DNA from: a virus
Taxonomy: Duplodnaviria > Caudoviricetes
Virus record (IMG/VR): IMGVR_UViG_3300022173_000089
Span: 1 to 37,190 of that record
Length of the DNA: 37,190 bases
Reading direction: 5' to 3' (one strand)
In this document: piece by piece, positions 1 through 37,190 of the stretch
Numbering within the stretch: position 1 is the stretch's first letter
How the letters are laid out: every line of letters starts with the position of its first letter
The notes under the pieces: generated by a model
The model's input: only the letters and a program-made list of their open reading frames with translations
Database searches by the model: none
Told to the model about the DNA's origin: nothing
Translations under genes and position numbers: made by a program

Positions 1-127
1 CAGGCCTACGACTGCGAGCCGCGTTTCCTGATCGCCAACAAGACGCTGACGATGTGGCTGGGCTCGGTGCAGATCGTCGGCATGGCTCTGCGCTGGGACC
101 CATCGAGCGGCAAGCTCAAGAGCGACG
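1..127. repeat. 127-bp exact direct repeat of 37064-37190; circular-contig overlap
   Basis: Identical sequence at both ends (caggcctacg...aagagcgacg), and the terminase frame reads through the join. 127 is a common assembler k-mer size. Confidence 0.95.
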
Positions 128-684
128 TGTCGGCGGCCGTGCTCGACCTGCAAGACGCAGCTGGCCGGCACTATTGGCACCGTGCCGAGGCGCTGACGGG
201 CGAGATTGCGACCACGAGCGAGGACGGCAAGCGGATCACCGGCGGCCAGGTGATGCAGCTTTGCGACCTGGTGGCCGAGTTCCGCGTCCCCCGGGTGGTG
301 GTCGAGACGAACGGAATCGGGCAGTTCGCGCCGAGCTTCCTTCGCATGGCCATGAAGCAGCGCCGGCTGCAATGCGGCATCGGCGAAGAGCCGGCGGTCC
401 AGAACAAGAACCGCCGCATCATGGATGCGCTGGAGCCGCTGACCCAGAGCGGCATGCTGTGGGCGCATGTCGATGTGCTCAACGGGCCACTGTGGGATCA
501 AATGAAGGACTGGAACCCAGCGGTCCCTGACCAGCCGGACGACCTGCTCGACGCGGGCGCCGGCGCGGTGACGGACCAGCCCGCGCGCATCGGGCACTCG
601 GTCAGGCACGCAGACCCCGACGCAAGAGACGACTGGCGCCCAGCATCTGGTATCCACGAGTACGAAATTTCAGCCGCAGATTGA
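1..684 (+). CDS. terL: Large terminase, C-terminal nuclease part (continues from 36104; about 547 aa in total)
   Basis: In frame with the ORF starting at 36104 across the join. RNase H-like terminase motifs WDPSSG..SD, VVVETNG and PDDLLDA are present. Confidence 0.9.
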   Translation, partial: QAYDCEPRFLIANKTLTMWLGSVQIVGMALRWDPSSGKLKSDVSAAVLDLQDAAGRHYWHRAEALTGEIATTSEDGKRITGGQVMQLCDLVAEFRVPRVVVETNGIGQFAPSFLRMAMKQRRLQCGIGEEPAVQNKNRRIMDALEPLTQSGMLWAHVDVLNGPLWDQMKDWNPAVPDQPDDLLDAGAGAVTDQPARIGHSVRHADPDARDDWRPASGIHEYEISAAD

Positions 685-699
685 CAACGAAAGCCGACC

Positions 700-2883
700 A
701 TGACGAGCGTAGTTGAACAAACCCCATTCAAAGAATACACCGCCAACGGGGCGACCACGGTATTCGCCTACGATTTCCAGGTACTGCAAGCTGCGGACAT
801 GGTTGTCTACGCGAATGGCGTAGTCGTTCCGTCGTCTGAGTATGTGCTTTCCGGCATTGGCGTGCAGGCCGGCGGATCGGTAACGTTCACAGTTGCGCCT
901 GCCAATCTTGTCGTGATCCTTCTGAATCGGGAAATTTCACTCTCTCGCACAACCGAATACCAGACGTTAGGCGATTTCAAGGCTGCCGTTGTCAACCCGG
1001 ACTTCAATCGCTTGTGGATGGCTCTTCAAGGGTTCGATGCCGTGCAGGGCGGCGCGGTGCGCGCACCGTACCCAGAGCAGATGACCGGTCTGCCGACGGC
1101 GGCGGCGCGCGCTGATAGGACACTTGGGTTTGACTCGCTCGGTCAGCCGACCGTTTTGACTCCTGTTTCTGGAAGCGCGGCTTCTGTTCTGACCGACCTT
1201 GCAAATACCGCAAGCGCAACGCTTGGTGACGCGCTTGTTGGTCAGGGGGCAATCATTTCGATAATCGATGGCGACCTGACGCGCTACGCCACACTGGCGG
1301 CAGCGGTAACGGCAATCGGGGCAACGGCTTGCACCCTGCTTATTCGTGATTCGATTGCGATGGGCGCCAGTTCGACCATTCCGGCAACATGCGTTCTCCG
1401 CATTGAGAACGCTGCGCAGATCACGACCACTGGCTTCACGCTCACCATCAATGGGCCATTCAGCGCGGACGTGAATCAATGCTTTGCAGGAACCGGGACG
1501 GTCAAGTTCGGCAAGGGCGCAGTTTCCTGGATTTGCCCGCAGTGGTTCGGCGCAAAGGGTGATGGAGTTGTTGCCGATGGCAGCGGCACGGATTCAACGG
1601 ATGCATTTTTGAAGGCCGTCGCGGCGAGTTGCGAGGATGGCGTTAGCGATGTAGCGATTCACTCGATTTACACGGGAGCCGGAAACTACGTAGTAGGCGC
1701 ATTGTCTTTCCCGCCCGCCTTCAGGATGTTCGGTGCCGGTCGGCAGATTACCAACTTCGTCGCCAAGACCGGCACGACTGGCGTTTGGTTTGGCGACTCC
1801 GGAAGCGCGGCAAAGATCGTGCTCGAAGGCTTCGCCATGTATGCCCGCAGCCTGGCGGGAATCACCTACGGCATTCGGCTGGGCTATGGCGCAACCCAGC
1901 ACGGCGTTGAGGGCCATTGCCGAGACCTTTTTGTGCGCGATGTGAAGGGGGCGTCAGCCATCCTTGGATTCGACGCAAACGGCAACGTCGCCTACTACGA
2001 AAATATCGCATCCTACGATTGCACGAGCGGGATTCGAATAGTTGGCGTGGCGAACATCGCAAGCTCGCTTGTTGCCTATGCGCCAACAGTAACGGGGGTG
2101 GAAGTCAACCTCTGCGACATTGACGGGGTTGAGGTAGAAGCGCCTGGAAACTCGTGCGTCCCGGTCAAGTTGTCCGGGAATGCAGACCTGCGCGGACTGA
2201 TCGTGTCGCTTGCAAACAGCACAACGATTTCTCATCTGGTGCAGATTGAAGCTGCCGCAACGAATTGGGCTGTTTCACCTTTGAATCTGGCCTTCGGCAG
2301 CACCCCGGCTGGCGTGACCGTCAGCAACGGGAACTTCAAGCGCTCATCGGACAGCACCTACTTCGGCGGGAACGCCACGGCCGGGAATCGCGCGGGTGAA
2401 GGTCACTACTCCAGCGAGTACGCCGGCCAGCGTCCGCAGTGTTTCACGCTCAGCATCACCAACACGGGCGGCACGCTTCAGCACAAAATCACAGAACCCG
2501 GCGTGAACGGCGCAACGAACTGGGCTGGCCTGATCAACGGTTCCAGCGCGACGCTTGCCAACACGCCTACAGGCGCCGATGGGTCGACAGCAATGGTTAG
2601 CGGCGGCAAGATCGGCAGCGCCAGCACGAACGTTTTTTGGCTCGACACCGCAAACCAGAGGGCTGCCGACTCTCAATTCATGGCCGTTGTGCAGTTCAAC
2701 AGCGCCGGAACCGATGTGACCGTGACGCCTGGCATTGTGTCGCTGAACATCAACGGCGTGACTCGCACGCGGCTTTCATTTCAGTTCAACAACTCGACGA
2801 CCGGCGCAGCGTTCGCGCTCACCACGGCAAACATTGCGGCCGGCAAGTTCATTCAAGTTCTGTTCAACGGGGTGCTTTCATGA
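700..2883 (+). CDS. Tail fibre/tailspike, probable polysaccharide depolymerase
   Basis: T7-like fibre N-terminal adaptor (YTANGATTVFAYDF...GGSVTFTVAP...DFNRLWM), then the beta-helix entry motif PQWFGAKGDG..DSTDAF and a G/A/T/S-rich body. Confidence 0.85.
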   Translation: MTSVVEQTPFKEYTANGATTVFAYDFQVLQAADMVVYANGVVVPSSEYVLSGIGVQAGGSVTFTVAPANLVVILLNREISLSRTTEYQTLGDFKAAVVNPDFNRLWMALQGFDAVQGGAVRAPYPEQMTGLPTAAARADRTLGFDSLGQPTVLTPVSGSAASVLTDLANTASATLGDALVGQGAIISIIDGDLTRYATLAAAVTAIGATACTLLIRDSIAMGASSTIPATCVLRIENAAQITTTGFTLTINGPFSADVNQCFAGTGTVKFGKGAVSWICPQWFGAKGDGVVADGSGTDSTDAFLKAVAASCEDGVSDVAIHSIYTGAGNYVVGALSFPPAFRMFGAGRQITNFVAKTGTTGVWFGDSGSAAKIVLEGFAMYARSLAGITYGIRLGYGATQHGVEGHCRDLFVRDVKGASAILGFDANGNVAYYENIASYDCTSGIRIVGVANIASSLVAYAPTVTGVEVNLCDIDGVEVEAPGNSCVPVKLSGNADLRGLIVSLANSTTISHLVQIEAAATNWAVSPLNLAFGSTPAGVTVSNGNFKRSSDSTYFGGNATAGNRAGEGHYSSEYAGQRPQCFTLSITNTGGTLQHKITEPGVNGATNWAGLINGSSATLANTPTGADGSTAMVSGGKIGSASTNVFWLDTANQRAADSQFMAVVQFNSAGTDVTVTPGIVSLNINGVTRTRLSFQFNNSTTGAAFALTTANIAAGKFIQVLFNGVLS

Positions 2884-3137
2884 AGCTCATAGACGACTGG
2901 CGGCAGTGGCCGCGCTTTTACAGCACCTGGGCATTCGGCAGCATTGCCACGATTCAGGGCGGGGCCGCTTTCCTGTCCGCTGAAATCCTTGTCATGCACG
3001 TCCCGCTTGCCCCGATGCACGTCACCTGGGCGACGCTCATTTCGTCGGCGACGGCGTTCCTGGCGATCAGCGGCGCTATCGGTCGCATCTTGGCGCAAAG
3101 CCCTGTTCCGGTAGTAGAAAAGGAAACGCCGCCATGA
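2880..3137 (+). CDS. Putative holin / small two-TM membrane protein
   Basis: MKLIDDWRQWPRFYSTW start, two hydrophobic segments ending GRILAQ, ATGA overlap with the fibre gene, upstream of the endolysin. Confidence 0.6.
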   Translation: MKLIDDWRQWPRFYSTWAFGSIATIQGGAAFLSAEILVMHVPLAPMHVTWATLISSATAFLAISGAIGRILAQSPVPVVEKETPP

Positions 3138-3508
3138 ACCACCAAGAAGAAGACACCGTACCCGGAAAGCTGGATGCGCTACAGTCCAGAATGGCAGCCG
3201 CAGAAAAACAGAACATCGGCTTGGATGCCCGCATGGGCGCGCTCGAATCAAGTATGGGCGGACTGCGCGAAGCCGTTGGCTTCAATACCGCATTGACGAA
3301 AGAGGCATCCAACGTAACCCACCAAATGGCCGCAAAGGTCGATGCGCTCGGGACGCACCTGGGCCTGCTCGGCGAGTTGCAGGAAACGAAGACCGGCCAA
3401 AAGTGGGCTAAGCGCACGCTGGCCGGGGCGGGCGGTATCGCTGGCGCTTTGACCGCCATCGGAGTTGCAGCGGCCGGTGCTTGGCATTGGCTCGGGGGCA
3501 AGCCATGA
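3134..3508 (+). CDS. Coiled-coil protein with C-terminal TM segment (lysis region)
   Basis: Heptad-like N-terminus, hydrophobic C-terminus and 4-bp gene overlaps. Confidence 0.6.
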   Translation: MNHQEEDTVPGKLDALQSRMAAAEKQNIGLDARMGALESSMGGLREAVGFNTALTKEASNVTHQMAAKVDALGTHLGLLGELQETKTGQKWAKRTLAGAGGIAGALTAIGVAAAGAWHWLGGKP

Positions 3509-3711
3509 AATCAACACCCGAAGGCCACGGCGGCACGATTCCCGGCGAGCTCGGCCCAGCCATCGAGCGCACGAAGCAATGGACGCCAGCCGACGAAAAG
3601 CGCAAGCGCCGCGAGCTTGAGCAGAGCAAGTATTGCCGGGGCTATCGTATTTGGACCAGCCCGGACGGCAAGATGAACGCCGAGATTGACCCGAGCGCGC
3701 CGCCACCATGA
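3505..3711 (+). CDS. Hypothetical protein (68 aa)
   Basis: ATGA-coupled on both sides and fills the gap before the endolysin. Confidence 0.55.
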   Translation: MKSTPEGHGGTIPGELGPAIERTKQWTPADEKRKRRELEQSKYCRGYRIWTSPDGKMNAEIDPSAPPP

Positions 3712-4280
3712 AGCCAACCCTGACCGAGCAGGACTACCAAGACGCGGCGCGCGCGCTCAACTGCGACGTGCCGGCGCTGAAGGCCGTGTGCAACGTCGAA
3801 TCGGCAGGCCGCGGATTCAACGCCAACGAGTCGGTGAAGATCCTCTACGAGGGCCACCTATTCCACCGCCTGACCGGCGGCAGGTACAGCGCCACGCACC
3901 CGACGCTGAGCTACCCGAAGTGGACCAAGCAGTTCTACGGCCGCGATCAAAGCGCTGAATGGGCGCGCCTGCTGGCCGCCATGGAACTCGACAAGGTGGC
4001 CGCGATCATGAGCACGAGCTGGGGCATGTTCCAGGTGCTGGGCAGCAACCACGCGGCATGCGGGTTCAAGGATGCCGCCGACATGGTGAAAGCCTATGCG
4101 ACTGGCGAGCCGGCGCAACTGAAGGGATTCGTCGAGTTCGTGAAGTTCAGCGGCATTGACGACGAGTTGCGCGAACACCGCTGGGCGGACTTCGCCAAGC
4201 GCTACAACGGCCCGGCCTACCTGACGAACGGTTATCACACCAAGATGGCCGCAGCCTATGCGCGCTTCAGTGCGGCATAA
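3708..4280 (+). CDS. Endolysin, N-acetylmuramidase (DUF3380 type)
   Basis: Motifs AVCNVESAGRGF, KILYEGHLF, STSWGMFQVLGSN and WADFAKRYNGPAY. Confidence 0.92.
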   Translation: MKPTLTEQDYQDAARALNCDVPALKAVCNVESAGRGFNANESVKILYEGHLFHRLTGGRYSATHPTLSYPKWTKQFYGRDQSAEWARLLAAMELDKVAAIMSTSWGMFQVLGSNHAACGFKDAADMVKAYATGEPAQLKGFVEFVKFSGIDDELREHRWADFAKRYNGPAYLTNGYHTKMAAAYARFSAA

Positions 4281-4318
4281 TCCGCGTGCATTCCGTCACA
4301 ACCTGAAAGGCGACACCC

Positions 4319-4483
4319 ATGGAACTCATCCACAACGCAGCCGGCACCGGAGGCACCCTGATTTTCGGCATTCTCGTCGGCCTGATCATCGGCGTGATGG
4401 GCTACCGCTACTTCTACAAGCGCGACGCCGCGAAGGTGGAAGCGCTGGCTGCCCGGCTCAAGGAGCTCGGCGAGAAGGTCTGA
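4319..4483 (+). CDS. Small single-TM protein (54 aa), not in the ORF track
   Basis: Manual translation MELIHNAAGTGGTLIFGILVGLIIGVMGYRYFYKRDAAKVEALAARLKELGEKV, with GAAAGG upstream. Confidence 0.65.
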   Translation: MELIHNAAGTGGTLIFGILVGLIIGVMGYRYFYKRDAAKVEALAARLKELGEKV

Positions 4484-4484
4484 T

Positions 4485-4580
4485 GTGTTTCTCATTGCCG
4501 GCGCTGTACTGGCCGGCTTCGTGATCGGGTTTCTGCTCGGCTACTTGACCGACTGGTCAGAACTGCGCTGGTACGAATGA
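4485..4580 (+). CDS. Putative 31-aa TM peptide
   Basis: GTG start, MFLIAGAVLAGFVIGFLLGYLTDWSELRWYE; the stop overlaps the next ATG. Confidence 0.45.
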   Translation: MFLIAGAVLAGFVIGFLLGYLTDWSELRWYE

Positions 4581-4900
4581 TCGTCGGACCCAACATCGCA
4601 TTCGGCATCGCGGTGGCATCCTTCGTGGCCGGTGGCGCGCTGGCGTGGAAGTACAAAGGCGCCCAGCTCGAAACCTGCGCAGTAGAGCGCGCATCCTTGT
4701 CGGCCGACATTGAAGACCAGAACAAGGCCATTGCGGCATTGTCAGCACAAGGCAAGGAAACGACCGAGAAGCTTGCCAAAGCCCTGGAAGCTACTACTCC
4801 AGCGGCCAAGTCCGCCGAGTCCCGTGTCGCCCAGCGCAAGGCCCTGCCTGTGCCGAAATCCTGCGACGCGGCATTTGATCTTCTGGACGCTGAGAAATGA
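4577..4900 (+). CDS. Rz-like inner-membrane spanin
   Basis: N-terminal TM helix followed by a coiled coil, downstream of the endolysin. Confidence 0.7.
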   Translation: MIVGPNIAFGIAVASFVAGGALAWKYKGAQLETCAVERASLSADIEDQNKAIAALSAQGKETTEKLAKALEATTPAAKSAESRVAQRKALPVPKSCDAAFDLLDAEK

Positions 4901-5067
4901 TGGCGTCGGGGCCGGCCTGTATCGCCGCGCTGGGTCGCGTACTCCAACTATGCAAGACGCTTGCATACCCCAACATTGAAAATGATGTGAGAGCGCCCGA
5001 CCTCCATCCCCCTCCGGCCGTCGCCATCACAAGGGGCCGCAGTTCCAAAGGGCCACAACTGCGCCGT

Positions 5068-5337
5068 GTGCGCTTGCGCGCCGCTGCTCACATCCTCATT
5101 CTACCGCTGGCCGGCTGCTTCGCAACGGTGCCTGAAAAAGTGCTTGTGCCGACCCCGGTTGCATGCGTCAGGCCCGACCAAGTGCCGACCCGACCGCCGC
5201 TCGTGCTCGACAAAGAGATGCCCAAGGCAGACCGGGGCGCGCGGGTGCTTGCGCTGGTCAACTATCAGACGCTGGCCGAGCCCTACATCAGCCGGCTGGA
5301 GGCTATCGCGCAGGGCTGCTCAAGGTTGCCGAACTGA
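5068..5337 (+). CDS. Rz1-like outer-membrane spanin lipoprotein (start uncertain)
   Basis: Lipobox LILPLAGC, Pro-rich mature region (VPTPVAC..PTRPP) and a C-terminal Cys. Confidence 0.7.
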   Translation: MRLRAAAHILILPLAGCFATVPEKVLVPTPVACVRPDQVPTRPPLVLDKEMPKADRGARVLALVNYQTLAEPYISRLEAIAQGCSRLPN

Positions 5338-5965
5338 GCGCGCGATAAACTGAGCGCGCGATAGAGAGAAGCACGTCGCGGAAAGGCTCAGGCGTCGCGT
5401 TGCGGATCGCGGTCTTGTTCTTCCCGCCCACCATCGCCACTACGCCGATACGCCTGGCTTTCTCGTAGCCGTAGCGCTCGATCATCCATTCGGGCAGGCG
5501 CTGCTCGCCATTCGTCCAGTTCAGTTCGGGCAGTTCTCGGCGCTGCATGCCGCACGCGATCAACCAAGTCGGCTTCCGGCTGGCGTGCCCGTAGTGGCCT
5601 TGCTCGACGTAGCACACCCACACCCCATGTTCGCGGTCGAACTGCCATCCTTCGCACTGCTTCGGCTTGCGAATGCGGAATGCGTCGAATGCCTTGCTGT
5701 GCGCTGGATGCTCCAGCACTCCGCCGTAGCGCTTCAGCGCCTTAAACGCGGCCTCGAAGCATCCGCCATCGTCGCCCAGCTTGTACTGGTGCGGCTTGCG
5801 CGTGCTGCCGTGCCAGAACCGGCCCCACCGTTGGCAAGGTGGGTGCGCCACTACCGGATGCGGACCAGCGTAGGTGCGCGCGTCGCGCGCCTCGTCCCAC
5901 GGGTCAACATCAGGAAGCCCGAAGTAACATCCGTCAGTCTCGACGTATAGGGCGGCTACTTGCAT
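5303..5965 (-). CDS. Small DNA cytosine-C5 methyltransferase-like protein
   Basis: Catalytic-type HPPCQ, GGVLEHP (motif VI-like) and QGHYGHASRKPTWL (motif VIII-like). Confidence 0.7.
   Translation of the reverse strand: MQVAALYVETDGCYFGLPDVDPWDEARDARTYAGPHPVVAHPPCQRWGRFWHGSTRKPHQYKLGDDGGCFEAAFKALKRYGGVLEHPAHSKAFDAFRIRKPKQCEGWQFDREHGVWVCYVEQGHYGHASRKPTWLIACGMQRRELPELNWTNGEQRLPEWMIERYGYEKARRIGVVAMVGGKNKTAIRNATPEPFRDVLLSIARSVYRALSSATLSSPAR
5332..5363. repeat. Perfect 16-bp tandem duplication (AACTGAGCGCGCGATA x2)
   Basis: Read directly; it lies at the convergence of the late and early arms. Confidence 0.9.
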
Positions 5966-6222
5966 GGAGCAGGGCTGCTCACGGGTGCCATAGCTGCCGC
6001 AGCGCGGACGCTTTTCGGCGAAGGCTTCGTGGTGTAGTCCACCGTGACGACGCGCTCGCAATCAAACTCGCCGTCGCAGTGATAGCACGTGCGGCCTTCG
6101 GATGCGCCGTCAAGCCCGGGACCGAAATTCCACTCCCACGCGTCGTCGTGCTTGTAGCCGCAGTGCGGGCACACGGGGCGCGGCTGAAGCGTTGTCTCGT
6201 GAGGAACTGGGGTGTCTGTCAT
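5956..6222 (-). CDS. Zn-ribbon protein
   Basis: CPHC...CYHC motif; coupled to neighbouring genes. Confidence 0.65.
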   Translation of the reverse strand: MTDTPVPHETTLQPRPVCPHCGYKHDDAWEWNFGPGLDGASEGRTCYHCDGEFDCERVVTVDYTTKPSPKSVRAAAAMAPVSSPAPCK

Positions 6223-7196
6223 GGCTTGATCCCGTGTGCCGCCTCAATGGCGCGGTCCAGTCGTTCAATCTCGGCGAGAATCAGCGCGCCGGCCTTGACC
6301 AGCATTCGACGGGGATCAGACGGCTTCCACTGCCAATTGCCTGGCCAACTCGGCGGTGGCTTGTCATCAAAACCGCCGTCGCCTTGCGAATACGGGCATA
6401 GCTTGTCGGCAGCAGCCAGCGTGTAGGCGGCACCAGCAGCAGCGAGCATTCCGTCGTCGTGGTCGGCGTCGTCGTGCGCGAAGGTCCAACCCTCTTTCAA
6501 GACTTGGCGTTGGCGCTCTGACAACACGGCGAGCGCGGCCGGCGTCATCTGGAATGAGTGCTGCCCGCAGACTGGGCAATTTGGGTCTCTAGCGCTCACG
6601 ATCTGCTCATCACTCAGCGGCTCGCGCTGCTCTGCCTGCGGCGCGGCGTACAGCGGCATCCACGCGCCGGAATTCTTGCGCACAGGCTCGATCTGCCAGT
6701 TCGGCAGCAGGTCGTCGGAAAGTGTTCCGTCCGGGTGCTTGCGAATCCACGCGACCGGCTCTGCCTGCTCCGCAAGTGCTGCGCGCAAGTCTTTTATTTC
6801 ACCGGCCATTACGATAAGCATGTTGCGCATCTGCTCAGGTGAGAAGTCAAGCGCGAGCTTCATTGCTTCGGTGCTCATGGTGTGGTGTCCTTTGGGTGCC
6901 GCGAGAAAGGCGCGGGCTGCTGACCATGCCGCATCCCATTCGTGTGGTGGCGGGCCTGGAATGTAGAAGTCATCCAGCCGAACCAGTTCCGCGATTACCG
7001 CAACTGCGGCGTTCCGCTCGGCCCGCAGCCGCTCTATCTCTGCGAGCTGCTGGGCTTGTGCTGCGCGGGCGTAGGTGGCCATATCGTCCGGCCCGAAAGA
7101 CGTCCAAACCGCACGCGGCGGCGACAGGATATGGCCCGGGATAACTACCGGGCCGCATGTCGGCTGCGGCAGCGGCGGCAGTTCTGCTTCACCCAT
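6219..7196 (-). CDS. Mosaic phage early protein (possible internal start at 6878)
   Basis: Contains common phage modules QAEPVAW..PLYAAP and ERQRQ..EGW..HDD..WKP..RRMLVKAGALILAEIERLDR. An internal AAGGA-N9-ATG is present. Confidence 0.7.
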   Translation of the reverse strand: MGEAELPPLPQPTCGPVVIPGHILSPPRAVWTSFGPDDMATYARAAQAQQLAEIERLRAERNAAVAVIAELVRLDDFYIPGPPPHEWDAAWSAARAFLAAPKGHHTMSTEAMKLALDFSPEQMRNMLIVMAGEIKDLRAALAEQAEPVAWIRKHPDGTLSDDLLPNWQIEPVRKNSGAWMPLYAAPQAEQREPLSDEQIVSARDPNCPVCGQHSFQMTPAALAVLSERQRQVLKEGWTFAHDDADHDDGMLAAAGAAYTLAAADKLCPYSQGDGGFDDKPPPSWPGNWQWKPSDPRRMLVKAGALILAEIERLDRAIEAAHGIKP

Positions 7197-7794
7197 TGCT
7201 TTGCTCGATCGCGATTTTTCCGATTCTGTCCCGTTCCGAAATTCCGATGGCCGCGCGGTCTTCTTTTGCAGTTCGCTCCCATGCGGCTTTGAACGCTTCG
7301 AACCCCTGTTCGCGCGCCAGCAGTTCGAAGTCGGCGATCATGTTGATGTGCCGATCTGTTCGGGCCGGTCTCTCGATTTGAGCCTTCTGCGTCGCCATAG
7401 CCTTGATTTCGTACAACTTCTTTTTCCCCTTGGTGGCGTTCAGATTGACATGGATGTCGGCGTCGATGTCGCTCAGGTGACTGATGCGGATTCCACCGAC
7501 CTCCTCTTTTCCAAAACGCACGCTCGGGTCTGTGTAGAGAGTCATTGACCGCCCTGCCCACAAGCGGCCATCTGCACCCCAGGCCAGCACCAGAACCTTG
7601 CGCATGGTCTTGCACGGCTTGTAGGGTCGGCCGTCGTCGTTCGGGTAGTGGATGCTGATCGGCTGCTCATCGGTGCTTCCGATCTTCACGCTGGAAACGG
7701 TGATCGTCATCGGCCCGCCGAGAAGTTGGTCTGCGTTGAGTTGGTCCGACTTCGGAACGATGGTGGGTCTGAGGTCTTCGACTGTCGCGTTCAT
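7189..7794 (-). CDS. Conserved phage protein beside the exonuclease; possible ssDNA-binding/annealing partner
   Basis: Motifs PKSDQLNAD..GP, PYKPCKTMRKVL and VGGIRISHLS. Function is inferred from position only. Confidence 0.6.
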   Translation of the reverse strand: MNATVEDLRPTIVPKSDQLNADQLLGGPMTITVSSVKIGSTDEQPISIHYPNDDGRPYKPCKTMRKVLVLAWGADGRLWAGRSMTLYTDPSVRFGKEEVGGIRISHLSDIDADIHVNLNATKGKKKLYEIKAMATQKAQIERPARTDRHINMIADFELLAREQGFEAFKAAWERTAKEDRAAIGISERDRIGKIAIEQSNG

Positions 7795-8684
7795 GAAAAC
7801 TCCACTTCGGTTTCGCCGATCAGTTCCCAGGATTGGGGCTCGATCGCGTTGATCTGGTGCCCGTAGTCGGGCCAGCGACCTGACTTGAGGCATGCGTTCC
7901 ATGCTTCTATTGCGCGGTCGACCTGCTCCGTTTCGAGTTGAGCCTTGACGCGCGACAGCTCGAACAGGTTGCAGGCGTATGGAGCGCGCTGTTCTTGCGC
8001 CAGGATGATGTGCCGCACGTCGCGGTGGCCGAGCATATCGAGCGCGCGGCGGTAGAACTCCAGCCCGAACAGGTAGCCCATGTTCTCAGCCATGCGGGCG
8101 AAGCGGCGCGGGTGGACACTGCGCGCGGTGGTCTTGTAAGAGAAGTGATAGCCGTCGATGTTCAAGCGGTCCGGGCGCGCGCGAAGGGTCGCGCCGTCGC
8201 ACTCGCTGATGACGGTCAACTCCGATTCGCAGCCGGCCCATTCTTGCGCTAGGCCGGCCCGCTCTAGGAACTCGCGCGCCTCCGTGACCATGGACCGCGG
8301 CTGAATCATGTCGCCGGCCAGGATCGGCACCAAGCCTCTGTCGCGCGCTTTGTCGCGCGCTGCGCGGATCGCCTTGTTTGTCCAGCCGGTGGGGGTGTCA
8401 CCCTTCTCTGATGGGTAGTCGCAAGGGTCGATGATCGCGAACGCGCCTTCTCCGCCAAGAAGCAGATCGTGCGCGACCGAACCGAGGTCTGATGCGCTCG
8501 ACGCCTTGGACACTTGGCCGCCGAGCCGTGGGTGCTGGAGCCATGCATGCTTCGGTGACTCGGTGAGTAATCGCCATGCGGTGCCGGCGTTGAGTGACGG
8601 CCTGGCGCACGGGTCGGCCAGGTACTCGCTCATCGGAATGCGGTGTATTCCTGTGCCCAGAGTTTGGGTTGCGAGTTCGTTCAC
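7791..8684 (-). CDS. PD-(D/E)XK exonuclease, RecE/ExoVIII (DUF3799)-like
   Basis: EYLADP..SL, LGSVAHDLLL, ESELT, RARPDRL..SYKTT and MGY..Y motifs. Confidence 0.8.
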   Translation of the reverse strand: MNELATQTLGTGIHRIPMSEYLADPCARPSLNAGTAWRLLTESPKHAWLQHPRLGGQVSKASSASDLGSVAHDLLLGGEGAFAIIDPCDYPSEKGDTPTGWTNKAIRAARDKARDRGLVPILAGDMIQPRSMVTEAREFLERAGLAQEWAGCESELTVISECDGATLRARPDRLNIDGYHFSYKTTARSVHPRRFARMAENMGYLFGLEFYRRALDMLGHRDVRHIILAQEQRAPYACNLFELSRVKAQLETEQVDRAIEAWNACLKSGRWPDYGHQINAIEPQSWELIGETEVEFS

Positions 8685-8896
8685 TTCGGCTCCGTTTCGC
8701 TTTGAGTTTCAACGCTCTGGCTGGCCGTCTGGAACACGCTGTCATCGCTGCGCGGGCGGCAGATTCCCATCGCGGCCAGCTCGTCGGTGATCCGGTCGAT
8801 CGCCTCGTGATCGCCAATCATGGCGGCCTGTGCGAGTGCAAGAGCGTGACCGCTTGGGTAGACGCGCGGCAGGTCGAGCAGGTCAATGCGGGTCAT
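8681..8896 (-). CDS. Hypothetical protein (71 aa)
   Basis: C-terminal part of the track ORF 8681..9457, with 4-bp overlaps on both sides. Confidence 0.55.
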   Translation of the reverse strand: MTRIDLLDLPRVYPSGHALALAQAAMIGDHEAIDRITDELAAMGICRPRSDDSVFQTASQSVETQSETEPK

Positions 8897-9363
8897 GACT
8901 GGCGGCTCAGGAAGGGTAGGGCCAGCAGGCCGATCACGGCGGCGAGGAGCGCGATCTTGATGGCGCGGTTGGCCCATCGCTTGTCGGCGAACATGCGCTG
9001 GGGTTGGCGGGCGCGGCGCAGCGCATGCTGTTGGGTTGGCAGGCGCTCGCGGTGAGCGGCGATGCGGTGCTCGGGCACGTTGGCGCCGGTGCCCATGAGG
9101 CCCAGCAGGTCGGTGTCGGTGGCTGGTTGCTGCGGGCTGTAGCTGGTGCGGCCCCAGTGGTGCGCGCCGTAGCGGTGCGGGTCGACGAGCTGGGCATCGT
9201 CGGCCGTGATGTGCGCGGTGTCGCCGACGGCGGTGTTGAGGGCGCCCTGGTCGGTGCCGGCCCAGGCCTGGACCTTGCGGCGGTGTTCGGCGGCGTCGAG
9301 GTCGGCGAGGGTGAGGCGGCGCGGGCGGGTGGCGTGCGGGCTGGTGGTTGGAGTGGCCATCAT
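8893..9363 (-). CDS. Hypothetical protein with C-terminal TM helix
   Basis: GGAG RBS before ATG; ends IALLAAVIGLLALPFL. Confidence 0.55.
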   Translation of the reverse strand: MMATPTTSPHATRPRRLTLADLDAAEHRRKVQAWAGTDQGALNTAVGDTAHITADDAQLVDPHRYGAHHWGRTSYSPQQPATDTDLLGLMGTGANVPEHRIAAHRERLPTQQHALRRARQPQRMFADKRWANRAIKIALLAAVIGLLALPFLSRQS

Positions 9364-9740
9364 TTGCAAATCTCCGGTGTGGCGTGGCAGTTGAGGGGCT
9401 GGGTGGTCTTGGTGGGTTGCGCGAACTCGTCGATCGCGCCCGAGTCGCCGCCGCCACCGCAGGCGCTGAGCCACAGCAGGCAGCTCACGAGCAGCAGGGC
9501 CAGCGCGCGCCGCAGCGGCGGGCGCGGCAGGCCGCCCAGGCCGTGGCCGGTGGCTTCGGCGGGCAGGTGTGGCGCGACAAGGGCGGCGAGCGCGACGGCT
9601 TGCGCGGCCGCGCGGTCTGCGCCCTTCTTGGCATGCATGCCGATGTGAATGTGCGCCAGTTCGGCGGCTGCGGTGTCGCTCCAGCCGGCGGCGGAGTATT
9701 GCTTCGCGATGGTCATGCTGTCCATGTCATCGCGCCTCAA
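9360..9740 (-). CDS. Hypothetical membrane protein with internal lipobox-like segment
   Basis: ALALLLVSCLLWLSACGGGG; coupled to neighbouring genes. Confidence 0.55.
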   Translation of the reverse strand: MRRDDMDSMTIAKQYSAAGWSDTAAAELAHIHIGMHAKKGADRAAAQAVALAALVAPHLPAEATGHGLGGLPRPPLRRALALLLVSCLLWLSACGGGGDSGAIDEFAQPTKTTQPLNCHATPEICK

Positions 9741-9991
9741 GCGTCGAGGCCAGTTTCGCGCCGGGCGCGCTCGTTGTCGCGCTCCACGGCCTCTTGCACG
9801 CGAATGTCGTCGAGCACCGCGCGATACTTGTCAGCCATGATTTCGGCCCTCTGCTCGGCGCTGAGCTTCGGCAAGCTGGCCAGCCAAGCACGCTGCTTTG
9901 CGATTGCGGCTTCGCGGTCATAACCAGGCGAGCGGCTGGCGATGTCGCGGCGCTGCTCGTTGGTGAGAAGTTGGTCAAGAAGTTGAGACAT
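9737..9991 (-). CDS. First gene of the leftward early operon, hypothetical
   Basis: AAGGGAG RBS upstream and a helical, charged sequence. Confidence 0.65.
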   Translation of the reverse strand: MSQLLDQLLTNEQRRDIASRSPGYDREAAIAKQRAWLASLPKLSAEQRAEIMADKYRAVLDDIRVQEAVERDNERARRETGLDA

Positions 9992-10138
9992 TTGCGGCTC
10001 CCTTGGTGTTGCGGTCGAGTGGTTAAATCTTCGGCCATTGCACGAGTTTCGTGAATTCGTTTTTAGCTATCTTTCGTGCACAAGTTCATAGTTGCAATCA
10101 ATTGGACCGGCAGGCCGAGCGGCGTCTACAGTCTCAAC
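9992..10138. promoter_or_regulatory. Divergent early control region
   Basis: AT-richer gap between divergent operons. Rightward TGGACC-N18-TACAGT (10103-10132) lies 6 nt before ATG 10139. Weak leftward TTCACG-N17-GAAGAT (10055-10027) overlaps the inverted repeat CACGA-gtt-TCGTG. Confidence 0.55.
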
Positions 10139-10348
10139 ATGGACGAACTCAAGACCGAACACTTCGACATCCGAGTACGCGGTGATTTGCTTTTTGTCGC
10201 GCCGACAAAACGGGCGGGAGATTGGCGGTCGCTGCCGGTCGGTGTGCTTGAGGCTTGGCTGTCTCGGCAGTGGCGCGAGCGCGCGATGGACCCGAAGGTT
10301 TCGTTGCCGCTAAGCAGCTTGCCGCAGAGGAGCAACGATGGAAACTGA
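10139..10348 (+). CDS. First rightward gene, hypothetical, probably leaderless
   Basis: ATG immediately follows the predicted -10 box with no SD sequence. No HTH recognised. Confidence 0.55.
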   Translation: MDELKTEHFDIRVRGDLLFVAPTKRAGDWRSLPVGVLEAWLSRQWRERAMDPKVSLPLSSLPQRSNDGN

Positions 10349-10362
10349 TGCTGCCGGCAAGT
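10309..10362 (-). repeat. Decayed attC remnant (copy of 11637-11690)
   Basis: 50/54 identity to the inner part of attC 11623-11713; both R boxes are missing. Confidence 0.8.
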
Positions 10363-10483
10363 GGCGTACCTCGATCTGCTGGCCGCGACGCTGGGCGTGG
10401 ACCTGGGGCATGCCGCAGCGCAGAAGTTCAACGAGGTCAGCGAGCGCGTCGGGTTTCCTGACCGCATCGAACTGGCAGCGTGA
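10361..10483 (+). pseudogene. C-terminal fragment of a MazG-like nucleotide pyrophosphohydrolase
   Basis: Manual translation VAYLDLLAATLGVDLGHAAAQKFNEVSERVGFPDRIELAA* resembles the MazG-like YLDLLA..GIDL..A..KFN tail. The N-terminal part is absent. Confidence 0.55.
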
Positions 10484-10522
10484 AGCCGGGCCTTCGCCGT
10501 TCTACTACTGGTGGAACCGGAC

Positions 10523-10625
10523 GCCCAACGACGGAGGTAACCTGCCATGACCGGCGCTGACGACACTACGCAAGACGGCACGGCGCCGCCCGCCGGGCAT
10601 GGTCAGGTTGACCGACCTGTTGGGC
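10523..10625 (-). mobile_element. Integron attC site (103 bp)
   Basis: Minus strand: GCCCAAC-AGGTC-GGTCAACC-TGACC...GGCAGGTTACC-TCCGTC-GTTGGGC, giving R'', 5-nt spacer, L'' with extrahelical bases, L' and R'. Confidence 0.85.
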
Positions 10626-10933
10626 CGCTGCGCCCGTATATGTGCTGGGCCGGCGACCCCGAGGATGGCGCTGTACTGGCCTGGGCGCATACCGCGCAGG
10701 AGGCCCGAAAGTTGGCATACCCAGCAATCGCAGACTGGACACAAAGCGGGTTTCTCGACGTGCGCGCCAGGTGGCTGAAGAAGCACCCGGAGTACATGCA
10801 GACGCTGAAGCTGAAGGACTGTCCGCACGTCAACGATAACCCGCCGTGCTGCCCGGTGTGTGAACTGTGGGGCAACCCACCGCACCCGGACGGTAACGGC
10901 TGCTGGCACTGCAGCGGTGATGGGGCGCCCTAA
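10547..10933 (+). CDS. Cassette ORF, hypothetical with C-terminal Zn finger
   Basis: GGAGGT RBS and ATG lie inside the attC; CPVC..CWHC motif; the TAA stop is in the next core site. Confidence 0.7.
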   Translation: MTGADDTTQDGTAPPAGHGQVDRPVGPLRPYMCWAGDPEDGAVLAWAHTAQEARKLAYPAIADWTQSGFLDVRARWLKKHPEYMQTLKLKDCPHVNDNPPCCPVCELWGNPPHPDGNGCWHCSGDGAP

Positions 10934-10995
10934 CGTTTCGGTTGAGCCGCAGACGCGGTACCCCGGGGCTGTCGGCCTCGAACGAAATGTTAGGC
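10928..10995 (-). mobile_element. Integron attC site (68 bp)
   Basis: Minus strand: GCCTAAC-ATTTC-GTTCGAGG-CCGAC...CGGCTCAAC-CGAAAC-GTTAGGG. Confidence 0.88.
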
Positions 10996-11018
10996 CTGCG
11001 GGCCAGGAGAACCGAGAC

Positions 11019-11294
11019 ATGGCAACGAGACTGAACCCGACCGGCTTCCTGGTGCTGGAGGCCTGCGATGACTACGAGCAAGTGCTTGCGCTGGATGTTG
11101 GCAAGGACAAGCCGCCAGGTGGCGTGCTGACTTGGGCAGACGCAAAGCACATGCGCTGTTTCTTCCCGACGCGCAAGAGCGCCCGCGAGGCAATCACGCG
11201 TACCGAGCATTACCGCAAGGCCTTCGGGCTCACCACGCTGCCAGAAGCAACGAGTTGCCGCATCGAGTTTGTCGCGGCGGTGGAGCAGGTCTAA
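11019..11294 (+). CDS. Cassette ORF, hypothetical (91 aa)
   Basis: AGGAG RBS just after the attC; the TAA stop is in the next core site. Confidence 0.7.
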   Translation: MATRLNPTGFLVLEACDDYEQVLALDVGKDKPPGGVLTWADAKHMRCFFPTRKSAREAITRTEHYRKAFGLTTLPEATSCRIEFVAAVEQV

Positions 11295-11390
11295 CGACCT
11301 GAGTTCACCGGCAAGGCCCGGCGCCTCAGGGGCTGATTGACGAGAGAACGCCACCCGCCGGGGCTTGTCCGGTGGAACGAAATGTTAGGC
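11289..11390 (-). mobile_element. Integron attC site (102 bp)
   Basis: Minus strand: GCCTAAC-ATTTC-GTTCCACC-GGAC...CCGGTGAAC-TCAGGTC-GTTAGAC. Confidence 0.88.
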
Positions 11391-11413
11391 CCTGGTGGCC
11401 GGAGAGGAAGCGT

Positions 11414-11620
11414 ATGAGCGACCTGATAGCCCGCGTTCGCGCGGCACAAGTGGCAGCCGCCGAAGACGCAGTGATTGCCAGCATTCCAGCGGAGCTGCTC
11501 GAGAGCATACGCAGAGCTGATGAGGCGTTCAAGAAGCGAGGCGGCTGCACTGGCTGCGGCAGCCAAGTTTTGGCTGTGCACTACGGATCGTGCCCGACGC
11601 TGGCAGACGACCTGTATTAA
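11414..11620 (+). CDS. Cassette ORF, hypothetical, possibly Zn-binding (68 aa)
   Basis: GAGGA RBS; CTGC..H..C motif. Confidence 0.65.
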   Translation: MSDLIARVRAAQVAAAEDAVIASIPAELLESIRRADEAFKKRGGCTGCGSQVLAVHYGSCPTLADDLY

Positions 11621-11622
11621 GC

Positions 11623-11713
11623 GCCTAACGACCTGAGCTAAGCGGCTTGCCGCAAAGGAGCAACGATGAAAACTGATGCTGGCGGCAAGTCCGCCTTGAG
11701 CGACGGGTTAGGC
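11623..11713 (-). mobile_element. Integron attC site (91 bp)
   Basis: Minus strand: GCCTAAC-CCGTC-GCTCAAGG-CGGAC...CCGCTTAGC-TCAGGTC-GTTAGGC. Confidence 0.88.
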
Positions 11714-12001
11714 CAGGACACCACGCTGGACAAACGGCTCGGGACTTTGGTGGTATTTCTGCTTGGACCGGATACGAGCGGTTGGGCACCAGAGGTCAGG
11801 CGCCAAGCTGTGGCCGTAGCGAACGAGGCGCAGGCCGCACTGACGAAGGCCAAAACCGAGCGGCAGCAATTTCGCGCGCTGTTGGAAGAATGGCACGAAG
11901 GAGAGTACAGCGGCGGCGACTTCCTGCGGCGTGTCAAGCTGGCGCTCAACATCGGAAAGCCAATCGTGAGCCTCGCGTCGCCCAAGAAGCGCGGGGCCTA
12001 A
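11666..12001 (+). CDS. Cassette ORF, hypothetical (111 aa)
   Basis: AAAGGAG RBS and ATG lie in the attC terminal loop; the TAA stop is in the final core site. Confidence 0.7.
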   Translation: MKTDAGGKSALSDGLGQDTTLDKRLGTLVVFLLGPDTSGWAPEVRRQAVAVANEAQAALTKAKTERQQFRALLEEWHEGEYSGGDFLRRVKLALNIGKPIVSLASPKKRGA

Positions 12002-12014
12002 CTCTCAAATAGGC
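11996..12014 (-). mobile_element. attI-like simple site heading the cassette array
   Basis: Minus strand GCCTATT-TGAGA-GTTAGGC: degenerate L box, 5-bp spacer and a perfect GTTRRRY core, with no long hairpin. Confidence 0.55.
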
Positions 12015-12054
12015 CAACTCGACTAGATACCCACCCACCGTACACGAAAAAATC

Positions 12055-12525
12055 ATGCGCCAGCACACGATCACAGCAATCCAGGTTGCAGAGGTATGCG
12101 CTCCGCGCCTATTGATCGGCGACGATCTGCTGCGCCCTGAGCCCAAGCGGCCCGGCCTACAGCTCCCGCGCAACGCCGCGCGCCTGATGCAAGCCGGCGG
12201 ACTCAAGCCCGGCGGATCGCTCATAGTTTCGTTCGTCGGTGAGACAAAACACCGGTTTCCGCATGTGTTCGCCGACAGCGGGAGGCGCTACGATTGGGAG
12301 TTCTCGGCCGGCTCGATCGTCGCAATCTTCGTGCGGCCAGGTGTCGATGCCGCGCACGCTATCGACGCTATTTTCAGGTGCTGCAATCCGATGCTGAGTT
12401 ACCCCGCACTGGTCGATATCGAGCGCAGGCAGGTGGCCTACATCGTGGACGGCGCGCGCGGGGATTTGAAGCTGTGGCGTTGCACAAACGAGTCCGATTT
12501 ATGGCTCCAGCACTTCGCGGCATGA
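12055..12525 (+). CDS. Hypothetical protein coupled to the helicase gene
   Basis: ATGA overlap with the RepA-like gene; no motif recognised. Confidence 0.6.
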   Translation: MRQHTITAIQVAEVCAPRLLIGDDLLRPEPKRPGLQLPRNAARLMQAGGLKPGGSLIVSFVGETKHRFPHVFADSGRRYDWEFSAGSIVAIFVRPGVDAAHAIDAIFRCCNPMLSYPALVDIERRQVAYIVDGARGDLKLWRCTNESDLWLQHFAA

Positions 12526-13601
12526 GCAGCGTTGCCGACATCATGGATTTGGCGGCATACGCCGGCGGGAGGGCCGAACAGGCGCCGCTGCTTGACCCGC
12601 CGCTGCCGCTGCTCTCGCTAGCCGAGCTCCAGGCCGAGGCGCGCAATATCCGCTGGCTTGTCAAGGGGGCGATACCTCTCGATTCGCTCGGCTTGCTGTT
12701 CGGCGGGTCGGGGACGTTCAAAAGCTTTGTCGCGATCGACCTGGCGCTGCACGTCGCACACGGCCTGCCTTGGCTGGGGAAAAAGACCACCAAAGGCCCC
12801 GTGATCATCATCGCGGCCGAGGGCGGCGCGGGCCTGTGGCGGCGCATCGTGGCCTGGCACCGGCACCACAATCTGCGCTGGTCGGGTGCCGAGGTCTACG
12901 TCGTGCCCGTTGCCGTGGATCTTGGCGCCGAGGCGTCGAGGGTTCGCGAGGCAGCCACTGCGATCGGCGTCACTCCCGCTCTCGTCGTGATCGACACGAT
13001 GGCCCAAACCTTCGGCGGCGAGGAAAACAGCGCCGGCGAGGTGTCGCACTACCTGCGCGAGATCGGGCTGCAAATCCGCTCGGCGTACCAGTGCGCTGTG
13101 CTGGTGGTGCACCACACCGGCCACATGGCCACGGAGCGGCCCCGTGGCAGCTCGGCGCTGCGCTCCAACGTGGACTTCATGTTTGGGTGTTTTCGCGATG
13201 AAAAGGAAATGCTCGCGACCGTGGAGTGCCACAAGCAAAAGGACGGCGAGCTGTGCGCGGAGGCATCGTTTGCGCTGTCGGTGGTCGAGCTGGGCAAAGA
13301 CGAAGATGGCGACGCGATTACGAGCCTCGTCGCGGCCAGGGTCGGCGACACTACCGAAGTGCTCGATTTGATGCGCCATGAGGCATCCAGGGGCCGCGGC
13401 GGGCACAAAAATCTGTTCCTCGAGCTAGCCTACAACGGGGCCGAGGAAAAGAAGGTTCGTGCGGCGTTCGCAGACGCCATAGAAGGGGATGCGGAGGCCA
13501 AGCGGAAGGGGTACTATCGCGCCAGGAAATGGGCGATGGAAGCCGGGATTGTGGAGATCGCAGAGGGGTTCGTTTTGCGCAGGGATAGCAAGAAATCATG
13601 A
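12522..13601 (+). CDS. RepA-like (AAA_25) replicative helicase
   Basis: WLVKG.IP, Walker A GGSGTFKS, AAEG, Walker B LVVIDT, VLVVHHTG and RGSSAL motifs. Confidence 0.88.
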   Translation: MSSVADIMDLAAYAGGRAEQAPLLDPPLPLLSLAELQAEARNIRWLVKGAIPLDSLGLLFGGSGTFKSFVAIDLALHVAHGLPWLGKKTTKGPVIIIAAEGGAGLWRRIVAWHRHHNLRWSGAEVYVVPVAVDLGAEASRVREAATAIGVTPALVVIDTMAQTFGGEENSAGEVSHYLREIGLQIRSAYQCAVLVVHHTGHMATERPRGSSALRSNVDFMFGCFRDEKEMLATVECHKQKDGELCAEASFALSVVELGKDEDGDAITSLVAARVGDTTEVLDLMRHEASRGRGGHKNLFLELAYNGAEEKKVRAAFADAIEGDAEAKRKGYYRARKWAMEAGIVEIAEGFVLRRDSKKS

Positions 13602-14146
13602 CGCCGCGAAAAAAGAGGGGTAAGTACATCGCGATGGCCCTGGAAATTGCTGCCAGAGAGGGGCTTCCTTTGGACGCTGGAAGTTGGCCTGCTGTGTGGG
13701 CCATGCTGGACTCGCACAGAAAGCCAACGATGGTTTATGCAATCGTCAGCAGATCCACGCGCCGAGTGAAGTTTGGACGTTCTGAGTGCCCCCCTCAACG
13801 TGTCGCTCAGCTTCGCACGGCCAGCCCGAATTCTCTTGAGCTTTGGGCGTTCTGCGCCGAGTCAGAGGATCTGAACGAGCGATCAATTCATGCCGCATGC
13901 GAAGCCTTCCGGGTGTCCGGTGAGTGGTTCGATCTGCGTCCTGAAACGCTCGATTTCGTGTCGAAAATCAAAAAGCGTGCCGGGACATCTGGAGCTAAGA
14001 ATGGGACATTTCAAGGGAAAACTGGGACATTTGAAATGGGACATTCTCGCGCGCGCACGCTCTCCTACGGAGAGGATGTCCCAAATGTCCCAGGGACATC
14101 GGAGACATGGGACATGGGACATTTGACCCAGGGACATGGGACATGA
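13598..14146 (+). CDS. GIY-YIG (T5orf172/MUG113-like) nuclease-domain protein
   Basis: VYAI..RVKFGRS..PQRVAQL.TASP..L..ERSIH..GEWF pattern. The C-terminal tail reads through the iterons. Confidence 0.8.
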   Translation: MTPRKKRGKYIAMALEIAAREGLPLDAGSWPAVWAMLDSHRKPTMVYAIVSRSTRRVKFGRSECPPQRVAQLRTASPNSLELWAFCAESEDLNERSIHAACEAFRVSGEWFDLRPETLDFVSKIKKRAGTSGAKNGTFQGKTGTFEMGHSRARTLSYGEDVPNVPGTSETWDMGHLTQGHGT

Positions 14147-14203
14147 GAGTTCACCAAAAAGCGCGGGACAGGACATCCCTCCGCCCCGAGGGCTACGGGA
14201 CAT
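13982..14203. repeat. GGGACAT iteron cluster, probable replication origin
   Basis: Ten forward copies (13982, 14003, 14024, 14038, 14093, 14109, 14116, 14131, 14138, 14197), two inverted copies (14076, 14085) and three degenerate ones, downstream of the helicase. Confidence 0.75.
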
Positions 14204-14232
14204 CCCATCCCACTCGCGAGAAGTCCGGGGCT

Positions 14233-14364
14233 ATGAACTGGACTCACCTGGCTGCGATGGACCTGATCGCGAGGCACGAAGCCGGGGAGGCTGTCGACTC
14301 GCTGCGGCTGGAGGCTGCGAGGGCAGCATTGGCCCAAGTCGCGCGCGCGCATTTGCCGCGCTGA
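14233..14364 (+). CDS. Small hypothetical protein (43 aa)
   Basis: MNWTHLAAMDLIARHEAGE...; plausible helical peptide. Confidence 0.45.
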   Translation: MNWTHLAAMDLIARHEAGEAVDSLRLEAARAALAQVARAHLPR

Positions 14365-14424
14365 ATCCGGGCACCACAACCGCGCGGCACCGCCCAAGTA
14401 AGCCCGCGCAATCGAAAGGATCAC

Positions 14425-14715
14425 ATGAGCCAAACCGTCGAACAAGTCGCATCCGAACTGGCCGCAGCAGAGCGCCAAGCAGCCGAGCTGAAAGCCAAGC
14501 TCGAACAGCTGCGCGTTGCCGAGCGACCGGCTGCAATCGCCAAGGTGCTCGACCTGATTGCCAAGCATGGCCTGACCCGCAAAGAGTGCGATTCGGCCGC
14601 CTGGCGCAAGCGCGAGTACAAGGCGCGTGGGCCGCGCAAGCCGAAGGTGCCCGCGGCATCGCCGGCGCAAGCGGCACAGCAGGTCCAGCAGCCGCGCGTC
14701 AGCATCGCGGCCTGA
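14425..14715 (+). CDS. H-NS-like protein, oligomerisation domain only
   Basis: Coiled coil then AAIAKVLDLIAKHGLT, as in betaproteobacterial H-NS N-termini. No TW.GRGR.P DNA-binding motif. AAGGA RBS. Confidence 0.65.
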   Translation: MSQTVEQVASELAAAERQAAELKAKLEQLRVAERPAAIAKVLDLIAKHGLTRKECDSAAWRKREYKARGPRKPKVPAASPAQAAQQVQQPRVSIAA

Positions 14716-14718
14716 GTC

Positions 14719-15159
14719 ATGCGCATCCTGGCAATCGACCCAGGCCCTGCGCAATCGGGTTGGTGCATCCTGGATGCGGGCCAAGTCGTGGACAGCGGCG
14801 TGCACCCAAACGCGGATCTGCTCACCTGGGTAGGGCATGGGCAGCACGCCGACGTCCTGGCAATCGAGATGATCGCGTGCATGGGGATGGCGGTGGGCAA
14901 GAGCACGTTCGACACCGTGCGCTGGATCGGGCGATTTCAGCAGGCTTGGAGGGAGCCTGACGATGTCCGCCTGGTCACGCGCAGCGAGGTCAAGCAGCAC
15001 CTGTGCGGCAACCAGCGTGCCCGCGATCCGAACGTGCGTCAGGCGTTGATCGACAAGATCGGGGCGCCTGGTCGCAAAGCCGCGCCCGGACCGACCTACG
15101 GTGTGTCCTCGCACGCCTGGAGTGCGCTCGGGGTGGCCGTTACAGCGGGAGCACTGTGA
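14719..15159 (+). CDS. RuvC-like Holliday junction resolvase
   Basis: ILAIDPG..SGW, VLAIE, VKQHLCG and HAWSALGVA motifs. Confidence 0.8.
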   Translation: MRILAIDPGPAQSGWCILDAGQVVDSGVHPNADLLTWVGHGQHADVLAIEMIACMGMAVGKSTFDTVRWIGRFQQAWREPDDVRLVTRSEVKQHLCGNQRARDPNVRQALIDKIGAPGRKAAPGPTYGVSSHAWSALGVAVTAGAL

Positions 15160-15488
15160 TGGCCAGGCAATCGTTCGGCGCAGTGACTCGCGCGGTGCAC
15201 GACTGGTTGCGCGCAGGCAACGAGGCAACGGCCCGCGAGATCTCCGCAGTGCTGGGCTACAACCGCAGTAGCGTGCGCAATTGCCTGCAAAAGCTGCGCG
15301 AGGAAGGCTACGCAGGTGTGGCGCGCACTGTTGCAACATCGCGCGGCGAGGCCCACGTCTACCGCTGCTTGCGAGACGAGCCGTGGGCCTGGTGTGCTCG
15401 GGTCCAGCGCATGCCGCAGAGCGCGCTGCTGGTGCGGGCATTGCAAAAACGCACTCCGCTTGAGCGTGCATGGGCGGGTTTCTCGTGA
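15159..15488 (+). CDS. Winged-HTH DNA-binding protein (possible late regulator)
   Basis: ATAREISAVLGYNRSSVRNCLQKLREEG; located just before the late genes. Confidence 0.7.
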   Translation: MARQSFGAVTRAVHDWLRAGNEATAREISAVLGYNRSSVRNCLQKLREEGYAGVARTVATSRGEAHVYRCLRDEPWAWCARVQRMPQSALLVRALQKRTPLERAWAGFS

Positions 15489-15706
15489 GCTGCGAAGCCT
15501 GCGACAGAGCCAGAGTGCACCCCAACTCGGGCCTGTACCGCGCGCAGTGCGACGGGTGTGCAGCTCGCGCGCTGTCTCGCTCTCCGGAGTTTTTCGAGGC
15601 AGCGCAGTCCGGTCGCATGACGCCGCGATACCGCATGGCGTTGTCGCAGTTCTTCGCCGGCCGCGAGGCTGACGGGCACAAGATCGTCAAGGAGTGGGCA
15701 CGGTGA
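15485..15706 (+). CDS. Small Zn-binding hypothetical protein
   Basis: CEAC...CDGC motif; GTGA overlap with the upstream gene. Confidence 0.6.
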   Translation: MSCEACDRARVHPNSGLYRAQCDGCAARALSRSPEFFEAAQSGRMTPRYRMALSQFFAGREADGHKIVKEWAR

Positions 15707-15712
15707 TAGACT
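15684..15712 (+). promoter_or_regulatory. Possible late promoter
   Basis: TCGTCA-N17-TAGACT with a TG extension, before the structural block. Confidence 0.3.
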
Positions 15713-15728
15713 CGCGCCCGGACCCCTG

Positions 15729-16121
15729 GTGAGCAGACCAACTTTGGAGATGGCAACGATGGCAAGCAAGATTTTCGGTCGCGGCGGATCGGTCAAAGAG
15801 CCAGGCGCGCAGGCATTGGGAGACGCGGACAACGAGGAAGCGATCGCGAGCGCGGCCGATCCGGAGCCGGCACCGTGGGAAGGCGCCGACCCGGCCCAAC
15901 CTCTGGTGATGACTGCGGCGCAACTCCAGGCCGCGATCAACCGAGGCGTGAATGCAGCGCTCGATGCGCGAGCCAAGGCATTGGCACCACCCAAAGATGC
16001 GGACCTGCCAGACCAGTCGGAAATCGACCCGGCCACGATCAAGCGGCCAACGCTGAGCAAGCAGGGCTACGTCGTGCCGGCAAACTACGGCGAGCCGGCC
16101 GACCCGAGCATCAAGCGCTGA
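15729..16121 (+). CDS. Hypothetical acidic protein (start may be 15749 or 15759)
   Basis: GGAG precedes an internal ATG; plausible coding sequence. Confidence 0.6.
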   Translation: MSRPTLEMATMASKIFGRGGSVKEPGAQALGDADNEEAIASAADPEPAPWEGADPAQPLVMTAAQLQAAINRGVNAALDARAKALAPPKDADLPDQSEIDPATIKRPTLSKQGYVVPANYGEPADPSIKR

Positions 16122-16131
16122 TCGCCGCAGC

Positions 16132-16587
16132 ATGATCACGATCAAGCCGATCGACGTGGTTGCGTGCATCGAAAGCGCCGCGCCGCTGGTGTTTGAGCAC
16201 TGGTCGGAGATCGCTCTCAACAAAGACCTGATGCTGCTCGATCCAAACGTAGAGGCCTACCGCAATCTCCAGGCGCAGGGCGTGCTGGTGGGCCTGGGCG
16301 CATTCGACGACGACGGCGTGATGATCGGCTACAGCGTGAGCCTGCTGGTGCAGCAGCATCTGCACTACGCTGGGCTCAGCTACATGCAAAACGATGTGAT
16401 CTTCGTCACCGCGTCAAAGCGCAATGGCTCGGTCGGGATGCGGTTGATCCAGGCCACAGAAGCCGCTGCGCGAGAGCGCGGCGCCAAGCTCATGATGTGG
16501 CATGCCAAGCAGGGCACGGCGCTCGACGCAGTGCTGCCGCGCATCGGCTACAGCGTGCAGGACATCCTCTACAGCCGCGAGGTTTGA
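16132..16587 (+). CDS. GNAT-family acetyltransferase
   Basis: NDVIFVTASKRNGSVGMRLIQATEAAARERGA acetyl-CoA motif A. Confidence 0.85.
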   Translation: MITIKPIDVVACIESAAPLVFEHWSEIALNKDLMLLDPNVEAYRNLQAQGVLVGLGAFDDDGVMIGYSVSLLVQQHLHYAGLSYMQNDVIFVTASKRNGSVGMRLIQATEAAARERGAKLMMWHAKQGTALDAVLPRIGYSVQDILYSREV

Positions 16588-16589
16588 TC

Positions 16590-16841
16590 ATGGCCGCCAC
16601 TAGCGCATACATCGCCGCCGCCGCTGCCGTTGCCGGCGTTGCGCAGAGCGCAGATACCAGTCGCCAAGCCAAGCACGCGCGCAGCGACATCGCGCGCGAC
16701 AAAGCAAGGCTCGAATCCGAGTCCGCCCAGCGCGCGGCCGCGCAGACAAAACTGCAACGCACGGCCCTGCGCAAGAACTCTCTCTTTACCGGCGCGGGGG
16801 ATGCTGGCGCCGGTGCCGGCCAAACGACATTGGGCGTCTGA
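16590..16841 (+). CDS. Small virion protein before the portal (T7 gp7.3-like position)
   Basis: Ala-rich, ends SLFTG..TTLG, directly upstream of the portal. Confidence 0.6.
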   Translation: MAATSAYIAAAAAVAGVAQSADTSRQAKHARSDIARDKARLESESAQRAAAQTKLQRTALRKNSLFTGAGDAGAGAGQTTLGV

Positions 16842-16842
16842 C

Positions 16843-18459
16843 GTGGCCGCAAATGCAGATCAGCTCAAGCGGCGCAATGCCGAACTGACGGGCGCCAAGC
16901 AGCTGCATCAGCAAGTTTGGCGCGATTGCGCAGACGTCACGTTCCCAGCCCGGGCCCACGGCCTGGACAACCAGATCATCACCGCCAACGACGCGCAGCA
17001 GCGTAAGTCGATCATCTACGACGCGACCGCGGGCGATGCGTGCAAGGTAGGCGCCGCAACGATCATGGGCTCGATGGTGCCGAGCAACGTCCTTTGGTTC
17101 GGCATCGACATCGGAGAGACAGCCGACGAGGAAGCTGCCTACCTCGAAGAGTTCGCGAAGTTCATGTGGTCGAACATCCACAGCGCCAACTTCGATGCCG
17201 AGGCCATGGATGCCATGCTCGACGCGATGTGGGCCGGCTGGTTCGTGCTGTACGAGGATGAGGCGCCGGACGGCGGGTACTACTTCGAGCTTTGGCCGAT
17301 CGGGCAGTGCAAGATCGCGAGCAGCAGAAGCGGCGCGTCGATCGACACCGTTTACCGCGAGTGGGAATACACGGTCAGCCAGTGCGTGGCCGAGTACGGC
17401 ATCGACGCGGTGAGCGACAAGACGCGCGACCTTTACAACGACAAGAAATTTGACATCAAAGTCAAGTTGCTGCACGCGATCGAGCCGCGCGCGCTGTACG
17501 TGGTAGGCGGCCAGTTCGGCAAGCAACTGCCGTTTTCCTCGTGCCACATGGAGATCGACAGCGGGCACATCCTGCGCGAGAGCGGCTATCACGAGTTCCC
17601 ATGCATGGTGCCGCGCTGGTCTCGCCTTCCGTCGAGTGCCTACGCCACCGGCCCGATGAGTGACGCGCTGCCCGACGTGCGCACGCTGAACGAAGTCGTC
17701 AAGTGGGGTCTGATGGGCGCCGAACTGGTGATCGCGCCGCCGATGAAGGCCACGGATGACGGCGTGTTCAACAGCAAAAACTTCCGCATGGGAGCGCGCA
17801 AGATCGTCGTGGTGGGCGACATGGATAACTTGGCGCCGATCATCACCGGCGGCAAAGTCGAGTTCGCAGAAATCAAGGCCGAGCGCTTGCAGTCCGCAGT
17901 GCGCAAGATGCTGTTCGCCGACCAGCTTCCACCTGCCGACGGCCCCGTGAAGACCGCCTACGAATGGTCGGTTCGCGTGGACATGCTGCGCAAGATCCTC
18001 GGCCCGATGTTCGCGCGGTTTCAGGCCGAGTTTCTGAACGTGCTGATCGAGCGCACCTTCGGAATCACCTGGCGCGCGAACGAGCGCAGCGGGTATCGCC
18101 TGGTCGGGCGGCCTCCGGATTCGCTTCTCGGCCGCACCTTCTCCGTACGGTATCTCTCGCCGCTTGCGCGAGCCCAGCGCATGGAGGAAGTCGCAAGCAT
18201 GGATCGATACGAGGCAGCCTTGGCGCAAGAGGCGGCGGTCGATCCGAGCGTTCTGGACGTGTACGACCTGGACGAAGCAGCGCGCGAACGCAGCCGGCTG
18301 CTCGGAGTGCCGCAGCGCCTGATGCGTGACCCCAAGAAGGTCGACCAGCTGCGCAAGACGCGCGCCGAGGCGGCGCAGGCCCAGCAGCAACAGGCGCTCG
18401 CCGCGAACGGCCAGGCTGAGATGCAGGGCGCGATGGCGAAACGGATGGTGGCAGCATGA
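16843..18459 (+). CDS. Portal protein (head-tail connector, T7 gp8/BPP-1 type)
   Basis: IYDATA, SNF..E, ESGYHEFPCMVPRW..YATGP..ALPDVRTLN, TAYE and YLSPLARAQ motifs. Confidence 0.92.
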   Translation: MAANADQLKRRNAELTGAKQLHQQVWRDCADVTFPARAHGLDNQIITANDAQQRKSIIYDATAGDACKVGAATIMGSMVPSNVLWFGIDIGETADEEAAYLEEFAKFMWSNIHSANFDAEAMDAMLDAMWAGWFVLYEDEAPDGGYYFELWPIGQCKIASSRSGASIDTVYREWEYTVSQCVAEYGIDAVSDKTRDLYNDKKFDIKVKLLHAIEPRALYVVGGQFGKQLPFSSCHMEIDSGHILRESGYHEFPCMVPRWSRLPSSAYATGPMSDALPDVRTLNEVVKWGLMGAELVIAPPMKATDDGVFNSKNFRMGARKIVVVGDMDNLAPIITGGKVEFAEIKAERLQSAVRKMLFADQLPPADGPVKTAYEWSVRVDMLRKILGPMFARFQAEFLNVLIERTFGITWRANERSGYRLVGRPPDSLLGRTFSVRYLSPLARAQRMEEVASMDRYEAALAQEAAVDPSVLDVYDLDEAARERSRLLGVPQRLMRDPKKVDQLRKTRAEAAQAQQQQALAANGQAEMQGAMAKRMVAA

Positions 18460-18746
18460 GCCGGCCGGATCCCGATCACGATGCCGAGCGCGCGCGTGTG
18501 GACTCTCTGTTTCTCGACCTGTTCGAGGTCGATCGCCGGGGCGTGACCGTGTTCGAAGACTTGTATGCTCGCTTCGCAGCGCGGGCCAAGGTACACACGT
18601 CCGGCGGCATCGACGCGGTGCTGCGGACCTACCAGGCTGCCGCGAACCGCGAGGTCATCGAGTACATCGTCATGCGGTGCAACCGTGCGCGCGGGGTCTC
18701 GGATCAGGCCGAGATAGAGCAGCCCGAACAATCAACCGACCTTTGA
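18456..18746 (+). CDS. Bbp19-like small protein after the portal
   Basis: LFE...GVTVFEDL..RF and REVIEYI pattern, plus position. Confidence 0.65.
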   Translation: MSRPDPDHDAERARVDSLFLDLFEVDRRGVTVFEDLYARFAARAKVHTSGGIDAVLRTYQAAANREVIEYIVMRCNRARGVSDQAEIEQPEQSTDL

Positions 18747-18758
18747 AGGGGGACCGTC

Positions 18759-19226
18759 ATGGCCAACATCGTTTTCAACATCGCCGCGGGGCGTGTCGTC
18801 GAGTTATACAACCGAGTCGAGAGCAATGACCCGGCAAACAGCGCGTTCATCCTCGTTCCGATCGAGACAACGGGCCTGGAGGCCGACGCGACGCTGATCG
18901 ACGCCGACACGCTTGCCGCGCTGTTGTCGGGCACGACGAACGAGCAGACGACGATGGGGCGCAAAACGCTGACCGACGCGGACTTGGCTGCGCTGCCTGC
19001 GCCTGACGACACAAACAACCGCTACGATGTGTCACTTCCGACAACGACGTGGACGGCAGCAGCCGGCAACGCGATCAGCAAGATTGCCGTGTGCTACGAC
19101 CCGGACACCACCGCCGGCACGGACGCGAACATCATCCCGCTCACGATGTTCGACTTCGCGCAGACGCCGAGCGGCGCCGACATTCAGATGACCACCGGCG
19201 TGTTCTTCCGCGCCACTCCGACTTGA
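18759..19226 (+). CDS. Putative structural protein of the inserted fibre module
   Basis: MANIVFNIAAG.., RKTL, PDDTNNR and YDPDTTAGTDANIIPLT..DF..TPSGADI resemble minor structural proteins of tailed phages. Confidence 0.6.
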   Translation: MANIVFNIAAGRVVELYNRVESNDPANSAFILVPIETTGLEADATLIDADTLAALLSGTTNEQTTMGRKTLTDADLAALPAPDDTNNRYDVSLPTTTWTAAAGNAISKIAVCYDPDTTAGTDANIIPLTMFDFAQTPSGADIQMTTGVFFRATPT

Positions 19227-19230
19227 TGCC

Positions 19231-19596
19231 GTGCACCGCTTCCCCAACCGCGTACTCGAAAGCTCGACCGCGACGATAGGCACGGGCGACGTCACCGTGG
19301 TCGGCGCGGTGGCCGGCTATCAGGCGTTTGCCGCCGAGTGCGAGGTCGGAGACACGTTCCCCTACTACGGCGAGGCGGTTGACGGCAGCGGCAACCCGAC
19401 CGGGGCATGGGAAAACGGCACCGGAACTTTGTTGACCGCCACGACGTTCAGCCGATCCCCAGAGTCCAGCAGCAACAGCGACGCACTGGTCAACTTCGGC
19501 GCTGGCACCGTTTACTGGTCCATCGGCTGGAACGAAAAAATGATCTTCACCAGAGGCATGGCCTTCGCAATGGCCTTGAATCTGCACACACCGTAG
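19231..19596 (+). CDS. Putative fibre N-terminal-type structural protein
   Basis: NRVLESST..GTG..GAVAGYQAF..WENGTGT pattern. Confidence 0.55.
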   Translation: MHRFPNRVLESSTATIGTGDVTVVGAVAGYQAFAAECEVGDTFPYYGEAVDGSGNPTGAWENGTGTLLTATTFSRSPESSSNSDALVNFGAGTVYWSIGWNEKMIFTRGMAFAMALNLHTP

Positions 19597-19605
19597 GGGC
19601 ACACC

Positions 19606-20061
19606 ATGCCAGGCAATACGCAACCGCTGTACAGCAAAGTCGCCGACATTCAAAGCCCAGGCGAGATCGTCGGACCGACCGCCAACACGGCGCAGGACGG
19701 CACCAGCTCGGCGACGAGCATGGACCAGGTTTGGCAGGCCGACGCAACCAACGGCGGGTTCCTCGAAAAGATCAGGCTCAAGGCGGCGGGCTCACCGGCT
19801 GCCACCGTGGCTCGCGTCTTCCTGTGCTCCGTGACCGGCGCCTTCACGATGGGCACGACGAACACCGTGGTGAACACGTGGCTGATCGCCGAGAAGGGCC
19901 TGCTCGCGGTCACGTTGTCGCAAACGCTCGGCCAGGTGGACGTTGACATCCCGATCAACATGGCAATCCCGCCCGGCTACCGCGTGCTGATTGCGTTCGG
20001 CACGTCCACCGGAGCGGCCGGAACCGGCTACGTGGCCACGGGCATCGGCGGCAAGTTCTGA
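19606..20061 (+). CDS. Putative structural beta-sandwich protein
   Basis: NTQPLY..ANTAQDGT..NGG..ATVARVF..GGKF pattern. Confidence 0.55.
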   Translation: MPGNTQPLYSKVADIQSPGEIVGPTANTAQDGTSSATSMDQVWQADATNGGFLEKIRLKAAGSPAATVARVFLCSVTGAFTMGTTNTVVNTWLIAEKGLLAVTLSQTLGQVDVDIPINMAIPPGYRVLIAFGTSTGAAGTGYVATGIGGKF

Positions 20062-20969
20062 TGGACCTGATCCACCTGCCCAACGAGGCGGGAATCCGCA
20101 TCGCGCGGTTCCTGCCGAGTGCAGGCGCCAATGCGTGGCAGACGTGGACGCGCCCGCGCGGCGTGTCCATGGCCATGATGTTCGTGCTGGGCGCGGGCGG
20201 TGGTGGTGGCGGTGGCTCGACAAATGCGGCCGGCACGGTGCGCGGTGGCGGTGGTGGCGGCGGCAGCGGTGCAGTGGTGCGCGGCACGTTCATGCTCGAC
20301 CTGCTGCCGTCAACGCTCTACGTGCTGCCAGGCCTGCGCGGGCTGGGCGGGAACGCCGGCGCGACCGGCGTCACTGGCGGCGTGGGGTCGCGCAGTTATG
20401 TCTCGATCACGCAAGCGTTGACCGCCGCCGACCTAGTGCTCGCATCCGGTGCTGGCGATGCAGGCGGCGGCGTGGGCGGATCAACCGCAGCCGGTACCGC
20501 CGGAGCAGCCGGCTCGATCATGGCCGCCACAACGGCCATCCTTTCGTCGCTCGGCCATTGGGTGGCTCTTGCCGGCCAGGGTGGCGGCGCCGCTGGCGCT
20601 GTCGGAGGCGCTGCGGGTGTGGCGATCACCGCTTTGGCAGCGCTGTGCGTCACAGGCGGGCCAGGTGGCGGCACCACGCCGGCGGCAAACACAAACTTTG
20701 CCGGTGGCGCGCTGACCGGTGCGGGCATTTTGGCGCGGACCATTGCCGGCGGTACGGCTGGCGGCGGCAACGGGGGACATGGGTTCGGCATCGACCGGCC
20801 TTTTATCCAGACTGCGGGCTCAGGCGGCGGCACAAACGGAGCGGCCGGCGTCGCTGGAGCGGGCGGCCATGGCGCGCTCGGTTGCGGTGGCGCTGGCGGC
20901 GGCGGCGGCGTCACGGGCGGGCGTGGTGGCGACGGCGGAGGCGGAGTTGTGATCATCGCTTGTTGGTAA
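20061..20969 (+). CDS. Glycine-rich fibre-domain protein
   Basis: TWTRPRGV..VLGAGGGGGGG start and GGDGGGGVVII.W end. Confidence 0.75.
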   Translation: MDLIHLPNEAGIRIARFLPSAGANAWQTWTRPRGVSMAMMFVLGAGGGGGGGSTNAAGTVRGGGGGGGSGAVVRGTFMLDLLPSTLYVLPGLRGLGGNAGATGVTGGVGSRSYVSITQALTAADLVLASGAGDAGGGVGGSTAAGTAGAAGSIMAATTAILSSLGHWVALAGQGGGAAGAVGGAAGVAITALAALCVTGGPGGGTTPAANTNFAGGALTGAGILARTIAGGTAGGGNGGHGFGIDRPFIQTAGSGGGTNGAAGVAGAGGHGALGCGGAGGGGGVTGGRGGDGGGGVVIIACW

Positions 20970-20978
20970 GGGCGGCCC

Positions 20979-23105
20979 GTGCCAATTGCATTCGTCCAAG
21001 CTGCGACACTTGTCGAGGTTGCCAGCTCATCGACAACCGCGCCGAGCATCACGCTCAATGGTGTCACAACCGGCAACGCGCTCGTTGTTGTCGCATCGAT
21101 CTTCGATGCAAACGGCACATGGACAGTCAGCAGCGTCACCGACGGTGGCGACACATTCACCGTCTACAGCCCGAAATGCACCTACACGGCCAGTGGAGAC
21201 ATTGAGCGCTCGGTACTTGGCTTTGCGGTTGACGTTGCCGGCGGCAATGTCACCGTGTCGGTCAATCTGGCCGGGACAAGCGGAGGCTCGAATCGCGCCT
21301 ATGCGATTGGACTGTTTGAATACAGCGGTGTCGCCACTGCGGCGGCTGAGCGGGATTCTGCGACAAGCGAAGAATTCTCGATTACTACCAACGACGTTTC
21401 GGCGGGTGGGACTGGTTTCAGCACGAACGCAGCGGACCTGATCGTCGGCACTGCGTCGATCATCGGTGACGATACAACGCTGAACTGGGCGAGCCCGACG
21501 AGTTGGACAAACCGCTATCGGCAAAACGACGGCTTCAACGTGCCGTCAATCGACGCCGGGACTTGGTTGCCTGGCAGCGCGCAGACCAACTACCTTGCAC
21601 AGTGGGCACACGACAACCTCTCCGGCATGTTCGGCGCCGCTGTTGTTGTGGCGCTCAAGGCCGCTGGTCCCACGATCACCGCGCAGCCGGTCAGCCAAAC
21701 TGTCAACAACGGCGCGACGGCGACATTCACGGTTACCGCGACGAGTAGCGGCGGCGCGTTGGTGTACCAGTGGAAAGACGATGGCTCAAACGTCGGGACC
21801 AACAGCGCGACCTATGCGCCGGCCGCCGACTACACGATGCAAGGCTCGCAGATCACTTGCGTGGTCAGCGACGACAACGGTTCTGTCACCAGCAACGCGG
21901 CGACCCTGCTGGTGTCGTTCAACCTCACGGGCACCGGGCCACGCCGGAACCAGCGCATCGGAAGCTTCCCGATTGGGTCTTGGGGGCCGCTTGGCGTTGC
22001 GACTGCTGGCGGCGGATCCGCGCCTGTCGGGCTCGCATCGGAAACTGACACTGCGTTCGCGCTCGGTTCAGCGCGCCCGGCCGGCCTCGCATCCGAAACC
22101 GATTCCGCTCTCGCCCTGGCCGCACGCCAGATTCTCGCCGCAGGCCTCGCCGTCGAGACGGACACCGCGTTTGCACGTGGCTCAGCCCGGCCGGCCGGCT
22201 TGTCGATCGAAACCGACTCAGCGTTTGCACGCGGTTCTGCTCGACCTGCTGGGCTCGCGTCCGAAGTCGATTCAGCCCTTGCGCTCACGGCTGCCCATAT
22301 TCGGCAGGCTGGCCTTGCGAGCGAGACCGACACGGCCTTTGCACTCGCCGCGGTTCAGATCATTCAGGCCGGCCTGGCGCAAGAAACCGATACTTCTTTC
22401 GCGCTTTCACCAGGTGCCGGGGCCGCGGTTGGCCGAGCCGACGAAACGGACAGCGCCTTCGCCCTCAGCGGCGTGCAGCTGCGGCAAGCCGGGCTCGCGC
22501 AGGAAACGGACTCGGCGCTTGCACTCGCAGCGGTGCAGGCACGAGCTGCGGGCCTTGCCGTCGAGACCGATTCCGCGCTGGCGCTCGGCGCCGTTCAATC
22601 GCTGCAGGTCGGACTCGCAACCGAGACCGATACCGCGCTCGCTCTGGCCGCGGGAGGCGCGCTTGCCGTGGGCATGGCAACCGAGATCGACACGGCCTTC
22701 TCCCTGGTCGGCGTGTCGCTCGGTGGCGTCGTGTCGCTTGGTGGCAAAGGCAAGAAGGTCAAGGCCGATCGGGCGCGGCTGTGGCGGACATACCAAGGCG
22801 AGCCGGTGCGGATGCCGGTGGGCCTGGCCGTCGAGCGCAACACGGCGTTCGCCCTGGGCATGCGCGTGTCGCCAGCATTTGGGGCCCGGCTGCGCGCGGC
22901 GGCCGAGTTCAAGCGATCCCCGTGGCCCGCCGATCCGCCGCGGGTATCCGCGCCGACTGCCGCTGTTCCGCCGCGCTGGGCCGGCGAGATCCAGCGCACG
23001 ACCAAGGCAGAATTGAAGCTGCAACGAACCGATTCCGAATCCAGGCGCCTGGCCCGCATGCGCGAGCTGGAAGCCGAACTTGCGGCCTTGCGCCGCTCAA
23101 CTTGA
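20979..23105 (+). CDS. Ig-like and repeat-containing fibre/adhesin protein
   Basis: N-terminal beta-sandwich, Ig I-set-like domain (PTITAQP..YQW..CVVS..SNAATL) and GLAxETDxAxAL repeats. Confidence 0.75.
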   Translation: MPIAFVQAATLVEVASSSTTAPSITLNGVTTGNALVVVASIFDANGTWTVSSVTDGGDTFTVYSPKCTYTASGDIERSVLGFAVDVAGGNVTVSVNLAGTSGGSNRAYAIGLFEYSGVATAAAERDSATSEEFSITTNDVSAGGTGFSTNAADLIVGTASIIGDDTTLNWASPTSWTNRYRQNDGFNVPSIDAGTWLPGSAQTNYLAQWAHDNLSGMFGAAVVVALKAAGPTITAQPVSQTVNNGATATFTVTATSSGGALVYQWKDDGSNVGTNSATYAPAADYTMQGSQITCVVSDDNGSVTSNAATLLVSFNLTGTGPRRNQRIGSFPIGSWGPLGVATAGGGSAPVGLASETDTAFALGSARPAGLASETDSALALAARQILAAGLAVETDTAFARGSARPAGLSIETDSAFARGSARPAGLASEVDSALALTAAHIRQAGLASETDTAFALAAVQIIQAGLAQETDTSFALSPGAGAAVGRADETDSAFALSGVQLRQAGLAQETDSALALAAVQARAAGLAVETDSALALGAVQSLQVGLATETDTALALAAGGALAVGMATEIDTAFSLVGVSLGGVVSLGGKGKKVKADRARLWRTYQGEPVRMPVGLAVERNTAFALGMRVSPAFGARLRAAAEFKRSPWPADPPRVSAPTAAVPPRWAGEIQRTTKAELKLQRTDSESRRLARMRELEAELAALRRST
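22027..22857 (+). repeat. 13 coding repeats of (A/V)GLAxETD(T/S)A(F/L)AL, 18-20 aa period
   Basis: Twelve tandem copies plus one detached copy, visible in the translation. Confidence 0.85.
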
Positions 23106-23116
23106 AGGAGCAAACC

Positions 23117-24019
23117 ATGTTCGAAGTCGCAACCCCTCCAGCAGCTGCGCCCGTCGCCACTCCGCCAGCAGCAGCAGCAGCGCCTGCCGCTGCTCCCCCG
23201 GCCGCACCTGCGCCGGCACCGGCCAAGCAAGAAACCCTTTTCGCGCCGCCTCCCGCTGCGCCTGCAACTGCGCCGGCTCCACCCGCCGCTGCTCCAGCAC
23301 CGGGCGCCGCGCCAGCAGCACCGCCGGCTGCCGGCGACCCGCTCGCCTGGCTGCCCGAGAAGTACCGCGTGAACGGCGCCGACGGCAAGCTCGACCTGGA
23401 GGCCAGCAGCAAGAAGATGAGCGACGGCCTCGCTGCGGCGGTCGCGCGCATCGGCACCGGCGACCTGCCGCCCAAGACGCCAGACGAGTACAAGTTCACT
23501 CCGCCCGAGGCCTTCAAGGACATTCCCTTCGACCCCGAGCTCAACAAGTCCTTTCGTGAGAGAGCCCACAAGCAGGGCCTTACCCCGGCGCAGTTCGAGT
23601 TCGTCATGGGCGAGTATTTTCAACTGGTGCCCAGCCTGCTCGACGGTAAGGCAGCCGCAACCGCCGCCGAGGCTCGGGCTGAACTGCAAAAGGTGTGGGC
23701 AGCGCCGGCCGAGCTTGACAAGGCGATGAGTGCGGCCGAGCGCGCGGTCGCCGGGGCGCCGGAAGGGTTGCGCGATCAGTTGAAGGACAAGTACGGCACC
23801 GACCCACTGTTCTGGCAGTTCGCCGCGCACTACGGCATGCAAATGGCCGAGGACAAGCCGCCGGGATCACCGCCTGCGCCGGCCGGCGGGAACGGCGACA
23901 TCGAAACGATCATGAAGTCCGAGGCATACCGCAACCCGAAGCACGCCGAGCATGCGGCAGTCAGCGCGCGAGTGGCGGATGCGCTGAAACGTCGGTACGG
24001 AGAAGCACCGCTGACCTGA
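23117..24019 (+). CDS. Capsid scaffolding protein
   Basis: AAGGAG RBS, Pro/Ala-rich N-terminus, WLPEKY, PKTPDEY, GLTPAQ and AYRNPKH motifs; directly before the capsid gene. Confidence 0.82.
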   Translation: MFEVATPPAAAPVATPPAAAAAPAAAPPAAPAPAPAKQETLFAPPPAAPATAPAPPAAAPAPGAAPAAPPAAGDPLAWLPEKYRVNGADGKLDLEASSKKMSDGLAAAVARIGTGDLPPKTPDEYKFTPPEAFKDIPFDPELNKSFRERAHKQGLTPAQFEFVMGEYFQLVPSLLDGKAAATAAEARAELQKVWAAPAELDKAMSAAERAVAGAPEGLRDQLKDKYGTDPLFWQFAAHYGMQMAEDKPPGSPPAPAGGNGDIETIMKSEAYRNPKHAEHAAVSARVADALKRRYGEAPLT

Positions 24020-24022
24020 GTG

Positions 24023-24052
24023 TGGACATTGCCGCCGCGAGCCTGCTATGAT
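24023..24052 (+). promoter_or_regulatory. Sigma70-like promoter for the capsid gene
   Basis: TGGACA-N18-TATGAT with an extended -10 TG. Confidence 0.6.
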
Positions 24053-24059
24053 GCTGCAA

Positions 24060-24165
24060 CAGGCCCGCAGCGGCATGCGGATACCCTGAAAACTGCCCGA
24101 GCGGCGCGACACGTGAAGCCAGTCGTCGCCGCCGTAGCGCAGGCCCGGCGTGCCGGACACCCTGA
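24060..24165 (+). ncRNA. Candidate structured 5' leader of the capsid mRNA
   Basis: Two CAGGCCCG..CGGAYACCCTGA hairpins 80 nt apart, flanking a third hairpin. Confidence 0.45.
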
Positions 24166-24199
24166 CCCAAGGCTGAATCATCAACCTCTGGAGTAGGAA

Positions 24200-25066
24200 A
24201 TGTCCACCATTCCTCAATGGTTCGTGACGCAGTGGGACACTGCGGTTCGGACCGAAGCATCGCAAAAAGAGTCGCGCCTCATGGGCACGGTGTTCGACAA
24301 AGGCACCATCACCGGCGAGTCGTTCACCGTCAACCGCCTGGCCGACGACGGACGCACGCTCACCGCAAACACCGTGCGGCACGGCGACACCGAATGGTCG
24401 CTCGAATCGCAGTCGGCGGCCGTCGCCCTGATGTCCGACTTCTACGAAGCGGTCCCGCTCGATCGCAACGATATCCCGAAGATGCTGGTCAACCCGGTCA
24501 CCGGCGGCGACTACATGGGCAACCTGATGGCGCGGCGCAATCGCACCATCGACAAGATCATCTACGACGCGGCCCGGGCAACGGTCACGCTCAAGGATGC
24601 GTCGACGATCGCGCTTCCGGCATCGCAGAAGGTCGCGGTCGGCGGCACTGCGTTCACCAAGGCCAAGCTGCTCACCACCCGCAAGATTTTCCGCCGCAAC
24701 GAGGCGGACAAGGAAGCGGGCGAAGAGCTGTACATCGCCTACAACGACGAGATGCTCGAAGACATCTTGAGCGACACCACGCTGACGAGCGCCGACTTCC
24801 TGGCCGTGAAGATGCTTCAGGAGGGCGACGTGTCGCGCAACTGGATGGGCTTCAAGTGGATTCCGTTCAACGGGATCACGAAGGTGTCGACCGACTACTT
24901 CACGATCGCCTGGGCCAAGTCCGGCATTCATTTCGGCAAGGGCTACGAGGAAGGCAACGTCACCCGACGCGGCGACAAGAAAGACGCCTGGCAAGTCTCG
25001 ATGGGGGCCAGCTACGGCGCTGTCCGCCAAGACGAGAAGAAGGTCGTCGAAATCGCCTTCCTGTAA
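24200..25066 (+). CDS. Major capsid protein
   Basis: 288 aa; FVTQW..QKESRL, NRTIDKII, TSADF..WMGFKWI and GAVRQDEKKVVEI motifs; follows the scaffold gene. Confidence 0.9.
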   Translation: MSTIPQWFVTQWDTAVRTEASQKESRLMGTVFDKGTITGESFTVNRLADDGRTLTANTVRHGDTEWSLESQSAAVALMSDFYEAVPLDRNDIPKMLVNPVTGGDYMGNLMARRNRTIDKIIYDAARATVTLKDASTIALPASQKVAVGGTAFTKAKLLTTRKIFRRNEADKEAGEELYIAYNDEMLEDILSDTTLTSADFLAVKMLQEGDVSRNWMGFKWIPFNGITKVSTDYFTIAWAKSGIHFGKGYEEGNVTRRGDKKDAWQVSMGASYGAVRQDEKKVVEIAFL

Positions 25067-25096
25067 GCAACCCGCCACCATCAAGGAGAATTTGAC

Positions 25097-25552
25097 ATGG
25101 CTGAAATCAACGGTCGCATCCCGACCGAATTGGCGGCGAACAGGAAGGCCCTGTACGACTCGCAAAGCAAATCGTTCGCGGCGGTCTGTGAAATGCCGCT
25201 CGTGCATGCTGGCGCCGCCATTGCCGACACAATCGGCTTTGGCATCGTTCTGAAGAAGGGCACGCGGCTCATGTGCCCAGTCGTGGTGAGCAACGGCGCC
25301 GGCACGGCGTCTTGCACGCTCGCGGTCGGCCTGCGCAACGCGAGCACGAAGGTGGTCAACGATGCGACGGCTGTGCTCGCGGCGACGGCGATCAACGCGG
25401 CGCAGAACATCACCGCACTCACCGGCACGAAGCTCACGAACGGCCAGCGCTACGTGCTGACCGAAGACTCGGAGCTGTACGGCACGGTCGCAGGCGCTGC
25501 GATCCCGGCGAACCAAGCCATCCGCATCGAGGTTCCTTACCTCGCGGCCTGA
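25097..25552 (+). CDS. Capsid cement/decoration protein
   Basis: Small beta-rich protein after the MCP with an AAGGAG RBS, followed by a terminator. Confidence 0.65.
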   Translation: MAEINGRIPTELAANRKALYDSQSKSFAAVCEMPLVHAGAAIADTIGFGIVLKKGTRLMCPVVVSNGAGTASCTLAVGLRNASTKVVNDATAVLAATAINAAQNITALTGTKLTNGQRYVLTEDSELYGTVAGAAIPANQAIRIEVPYLAA

Positions 25553-25577
25553 TTGCTGGGCTTTTTGAGCAGTTGTC

Positions 25578-25603
25578 GCGGGGGCCTCACGGTCCCCGCT
25601 TTT
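25578..25603 (+). terminator. Intrinsic terminator after the capsid genes
   Basis: GCGGGGGCC-TCAC-GGTCCCCGC followed by TTTT. Confidence 0.7.
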
Positions 25604-25621
25604 CCTTGAGGATGCGAGACG

Positions 25622-26197
25622 ATGGCCACCGATGTCGGGATTTGCAGTGCGGCGCTTTCGCTGCTGGGCGACAAGCCTATCAGCAGCCTGACCGAAGCGA
25701 ACCGCGTGGCCGCGACGCTGTGCGCGAACATCTACCCGTTGGCCAAGGCCGACTTGATGCGCGCGCATCCGTGGAACTGCCTCACCACGCGCGTGGTGCT
25801 GTCGCCTGAGACAACGGCGCCGGCTTTCGAGTGGCGTTCGCAGTTCGTGAAGCCCGGGGACTGCTTGCGCATCATCTCGGTTGGGTACGACGGCTGCCCC
25901 GAGCCGTACCTGCTGGAGAACGGCAAAATCCTGGCGAACACCAGCATCCTGCGTCTGCTGTACGTGGCCGACAAGGGCGAGGGATTTTGGGACGCGAACC
26001 TCACCGACACGATGGTGAAACGCATGGTCAAGGACTTGGCCTATCCGATCACGAAGAGCGCAAGCGTTGCAGAGCTGAAAGCCGCCGAGTTCAAAACTTC
26101 CTTGAAGCTGGCAAAAGCAGTCGACGGCCAAGAGAACCCGCCCGAGGAATGGAACGACTCCCCGTTCATCTCAGTGCGCGGCGGCGCGCGAGCCTGA
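25622..26197 (+). CDS. Tail adaptor (tail tubular protein A-like)
   Basis: ICSAALSLLG..ISSL, HPWNC, P.DCLRI and AKAVDGQE motifs. Confidence 0.85.
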   Translation: MATDVGICSAALSLLGDKPISSLTEANRVAATLCANIYPLAKADLMRAHPWNCLTTRVVLSPETTAPAFEWRSQFVKPGDCLRIISVGYDGCPEPYLLENGKILANTSILRLLYVADKGEGFWDANLTDTMVKRMVKDLAYPITKSASVAELKAAEFKTSLKLAKAVDGQENPPEEWNDSPFISVRGGARA

Positions 26198-26200
26198 CCC

Positions 26201-28399
26201 ATGCCGCGCCTGCAAACCCTCACAAGCAACTTCACCGCGGGCGAGTTCTCGCCGCAGTTGCGTGGCCGCACGGACATCGAGAAATTCAACGCGAGCGCCG
26301 AGAAGCTCGAAAACGTGGTCGTGTTGAAGCAGGGCGGCGTGACGATGCGCCCGTCGATGGACTTCAAGGGCCAGGCAAACGGCGCGATCTCCGGCGCCAA
26401 GCGGCTGATCCCCTTCGTGTACTCGCGCGTCGATGCTTTCGTGCTTGAGTTCGGCGATGCGTACATTCGATTCTGGAGCAATGGTGCGCTGGTTCTTGAT
26501 GCGCTTTTCTTGCCGTACTTCGTGGCGTCGCCGTACACCGCAGCGCAATTGGCGGACATCCAGTACACGCAGGGCGGTGACACGCTGCTTTTGTTTCATC
26601 CGGACGTTGCGCCGCACCGTTTGAGGAGATTCGGAACTGCGAACTGGGTTCTTGATTTGGTCCCGTTCGACCCGCCTGCACTGTACGAGTTTGGGCACGC
26701 ATCGGCCACGGTAACGATTACGCTGTCTGCCGCTACGGTCGGTGCTGGGCGCACCGCGACCGCGAGCGCTGCTACGTTCGAGGCGGCGGATGTGGGCCGA
26801 ACGGTCACCGCAGCTGGCGGCCTCATGACGATCACGGCGTTCACTTCGACGACCGTTGTCACGGGCACGATCACTCAGGCGTTTCAAGCCACGCTTCTCG
26901 CCGCCACCGCGTGGCGCCTACAAGGCACACCGCAGGCCGTTCTGACGCCGAGCGCTGCCGGCCCGGTTGGCACAGCCATCACCCTGACTCTCTCGGCGAA
27001 TGGCTGGCGCGCGCCGGACGGAACGCAAGGATATGTCGAGGTCAACGGCGGTCTAGTGCGGCTCACGAGCCTGACGTCGGCGCTGATCGCGAACGGCATC
27101 GTTGTGCGCGAGCTGACCGGCGTTGTCGCGGCTCCGGCCGACGCATGGGTGCTACTCGGGCCGGCCTGGAACGCCTTCGACAAGTACCCGCGCACCGGGG
27201 CGCTGTTGCAGCAACGGCTCTGGGTCGGCGGAAGCGCCGGGTTTCCGCTGTCGTTCTGGGGTTCGAGATCAGGCCTGTTCTTCGACTTCACGCCTGGAAC
27301 GCTCGACGATTCGGCCGTCTACAAGACTGTGGAAAGCGACGACAACAACATCATCTTGTCGCTGATCAGCGGCTGGGGAACGCTGATCGGCCTTACCTAT
27401 GCCGGGGAATTCGACGTTCGCGGCGGCATCGAGAAGCCGATCACTCAACTCAATGCCCAGATCACGAAACGCACAGCCTGGGGCTCATCCGGAGCGCGGC
27501 CACTGCGCACCGGCACCGACGTGCTGTTTGTCGAGCGTGGCGGCACCGCAATTCGTGCGCTTCGGCGCGACATCGAATCCGGATTTTCAGCCGAAGACGT
27601 TTCGGTCTTCAGCGACCATCTACTGCTTGAAAGCGGCGTCGCTGAAATGGCCTACGAGCAAAGGCCGCATTCGGTTGTCTGGTGTCGCACTGGCGCCGGC
27701 AAGCTGCTGGCGATGACCTACAACACAGAGCAAAACCAGGTGTCTATTTGCAGCGGCTCGGCGTTGTCGAACGGGGTGATAAAGTCTCTCGTGACAGTTC
27801 CAGACGGCGCCGTCGATGCGACCTACGCGCTTGTCGAGCGCACGATTCTTGGCGCGGCGCTGTTGTACGTGGAGCGCTTGAATTGGACCGTGAGCCCTGG
27901 GCTCGACTGCCGAAGCGTTTACGCCGGATCGCCCGCTGCGTTCATTCCCGGGTTCCTCCAACTTTCAGGGCAAACTGTGACCGTGCTCGCCGACGACATC
28001 TTTGTCGGGACTGCCGTCGTGACGAATCTCGGCCAAGTGCAATTGCCGCGCGATGCATCGAAAGTTGAAATCGGAATTCCGTACACCGCGAGGGTGCGCC
28101 TGTCGGCCCCGGAAGTCGGAACCGGCACAGGCACAGCGCAAGCCCAGGCCATGAGCACGCACAGCATTTCCGTGCGATTCTTGAACACGATCGGCTGCAA
28201 GACCAACCTGCAAGACATGGGGTTCCAGCAATTCGACGGGCCACTTCTCGACGCGCCACCGGAGCCGTTCACCGGAGTCAAAACGGTGTCTGACAGCGGG
28301 TGGGAGAATGGCGAATCTGTGGTCGAACTTGTGCAAGAGTTGCCGTACCCGTTCACCGTGCTCACGGTCGTGCGCGGGATCACGGTCAACGCGGGTTGA
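26201..28399 (+). CDS. Tail nozzle (tail tubular protein B-like)
   Basis: NFTAGEFSP.L.GR.D, RLIPF, YTQ..D, YP..QQRL and FDF motifs; 732 aa. Confidence 0.88.
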   Translation: MPRLQTLTSNFTAGEFSPQLRGRTDIEKFNASAEKLENVVVLKQGGVTMRPSMDFKGQANGAISGAKRLIPFVYSRVDAFVLEFGDAYIRFWSNGALVLDALFLPYFVASPYTAAQLADIQYTQGGDTLLLFHPDVAPHRLRRFGTANWVLDLVPFDPPALYEFGHASATVTITLSAATVGAGRTATASAATFEAADVGRTVTAAGGLMTITAFTSTTVVTGTITQAFQATLLAATAWRLQGTPQAVLTPSAAGPVGTAITLTLSANGWRAPDGTQGYVEVNGGLVRLTSLTSALIANGIVVRELTGVVAAPADAWVLLGPAWNAFDKYPRTGALLQQRLWVGGSAGFPLSFWGSRSGLFFDFTPGTLDDSAVYKTVESDDNNIILSLISGWGTLIGLTYAGEFDVRGGIEKPITQLNAQITKRTAWGSSGARPLRTGTDVLFVERGGTAIRALRRDIESGFSAEDVSVFSDHLLLESGVAEMAYEQRPHSVVWCRTGAGKLLAMTYNTEQNQVSICSGSALSNGVIKSLVTVPDGAVDATYALVERTILGAALLYVERLNWTVSPGLDCRSVYAGSPAAFIPGFLQLSGQTVTVLADDIFVGTAVVTNLGQVQLPRDASKVEIGIPYTARVRLSAPEVGTGTGTAQAQAMSTHSISVRFLNTIGCKTNLQDMGFQQFDGPLLDAPPEPFTGVKTVSDSGWENGESVVELVQELPYPFTVLTVVRGITVNAG

Positions 28400-28410
28400 T
28401 GGGAGCAAGA

Positions 28411-28887
28411 ATGGGATTCAGTCTCGGGACATCCGGCCAGAATATGCAGCTCGCCGGCACGGCAGCCCAAGGCGTGGCGTCGGTTGCCTACGCCGAGGCG
28501 CAATACCAGATGGCCAAGACGGATGCGGCGAGCGAGCGCGCGGCAGCTGCCGACCAGGCCGCGCTGATCCTGAAGGCAACTCTGCGCCAGCGCAGCGCAG
28601 CGCGCGCGGCCACGGCGGCGAGCGGCGCCAAGATCGACGCCTTCTCCCTCATGAACGAGCAGGAAATCTTGCAGGCCGGCGAGACCGACGCAGCCATGAC
28701 GATCTTGAGCGGCGAGCGCCGGGCGAAAACGCACATGATCGGCGGCAAGGCTGCGCGCGCGGCCGGGTTGCAGTCGGCGGCGTCGTCGATGTTCAGCGCG
28801 TCGTCGCAGATCAAGGGCTGGAAGGGCATCAAGACGCCGGCCTTCTACGACGGCACGACGGGCGACTTCTCGGCGCCGCAGGGGTGA
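28411..28887 (+). CDS. Small internal virion/ejection protein (start may be 28399)
   Basis: Ala-rich with an AATAASG motif; located after the nozzle. Confidence 0.7.
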   Translation: MGFSLGTSGQNMQLAGTAAQGVASVAYAEAQYQMAKTDAASERAAAADQAALILKATLRQRSAARAATAASGAKIDAFSLMNEQEILQAGETDAAMTILSGERRAKTHMIGGKAARAAGLQSAASSMFSASSQIKGWKGIKTPAFYDGTTGDFSAPQG

Positions 28888-28893
28888 TGCAGC

Positions 28894-30957
28894 ATGGCTC
28901 AAATTCCAGGATCGCAGGGGCTCGGTGAAGTTGTCGCGCGCCCCGTCCGCCTCAACGAGACGCAAGTTCCGCGCGCCGCGTTCGGGTCTGAGATTGCGGC
29001 CAATGTTGCCGAAACCGGCGCCGCGATGGTGCGCGACGAACAACAGCAGGTGCGGGAGTGGGCGGCGGAGAAAAACCGCGAGTTGGCTCAGCAGTTGGCC
29101 GCGCGCAAGGCCGCCGACCGCGCGCAGGCGCTGACCGAACTCCAGTTTGCGGGCGACGATCTGGCGGCCCTCGGCGACGAATTCGCCAACGGCATCAAGA
29201 CCGGCCAGATCGACAAGACGAAGGCCGGCGAGGAATGGGTGACCCAGGCACGCGAGCGCGCGGCGGCGGCGCTGGAGAAGGTGCCGGCCGATCACCGGCC
29301 CGACGTTCAGCGCGATCTGGACCACCGCGTGCGCCGGGGGCAGATGCTTGTCGGCAAGGCGGTAACGCAGCGCGACCAGCAAGACGTGCGCAGCGGGATC
29401 GACCAGAACATGGAAGCCGCGTCGCGGATGTACATGACCGACCCGAAGGGCGCCGACGCGCTCATGAACGGCGTGCTTGACGCGCTCGGCCCGCACAGCG
29501 GCCTGGCGCCCGACCAGGTGCAGAAACTGCGGCAGACCTACCTGGAGAACAGCCGCTACACCGCCGGCTACGAGGCTGTGAGCAGGGCACGCGACAATCG
29601 CAAGGCGCTGGACGCGGCGGACAAGTTCATCGACGGGTTGACCGAACTCGACCCGCAGAAGCGCGTGCAGCTGCTGGACCGGAGCGCGGCCTACAAGCTG
29701 CACCTGGACCAGAAGGCCGAGGTCGCCGCCGCGCGTGCCCAGCGGCAGGCCGAGGCGACATTGAAGAAGGCCGAAGCGACGTTCACTGCGGCGTCCGCGC
29801 TGGCCGAGAAGGGGACGTTGAACGCGGACTACGCCGACAAGGTGATCAGCCAGCTCGGCGGAACACCCTATGCCGATGCGTTCCGCCAGATGGTCGAGAC
29901 GCAGCGCGAGACCGGGCCGCTTGCCGCGCAGCCGCTCGCCCAGCTGCGCGCCACGGTGCAAGCACTGGACAGCAAGATCGCCAAGGAAGGGTTGACGCCG
30001 CAGCTCGAGAAGATGCGCGGCCGGTACCAGCACGTTCTGACGGCTGCCGAGGGCGACTACGCCAAAGACCCGTTGCCGGCGGCGCTCGAGCGCGGCGTGA
30101 TCGACGAGCTGGTGCCGCTCGATCTTGGAAACGTGCAGACGCTTGCGGCATCCGTGGTTGGGCGCGTGGCTCAGGCTGAGCAGGTTCAGGCCGTCACGGG
30201 CAAGCCGGTGTCGCCGCTGACTGGCGCCGAAGCTGACAAGGTGGGCGAGATGCTGGCGATCCTGCCGCCGGCCGAGCGCTCGAAGGCGGTTGCCGCGCTG
30301 GCGCAGCAGACCGGGCCGAAGGTGGCCAGTGCTCTGGCGGCGCAGATCGACAAGAAGGACCGTGCGCTCGGCCTGGCATTCGCGCTCGCCGGCTCGGCCA
30401 CCACCAACGGGCGCATGACTTCCGAACTGGTGCTGAAGGGCGCGCAGGCCAAGAAGGACGGCACCAGCACCAAGGGCGAGAAGTTGCCGGACGTGAAGGC
30501 CGGGCAGTGGCGTGCGCGGGCGACGGCGGACCTGGACGGCGTTTTCGCCAACCAGCAAACCACCGAGCAGATCAGGGACGCGGCCGAGCTGATCATGCAC
30601 GGCATCGCGGCCGAGCAGGGCGGGCGGCTGACCGAGAAGGACATGGATCGCGCGGTCGGCCTGGCGCTGGGTGGTACGCTGGTCGAACACAACGGGCGCA
30701 AGGTTCCCCTGCCGGCCGGCGTGGATGAAGACGGGCTGAACAAGCGGCTTCGCGCCGTGTCGCGCGAGGAGCTGATCAAGCAGGCCCCGACCGGCATGGT
30801 GCGCGCCGGCGGTCAGGAAATTTTCCTCGAAGACTTCAGCAAGTCTCTGCCGGCGCAGCAGTTGATCCCGGTCAGTCCGGGGCGTTACGGGGTGCTTGTC
30901 GGCGGCCGGCCGGTCACGAACCAGGCCGGCAAACCCATTGTCATCGGTGTGCAGTGA
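28894..30957 (+). CDS. Internal virion/ejection protein
   Basis: 687 aa, helical and A/Q/E-rich; synteny. Confidence 0.7.
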   Translation: MAQIPGSQGLGEVVARPVRLNETQVPRAAFGSEIAANVAETGAAMVRDEQQQVREWAAEKNRELAQQLAARKAADRAQALTELQFAGDDLAALGDEFANGIKTGQIDKTKAGEEWVTQARERAAAALEKVPADHRPDVQRDLDHRVRRGQMLVGKAVTQRDQQDVRSGIDQNMEAASRMYMTDPKGADALMNGVLDALGPHSGLAPDQVQKLRQTYLENSRYTAGYEAVSRARDNRKALDAADKFIDGLTELDPQKRVQLLDRSAAYKLHLDQKAEVAAARAQRQAEATLKKAEATFTAASALAEKGTLNADYADKVISQLGGTPYADAFRQMVETQRETGPLAAQPLAQLRATVQALDSKIAKEGLTPQLEKMRGRYQHVLTAAEGDYAKDPLPAALERGVIDELVPLDLGNVQTLAASVVGRVAQAEQVQAVTGKPVSPLTGAEADKVGEMLAILPPAERSKAVAALAQQTGPKVASALAAQIDKKDRALGLAFALAGSATTNGRMTSELVLKGAQAKKDGTSTKGEKLPDVKAGQWRARATADLDGVFANQQTTEQIRDAAELIMHGIAAEQGGRLTEKDMDRAVGLALGGTLVEHNGRKVPLPAGVDEDGLNKRLRAVSREELIKQAPTGMVRAGGQEIFLEDFSKSLPAQQLIPVSPGRYGVLVGGRPVTNQAGKPIVIGVQ

Positions 30958-33023
30958 TGGACTTCGACAACAGCGCCCAAGTCGATGCTTTGGCCAGCGC
31001 GCCGCCCGGCCCGCCGCCGGCGCCGGCAACGCGCGCGAAGGATTCGGTGTGGGCCCAGCCCATTCGCGGGCTCGCGGCCGGTCTCGGCGACCTGGCTGCC
31101 AGTGCCTCCGAGCTGGCCGTTGGGCAGTTCCGCACCATGCAGGCGATGGATGAGCAGACCCAAGACCGGCTGCGCCGGCAGCGCGCGGGCGAAACCGTTG
31201 CGCCCAGCCAAGGCGTGAGCGCGAGCGGAGAAACCGAGCTGTCGCGCGACCTGCGCACCGTGGCGCGCGGCTACCGGCCGGACCCGGCCACGACCGGAAC
31301 GGCTGAAAACGTGGTCTTCGAGTTGTCGCGCGTGCTGCCCAAGGCGATCGGCTACACGCTGGCTGCCGGGCCGCTCGGGGGGGCGGCCGCGCTCGGCACC
31401 GACGAGGCGATGACCAGTTACAGCGAAATGATTCACAAGGGCGTCGACCCGGAGACCGCGAAGAGGGTCGCCGGCGTGACGGGCGTCGCGGCTGGCGCTG
31501 GGATTCTGCTGCCAATGTCCGGTTCGACCGTGGCGCGCACCGCCGGGCTGTACGCGCTGGGCGGGCCGGGCGCATTCGTCGCGCAGCAGGCCCTGACGCG
31601 CGAGATTCTTGGCCAAGCCAATTACACCGACCTGGCCAAGTCGTTCGACCCGCTTGACACCACCGGACTGGCGCTCTCGCTGCTGATCCCGGCGCCGTTT
31701 GCCGCTTGGGGGCTTCGGTCCAACCTGAAGGCCAAGAAGGTTTCACGTGAAACAACGCCGCCGGCTGGCGAGACGGTAACGCCAGCAGCGCCAAAGCCCG
31801 AGGCCGCACCTACCGTACTGCCGGAGCACATCGACGCCGCGATGGTGCACAACCTGACGTTGCGCCGAGACATGAGGGCGGCCGTCGAGGAAGACACGAC
31901 GACGCATCTGGCCGCCCAGGGCGAGCGCATCACGCCCCTTGCTGAATTTGCCGCGGCGCGCGAGATCACGGAACCGGCGGGGCCGAAGGATGGGCCGGAC
32001 ACGTTTCTCGCCTGGTTGCGCGATCAAGGCGGCGTGTCATCTGCCGAAAAGCTGGACATCACGGGAGAACGCAGCGGCCTGAGTCGCGGCGCGATCTTCA
32101 AGCGCGGCGGACTGCGGCTTGACGAACTCGCGCGCCGGGCCGAGGCCGAAGGATTCCTTCCGCCCGGATCGGTTGAATCGGCGCTGGACAACGGCGGAAC
32201 TCGGGCGATGGCCGACCTGGTGCAGCGCGCGGCCGGTGGCGAGCGTGTTCTGACGGCCGCTCAGGAAATCGAGAAGCTGGCCCGCGACCGGATGGACGCA
32301 GATGTGCGCACGCGGGTCGAAATGCTGGAAGAGCGCTTGAAGCTGCTGGGCGAAGACCCGGCGCCGGCAAAGGGCGATCTTGCGACGCTCGAATCCTACC
32401 TGGCCGCGAACGAGGATCGGCTTGTCGCGGTTGCGATGAACGACATCGCCGAGCAGCGGCGCGCGCAACTCGAAGTGCCGGCCAGGGCGCCGAAGCCTCC
32501 GCCGGCGCAGGTCGAGCGCGCCCGGCTTGCCATGCAAGACGCCGCCGATAGCGGCCGGCCGCTCGAAGACGTCGCCGCCACGCTCCCGCCCGACGTTCAG
32601 AACCTACTTGTCGGGCTGCGCGAAGCCGGCGCCGATGCCGCGCGCGCCGAGCGCATGCTGTCGGACTTCGCGCGCACGGCCGAGGCTCAGCCTGGCCGCT
32701 CGACGGTGGACATCGCGGCCGACGTGGTGGAAGCCGGGCGCCGCGGCGAGACGGTCACACCAGAGCCGCAGCCCAAGGCGCCGGCCACTCCCGAGACTGC
32801 GGCGGCCGATTCGATCAAGGCGCGCATCGCAAGCCTGGAGGCTGAGGCGCCCGACATGGTGGTGCGCATCGACGCCGACGGCAACCCGGTGACGCTGGCC
32901 GACGAACTGGCCCGCATCCGGCGCGAAGCCGCAAGCGGGACCGACGACGTTTTGGGATCGAACGATGCGCCGCTTCTGCGCGTGGCAGCAGACTGCGCGC
33001 TATCTACAGGGGTGCCGGGATGA
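30954..33023 (+). CDS. Internal virion/ejection protein with hydrophobic segments
   Basis: 689 aa with G/A-rich membrane-like helices; synteny. Confidence 0.7.
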   Translation: MMDFDNSAQVDALASAPPGPPPAPATRAKDSVWAQPIRGLAAGLGDLAASASELAVGQFRTMQAMDEQTQDRLRRQRAGETVAPSQGVSASGETELSRDLRTVARGYRPDPATTGTAENVVFELSRVLPKAIGYTLAAGPLGGAAALGTDEAMTSYSEMIHKGVDPETAKRVAGVTGVAAGAGILLPMSGSTVARTAGLYALGGPGAFVAQQALTREILGQANYTDLAKSFDPLDTTGLALSLLIPAPFAAWGLRSNLKAKKVSRETTPPAGETVTPAAPKPEAAPTVLPEHIDAAMVHNLTLRRDMRAAVEEDTTTHLAAQGERITPLAEFAAAREITEPAGPKDGPDTFLAWLRDQGGVSSAEKLDITGERSGLSRGAIFKRGGLRLDELARRAEAEGFLPPGSVESALDNGGTRAMADLVQRAAGGERVLTAAQEIEKLARDRMDADVRTRVEMLEERLKLLGEDPAPAKGDLATLESYLAANEDRLVAVAMNDIAEQRRAQLEVPARAPKPPPAQVERARLAMQDAADSGRPLEDVAATLPPDVQNLLVGLREAGADAARAERMLSDFARTAEAQPGRSTVDIAADVVEAGRRGETVTPEPQPKAPATPETAAADSIKARIASLEAEAPDMVVRIDADGNPVTLADELARIRREAASGTDDVLGSNDAPLLRVAADCALSTGVPG
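31739..31754. promoter_or_regulatory. parS-like palindrome
   Basis: GGTTTCACGTGAAACA is 15/16 identical to the consensus TGTTTCACGTGAAACA, with a perfect 14-bp palindrome. Confidence 0.6.
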
Positions 33024-33207
33024 GCTGCAAGACGACCAGCGACAGGATCGACCCTGCGACAATTGTCCACTTGATGACGCGCCACCAGGCTGAGAAGTAC
33101 CTGTTTGCGCCGCGAACCGACCCAGAGGCAGCCAGGCCGAACAGCCAAACCCATCCGATCATCAAAGCCAGCGAACCGAAGAAAACGAGGAGTTGATCCG
33201 TGGCCAT
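33004..33207 (-). CDS. Small antisense two-TM membrane protein (67 aa)
   Basis: MATDQLLVFFGSLALMIGWVWLFGL...WTIVAGSILSLVVLQL fills the gap between two ejection genes. Confidence 0.6.
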   Translation of the reverse strand: MATDQLLVFFGSLALMIGWVWLFGLAASGSVRGANRYFSAWWRVIKWTIVAGSILSLVVLQLIPAPL

Positions 33208-35734
33208 CTCGCCCAAGTGTATCGCCCAGTTGACCGCCGCCGCCGGCAAGCCGCTGAGCGCCGGAAAACTGCGGGCGATCGAAACCGAGTTGGACGCGAC
33301 GATGCGCGAACTTGCCCGGCGCGACAAGACGCGCTGGCGCACGCTGAGCCGCGACCAGCGCATGGCCGAAGCTGCGGCCGAGGCGATGAAGAACATCCAG
33401 GCCGAGGCGCAGCTGAAGGAGTACCGTGCCACGCTGCAAGCCCTGCGCGGCGGCGAGACGATGGAGCGCATCAGCGCGCAGCGCAGGATCAACGATCTGA
33501 CGCAGAGCCAGGCGCTTGTGCGCGACATCGAGCAGACCAGCCAGTACATCGACGCGGTGCGCAACGACACGATCAGCGGCTTGACCGACCTGCTTGACGC
33601 GGCCGACTCGAAGGACGGCACCGGCGTGCTGCGCAATCTGGCGATGCGCGTGTTCGACCTGGACAACCCGGCGATGACGGGCGACATCGTGCGCGAGGTC
33701 TTCAAACTGGCGGACGGGCATACTGGGAACCCGGCGGCGAAGGCTGCTGCCAAGGCGTGGCTCGACAGCATCGAGGCCATGCGCCAGCGCTTCAACGCGG
33801 CCGGCGGCAACGTGGGGAAGCTGGCCTACGGCTACCTGAGCCAAACGCATGACGCTGTGAAGGTATTCGAAGCCGGTGCCACGCGCTGGGCGGATACCGT
33901 GCTGCCGCTGCTGGACCGCGAACAGTACGTTCGCGCTGACGGCGCGCTGATGCTGGACGTCGAAGTTCGAGACCTGCTGATCGGCGCGCATGCAACGCTG
34001 GCCACCGGCGGCAAGAACAAGATCGAGCCAGGCCAGTTCACCGGCACCGGTGCGCGCGCAAATCGTGGGGCCGACCATCGGGTGCTGCACTTCAAGGACG
34101 GCGATTCCTGGATGGCCTACATGCGCGAGTTTGGCGAAGGCTCGCTCTACGATTCGATGATGGGGCACGTCGGCGGAATGGCGCGCGACATTGGCTTGGT
34201 GGAGCGCTACGGGCCGAACCCGGAGCAGCAATTCCGCGTGCAGAAGGACATCGCCGAGCGCGCGGACACCGCTGGCTCGATGGCCAACCGCGCTGCACTG
34301 CTGGTGAAGCCGGAGAGCGCGTGGAACGTGGTCAGCGGCAAGGCCGGCATGCCAGAGAACCGGGTCGCGGCGCAGATCGGCCAGGACGTTCGCAACGTGC
34401 AAACGGCGGCCAAGCTGGGCGGCGCCGTGCTGTCGAGCTTCACCGACGTGGGCACCATTGCCAGTTCGCTGCACTACAACCGGTTGCCGTACTTCGACAT
34501 GCTGGCGAACATCGGCCGGCAGATGACGCCGACGAATCGCGCGTGGCTGGCTGAGCATGGCGTGATCGGCGATGCGCTGGTGACGACGCTGAACCGCTGG
34601 ACCGGCGACAACATGACGCACAGCCTGACCGGGCGCGCGGCGAGCGCCGTGATGAAGCTGTCGCTGATGAACGCCTGGACCGATGGGCTTCGCGGCGCTT
34701 TCGCCCAAACCATGATGGGCGGGCTGGCGCGCATGGCGAAGAAGGATTGGGCCGGGCTCGACGGCTGGGACCGCTACCTGCTGGAACGCAAGGGCATCAC
34801 CGAACAGGACTGGGCGATCATCAGCAAGGCCGTGCCGGAGAAAGACCCGAGCGGCATTGACCGGCTGACGGCCGACGGCGTGCGCGCTACCGGTGCGGAT
34901 GGGGCAGAGCAGGTTGCCACAAAGCTGCTCGCCTTCGTGATCGACGAGTCGCAATTTGCGGTGGTGAACCCGGACGTGGCCACGCGCTCGATCGTGACCG
35001 GCGGCGGTCTGCCGACCGGCACTCTGAAGGGCGAGGCGATGCGCTCGTTCGCCCAGTTCAAGAGTTTCCCTATCGCGATGATGACGCGGCACTGGCGCCG
35101 GATCATGGAGACGCCGCAGGGCCTGGACGGCGCTCCGCTTGGGTTTGGCGGTGAGACGGTGGCCGCCGGCCGCGTGAACAAGGCCATGGGCATGGCCGCG
35201 CTGGCCACAACCGGCATGATGCTCGGCGCGATCGTGCTCCAAAATAAAGCACTCGTGCTGGGCAAAGACCCCTACGACATGACCGAGGGAAAGTTCTGGA
35301 TGCGCGCTCTGGCGCAGGGCGGCGGTCTGGGGTACCTGGGCGACCTGATCTTCAAAGACCCGACCGAGCAGCGCGGGAACACGGTCGAGCAGACGGTTGG
35401 AACGGTGCTCGGCCCGGCCGCCGGCGCGGCCGCCGGATTTGCCGGCGACATCGTGATCACGAATGCCTGGGAGGCTGCCAAGGGCAAGGACACCAAGATC
35501 GGCGCCGAGGCGCTGCGCTGGGCGAATTCGCAGTTGCCCGGGCAATCGCTATGGTGGTCGCGCGGGGTGTGGGAGCATGCGTTTCTGTTCCAGGCCCAGG
35601 AGGCGCTGAACCCTGGCTACCTCGCGCGCATGAAGCAGCGCGCGCAACGCGATTGGGGGCAGGGGTACTGGTGGGATCCTGCCGAGTTGACTCCGGATCG
35701 CGCGCCGGCATTTGGCAACATCACGGGGGATTGA
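33200..35734 (+). CDS. Large internal virion/ejection protein
   Basis: 844 aa with RFNAAGG..GYL.QTH, RVLHFKD, QFKSFP and QGGGLG motifs, as seen in epsilon15/BPP-1-like ejection proteins. Confidence 0.8.
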   Translation: MAISPKCIAQLTAAAGKPLSAGKLRAIETELDATMRELARRDKTRWRTLSRDQRMAEAAAEAMKNIQAEAQLKEYRATLQALRGGETMERISAQRRINDLTQSQALVRDIEQTSQYIDAVRNDTISGLTDLLDAADSKDGTGVLRNLAMRVFDLDNPAMTGDIVREVFKLADGHTGNPAAKAAAKAWLDSIEAMRQRFNAAGGNVGKLAYGYLSQTHDAVKVFEAGATRWADTVLPLLDREQYVRADGALMLDVEVRDLLIGAHATLATGGKNKIEPGQFTGTGARANRGADHRVLHFKDGDSWMAYMREFGEGSLYDSMMGHVGGMARDIGLVERYGPNPEQQFRVQKDIAERADTAGSMANRAALLVKPESAWNVVSGKAGMPENRVAAQIGQDVRNVQTAAKLGGAVLSSFTDVGTIASSLHYNRLPYFDMLANIGRQMTPTNRAWLAEHGVIGDALVTTLNRWTGDNMTHSLTGRAASAVMKLSLMNAWTDGLRGAFAQTMMGGLARMAKKDWAGLDGWDRYLLERKGITEQDWAIISKAVPEKDPSGIDRLTADGVRATGADGAEQVATKLLAFVIDESQFAVVNPDVATRSIVTGGGLPTGTLKGEAMRSFAQFKSFPIAMMTRHWRRIMETPQGLDGAPLGFGGETVAAGRVNKAMGMAALATTGMMLGAIVLQNKALVLGKDPYDMTEGKFWMRALAQGGGLGYLGDLIFKDPTEQRGNTVEQTVGTVLGPAAGAAAGFAGDIVITNAWEAAKGKDTKIGAEALRWANSQLPGQSLWWSRGVWEHAFLFQAQEALNPGYLARMKQRAQRDWGQGYWWDPAELTPDRAPAFGNITGD

Positions 35735-35736
35735 CC

Positions 35737-36114
35737 ATGAGGCAAGACCAGTACGAACGGCTCCAGGCGCTGGAGGAAACCATGCTCGACGTGTTCATCG
35801 AGGAGGCGACGCCAGCCGAGTGGCCAGGCCACGGCCTGCGCATTGCCGCGATGGACCCGCAGACGCGCGGTGATCGGTACTGGGCGAAAAAGAACGCTGC
35901 GGCGACTGGAATCCTGGTGAACCGCGTGGCCTGCATGATCGGCACGGCGCAGACCTTCGGCGGCACGACCCAGGCCGAGGGTGAAGCGGCCACGGCCGAG
36001 CGCCAGATGGACGCCGAAATCGCCAGCGCTGAACGCGAGGCCGAGCGGCTGATCCGTGACATGCAAAGCGGGGCGACGAAGCGAGCCTTCGACCGCAAGG
36101 TGCATGGGGCGTGA
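35737..36114 (+). CDS. Putative small terminase subunit
   Basis: 125 aa, immediately upstream of and overlapping terL. Confidence 0.6.
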   Translation: MRQDQYERLQALEETMLDVFIEEATPAEWPGHGLRIAAMDPQTRGDRYWAKKNAAATGILVNRVACMIGTAQTFGGTTQAEGEAATAERQMDAEIASAEREAERLIRDMQSGATKRAFDRKVHGA

Positions 36115-37190
36115 CGTTTCCTTCCTGACCTTCTTCCTTCTCTGGGCTCGGCTCCAGGGTTGGAAGGTTCCGCTGCTGCATGCGCGCATGTGCAAGTGGC
36201 TGGACGATTGCAAGCACCCCGAGCGCGTGCTGATGGTGTTTCGCGGCGCCGGCAAGTCGACGCTGTACGCGGTCTACAAGGCATATCGCCTCTACAAGAA
36301 CCACAGCCACCGGTCGCTTGTCTGGTCGGCCGACAACGATACGGCCGGCATGCTGACGGCGGACACGATCAACGTGCTGCGCAATCACCCGCTGACGCGT
36401 GGCATGTTGCCCACGAAGCCGGGCGCGAAGAAGTTCTGGGTGACCGGGGCGAGAGACGCGCGCAACGCCAGCATGCGCGCGGTGGGGGTAACGTCGAATG
36501 CCACCGGCGCTCGCGCTGACGACGTGGACTTCGACGACATCGAAGTGCCTGGCAACATCGAGACTCCCGAGGCGCGACTTAAGCTGCGCCAGCGCATCAG
36601 CGAATCGACGCACATCGCGGTCCCGGGAGCCCAAAAGACCTACCTCGGCACGCCGCACACTCACGATTCGATCTACCCGGAAACAATCGCCGCAGGGGCC
36701 GCCGTGCTGAAGATTCCCCTGTTCGAGCACTCGGTTCGCTACAAGGACACGAAGGAGCGCGTGCGGTACGCCTTCGATCATACGGTGCGCTCGGATGGCC
36801 TGTACGTGATGGCCGGCATTGGCACCGGCGCGCGGCTCATGGTCGATGGACTGGATTACCGCTTCGTCGGCGGCGAGATTGTTTTCGCGGTTCCGCCCGG
36901 CGTGGTGATCGACATCTGCTCAGGATGCGCCTGGCCGGACCGCTTCACGCGCGCCGAGGTCGAGACCCGCCGCAGGCAGACTCGCACCCTCAACGCATGG
37001 GACAGCCAGTACATGCTTGAGGCCAAGCCGATCAGCGAAATCAGGCTCGACCCGGCGAGCATCCAGGCCTACGACTGCGAGCCGCGTTTCCTGATCGCCA
37101 ACAAGACGCTGACGATGTGGCTGGGCTCGGTGCAGATCGTCGGCATGGCTCTGCGCTGGGACCCATCGAGCGGCAAGCTCAAGAGCGACG
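36104..37190 (+). CDS. terL: Large terminase, N-terminal ATPase part (runs off the end and continues at position 1)
   Basis: Manual translation gives Walker A FRGAGKST, TGARAD, Walker B-like VDFDDIE and LGTPH. Absent from the ORF track because no stop precedes the window end. Confidence 0.9.
   Translation, partial: MGRDVSFLTFFLLWARLQGWKVPLLHARMCKWLDDCKHPERVLMVFRGAGKSTLYAVYKAYRLYKNHSHRSLVWSADNDTAGMLTADTINVLRNHPLTRGMLPTKPGAKKFWVTGARDARNASMRAVGVTSNATGARADDVDFDDIEVPGNIETPEARLKLRQRISESTHIAVPGAQKTYLGTPHTHDSIYPETIAAGAAVLKIPLFEHSVRYKDTKERVRYAFDHTVRSDGLYVMAGIGTGARLMVDGLDYRFVGGEIVFAVPPGVVIDICSGCAWPDRFTRAEVETRRRQTRTLNAWDSQYMLEAKPISEIRLDPASIQAYDCEPRFLIANKTLTMWLGSVQIVGMALRWDPSSGKLKSD
37064..37190. repeat. 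Second copy of the 127-bp terminal overlap
   Basis: Identical to 1-127. Confidence 0.95.

Follow-up and report, generated by a model that had tools for sequence, protein, structure and literature searches.

A reversed integron-type cassette array with a likely attI site and no integrase in a complete phage genome

Integrons are treated as bacterial systems, and their gene cassettes are treated as facing away from the attI site. How these cassettes are created is, to our knowledge, an open question. In bacterial integrons, the fact that recombination is selective for the attC bottom strand places the cassette genes on the top strand, where they point away from the promoter Pc (PMC5027507; this and the other papers given by PMC number are drawn on in part). 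Clusters of attC sites without a neighboring integrase gene (CALINs) have also been described in phages: the sections of Qi et al. (2023; PMC9892861) used here list 17 phage CALINs and report that IntI1 recombined five of the six phage sites tested, with a preference for the bottom strand. An earlier note on the DNA analyzed here, which called phage-borne arrays poorly described, therefore overstated the case. Here, we describe an attC array in a virus genome of the Caudoviricetes (IMG/VR record IMGVR_UViG_3300022173_000089), the whole 37,190 nt of which form the window of this analysis. The array is a CALIN by definition (at least two attC sites within a few kb, no neighboring intI), and it is neither a canonical cassette array, as the gene polarity is wrong, nor a complete integron, as intI is missing. 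Judged from its sequence, it is probably a reversed, phage-type integron array with a likely attI site and no integrase, which would gain and lose cassettes with IntI acting in trans.

The phage genome has direct terminal repeats (end repeat of 127 nt), is rated 100% complete and has a podovirus-type gene content, with portal, tail tubular and internal virion genes. The array precedes the replication genes, and from its position before an AAA_25 helicase-like gene we infer that it belongs to an early operon. A consensus scan found no sigma-70 promoter on the genome plus strand. A lower-GC gap with short inverted repeats separates divergent genes at 9992-10138; no repressor, Cro or integrase gene is recognizable near it. 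Between the replication and head genes lie genes for a small coiled-coil protein (14425-14715; H-NS-like by eye, no Pfam match) and a GNAT-like acetyltransferase (16132-16587).

Features of the array, in coordinates of the window
Feature	Position	Strand	Description
Relic of fifth attC	10309-10362	-	L' box and loop only; R', L'' and R'' missing
MazG-like C-terminal fragment	10361-10483	+	last 40 codons; in-frame stop upstream, no start
attC-1	10523-10625	- (top strand = genome minus)	103 nt; covariance model 43.2 bits; loop holds the gene 1 start codon
Cassette gene 1	10547-10933	+	128 aa; C-terminal CxxC..CxxC; starts inside attC-1, stops on TAA of the attC-2 core
attC-2	10928-10995	-	68 nt; covariance model 32.8 bits
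Cassette gene 2	11019-11294	+	91 aa; stop is TAA of the attC-3 core
attC-3	11289-11390	-	102 nt; 7-nt spacer; covariance model 42.7 bits
Cassette gene 3	11414-11620	+	68 aa; alternative GTG at 11372; stop 2 nt before attC-4
attC-4	11623-11713	-	91 nt; 7-nt spacer; covariance model 41.4 bits; loop contains AGGAG and the gene 4 start codon
Cassette gene 4	11666-12001	+	111 aa; starts inside attC-4; stop is TAA of the terminal core
attI-like simple site	11996-12014	-	core box, then 5 nt and a second box in inverted orientation

The four hairpins of the array had been described in the earlier note as having attC architecture, and two separate searches agree with this. A strict pattern (R'', 5 nt, L'' with an extra base, VTS, L', 5 to 7 nt, R'), scanned on both strands of all 37,190 nt, has exactly four matches, all with the genome minus strand as top strand and none in the opposite orientation. 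An independent covariance model, whose training set was 15 attC sites taken at other loci (13 of them in the IntI-bearing canonical integron of L079/L105, one in L005 and one in L011), recovers the same four sites on the minus strand at 33-43 bits (rough E-values of 8.9e-9 to 3.6e-6), and the next best match in the genome reaches 10.5 bits. All four sites have the imperfect palindrome R''-L''-VTS-L'-R' and its conserved AAC/GTT, along with the extrahelical base and the unpaired spacer by which an attC site marks one strand for recombination, and in each of them the bottom strand, which is the genome plus strand, folds more stably than the top strand. In its minimum-energy fold, attC-4 lacks the canonical register of R-box pairing. 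Cutting at AA|C reproduces the cassettes of 405, 361, 334, and 373 bp with one ORF each that had been proposed before. The hairpins could instead be chance palindromes, or elements such as terminators or processing sites that work purely at the RNA level without any DNA recombination, and attC-1 and attC-4 do act at the RNA level, since they hold start codons. Nevertheless, we regard this explanation as highly improbable: 60 dinucleotide shuffles contained on average 0.017 strict-pattern matches per genome (maximum 1), the attC model matches one strand only, none of the four sites was called as a terminator, the array DNA has no Rfam match, and the neighboring sequences change exactly at the core.

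All four cassette ORFs are encoded on the plus strand, i.e., on the bottom strand relative to the attC sites, and none of the four has the canonical arrangement of a top-strand ORF that ends at its own R''. This reversed polarity was overlooked by the earlier note, as were the attI-like end and the decayed fifth unit described below. None of the four genes belongs to a PHROG or Pfam family, and the Atlas matches are to unnamed viral clusters only. The structure model of the gene 1 product is poor (pLDDT 63) and that of gene 2 confident (pLDDT 93); in PDB and BFVD the latter matches no fold at E<=0.001, its weak hits being to uncharacterized phage proteins. Gene 3 is preceded by a leader, GGAGAGGAAG, that is common to other phage cassettes; its exact sequence is a called gene without 90% relatives, its homologues having been sought among the fetched loci only. 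Three partial homologues of gene 4 share its C-terminal half.

Bottom-strand gene polarity is general among phage attC cassettes. A scan with a 16-nt pattern gave 11 loci, about five of which look like chance matches by eye. A pattern derived from sites like those of the window gave 72 IMG/VR loci with 62 distinct attC sites, a sample biased toward attC sites similar to those of the present phage. A ribosome site followed by ATG was found on the bottom strand in 50 of these 62 sites and on the top strand in two, with search windows of different length. The covariance model found 265 attC sites in 91 sources; 262 entered the analysis after one truncated site and two opposite-strand duplicates had been dropped, giving 136 distinct cassettes from 50 viral loci. 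The longest ORF of these cassettes lies on the bottom strand in 90 cases and on the top strand in 46, which is the weaker test. The better-coding ORF by codon score lies on the bottom strand in 131 and on the top strand in five, with a score that was trained on the present phage genome and fails to separate the strands in a canonical control (4 vs 5). PHROG families were matched by 32 of 135 bottom-strand ORFs and by none of 115 top-strand ORFs. The canonical controls L079 and L168 have the normal top-strand polarity. Six DNA methyltransferases are among the named cargo of the surveyed cassettes, together with a Mom-like protein, a PAPS reductase-like protein, and a dNMP phosphatase. By analogy with the methyltransferase, Mom-like and MazG-like cargo, the genes of the present array are likely to be early accessory or counter-defense genes.

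The right end of the array carries a two-box motif that is unique within the phage genome and is identical at 19 of 20 nt to an array end in L099. That array lies on a contig that appears Mu-like by eye (L099:3499-4741). The site is in the register of attI1 (taken from a plasmid record), with 10 of 17 post-core positions matching when counted by eye, and its spacing equals that of attI1 and is one base longer than that of the commonest phage-IntI site. On the attI side, 17 of 53 array ends have a motif of this type vs none of 59 on the other side, in a tally that includes the present genome and uses a motif defined after inspection of the array ends themselves. We regard 11996-12014 as a likely attI. 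A consensus scan found no promoter-like site that could correspond to Pc on this side, and the cassette genes face the other way. At the left end, the relic of a fifth attC is 93% identical to the inside of attC-4, without a covariance model match. It adjoins a gene fragment without a Pfam match, for which all eight tblastn matches are annotated as MazG or pyrophosphohydrolase (best E 4e-4). The fragment is likely to be the remains of a deleted cassette gene for a nucleotide pyrophosphohydrolase, and we infer that the decayed unit at 10309-10484 is a fifth cassette lost by deletion. The loss would have taken place at the end farthest from attI, which is where the oldest cassettes would be.

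The claim that the complete genome lacks a tyrosine recombinase holds: PF00589 has no match anywhere in it, an IntI alignment has no match at E<=1 across the whole genome, none of 50 ORFs scanned matches an integrase family, and the serine recombinase/resolvase domain PF00239 is absent as well. Close relatives sharing the array region were not found; the helicase has relatives in four loci at 50-63% and the portal in three loci at 58-62%, no related loci were found for the gene at 12055, and the array DNA has no match among GenBank phages and plasmids. These observations bear on the possibility that the array is a frozen relic, built by IntI in another phage and acquired as a block but no longer recombining, with hairpins kept for their ribosome sites, starts and stops. 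The missing integrase and the decayed fifth unit fit such a relic, as do the portal relatives, which show no attC match within the DNA fetched for them, and the lack of allele variants of the array among the sequences seen. The decayed left end, the 7-nt spacers of attC-3 and attC-4, the lack of an observed recombination event, excised circle or empty allele and the absence of a close relative with the locus likewise speak against a mobile array. On the other side, core, L boxes and extrahelical base are preserved in each of the four attC sites, with scores of 33-43 bits, the terminal site is undamaged and almost matches the array end of another phage, and, as DNA, gene 1 shares 86% identity with a cassette of another array. 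We therefore consider a frozen relic unlikely.

Mobility of the cassettes is supported by the boundaries of gene 1, as far as its sequence can be followed across contigs. The gene has 27 homologues, 25 of which were aligned, with the two weakest left out; a V-[RKG]-[PL] motif encoded by the R'' box is present in about 15 of the 25 by eye. DNA was compared for five other contigs (72-89% amino acid identity), the own record and one weak match of 23 residues being set aside. In all five the homologue ends at GCCTAA|C, and the sequence past the C of this core differs in all six contigs, the present phage included. The unit thus recurs in other arrays and breaks off at the core, and turnover there, as the earlier note had supposed, is borne out at the DNA level for cassette 1; no DNA of cassettes 3 and 4 was found in other contigs. 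An attC precedes the gene 1 homologue in all four contigs with 5' sequence (three by the covariance model, L019 by eye). In L027, what comes after a gene 1 cassette is an attI-like site and then a truncated intI (101 codons; NF011946 E 2e-16), and lysis genes are seen by eye on the other strand downstream of the intI fragment. The gene 1 boundaries and the order in L027 indicate a crossover at R', with each hairpin belonging to the gene after it. The conventional top-strand unit of a gene and its following attC was rejected for gene 1, as the downstream sites differ in the six contigs and one of them is an attI.

Gene 2, with 18 matches including itself, has close relatives (80-88%) whose proteins end like its own and distant relatives (45-60%) that lie in ordinary phage operons without attC in six of six loci. 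As a separate observation, a phrog_12600 gene in the left arm of the phage genome (5303-6061, minus strand) has no attC detected beside it, and homologues 64-79% identical to it follow attC sites in L067:4320-5078, L068:4457-5314 and L037:447-1070, so that one gene family exists in both cassette and non-cassette states.

Genes and attC sites are shuffled relative to each other, and this happens at both core boxes. Among 219 sites, 49 pairs of long attC sites are at least 80% identical; the same gene follows in two of the 49, and 42 precede sequence at background identity. Fifteen pairs on different genes were inspected (17 were taken from the top of the list and two excluded as the same cassette), and in 13 of them identity ends within 2 nt of R''. 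Such sharing of attC sites by unrelated genes is what repeated creation of cassettes would give. Conversely, five alleles of gene 1 with 74-86% DNA identity and the same junction have unrelated attC loops (identity of 0.53-0.68 vs 0.61 +/- 0.07 for random pairs). These loops are left unexplained by plain bottom-strand excision; they require crossovers at R'', homologous exchange via the shared L''-R'' end, or fast evolution of the loop. Top-strand recombination is known to occur at a low rate (PMC5027507, PMC5371416). An explanation without IntI would see the hairpin ends as short homology linkers for a RecE-like exonuclease and annealing system of the phage: the genome encodes exonuclease VIII (RecE-like), about 20 nt are common to the L''-R'' ends of many attC sites, and the reassortment of loops against genes would be in line with it. 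However, on the 3' side of gene 1 homology extends only through the 7-nt core, which is too short for annealing, the near-identical attC pairs lose their identity close to R'' as given above, one gene 1 cassette abuts attI and intI, and the attC sites retain their asymmetric extrahelical base on a single strand. Homology linkers are thus a quite improbable explanation, somewhat less so than chance or RNA-level hairpins.

Returning to an array recombined by IntI, the source of the integrase has to be considered. In the survey, TIGR02249 scored over its cut-off in two of 76 records, most of which are fragments. The first (G054; L079/L105), a record classed as provirus, consists over its fetched stretch of a canonical integron of bacterial type that carries resistance-like cassettes and is probably host DNA at the provirus edge. 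The second (G047; L072:2958-6279) has, all on one strand, a ParB-like gene, reversed cassettes, attI, a full intI and a phage integrase. Its IntI is about 52% identical to IntI1 and has relatives in 55 viral loci. In 54 of these loci, the attC model detected 33 sites, spread over 19 loci, and 32 of the 33 lie upstream of intI in the usual geometry. The cassettes upstream of the phage intI score as bottom-strand, and thus co-oriented with intI, in 25 of 32 cases. Of 37 loci checked, a set that excludes near-duplicates and most short flanks and includes L027, 30 have a conserved attI-like motif just upstream of intI, with one match likely incidental. The catalytic motifs of the phage IntI relatives are largely intact, and the context of 14 IntI loci contains matches to phage families in all 14 and terminase, portal, tail or lysis genes in six. 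Complete reversed integrons thus exist inside phages. In one contig, reversed cassettes and intI lie between the genes for the terminase large subunit and the portal (L120:45-7954), and in a Mu-like phage intI follows the transposition B and Gam genes (L139:194-6035). A phage-specific IntI clade is suggested by 23 viral proteins at a support of 94/87, below the strong-support mark, with two non-viral references.

As other phages carry a full IntI, attI and reversed cassettes, the integrase acting on the present array need not be that of the host, and phage-borne IntI is a strong rival to the idea of the earlier note that IntI is borrowed from the host. We lean slightly toward a phage-borne supplier, be it a co-infecting phage, a prophage or an intI since lost from the lineage; a chromosomal IntI of the host falls just short of an even chance. 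The identity of the supplier matters because non-cognate pairs of attI and IntI generally cross-recombine inefficiently (PMC8946536).

With either supplier, IntI would fold and cut the bottom strand at AA|C, and each hairpin would depart with the gene that follows it; the entry point of new cassettes would be 11996-12014. The genes would be expressed by rightward phage transcription entering at the far end and not from Pc; the hairpin loop or its flank would provide ribosome site and start codon, and the stop would often be part of the next core. In the phages that bear an intI, one phage transcript would read cassettes, attI and intI in a row, and this co-orientation of intI with the cassette genes would explain the reversed polarity. 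More speculatively, and on balance rather doubtfully, phages may run an integron system of their own, with a phage IntI lineage and attI, reversed cassettes made from ordinary phage genes, and an attC hairpin that serves as a mobile start element, exchanged at the two core boxes and attached to new genes. If so, a route for making integron cassettes would be visible that is common to integrase-less phages like the present one. The gene 2 relatives without attC, the near-identical attC sites on unrelated genes and the single gene with unrelated loops all address the origin of cassettes in this sense. A widespread phage version of the integron would amount to site-specific swapping of early accessory and counter-defense genes (methyltransferases, Mom-like and MazG-like proteins), and such cassettes would mirror the anti-phage cassettes of bacterial integrons. 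The present phage would then be an instance with unusually direct links to an intI.

The array shares its attC anatomy and predicted G|TT crossover with class 1 and sedentary chromosomal integrons, as well as the more stable bottom strand, the size of its cassettes and a putative attI core that keeps the register of attI1 (PMC5027507, PMC5371416, PMC8946536, as far as these are drawn on here). In contrast to these, it has no intI and no recognizable Pc, and its hairpins precede the genes and supply their starts. With the phage CALINs of PMC9892861 it has in common a cluster of attC sites without intI, the cargo there being small genes and methyltransferases, but it has an attI-like end and is therefore not a plain CALIN. 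By primer mapping, the CALIN of phage PH101 (L112:490-2558, NC_029094) has four sites whose top strand is opposite to the annotated genes, i.e., the same reversed polarity as the present array, its two IntI1-recombined sites included. The sections of that paper used here group PH101 with the typical arrays and do not remark on the reversed genes in their text. The array of phage TJE1 (NC_019930, L111) has the canonical polarity; its orf1 and methyltransferase gene, on the top strand, appear by eye to stop inside their attC sites (L111:77-1074). The complete integrons in the same sections are captured bacterial ones, without a phage-borne IntI family, and no paper describing reversed phage cassettes or a family of phage IntI turned up in a search of mostly open-access literature. 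The phage-borne complete integrons (L072/G047; L114-L167) resemble the present array in their reversed cassettes, similar attC sites and two-box attI at the end, and differ from it in having IntI right after attI, often beside a phage integrase, neither of which the present phage has. Integrase-less attC clusters in phages were thus already known, whereas the reversed polarity and the phage-borne IntI family have no counterpart in the literature searched.

Follow-up and report, generated by a model that had tools for sequence, protein, structure and literature searches.

Four attC-type recombination sites in the window, a complete virus record of 37,190 bp with 127-nt terminal repeats, carry their top strand on the minus strand, with the genes of the array on the plus strand, confirming that the cassettes are inverted. 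In bacterial cassettes, the ORF mostly runs toward its own attC on the same strand and is driven by the promoter Pc near attI, strand selectivity being understood as the means of keeping genes facing Pc. Here, all four ORFs are antisense to their sites (Table 1). Lying within 1.2 kb, the four sites form a CALIN, defined in the accessible text of PMC4889954 as at least two same-strand attC within 4 kb without an integrase. The array consists of true attC-type sites and is neither a canonical cassette array nor a complete integron. With a probability of about 0.75, it is an array of mobile attC cassettes, antisense to phage genes and worked by the integron integrase (IntI) of the host.

Polarity of the attC sites

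Read on the minus strand, every site follows the order R'' (xxxxAAC), 5-nt spacer, 8-nt L'', stem, L', spacer and R' (GTT...), where an extra C occupies position 4 of L'' and, as read from the sequence, one more unpaired A is present in the stem. The L'-R' spacers measure 6, 6, 7 and 7 nt and the sites 68-103 nt, inside the ranges of attC architecture (5-8 nt for the R' spacer, 57-141 nt for total length). A structural detector run over the 37 kb returned exactly these four sites, all on the minus strand; at the strictness satisfied by all four it gave no match in 40 shuffled genomes, with 0-5 scattered matches per shuffled genome at looser settings. Its polarity calls were checked on bacterial contigs with an integrase motif beside the array (two of the six were scanned, both scoring above the IntI cut-off), and in 6/6 the top strand points away from the divergent integrase.

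A covariance model was built from 36 bacterial sites, 20 of them from integrase-linked loci, the bacterial sample comprising 106 loci, 80 with flanks, fetched with a 17-base word from the site at 11623. The four sites scored 43.8-62.9 bits on the minus strand and at most 7.8 bits on the plus strand, the highest value, that of site 11623, being inflated by training loci fetched with a word from the site itself. A weight matrix without word-bearing sites gave 20 to 31 bits on the minus strand and -14 to +12 bits on the plus strand. Upon folding, the plus strand was more stable than the minus strand by 1.8-8.3 kcal/mol in 4/4 sites, as expected if plus is the bottom strand, since bottom strands of attC tend to fold more stably according to the accessible text of PMC5027507. 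The aadA7 control, as printed in the accessible part of the PMC9892861 supplement, displays the same asymmetry. Extrahelical bases and a more stable bottom strand are combined in all four sites. The initial annotation had placed R''-L'' on the minus strand from the spacer and extrahelical bases, and this assignment is upheld by both approaches, with no site fitting the attC model better on the plus strand and the extra C lying on the minus-read L'' arm throughout.

Minus polarity is also supported by two observations that need no model. Two genes have their start (10547 and 11666) inside the hairpin upstream of them, and such a hairpin belongs to the cassette of that gene only under minus polarity. 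The lone-box end of the array is the right one (11996-12014), with full hairpins continuing leftward. Co-inheritance of the hairpin was also tried as a polarity test and failed.

Table 1. Coordinates of the cassette array and its flanking features in the window.
Feature	Position	Strand	Details
Weak rightward promoter candidate	10103-10132	+	TGGACC-18-TACAGT, 8/12; 6 nt before RBS-less ATG at 10139
Remnant of a fifth attC	10309-10362	-	93% similarity to 11637-11690; lacks both R boxes
C-terminal remnant of a MazG-like pyrophosphohydrolase	10349-10483	+	Joined to the attC remnant; 64% over 31 aa by tblastn (E 2e-4)
attC of cassette A	10523-10625	-	103 nt; 43.8 bits; GGAGG and ATG (10547) of the 128-aa gene on plus
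128-aa gene	10547-10933	+	Cassette A, 10529-10933; C-terminal CxxC...CxxC; 27 homologues
attC of cassette B	10928-10995	-	68 nt; 48.4 bits
91-aa gene	11019-11294	+	Cassette B, 10934-11294; 17 homologues besides itself
attC of cassette C	11289-11390	-	102 nt; 49.9 bits
68-aa ORF	11414-11620	+	Cassette C, 11295-11628; called from RBS, codon-position GC and position only
attC of cassette D	11623-11713	-	91 nt; 62.9 bits (inflated, see text); AAGGAG and ATG (11666) in the terminal structure, on plus
111-aa gene	11666-12001	+	Cassette D, 11629-12001; 10 relatives besides itself
Terminal half-site	11996-12014	-	7+5+7 imperfect inverted repeat, no hairpin; attI-like by sequence

Coding strand of the cassette genes

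For three of the four ORFs, the TAA of the following R' box serves as stop codon, and the fourth (11620) ends 2 nt short of it. Over 291 nt compared with four homologues, the 128-aa gene exhibits 65, 46 and 155 differences at the three codon positions (155/266 at the third), with many synonymous changes and no stop in the plus frame of the four homologues. Long minus-strand ORFs are present in the array and are broken or non-conserved where examined, namely in the 128-aa cassette, whose minus frames are open in the window and broken in 1/4 and 4/4 homologues. The plus-strand placement of the ORFs, antisense to attC, proposed at the outset therefore holds, the conserved frame of the 128-aa cassette being on the plus strand and none on the minus strand.

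In 4/4 loci with upstream DNA (L164, L171, L172, L173), the 128-aa gene forms an inverted cassette whose hairpin contains the ATG; its neighbours differ in each contig, and similarity ends at the CCTAAC box. Five distant relatives of the 91-aa gene occur as normal phage genes, not flanked by attC. In PHROGs and Pfam searches of both strands, no cassette ORF matched a family above the cut-off, and the ESM Atlas placed the cassette ORFs in unnamed clusters only, mostly viral.

Inverted cassettes across phage arrays

Two words taken from the sites of the window served to retrieve viral loci, and the model gave 183 matches in 70 sources. Orientation was tallied for cassettes of 150-900 bp, excluding duplicates and L130, L132 and L178, with ORFs called by a rough in-house scorer; the tally covers one site family, since all viral loci were fetched with words from such sites. 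Viral cassettes were antisense in 89, sense in 11 and unclear in 6 of 106 cases, versus 14, 80 and 12 of 106 bacterial cassettes, the site callers differing between the two tallies and the 14 bacterial antisense calls being mostly apparent scorer errors on inspection that were still counted. By locus, the antisense/sense/unclear counts were 26/3/1 of 30 viral loci, which are partly dependent (L123 and L156 lie on one contig, and L141 and L149 overlap), and 1/23/4 of 28 bacterial loci. A single detector applied to both gave 20/9/26 of 55 viral and 6/70/44 of 120 bacterial cassettes. These counts support inverted cassettes as a real phage-associated class, widespread in the sample; the distinct phage class suggested in the initial annotation gains substance from them, and the tally proposed there finds inversion to be typical of phage arrays. 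Sense cassettes occur in viral loci L001, L007 and L148, and viral contig L124 holds an attC at 119-218 beside an integrase motif at 1430.

Hairpin-borne translation starts are a feature beyond that annotation. Among viral sites of at least 80 nt, an RBS with an ATG is found on the bottom strand in 47/97 and on the top strand in none, versus 10/136 and 7/136, respectively, in bacterial sites. The reading frame is open through R'' in 34/97 viral and 5/136 bacterial sites; a fixed frame through R'' was rejected, with two frames of similar frequency (15/34 and 17/34) and a TAG usually present in the third. As a set, the phage inverted cassettes are also shorter than bacterial ones, with medians of 385 and 549 bp.

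PHROGs families are matched by 18/100 inverted viral ORFs, including 8 DNA methyltransferases, a Lar-like protein, an HNH nuclease and an RNase H, and these recognisable genes confirm the coding strand. The bacterial sense ORFs match PHROGs in 7/80 cases, with no methyltransferase among them, and blastp gave no match between the 100 inverted viral and the 80 bacterial cassette ORFs. DNA methyltransferases were observed as inverted cassettes in unrelated arrays (L008, L128, L133, L139, L142, L162 and L177), the Lar-like gene being located in L162.

Evidence for cassette mobility

Box matching distinguishes two histories of an array: if whole hairpins are inserted, the R boxes of a site match each other, and if a circularised unit is inserted, R'' agrees with the box on the other side of the gene. 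In viral arrays, the circular match beat the integrated one 63 to 3 (41 ties, 10 skipped), indicating that the units recombine and saying nothing on polarity; in bacterial arrays the score was 46 to 2 (58 ties). The circular match in the window reached 5/7 for cassette A, 6/7 for B and 7/7 for both C and D, cassette A being the exception, with its boxes in place matching at 7/7. The own hairpins of five 128-aa cassettes showed a similarity of 0.58 versus 0.56 for random viral sites, which shows that hairpin and gene are not just inherited together; the unlike hairpins reflect fast change, leader exchange or repeated creation. The ends of the sites resemble betaproteobacterial attC ends, with about 90% identity over 32 nt.

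A PF00589 search of the complete genome found no tyrosine recombinase (0/1; the positive control matched 14/14), and the phage accordingly carries no intI as a complete integron does. No IntI scored above the cut-off in 10 viral records, mostly partial, and 8/10 of these gave no tyrosine recombinase match at all. A non-IntI tyrosine recombinase of 385 aa (L178:2830-3987) runs right up to the half-site that terminates an inverted array, and a second array-bearing viral record has a weak tyrosine recombinase match.

Array ends and transcription

The motif at 11996-12014 recurs in four viral loci from three distinct phages and closes the inverted arrays in L177 and L157/L178. In L175/L176, it stands right after the stop of a gene with no attC found, possibly representing an empty site. 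Similar half-sites terminate L129, L139, L156, L127, L171 and L011, and another lies ahead of the first cassette in the Methylibium integron L084, whose attI is a call of this analysis. At the left end, half an attC is fused to a MazG-like tail, for which Pfam gave no match over 10349-10483, indicating that the array was once longer; the join at 10300-10483 is likely a deletion that shortened it.

Cassette expression had been attributed to a phage rightward promoter at 10103-10132. This candidate is the sole plus-strand match of at least 8/12 in 9.7-12.7 kb (12 occur genome-wide) but fails the sigma-70 scan of 9700-12600, where 0 sites reached 9/12. It adjoins the 60 nt of highest AT content in the genome and lies between divergent gene blocks, a context suggestive of a promoter. 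That AT-rich stretch (10041-10100) contains a CACGA/TCGTG palindrome and repeats and is a candidate divergent control region. The gene caller starts a 90-aa ORF (P0057) at 10076 that runs across the promoter candidate, and the ORF at 10139 gave no homologue. In the position expected for Pc, near 12.0 kb on the minus strand, no consensus promoter was detected by scans of a kind that miss non-consensus promoters. Expression entering from the left is consistent with these features. The related proposal that a new cassette would lie furthest from the promoter holds only if 11996-12014 is the working insertion site, and the position of the half-site fits.

Proposed mechanism and origin

The host integron integrase would excise and insert the cassettes, and early transcription of the phage would read their genes. 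The catalyst is presumably the IntI of a betaproteobacterial host, because the phage lacks a recombinase and the sites resemble betaproteobacterial arrays. IntI recombines the folded bottom strand at the AAC in R' (PMC5027507, accessible text). In the window, the recombining bottom strand would be the coding strand, placing the crossover in AA|C, usually at the stop of the preceding gene, so that no gene would be broken. The hairpin would travel at the 5' end of the gene, often bringing an RBS, an ATG and a short leader, and the cassette would thereby be translated wherever it lands in the operon. Transcription would enter at about 10.1 kb and run on into the replication genes, leaving cassettes added at 11996-12014 the most distal. 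The weak promoter candidate, the box mismatch of cassette A, the unlike hairpins of the 128-aa cassettes and the sense viral arrays, along with canonical phage TJE1, count against this explanation, as does the predicted structure of the 10523 site, whose spacer contains the RBS and whose ATG is paired, an arrangement ill-suited to an open translation start.

Cassette insertion by IntI is also possible at GWT sites and shows no bias toward transcription (bioRxiv 2022.09.11.507474, accessible text). A gene ending in TAAC presents G|TTA on its antisense strand and could offer IntI a harmless target, insertion there giving the inverted geometry, and repeated insertions around phage genes would make cassettes of those genes. 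Such an origin by IntI insertion at TAAC gene ends is speculative, at a little short of even odds. More tentatively still, a phage cassette pool may parasitise host IntI, with flipped polarity acting as a genetic firewall. Many host cassettes encode anti-phage defence (bioRxiv 2024.07.02.601686, accessible text), and host cassettes entering a phage array would be antisense and silent; phage cassettes with methyltransferases or restriction alleviation genes would be silent to Pc at a host attI, and storable there. Cassettes might then be created by the joining of attC leaders to phage genes at stop-codon GTT sites. If true, a phage gene with unrelated or no hairpins would represent cassette creation caught in the act and would answer the still open question of cassette origin.

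Alternative explanations

An unlikely alternative to a working array is that the integron-derived hairpins are now inert, or are mere repeats, serving as leaders and points of homologous recombination without IntI. It would accommodate a phage with no integrase and with a PDDEXK exonuclease, hairpins not co-inherited with the 128-aa gene, near-identical hairpins ahead of different genes (including L171) and the decayed left end of the array. It does not account for the 63-to-3 preference for a circular match of the end boxes, for the retention of the extra C and of spacer lengths important to IntI, or for similarity that stops at the crossover box, and the inverted sites of phage H101 are IntI1 substrates according to the accessible text of PMC9892861. 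Somewhat less probable again is movement by a phage-type recombinase supplied in trans, perhaps via the other strand or the R'' box, with hairpin and gene separately exchangeable. The absence of a tyrosine recombinase from the complete genome and of any match in 8/10 viral records (mostly partial) argues against it, along with a lone half-site at the end predicted by IntI polarity and site features shared with IntI-linked arrays; the recombinase beside the terminal site in L178, the weak one in another array-bearing record, and gene bodies bounded by core boxes on both sides with unrelated hairpins are the observations it would explain.

The array could also be a passively captured piece of a bacterial one, its real cassette genes lying on the minus strand or the region being non-coding, to which the betaproteobacterial-like attC ends and the long minus ORFs would lend some colour. 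This is very improbable, given that the relatives of the cargo are phage genes and nothing matches bacterial cassette ORFs, and it is contradicted for cassette A by the conserved plus and broken minus frames. A misreading of polarity, with sites canonical on the plus strand, is practically untenable: the sites are near-palindromic and one scores weakly on plus, but the 44-63 versus at most 8 bits refute it in silico, and under plus polarity the start codons of two genes would be cut off from the genes themselves, while the lone half-site would stand at the end where it does not belong. Inverted mobile cassettes worked by host IntI remain the preferred reading.

Comparison with known integron systems

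In the accessible text of Qi et al. 2023 (PMC9892861), 17 phage CALINs are reported and five phage sites recombine with IntI1, including two H101 sites recombined with the bottom above the top strand. These CALINs resemble the window in having an attC cluster, no intI and small cargo genes, and methyltransferases in related arrays are a further likeness. The accessible text and legends of PMC9892861 state no gene-to-site polarity, calling the H101 array typical, and describe neither a terminal half-site class nor hairpin-borne starts. Four of its phages were rechecked here. In ctTUS972 (MW202573 2069-3738), four strong sites lie on the minus strand among plus genes, and in H101 (NC_029094 75919-77987) four sites lie on the plus strand among minus genes, scoring 14-26 bits for the best three and 12.9 bits for the fourth, both arrays being inverted; TJE1 is canonical, and P12002L has one weak site of each orientation. 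Inverted phage arrays are thus already present in published data, a point that the initial annotation missed, and the layout is directly testable in H101, a cultured phage. A literature search, with most subscription papers outside its scope, found no description of an inverted phage cassette class.

Betaproteobacterial sedentary chromosomal integrons (L040, L084) share with the window the structure and sequence of the sites, circular box matching and an attI-like first box. Their genes run toward their own attC (80/94 called), with IntI and Pc at the attI end, whereas the window has no IntI, antisense genes and the hairpin at the 5' end.

Integrons also contain reverse-oriented cassettes, of the toxin-antitoxin type, that bring a promoter of their own. 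One bacterial cassette with an antisense gene was encountered at L066:2689-3515; we take the gene to be PIN-like, and the cassette is probably of the toxin-antitoxin kind. Wrong-way insertions arise by top-strand recombination, and promoter-facing cassettes had never been observed in integrons, whether mobile or chromosomal, according to the accessible text of PMC5027507. In reverse-oriented cassettes and wrong-way insertions, the gene is antisense to the array or to Pc, as in the window, but such cases are isolated or involve a flip of the attC itself, whereas the window has one polarity for every site and every gene antisense, with no sign of cassette promoters in the sigma-70 scan of 9700-12600. 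The inverted-integrase integrons of Treponema also contain an inverted element; in that case it is intI that has the reverse orientation to the array, and the accessible text of PMC4889954 does not mention genes flipped against attC. With the same sites and all genes antisense, integron chemistry can serve a second layout, in which phages would gain modular exchange of small early or anti-restriction genes via a host enzyme. Natural pairs, such as a gene with and without attC or with different attC, are provided for the study of cassette origin.

Genomic setting

PHROGs annotation identified terminase, head-tail adaptor, tail and virion genes in the phage. A leftward gene block at 5303-9991 includes an exonuclease, and a profile search assigned a PDDEXK exonuclease to the phage. 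The rightward block starts at about 10.1 kb, with the attC array at its head, and continues into an AAA primase/helicase. The array region gave no DNA match among 50,697 GenBank phages and no Rfam family. The sequencing runs listed include no RNA source, and one DNA run with a small share showed no joints; these runs have no bearing either way. Primase relatives L012-L014 were rejected as a source of empty sites, having no array upstream and being too distant, and a replication-strand argument (PMC5371416, accessible text) was set aside because fork direction is not established.

Past the array, a 156-aa ORF with no assigned function (12055-12525) occupies the place taken in L012-L014 by an N-terminal part upstream of the AAA domain, which is presumably primase-polymerase-like. 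The best sigma-70 match of the genome (10/12) is located at 24023-24052, ahead of the gene at 24217. Just past the primase region, 13982-14203 contains ten GGGACAT words and two inverted copies, iteron-like repeats that mark a candidate replication origin.
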